64,000 nt of DNA from Clytia hemisphaerica (GCF_902728285.1 NW_027103826.1:244759-308758); one strand, 5' to 3'. Shown: positions 1 to 64,000, numbered from the stretch's first letter. The notes: a model not told the origin generated them from the sequence alone. A program made the numbers and translations.

Positions 1-464
1 TTTCAAAGTCCGGAAATTACGTCACCATTCATTGTAGCTCTGATGCCAATCCAGTTCTCATGATCCTGAACCTCTCATTAAGTGTCTTGTTTATGATTTG
101 CTGCACCGTATTAGCCTTCAAGACGCGTCGTTTCCCGAAGAATTACAACGAGGCTAAATACATCGGTCTCACTTTGTATATAACCTGCGTCGTATGGTCA
201 CTTTTCCTACCAATCTTCTTCCTAACGCGTTCGGTCGATTATGATTTCCTTCGTGAATACCTAATGTGTATCGTATGTATTTTGATCGGTTTTGTCACGC
301 TTTTCGGAATGTTTGGACCAAAGATCATTATGATATATCATGCGCCGCCACAGGGATCGAGCCAAGGAAGCCTCCCGACATGGTATATAACAAATTCAAG
401 AGACGAAACAGAACATGACCGTGAAAATACCGCTTTCACAACCATAACACCTGAGCGATCTTAA
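1..464 (+). CDS. Class C (metabotropic glutamate receptor-like) GPCR, 3' terminal coding exon. It is partial, because the exon begins upstream of the window; the frame starts at nt 3 and the TAA stop is at 462-464.
   Basis: The translation reads ...IHCSSDANPVLMILNLSLSVLFMICCTVLAFKTRRFPKNYNEAKYIGLTLYITCVVWSLFLPIFFLTRSVDYDFLREYLMCIVCILIGFVTLFGMFGPKIIMIYHAP... This matches the TM5-ICL3-TM6-TM7 signature of mGluR/class C receptors (KTRxxPxNFNEAKxIxFTMYTTCIIWLAFxPIxF ... PK). The open frame is continuous from position 3 to the stop. Confidence 0.75.
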   Translation, partial: SKSGNYVTIHCSSDANPVLMILNLSLSVLFMICCTVLAFKTRRFPKNYNEAKYIGLTLYITCVVWSLFLPIFFLTRSVDYDFLREYLMCIVCILIGFVTLFGMFGPKIIMIYHAPPQGSSQGSLPTWYITNSRDETEHDRENTAFTTITPERS

Positions 465-959
465 TGATATCACATATCACCATAAGATGGGGCTTGGTGT
501 AAAGACAATGAAACAATGACACTAATCATTATTCCCTTGGCAACATTTTGTGTACGTCCATTTAACATTACCATGTGGTCGTTGAGTTGATGTGTTATGC
601 AGGCAGGGATAGCTCTGAGTATTCTGTAAAACATTTTCAAGCGTTACAGTGGCATGTCCAAAGTAAAAGTGAAGCAGTTCCATTCACTTTCGGATTATCA
701 AACATAACCGTGAAAGAAGCGCCTTAAAATGTAGATCAACTTGATAGCTGTATGAAGTTTATGACGTCATAAACATCACGTAACATTACATAATAAAACT
801 CAAAATATATTAGTTATGAATAAAGTACATAAATTACCCGAAAAATTAGAAAATGGCAAGGCCAAGACCTGTGAAAGAAACTCAAAATTGGTCGTAAACT
901 AAAAGTCATATAAACATCAAATTCTGACCAGATTATTATAGATATATTGCGTCGTTATG

Positions 960-1332
960 CATAAGATTCCCTTTCCTGCACTAAGATTCCTTTGCCACTT
1001 TTCTACCGCAAGAAAACAAGAACTCCGGGTAGTTGAAAAATGAGCTTGCTTCAGAAATTAGGCTGTTTCGTAAGGGAACAGAAGACTTTCCGTACCTTTA
1101 TAAGAAAACCCACTCCAATCTCATGCTAGCCCGGGGTCACTTATAGCTTTTTGATAGACTGGATGGCGCTAATAAGTTACTTCACTGGACTCAGCGCCAT
1201 CCAAAATCATCAGAGAGCAAAGTTCAGTCGGAAGCAGACTTGTCTAATCTCATGCCGGCTATCCCAGGAAAAATAGCGGAAAAATTCCGGAAAAGTTAAG
1301 AGAATCTTAGTGCGGGAAAGGGATTCTTATGC
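960..1332. mobile_element. MITE with roughly 30-bp TIRs (GCATAAGATTCCCTTTCCTGCACTAAGATTC)
   Basis: 962-992 is the reverse complement of 1300-1331. There is an internal hairpin at 1152-1210. Confidence 0.55.
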
Positions 1333-2512
1333 AAAACGGTGGAACATGTGGGGGCGGGAACGTTATTGTGAGGAATAATTTATTTACATGAGTTTGAAAT
1401 GAGAATATATGTATATTTTATCTTTTAATTATTACCATTTGTGAATTCATCAAATCAACCTTCTTCAACCCTCTATTCTGACTTTTAGAAAATGGAACTT
1501 CTCCAAAAATTTAGTAAATACAGATAAGATTCGTGTTGTTTTCCAGTTTAGTTTTTTTTGAGAAATTTCAGTGGTAAACTTAGCCTGGAAACCTTGTGAC
1601 GAAAATATTGACTTTCATGACCTAAGGGCTAGACTCGAGACTCCTGGATGGGAAATGAAGCCACTCAAGTGGCCCATCCGCCCCAGAGAAATCTCAGCAA
1701 AACAATTTTTGTCCCCATTACGTAACTTTGCGTAACTTTACAATGAAAAAGTTTTCAGCAACTGTTTCTCACTGTTGATGAATTTTTTGAAACATTTTTT
1801 GTTTCAGAAATCGATTTGTATATGTTTTCTTTCCTTCATTTGAGGTGGGGCCACCACTAGCAACTTTTTCAAAGTAAAACTTTTTGCGTGTTGCAAATGT
1901 TTTTATTTGATGAAAATTATTCAAGTAAATTAACTGTGCCATTTTATAACTTCGCGATAGGAGTGTGTAGGTGTAACCTGACTCTCTCTGCAGTATCTAT
2001 AGCGTTTATCTAATTATCATAAACAATTATGAACTCCTGAAAATTTATTCAGGAAACAAAAGAGAAATCAAAAAAAAAAGAAACAAAAAAAACATTTTAT
2101 TTTTCTAGAACACACGGTGTGAAAAATAACTTAGATTCATCGTACAAATTTGCCATGGAAACGAGACAAGAAAATATCACAAGACAACTCCAGAGAATAA
2201 AAGACTCGAAGAGCCTATAATATAAATTGTAGAAAAATTAAAAATATATATTCAGATACATTTGATTCAACCAGCTTATTGCAAAAAAAAGCATAACAAT
2301 TTATCATTGAAATATAATGTGGTGATTTTTTTTATGGACGGAAAATAAATACCTGGAAGAAAGATTTTGAAGCACTTAAAAGGCAAAGGAATAAACGGAA
2401 AAAAAGCAAAGTCATTCCTAACTTTAAAGAAAAGAAGATAGAGTATCCTTGAAATTGAAAGGAAAAACGATTCGTGTAAATATCTTGTAATTTATCTCCA
2501 ATTCCAACTAAG

Positions 2513-2962
2513 ATGCCAATTACTCCTGAAGACTTTATCTGTTATCTAAGTATTCTTAGCGATGAGATTAATCTTAAAGTTGGAATCCCACAACACTTCA
2601 AGGGCGGAATCATCACAGGTACATCAGCTACAGTGGGCGGCTTTTGTGGCGGACCTTTGGGAGTCTTAATGGGCGGTGCTTTCGGAGGAACGTTAGCTGC
2701 AATCAGTTGTAAGGACCAACAAAAATATGTTAAAGATGTTTTACTAACATTGAAACGAGATGAAAGATATTGTATTTATGAATATTTCAAGACAAACTTA
2801 CTGGAACACGAATTTGGAAAATGTAAGAGTTATTCCGAATTGAGCTCTCGATTAGAACGAGATTTGGATTTGAAACATGACGTCATTCGAGTTTTAAAAG
2901 AGTTTGTTGTTGGTCAATGGAAAGTGCAGATCATCGATGAACGTTTGGGAAATCATAAATAA
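2513..2962 (+). CDS. C19orf12-like glycine-zipper membrane protein (149 aa), apparently a single exon.
   Basis: ATG-to-TAA ORF. The segment KGGIITGTSATVGGFCGGPLGVLMGGAFGGTLAAIS matches the C19orf12 glycine-zipper core ([34 protein letters not shown], recalled from memory). The overall length is similar to C19orf12, about 150 aa. An AATAAA overlaps the stop codon. Confidence 0.6.
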   Translation: MPITPEDFICYLSILSDEINLKVGIPQHFKGGIITGTSATVGGFCGGPLGVLMGGAFGGTLAAISCKDQQKYVKDVLLTLKRDERYCIYEYFKTNLLEHEFGKCKSYSELSSRLERDLDLKHDVIRVLKEFVVGQWKVQIIDERLGNHK

Positions 2963-3039
2963 ACAAATCAAAGTGTGTCTCAATACAGGGCCATTCCATT
3001 TTATATCCATACAGAAGGATTAAGCTTTTCCTTGGGCTA

Positions 3040-3250
3040 ATCTGAAGAAGAATTTCCAGGGGGGTCTAACAAAAGTTTTTTTTCTTCTAACGGTTAAAAC
3101 ATTATTTTAAAAGTTCCAGGGATAAAAAATGGTTTTAGTTTACCCTATCTCAATTTTAAGGTACGAAAAAGAATTTTTCTAAGGAATTTTCTGTAAATTT
3201 TGCCATTTTCCAGGGGGTATATTCACCACCACCCCTGTATGGATTTTAAA
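3040..3250. repeat. Dispersed repeat family with TTCCAGGGGG motifs
   Basis: Related copies at 4880-5130 and 53390-53600 share ttccagggggt, ccctgtatgga(a/t)tttta(a/t)(a/t)tggaacaa(c/g)ccaat, and similar blocks. Confidence 0.5.
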
Positions 3251-5659
3251 TGGAACAACCCAATTTACAGCGGAAACACAAAACGGCTGTAAAATTTGAT
3301 AGACTACGACGACTATTCCACTTCCGAATACCGCTATATTAGTTGAATTATATCATAAGTTACAGTATGATAAGTAATAGATGATTCAATCAAGATCAGA
3401 GCTTTCATAAGATGCTCTCGATTCTAAAAATGAAACTTGAAGTCTATCACGATTTAAATTTTGATATTTTCTTACACCCCTTCTCAATCTCACCAGTCCA
3501 GTAAGATTTTTTAAAACAACTGACCAAAACTCGATGGGGATTGATATTTTTTATGGCTGGGAACTTAAATTCCATTGTTTTCGAGTCACAAAACTCAGTG
3601 GGGATAGAAAAAAAAGCACAATATTTTGCAGTGAGGATTCGCTCTTCTGATTATTTTCTTCAGAGATAAAAGTTAAAAGTATACTTTTCTATCGGACAAT
3701 ATTTTGGTCAATTTTTCAGGGGTCCCAGTGGGTCTGTGAGAAGGGGGTGCAGTTTTCTTGTACACATTTCAAAAGATACAGCATTTTTCTGTCTCCAATT
3801 CAGATTTGTTTGAGACCGACTTTAAGTAATCTGTTTGACATTTATGGAACGACCCCCTGATAACCTGGAGTCTTTCCCATAAACATGTTTTTATTGACTG
3901 TTTCTTTTACTAACTGGAATTGAATATTGATAAGAGTCAACTTGCTACTTTTTTCTGGACAAACTGAAACCAAGGAAATAAAAGCACGGAGGGCTAGAAG
4001 TTAATCTCTTAGACAGGATTTGAAGCCATTGAATCCTACCAAAGTTGCGCGGCCTAGTGGATTTCACACAACTTACGGATTAAAAGTAAAATTTACCGCC
4101 AGATTTTCTAAAATGTACCACTCGAAAACAAAGAAATCGCTAGATTCAATCTATCATAAAAAATACGGTGCACATTTTAAAGGCTTCACTTTTTCCTGCC
4201 TGAGAAAGGTTAAAGATTCGCTTCTTGTCCTTTGGGCTTCTATTTCATTAACTACAATTATGGTATTTGATGACGAATATACAGTAAAAAGTTTTTGTTT
4301 CAATATCATCAATATCACCAGCATCATACTGGAATTGAAATAATTGAACAAAAAACTAAAATGAAAGATTTTATGTCTACGAAGCATTCTGGTTACACGC
4401 TTTTATATAAGAACGCCCAAAATCTTGAAGCCTTCAAATGTAACTTTTCGATTTTAGGCCTAAATTTGTACTTAAAATTGTTCTTATTTTTCAACATTTT
4501 GTAAGTATTTTTGTGCAATTTCTTAAGAAATTGGGTGTTTTAGAGTCCGCAGTCTTAAAATGTTCTTAACTTGTTCTTAATATTTTGGTCATCGAAGCCT
4601 TATGTTCGTATAATCATATCATACCTAGACTCATACTAAAATGAGAGCTTAAGAAGCATGGTGTACCGACTTCAACGTTGGTAAATCAAAGGCTAGACTA
4701 TAATAATTAAACTTGAGCTTTCCTAGTAAATTTAAAACCCTTGTAAATAGAAATTTTACATTATCTAACCTAGAGACTTTATATCATAGATTATAACTTT
4801 CCATTTCTGCTAAAGCAGGTAACATTTCTTCCCACCCTCCATTTCATAACCATACAACAGGGGGGGGGGGTAGACGAACATTTCCAAGGGGGCCAAAGAA
4901 ACGTTTCTCATTTTTCCAGGGTGTTAAACATAACTTTTAAGAATTCCAGGGGGTAAAAGATTGATTTTAGTTTGTCCACCCTCACTTTACGGCAAGAAAA
5001 GAGAATTTTTTCCAAGGATCCTTTTGCAATTTTTCCATTTTGCAGACATTTCCAAGAAATTTGTTTTGACTTGAAAAGGTTGGCCCACCCCCTGTATGGA
5101 AATTTTATGGAACAGCCCAATGTACCCTGGACATTAAACCAAACCGTAGAGTTCAGAGTACCTTAATCTAATTAATTTTCGCCTGGGTATTCGTACACTC
5201 TTTAATTTTCGGGTATATTTGAGTGTTTTTTTTATGAAAAAATAGGTAAAAGGTAAATAAGACAAAAAAAAGCAAAAAAAACAAAAAATTTACTAGCTCC
5301 CATACTAGCATACTAGCTAGATCTTGCGTGCCAGAGGTCTATTTAACCTAATTAAAAAAGTCATTTCTTAAAAAGAGTGGTAAGATGAGATTTCTACACA
5401 TTTATTACAATTACAAATTCGCGTACGATTGATTTTTTTGCGCAGCCTATTAGTGCACGAAAATTAATGTGATTAATGTATATAGAAATTAACGACGCTA
5501 TTATCATTTAGTGAGCGCATGGCATTAAATTAATATTTTAAAAAATTGAAATCATATGTACATATTAAACACGCAATTCTATTTACATTATCATTAAACA
5601 ATATTGTAAAATTGAAATAGAAAAACTGGCATTACGGACAGTTTAAAAGGTTTTGTTTT

Positions 5660-5880
5660 TGAATAAGAGTAATATCGTTTGATTACTCGTCAATTTTAAT
5701 TCACAAGCTTTTTCCCATTGGATTGACACGAATGTAGAGCAAGATTGGTCAAAAAGAGGAAAAAATGAACATTTTTTGCTTATATCAGCATAAAATAACA
5801 ATAAGCAGACACTGTCCTGATATGAAATATGTGTCTGATATGAAATATGTGTCTGATATGAAACGGGAACACTTAGGTAA
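5660..5880. repeat. Dispersed repeat family. A second copy is at 37660-38200 and has a roughly 330-bp internal insertion.
   Basis: Shared blocks are aataagagt(a/g)ata(t/c)cgtttg...caagctttttc(c/a)cattg(g/a)attgacacg(a/g)atgt(a/g)gagcaagattggtca ... cagacactgtcctgatatgaaa(t/c)atgtgtctgat. Confidence 0.6.
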
Positions 5881-6776
5881 AAACAAAACCTTCAAAGTAA
5901 AGCCAATTATAAATCGTTAGCTCTGATTTTTAACTAAGATGCATCATTTACAAGTGTCTTACCCAGAATGCTTTTAAATTATATCTTAATAAATGAATCA
6001 CAGATATCTTATATAAAACACTAGAGAGAGCTACTCTGTCCATAATAATAAACTCAGAGCAAACAAGTGAAAATAAAGTAATTTTGTGAAATATAAATCC
6101 AATATTCAAAATATAAAAGAAAAATACCTTGGACTTTAGAAATCCCTGATTCAATACTTTTTTTTACGTTTTTGTTTTTGCAGATTCGTCTTCTTCACCA
6201 AACGTCTGTGTCATAACATTACGTAATTTTGCTGCTCGAACCGTCGCTTCTTCAGGAGGTTCTCTCTGTTGTGAAAGAAACGAAATGGCTGTGCTGTTAC
6301 TGTTACCGTATAACTTCGAATAAACGCTTCTCCTGAAAACCAAAAAAATCAATAAAACGCACGGGCCGTTTAATTCGAAGTAATACAGAGTAATACGGTA
6401 TATTTAGACCATGTTCAGACGTTACGGTTCCGTTCCGAAACGAAAGGAATCAGTTCCGAAACGAAAGGAATCGGTTCTGAAACAAGTATGAACGTCAAAA
6501 TTCGAAACGTCGAAAAAGAAGACAAAGCAAACTATATCGAAAAGATTTCGCTCCACTTTTTTCATCGGAACGGAACTGCTCCGTTTTCTTACTTCGAAGC
6601 GGTCCGAAACCAATATGAACACACTCTATCCGTAACCAAAATCATACCGGAGCGAAACGGAACAGTAACGTGTAAGGTCTTAAACCCGCACTGTGCACAG
6701 AACCAGCGGGGTCTGGACAGCGCTATACATTCCTACTTGAAAAATGAGATATCCCTATTTCGTAAGTACTCTTAGG

Positions 6777-7045
6777 TTCCAAATAAACGGGAGTGGGGGG
6801 ATTTTCGAGATTTTAATAAGCGGTGGGGGGGGGGACCTAATTGCCAGGGGGGGTTGGAAATTGTACTTCTGAAAACCCAAAATAAGGTTTTAGAGCAAAA
6901 TAAGGGACCTTCTCTTTGAAAGCTGAAAACATTCTTAAAAATTAATAAACGGGGGGGGGAGGTGGTCCTAATAAGGGCCGGAGGTTGAAAGATTTTCAAA
7001 AAAAATTAACAAGCGGGGGACCCGTTTATTTGGAACCTAAGAGTA
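6777..7045. mobile_element. MITE of the ACTCTTAGGTTCCAAATAAACGGG TIR family, with internal AATAAGCGGGGGG motifs
   Basis: The TIR at 6777-6801 is matched at 7021-7045. Family members are at 9704-10084 (TIR TACTCTTGTCTCCCGAATAGACG) and 23330-23605 (TIR ACTCTTGGGTACCTAATAGCCGG). Confidence 0.55.
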
Positions 7046-7114
7046 GTGAGACCCATTCCCCGATGGGGAGGTCTCTCATAATCATCACAAAAAAAGAAGA
7101 AGATATACACAAAT

Positions 7115-7305
7115 TTCTTATTAGCAGATCATGAAAAAATATTCACGTTACAGCGTGGAGTAAAGCTCTGATTGGCTGAAAATTGTACACATAAACATTC
7201 CTTTTTCGAAATGTTCAAAGTATGACGTAATCTTTTCATGTCTCATCCAATCAAGCTTCAATCGACGTTTTTTCGTGACTTATATGAATCTGCTGATAGG
7301 AAATT
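7115..7305. mobile_element. MITE of the TTCTTATTAGCAGATCATG TIR family. A second copy is at 7546-7741.
   Basis: Both copies begin with CCTATTAGCAGAT(T)CATG and end with CATGAATC(T/C)GCT(G/A)ATAGGAAAT. They share an internal CCAATCAGAG...CGACGTTTTTCGTGACTT segment. Confidence 0.5.
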
Positions 7306-9378
7306 CGTGTATTTTCATACGGAAAACGTGTAAAAAATTGAAGAATCCAACTTACGTGATCAGGCGGTCTTAATAATTCACTGAGCATTCGAACTTCTTT
7401 AGGATTCGATAACAATGCACCAGAACGTCTGAAAATGCAAGATTAATAAAAATTTGAAAATAAACTTTTTCCAGATAATATTGTGTACAGAGGCGTTTTA
7501 AAGGACGAAATTTTGGCGGAAAGTAAATTTGGCGGAATACACCTATTTCCTATTAGCAGATTCATGCAAAAGTCACGAAAAAACGTCGAGTAAACAAACT
7601 TTTGATTGGCGGAGGCATGCAAAGATTACCTCATACTCAGGACATTTGGAAAAATATGCTTGTATATGCAATATTTCAGCCAATCAGAGACTTTCTCGAC
7701 GTTTTTCGTGACTTTTTTACATGAATCCGCTAATAGGAAATACGTGTATTAAGTTCACAACAAAATTTATTGTTGCGCCATTCACCAAATTAAATTTCCG
7801 CCAAAATTAATTTTTCATAATATTCACAAAATCCTAATATTTAGTTACGATTTTTGGTAAAAAATATCCTGCATCTAGCCGCCCACCCAACCCCCTCCAA
7901 AATTTCTTTATTTGGTCATCCACAAAATCAAATTCCCGCCAAAGTTTCTTCCTTTAAGGTATATCATTGTTTTGAAAACTAACTTAGGACATGCAGATTT
8001 TTAGTCACTTAGATGACCATTCACCCCAAACAAGCATTATTCAAGACCATTTAGAACTCTACTAGATCAAGCAACTGATCAAAATTCAATTACAACAGAT
8101 GGTCTTTGCAATAGTGCTTTGTTGAGAAAATGATTTTCTCATAAAATTTCCTAGTTTTTTTGGTGATATGGTTATCGGTGAGAAGTATTTTGCGGTTCTG
8201 ATCAACTTTTTCAGCTTTCTAGGCGATTTTATATCCTAGATACCAAAAATATCCCAAAAAAGTTTAAAAAGGTATCACATAATGAAGGCTCATTTAAAAT
8301 TGGAGAAAGTCTTATGTAACATTTTTTCAGGAAAATTCTAGTGAATTCATCAGCATGATCTAGAAGGAAAAAAGATAGAGATTTTCTTACATTTTGTACT
8401 TCAACACATCCAGTGCACGTTTTTGTGAAAACTTTCTTCGCTCACAAGCATTTTTTATAAGTTGCCTGTGAAATAGAATAATAAAATGATTCGATTTAGT
8501 GCAAAAATACATTCAAGCCGGTTGTTTAATGTCCTACAGTATGCTATCCACACCTCTGTCTCACAGCCCAGACCCCGGTAGAAGTTTTCCACTTACGTGT
8601 CAAACTCGTGTCGATCATCATCCCATTTTCGTTTGGCTGCTTCAATGATATCTTCATATGTTTCACTGTCTGGTGTTTATTTGTCAATGCAATAGAATAG
8701 TCAAGGAAAGACTGTTTCTCACTGTGGTAGCTTTATTTTGGTGACCCTACTGAGCTTTAGTATAGGCCCTAGAGGCAGTTTCTTAATCCTCGTCAACCAA
8801 AATTCTTTGATTGGAGTGTTTTTGAAAGTGGTACCCTAATGGCAGCACTACTCTATAGCGGTGTAAATACATCGACAGCATCACTAGATCAACTTTTTCT
8901 CGAATATCTTTGATTCCCAAATTCTAAGGCTTTCTTACCTACCTACTAGCTAAAAACTGGACACTTTTAATTATCGGAGAAGTCTCACACGCCTCGACCT
9001 TTACCGTATATACCCTGGACCAATTTTCTCAATCCCGGCAAAGCAAAATCTTTGACCGTAGTTTTTTGAAAAAAGGTATCTAATGGCGGCACTACTCAAT
9101 AGTGTGTAAATGCATCGAAAGCGCTAGATCTACTTTCCCTTGAAAACTTTTGATGATGTAGCGCCGTTAGACGTTAATTTTAACAGTGCAAAGGCTTCTT
9201 TACGGGTACCAATTCAAAAAGAATTTCGATCAAAGATGGCAGATATAGCTTGATCCAGGGATATATAAAGGTCGGTGGCCTGATGGCAGACTGCCTGATG
9301 GAGTGCATTGGATCTGCCATGGAGATAAAGTTAGATGATATAAGTGATCAAATCGAATAAGTGAGTTGACTATCTATA

Positions 9379-9552
9379 TCAATGAAAAGGATATGGAGGT
9401 AGCTTGTCTATTTCCGTTCGTTGCACCAGTACAGAAGTACCAACATCTTGTAGCAGGTTATTTGAACTCAGGTAATATGATACCAGTGGACTTCGTCCGT
9501 TCATGTTGAAGACAACTTTATTGAAACTCGCTCCAGGTCCCACCTCACATGA
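9379..9552 (-). CDS. Candidate terminal exon of an unidentified minus-strand gene (SCEVGPGASFNKVVFNMNGRSPLVSYYLSSNNLLQDVGTSVLVQRTEIDKLPPYPFH*).
   Basis: A strong acceptor, tttttcag|, is followed by a 57-codon open frame ending in TGA. No upstream exons were found, and the family is not recognised. Confidence 0.25.
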   Translation of the reverse strand, partial: SCEVGPGASFNKVVFNMNGRSPLVSYYLSSNNLLQDVGTSVLVQRTEIDKLPPYPFH

Positions 9553-10837
9553 CTGAAAAAAGAGAGAGAGTAGTAGCAAAACATTGATACACAAAGAGCT
9601 AATGAAAACATATAGCTGTAAGAATTTCCAAAGGTTTTGCAGACTATAGATATGCGATTTCTTAGGAAACACCAAAATCAAAATAAGAAAGATCATGGTG
9701 GCCAACCATACTCTTGTCTCCCGAATAGACGTCCCCCCCCGCTAATTGTTAAGAGCAAAAAAAAGCCACCCCCCTGCTCTTATTAAGACCCCCCTGCTAA
9801 TTAAATTTGAATAATTAATTTTTTTATTACAGTGTAGATAGACCTTAAACTTGTTAAAATTTTCCTTTTTGTTAGTATTGGTTCTTATTTTACGTGTTCA
9901 TTTGTTAAAGTTTCACTTTTGTTGTCGAAATTGATATCAGTTAAAAAAATTATGTCTTCAAATTACCCCCCCCCCCCCCCTCTTATTCCATCCACCCCGC
10001 TTATTAGAATTTAGAAAATTTTCCTACCCCCTGCTTATTCGGACCCCCCCCCCCGTCTATTCGGGAGACAAGAGTATTTTAGGACCCATTTCAAGGGTTT
10101 CAAGGGTCATTTTGCATCAATTTTCAAGTGTTTCAAGGAAATTTTTAAGGGTACAAAAAAAAAGGCGTTTTCATGGATGTTTCAAGGGTTTCAAGGATTT
10201 CAAGGGTCGCTGGCCACCATGAAGATACGGTTAACTCTTGATGATTCAAACTCGAACAGTAGACCTAAATAAGTCCATTTATTTTAGCTACCAGGTGAAA
10301 AACCACCCTAAAGAGAGCCTATTTTAACAGGATATCCCCTAGATGGGAGCTAATAATTAGTTCCAAGTTCGAACTGTATGAAGAGATATCAGGATTTCAC
10401 TATATTTCAAAAAAGAATAAGACTTATAACGCTTATAACCCAAAAAATGTTAGGAATATAACAAACTTTTTAAGATTTCCTTAATGCATCAAGGATGAAC
10501 ATCAAAGAAGGGGAAACAGGGAAACAGACACTCAATCTTTAATAGGTTTTAGGAAGCAGTCGTACATGAAAAGATAAATTCAAGCCCTTGTATGGTGCTT
10601 TATAATATGTTTCGTTAAGACTAAAAGTTCAGAAAAATGTATGATACAAAAAATGAGATGGTACCTAAGAAATAAAATCGTAACAAAAGGTTTAAAAAGA
10701 TAAGATTACTAGACTGGAGTCGTTTATAATGCGTGTAATACAGTAGTATAGGCGTTATATGATAATACGATTAAAAAGATAAGATTACTAAAATTACTAA
10801 AACCTATCGTCATAACGATGGCCAGATTGGAAATAAT

Positions 10838-11521
10838 CTAAAGTTTATATAAAAGCGTGACCCCATCATCAACGCTCAACAAAGCCAAGTCAAATCGCTC
10901 ATCCTTGCCCAGTTTACGGTTCAGCGCATCAAGACAAATGGCACTCTCCTTGTAACGTGGCGTCCAGTCGCCGTGAGGGTCGAGAACGGAGCCCCGTTGG
11001 AGGACGTTATCAATAACGATGACGCCACCTTGACGTAAGAGGACGTGCGATCGATCAACGTAGTCTGAATATTCAGGCTTGTGTGCATCGATGTACACAA
11101 AATCAAAAGTTCCTGACTGGCCATCTTTAATTAGTTGATCCATCGTGTTTAAAGCTGGTCCGATCTTGATTTTGATTTTGTCTCGGACACCGGCTTTTTC
11201 GAAGAACGGGTATCCATGTTTGACGTAGTCCTCATTGATATCCAGAGCTATAACTTCACCGTCGTCCGGAATTGTTATAGCGCAGTTCAAAGCGTTGTAC
11301 CCAGTGAATGTTCCGACCTCCAAACATTTCTTACACCGGCTCATTTTTAGTAAAATACGGATCAACTGACATGCGGTAATGTCGGAAATCATGACGGATC
11401 TTTCGACGTTCTTCATTGTGTATTCGCGTAATTCTTTCAAGATTTCTGGTTCACGTTGTGACGTTTCAGCGACGTATTTCTCGACCGGCGTAAGGCCGTC
11501 CTTGTAAGGATCAATAGGCAT
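10838..11521 (-). CDS. SAM-dependent O-methyltransferase of the caffeoyl-CoA OMT / COMTD1 (class I, cation-dependent) family. It is intronless, 227 aa, counted from the first in-frame ATG (MPIDPY...).
   Basis: The ORF-track entry 10838-11590 starts at a TTG. The first ATG is at 11521-11519. Family motifs in collinear order across the ORF are: REPEILKELRE, EVGTFTGY(N)AL, DDGEVIALDI, KAGVxxKIxxxxGPAL, GTFDFVYIDAHK, GGVIVIDNVLxxGSV and DALNxxLxxDxRxDxxLLxVxDGxTL. There is an in-frame stop 9 codons upstream of the TTG. Confidence 0.8.
   Translation of the reverse strand: MPIDPYKDGLTPVEKYVAETSQREPEILKELREYTMKNVERSVMISDITACQLIRILLKMSRCKKCLEVGTFTGYNALNCAITIPDDGEVIALDINEDYVKHGYPFFEKAGVRDKIKIKIGPALNTMDQLIKDGQSGTFDFVYIDAHKPEYSDYVDRSHVLLRQGGVIVIDNVLQRGSVLDPHGDWTPRYKESAICLDALNRKLGKDERFDLALLSVDDGVTLLYKL

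Positions 11522-64000: not shown

What the first reader, a model, noticed from the sequence alone, without database searches (positions are those of the whole stretch)
10838..11521. Intronless caffeoyl-CoA/COMTD1-type O-methyltransferase embedded in transposon DNA
A complete 227-aa class I cation-dependent SAM O-methyltransferase is encoded without introns on the minus strand. Every other gene in the window is intron-rich, with 7 to 15 exons. It is flanked by MITEs at 9704-10084 and by the foldback element at 12040 onward.

Possible explanations are a processed retrogene of COMTD1, a horizontally acquired bacterial- or plant-like CCoAOMT, or a contaminant-like insertion. All of these are interesting for secondary metabolism in an animal genome.
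Basis: partly seen in the sequence, partly recalled or inferred. Interest (0 to 1): 0.55.

Follow-up and report, generated by a model that had tools for sequence, protein, structure and literature searches.

The report
Ordinary intronless jellyfish COMTD1-family methyltransferase gene
This is a real, already annotated and expressed Clytia hemisphaerica gene for a soluble catechol-type O-methyltransferase; it belongs to a hydrozoan-wide group of intronless COMTD1-like genes and is not a recent retrogene, a bacterial or plant transfer, or a contaminant.

Summary
The 227-codon ORF at 10838-11521 (-) is real. It is a full-length Pfam Methyltransf_3 domain (E=3e-58) and is identical to RefSeq XP_066919445.1 of Clytia hemisphaerica. 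A transcript-derived protein is 98% identical.

In a bootstrapped NJ tree it sits in a 93% clade of anchor-less 226-aa orthologues (62-73% identity). That clade lies inside a 97% clade with the N-terminally membrane-anchored COMTD1-like proteins of Clytia and Hydractinia. Bacterial and plant enzymes fall outside.

Every member of this clade that I could read on genomic DNA has an uninterrupted CDS: Clytia, two tandem Hydractinia copies and three environmental animal contigs. The scyphozoan, amphipod, hemichordate and fish homologues have 1-6 introns. Lack of introns is therefore a property of the hydrozoan clade, not of this locus.

I found no poly(A) remnant, no target-site duplication and no pair of inverted repeats bracketing the gene. 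It lies in 1.8 kb of unique DNA between a 370-bp MITE and a 2.1-kb foldback element.

The SAM-binding, metal-binding and catalytic residues are kept. The subfamily has lost the membrane anchor and reads DAHK where relatives read DADK.

Verdict: an ordinary, already annotated gene of low interest. The substrate is unknown, and the deep origin of the family relative to bacteria is unresolved.

The parts
10838..11521 (-). Complete single-exon CDS (227 codons plus TAG) of a soluble class I, cation-dependent SAM O-methyltransferase, identical to XP_066919445.1 of Clytia hemisphaerica.
   Evidence: ORF and translation. Pfam PF01596 E=3.4e-58. PDB hits. Exact match to RefSeq and UniProt. Conserved SAM motif I (LEVGTFTGY 67-75), D94, D145, K148 and D171-N172.
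11773..11780 (-). TATAAATA motif about 255 nt upstream of the ATG; a candidate core promoter for the gene (inference only).
   Evidence: Read directly from the sequence. No transcript data were available to place the transcription start.
10224..10837 (-). Unique 3' flank (3' UTR and downstream DNA). It has no T-run of 8 or more on the + strand, so no poly(A) remnant on the gene strand.
   Evidence: No other copy in the window. Homopolymer and direct-repeat scan. GC 0.316.
11522..12044 (-). Unique 5' flank (5' UTR and promoter region). It encodes no membrane-anchor segment.
   Evidence: No other copy in the window. tblastn with anchored paralogues aligns only from their residue 41-59 onward. 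The in-frame upstream extension ends at a stop before 11590.
9708..10077 (.). 370-bp MITE-like element with 24-bp perfect terminal inverted repeats, 760 bp downstream of the stop codon. It is a neighbour, not part of the gene.
   Evidence: Self-BLAST. Sequence.
12045..14169 (.). 2.1-kb non-autonomous foldback-type element with 242-nt terminal inverted repeats and 15-nt subterminal tandem repeats, 523 bp upstream of the ATG. It is a neighbour, not part of the gene.

Best explanation
The locus is a resident, expressed Clytia hemisphaerica gene for a soluble SAM- and divalent-cation-dependent O-methyltransferase of the COMTD1/CCoAOMT-like family (Pfam Methyltransf_3).

Origin. It belongs to a hydrozoan expansion of COMTD1-like genes whose coding regions lack introns throughout the clade. 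Within that expansion, a dispersed duplicate of an N-terminally membrane-anchored gene lost the anchor. This produced a subfamily of 226-227 aa, presumably cytosolic, that is conserved in several species. The intronless state was inherited from the hydrozoan ancestor, through loss of the one or few ancestral introns or through an ancient retroposition. It was not created at this locus. The flanking MITE and foldback element are ordinary neighbours in a repeat-rich genome.

Mechanism. This is inferred from conserved residues and homology to solved enzymes. SAM binds at motif I (LEVGTFTGY) and D94. A divalent cation held by D145, D171 and N172 positions a vicinal-diol (catechol-type) substrate. 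K148 acts as the base for methyl transfer to one hydroxyl. The substrate and the cellular role are unknown.
For: Shown:
- Full-length PF01596 domain.
- Identical to an annotated Clytia RefSeq protein, and 98% identical (4 substitutions) to a transcript-derived protein.
- The exhaustive HMMER search puts eukaryotic COMTD1-like proteins first (1e-67 to 1e-48) and bacterial-length proteins only from 3e-44 (names).
- NJ tree of 60 sequences, 220 columns and 200 bootstraps: 93% for the anchor-less clade (window protein plus P0002-P0006), 97% for the clade that also holds Clytia P0009 and P0304 and Hydractinia P0013, and 59% when the scyphozoans are added. Bacteria and plants fall outside.
- Group-profile scores for the window protein: 322 bits hydrozoan anchored, 244 scyphozoan, 257 bacterial, 238 bilaterian, 193 plant.
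- Shared derived DNxLQ motif in all hydrozoan-clade members, against DNxLW elsewhere.
- Uninterrupted CDS on genomic DNA in Clytia, in two tandem Hydractinia copies, on Tara metagenome scaffold L002 and on long environmental contigs L009, which has a THAP-domain neighbour, and L011.
- Introns are present in Rhopilema (1), Trinorchestia (4), Ptychodera and Engraulis (6).
- An N-terminal hydrophobic anchor with a similar G-rich sequence is present in the hydrozoan, scyphozoan, hemichordate, fish and human proteins. It is absent from the window protein, its orthologues and bacteria.
- Catalytic and SAM-binding residues are conserved.
- dN is 0.24 against the P0002 orthologue while dS is saturated, which points to long-term purifying selection.
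- No poly(A) remnant, target-site duplication or bracketing inverted repeats.

From the literature: vertebrate COMTD1 is a mitochondrial transmembrane O-methyltransferase whose molecular function is poorly understood (PMC10138217).
Against: - Deep nodes of the tree are unresolved. The catalytic domain is equally similar to bilaterian COMTD1 (41.1%) and to bacterial enzymes (40.9%). Vertical descent of the cnidarian clade from a metazoan COMTD1 therefore rests mainly on the shared N-terminal anchor.
- No intron position is exactly shared between cnidarian and bilaterian genes. The single Rhopilema intron lies 1 nt from an amphipod intron but in a different phase.
- The gene structure of the anchored Clytia paralogue (XP_066921404.1) could not be retrieved. 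An intron-containing parent in the same genome is therefore not excluded.
- Most clade members are unnamed environmental or SRA sequences. Their hydrozoan origin is inferred from tree position and low GC.
- GC3 (0.50) and CpG o/e (1.43) of the CDS are somewhat higher than in other ORFs of the window.
- The tree is NJ only; no ML or Bayesian program was available.
Confidence: 0.85

Rival explanations
1. Locus-specific processed retrogene. An mRNA of the membrane-anchored Clytia COMTD1-like gene was reverse-transcribed and inserted here, losing its introns, and later lost the 5' anchor-coding part.
For: The CDS has no introns. The gene lies on a different scaffold (619 kb) from the anchored paralogue P0009 (2.05 Mb), so the duplication was dispersed. 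The N-terminal truncation is compatible with 5'-truncated retrocopies. Transposable elements lie nearby.
Against: All hydrozoan-clade members read on genomic DNA, anchored ones included, already lack introns. Absence of introns therefore cannot identify a retrocopy here. No poly(A) tract or target-site duplication is present. Orthologues at 62-73% identity and saturated dS show that any such event is ancient. If the parent was itself intronless, retroposition and DNA-level duplication cannot be told apart.
Confidence: 0.1
2. Horizontal acquisition of a bacterial or plant CCoAOMT-like gene, either by the Clytia lineage or, in an older version, by the ancestor of the whole medusozoan clade independently of bilaterian COMTD1.
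For: In the word-indexed search the hits after the cnidarian ones are bacterial 220-aa proteins at 43-45% identity. The bacterial profile scores slightly higher than the bilaterian one (257 against 238 bits). Deep nodes are unresolved. The hydrozoan CDSs have no introns. No intron position is exactly shared with bilaterians.
Against: A recent transfer is excluded by nesting in the 97% hydrozoan clade and by the shared DNxLQ signature. For the ancient version, anchored cnidarian members share the N-terminal signal-anchor architecture and a similar G-rich TM sequence with hemichordate and vertebrate COMTD1, and bacteria lack it. The exhaustive search ranks metazoan COMTD1 above bacteria. Human COMTD1 itself is as close to the Coxiella enzyme (E=1.6e-55), so similarity to bacteria is a property of the whole family. 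CDS GC of 0.46 and GC3 of 0.50 do not indicate a foreign origin.
Confidence: 0.04
3. Contaminant or assembly artefact: foreign DNA mis-joined into the animal scaffold.
For: Single-exon ORF. The CDS has higher GC (0.456) than its surroundings (0.32-0.35).
Against: The flanks are typical low-GC host DNA with host-type transposable elements and animal genes on both sides. The same protein occurs in RefSeq and, as a 4-substitution allele, in an independent transcript-derived set. Paralogues and orthologues exist in Clytia, Hydractinia and scyphozoans.
Confidence: 0.01

Closest known systems
COMTD1 (catechol O-methyltransferase domain-containing protein 1) of vertebrates and other bilaterians; PDB 2AVD
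   Same: Same Pfam family (PF01596). About 41% identity over the catalytic domain and E=2e-37 to 2AVD. Its closest paralogues in Clytia and Hydractinia have the COMTD1 architecture, an N-terminal single-pass anchor followed by the OMT domain.
   Different: The window protein lacks the membrane anchor (227 aa against about 260 aa) and so is probably not membrane-tethered. Its CDS has no introns, against 6 in fish. It reads DAHK for DADK and DNxLQ for DNxLW. Orthology to bilaterian COMTD1 is not resolved by the tree.
Plant caffeoyl-CoA O-methyltransferase (CCoAOMT; PDB 1SUI, 5KVA) and PFOMT or norbelladine OMT-type enzymes
   Same: Same fold and family. E=3e-43 to 9e-42. SAM motif I and the metal and catalytic residues align. 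The RefSeq name 'probable caffeoyl-CoA O-methyltransferase 1' derives from this similarity.
   Different: Plants form a separate 100% clade and give the lowest profile score (193 bits). The loop that carries T63 and E67 of the alfalfa enzyme (residue roles from my own knowledge) is not conserved. Nothing indicates a CoA-ester substrate in an animal.
Bacterial class I cation-dependent OMTs ('YrrM-like', about 220 aa; e.g. Coxiella 3TR6, Legionella 3R3H)
   Same: Anchor-less, about 220 aa, 38-44% identity. Best PDB hit is 3TR6 at E=2.6e-44.
   Different: Bacteria cluster apart. The window protein shares derived motifs with hydrozoan genes and lies in animal genomic DNA.
Anchor-less scyphozoan homologue (Rhopilema esculentum XP_065062824.1)
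   Same: Also lacks the N-terminal anchor (224 aa). 46-48% identity.
   Different: It has one 22.9-kb intron. It keeps DADK and LW. It groups with the anchored Sanderia protein (94%) and not with the window protein, so the anchor was probably lost independently.

Membership tests
Class I cation-dependent SAM O-methyltransferase (Pfam PF01596 Methyltransf_3; CCoAOMT/COMTD1 type) | Full-length match to the family profile above the curated threshold | tested here: met
   196.8 bits against a cut-off of 22; profile positions 2-203 of 204.
Class I cation-dependent SAM O-methyltransferase (Pfam PF01596 Methyltransf_3; CCoAOMT/COMTD1 type) | SAM-binding motif I (xExGxxxGY) and the acidic residue at the end of beta-2 | tested here: met
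   LEVGTFTGY at 67-75 and D94 align with all reference enzymes.
Class I cation-dependent SAM O-methyltransferase (Pfam PF01596 Methyltransf_3; CCoAOMT/COMTD1 type) | Metal ligands Asp...Asp-Asn and the catalytic Lys. Residue roles come from published CCoAOMT, PFOMT and COMT structures (my own knowledge). | tested here: met
   D145, K148 and D171-N172 are conserved. The neighbouring Asp of DADK is His (H147) in this subfamily.
Class I cation-dependent SAM O-methyltransferase (Pfam PF01596 Methyltransf_3; CCoAOMT/COMTD1 type) | SAM- and Mg2+-dependent methylation of a catechol substrate | not testable with these tools
   Requires an enzyme assay.
Metazoan COMTD1 orthogroup | N-terminal single-pass signal-anchor preceding the OMT domain | tested here: not met
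   No hydrophobic segment before the domain in the window protein. The anchor is present in Clytia P0009 and P0304, Hydractinia P0013, Sanderia P0360, hemichordate, fish and human proteins.
Metazoan COMTD1 orthogroup | Phylogenetic placement with bilaterian COMTD1 to the exclusion of bacterial and plant enzymes | tested here: inconclusive
   It nests with anchored cnidarian COMTD1-like proteins (97%), but the deeper nodes have less than 60% support. Profile scores for bilaterian and bacterial groups are similar.
Metazoan COMTD1 orthogroup | Shared intron positions with bilaterian COMTD1 | tested here: not met
   The window gene has no introns. The only cnidarian intron found (Rhopilema) is 1 nt and one phase away from an amphipod intron and 5 codons from the deuterostome intron.
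Processed retrogene | Intronless copy of an intron-containing parent gene in the same genome | tested here: inconclusive
   The copy is intronless, but the Clytia parent locus could not be retrieved. Related anchored genes in Hydractinia and on environmental contigs are also intronless.
Processed retrogene | 3' poly(A) remnant and flanking target-site duplication | tested here: not met
   No T-run of 8 or more on the + strand in 10224-10838. The best flanking direct repeat is an AT-rich 10-mer.
Horizontally transferred gene | Nested within a donor clade and absent from sister taxa | tested here: not met
   It nests within hydrozoan genes. Homologues are present in Hydractinia and scyphozoans.
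Gene captured inside a transposon (Pack-MULE-like transduplicate) | Gene bracketed by the terminal inverted repeats of one element | tested here: not met
   All inverted-repeat pairs lie within 12045-14169 or within 9708-10077. None pairs the two flanks of the gene.

The most novel reading that the evidence does not exclude
The anchor-less DAHK subfamily (this gene plus P0002-P0006) may be a neofunctionalised, cytosolic catechol O-methyltransferase specific to a subset of hydrozoans. It would derive from the membrane-anchored, in vertebrates mitochondrial, COMTD1 lineage after a clade-wide intron loss or ancient retroposition, and would have altered substrate specificity through the His that replaces Asp next to the catalytic Lys. 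A weaker variant is that the whole medusozoan clade stems from an ancient bacterial transfer separate from bilaterian COMTD1.
Probability: 0.3. Interest if true: 0.25.

Novelty: already known. Interest (0 to 1): 0.12.

Why it matters
It matters little. The gene is already in RefSeq and UniProt with the same family-level name, and neither its origin nor its location is unusual.

Three modest points may be of use. Hydrozoans have an expanded, uniformly intronless COMTD1-like family. A soluble subfamily with an active-site variant (DAHK) has split off from it. COMTD1 is poorly understood even in vertebrates, so a soluble invertebrate paralogue that should be easy to express could help define substrates for the family.

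For the scan itself, the result is a caution. An intronless animal gene whose next-best word-indexed hits are bacterial is not by itself evidence of horizontal transfer.

Tried and rejected
- The look-up of encoding contigs returned nothing for the window protein or for the anchored Clytia paralogue P0009. The intron check on the in-genome paralogue could not be done.
- L010, which encodes P0278 (at least 90% identical to P0009), looks like a transcript: short 5' UTR and AATAAA near its end. I did not use it for intron inference.
- Intron-position conservation as a test of vertical descent gave no exact match between cnidarian and bilaterian genes.
- dN/dS could not be computed because dS is saturated.
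- The exact look-up of the C19orf12-like ORF failed, so I could not show a second single-exon gene in the window.
- No ML tree software was available. I used NJ with Kimura-corrected distances and 200 bootstraps.
- Literature searches for the gene or family in cnidarians found nothing specific.
- Considered and rejected: a role in mycosporine-like amino acid biosynthesis. This was a recalled lead only, and no DDGS, EEVS or ATP-grasp neighbour appeared among the window ORFs examined.
- Considered and rejected: capture of the gene within a transposon.
- The label 'Rhopilema_P0360' in the tree output is wrong. That protein is from Sanderia malayensis.

Full report
1. Observation

The minus strand carries an ORF from the ATG at 11521 to the TAG at 10838-10840, encoding 227 aa. 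It matches Pfam PF01596 (Methyltransf_3) end to end at E=3.4e-58. It matches solved class I cation-dependent O-methyltransferases: Coxiella 3TR6 at 2.6e-44, sorghum and alfalfa CCoAOMT at about 1e-42, and human COMTD1 2AVD at 2.3e-37. tblastn with paralogues finds no other OMT piece in the window.

The flanking repeats exist. One is a 370-bp MITE-like element at 9708-10077 with 24-bp perfect terminal inverted repeats. The other is a 2.1-kb foldback element at 12045-14169 with 242-nt arms and 15-nt subterminal tandem repeats. The gene itself lies in about 1.8 kb of sequence that has no other copy in the window (10224-12044). No inverted-repeat pair brackets it. 'Embedded in transposon DNA' is therefore an overstatement; the gene lies between two transposable elements.

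2. Identity of the window and the gene

The exact 227-aa sequence is RefSeq XP_066919445.1 / UniProt A0A7M5X8P2, 'probable caffeoyl-CoA O-methyltransferase 1 [Clytia hemisphaerica]', on a 619-kb contig. The EukProt transcript-derived protein TCONS_00067839 differs at 4 residues. The window is therefore hydrozoan jellyfish DNA, and the gene is already annotated and transcribed.

Other ORFs in the window include a class C GPCR exon, a C19orf12-like ORF and two astacin/ShK/mucin-like exons. GC is uniformly about 0.35 across the window.

3. Relatives

The word-indexed search returned, in order:
- unnamed 226-aa proteins at 62-73% identity;
- Clytia and Hydractinia paralogues at 52-56%;
- bacterial 220-aa proteins at about 44%.

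That ranking is misleading because the word filter missed animal COMTD1. The exhaustive HMMER search ranks eukaryotic proteins first (1e-67 to 1e-48): fish COMTD1, anchored cnidarian-type proteins, plant CCoAOMT and an amoebozoan. Bacterial-length proteins appear only from 3e-44.

I verified a recalled human COMTD1 sequence against 2AVD; it is identical over residues 36-262. Human COMTD1 is itself very close to the Coxiella enzyme (E=1.6e-55). Similarity to bacteria is thus a property of the whole slowly evolving family, not of this gene.

4. Phylogeny

I built an NJ tree of 60 sequences over 220 trimmed columns, with Kimura distances and 200 bootstraps.
- The window protein groups with P0002-P0006 at 93%. 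This is the anchor-less subfamily.
- That subfamily lies inside a 25-member clade at 97%, which also holds the named Clytia (P0009, P0304) and Hydractinia (P0013) proteins.
- Adding the two scyphozoan proteins, Rhopilema P0299 and Sanderia P0360, gives 59%. P0360 is mislabelled in the tree output.
- Bacteria (58%), plants (100%), vertebrates (91%) and amphipods (100%) form separate groups.
- Deeper nodes are unresolved.

Group-specific HMMs give the same picture. The window protein scores 322 bits against the hydrozoan anchored profile, 257 bacterial, 244 scyphozoan, 238 bilaterian and 193 plant.

One alignment signature supports the grouping. Every hydrozoan-clade protein shown in the alignment, anchored or not, reads DNxLQ (one, P0006, reads DNMLH) where the others read DNxLW (LR in the Coxiella enzyme; human COMTD1 has also lost the DN).

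5. Architecture

Clytia P0009 and P0304, Hydractinia P0013, Sanderia P0360 and the hemichordate, fish and human COMTD1 proteins all carry an N-terminal hydrophobic segment. Its Kyte-Doolittle 19-residue mean is 1.7-2.2, it lies within residues 6-32, and its G-rich sequence is similar across these proteins. The window protein, its orthologues, Rhopilema P0299 and bacterial proteins lack it.

This shared anchor is the best available argument that the cnidarian clade belongs with metazoan COMTD1. It also indicates that the window gene is a derived paralogue that lost the anchor. No upstream anchor-coding sequence is present.

6. Introns

The coding sequence is uninterrupted in every hydrozoan-clade member I could read on genomic DNA:
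- Clytia (this window);
- two tandem Hydractinia copies, L001 8001-8771 and 12281-13051;
- a Tara metagenome scaffold, L002;
- two long environmental contigs, L009 (with a THAP-domain ORF nearby, an animal-type domain) and L011.

Homologues outside the clade have introns. Rhopilema has one of 22.9 kb. Trinorchestia has four, Engraulis COMTD1 has six, and Ptychodera has several, two of which I mapped; one matches the fish position and phase exactly.

Intronlessness is therefore a feature of the hydrozoan clade and is inherited at this locus. The Rhopilema intron (phase 2, in the codon of R67) lies 1 nt from an amphipod intron (phase 0, after R66) and 5 codons from the deuterostome intron. There is no exact match, so this neither proves nor disproves common descent of the introns.

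7. Retrogene, HGT and contaminant hallmarks

- No poly(A) remnant and no credible target-site duplication were found.
- The CDS has GC 0.456 and GC3 0.50. Other ORFs in the window have GC3 of 0.21-0.47, and a Clytia-type paralogue transcript has 0.42. This is slightly high and gives no indication of foreign origin.
- CpG o/e is 1.43. I noted this and cannot explain it.
- dN against the P0002 orthologue is 0.24 with dS saturated. The gene is old and under constraint.
- The gene and P0009 lie on different scaffolds, so the duplication was dispersed. Whether it went through RNA or DNA cannot be told if the parent was already intronless.

8. Function and mechanism

Shown by alignment: SAM motif I (LEVGTFTGY), D94, D145, K148 and D171-N172 are conserved. 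Assigning these residues as SAM-binding, metal ligands and catalytic base rests on published CCoAOMT, PFOMT and COMT structures (my own knowledge).

Inferred: the protein is an active, soluble, Mg2+- and SAM-dependent O-methyltransferase acting on a catechol-type substrate.

The subfamily has His (Asn in P0004) in place of the second Asp of DADK, next to the catalytic Lys. This may alter specificity, but that is speculative.

Vertebrate COMTD1 is a mitochondrial transmembrane enzyme whose substrate is still unknown (PMC10138217). No paper in the searchable library discusses the family in cnidarians.

9. Verdict

It is an annotated, expressed member of a hydrozoan-wide, intronless expansion of the COMTD1/CCoAOMT-like family. 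It lacks the membrane anchor and sits between two unrelated transposable elements.

The remaining uncertainty concerns the deep origin of the family, the exon structure of the anchored Clytia paralogue, and the substrate.

Novelty: already known. Interest: about 0.12.

Noticed in passing
window 45556-47100 (-) and 53608-54411 (-): Two related long ORFs (514 and 267 aa). Each begins with an astacin C-terminal fragment and a ShK-like cysteine motif, followed by long Thr/Ser/Pro mucin-like repeats (STTNSQP units). Only the second ORF has weak Pfam support (ShK E=5e-4, Astacin E=1e-3); the first had no Pfam hit and is linked by sequence resemblance. They explain the strong GC and AT skew at 45-47 kb and 53-55 kb.
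   Followed up: partly
window 2513-2962 (+): A 149-aa ATG-to-stop ORF matching Pfam C19orf12-like (E=1e-13). It may be a second single-exon gene, which would contradict 'every other gene is intron-rich'. The exact sequence is not in the protein collection, so this is unproven.
   Followed up: partly
window 60-464 (+): Terminal exon of a class C (7tm_3) GPCR (E=1.4e-20). The gene continues beyond the left edge of the window.
   Followed up: no
L001 (Hydractinia symbiolongicarpus CM055247.1) 8001-8771 and 12281-13051: Two tandem intronless COMTD1-like copies, 94.5% identical. The second has an in-frame TAG at codon 41 although it is annotated as a spliced 296-aa product. It may be a decaying duplicate or a mis-annotation.
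   Followed up: partly
window 10838-11521 (-), residue H147: The anchor-less subfamily reads DAHK (DANK in P0004) where all other family members examined read DADK (DAEK in P0008), next to the catalytic Lys. All hydrozoan-clade members shown read DNxLQ (DNMLH in P0006) where most others read DNxLW.
   Followed up: partly
window 10838-11521 (-): The CDS has CpG o/e of 1.43 and GC3 of 0.50. Both are higher than in the other ORFs of the window (GC3 0.21-0.47) and in a paralogue transcript (0.42). Unexplained; this may reflect expression-linked codon bias.
   Followed up: partly
Human COMTD1 (PDB 2AVD) in the alignment: Human COMTD1 reads LR where fish, hemichordate, cnidarian, plant and bacterial enzymes have the metal-binding DN pair. 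This raises the question of whether the mammalian protein binds metal in the canonical way.
   Followed up: no
L003 (Rhopilema esculentum SWAQ01000448.1) 6201-29094: The single intron of the scyphozoan homologue is 22.9 kb long. It contains a KDZ-transposase ORF and another 662-aa ORF.
   Followed up: no
window 9694-9708 and 10211-10222: Short inverted motifs (CATGGTGGCCA / TGGCCACCATG) lie just outside the MITE at 9708-10077. This hints at a nested or outer MITE spanning about 9693-10223.
   Followed up: no
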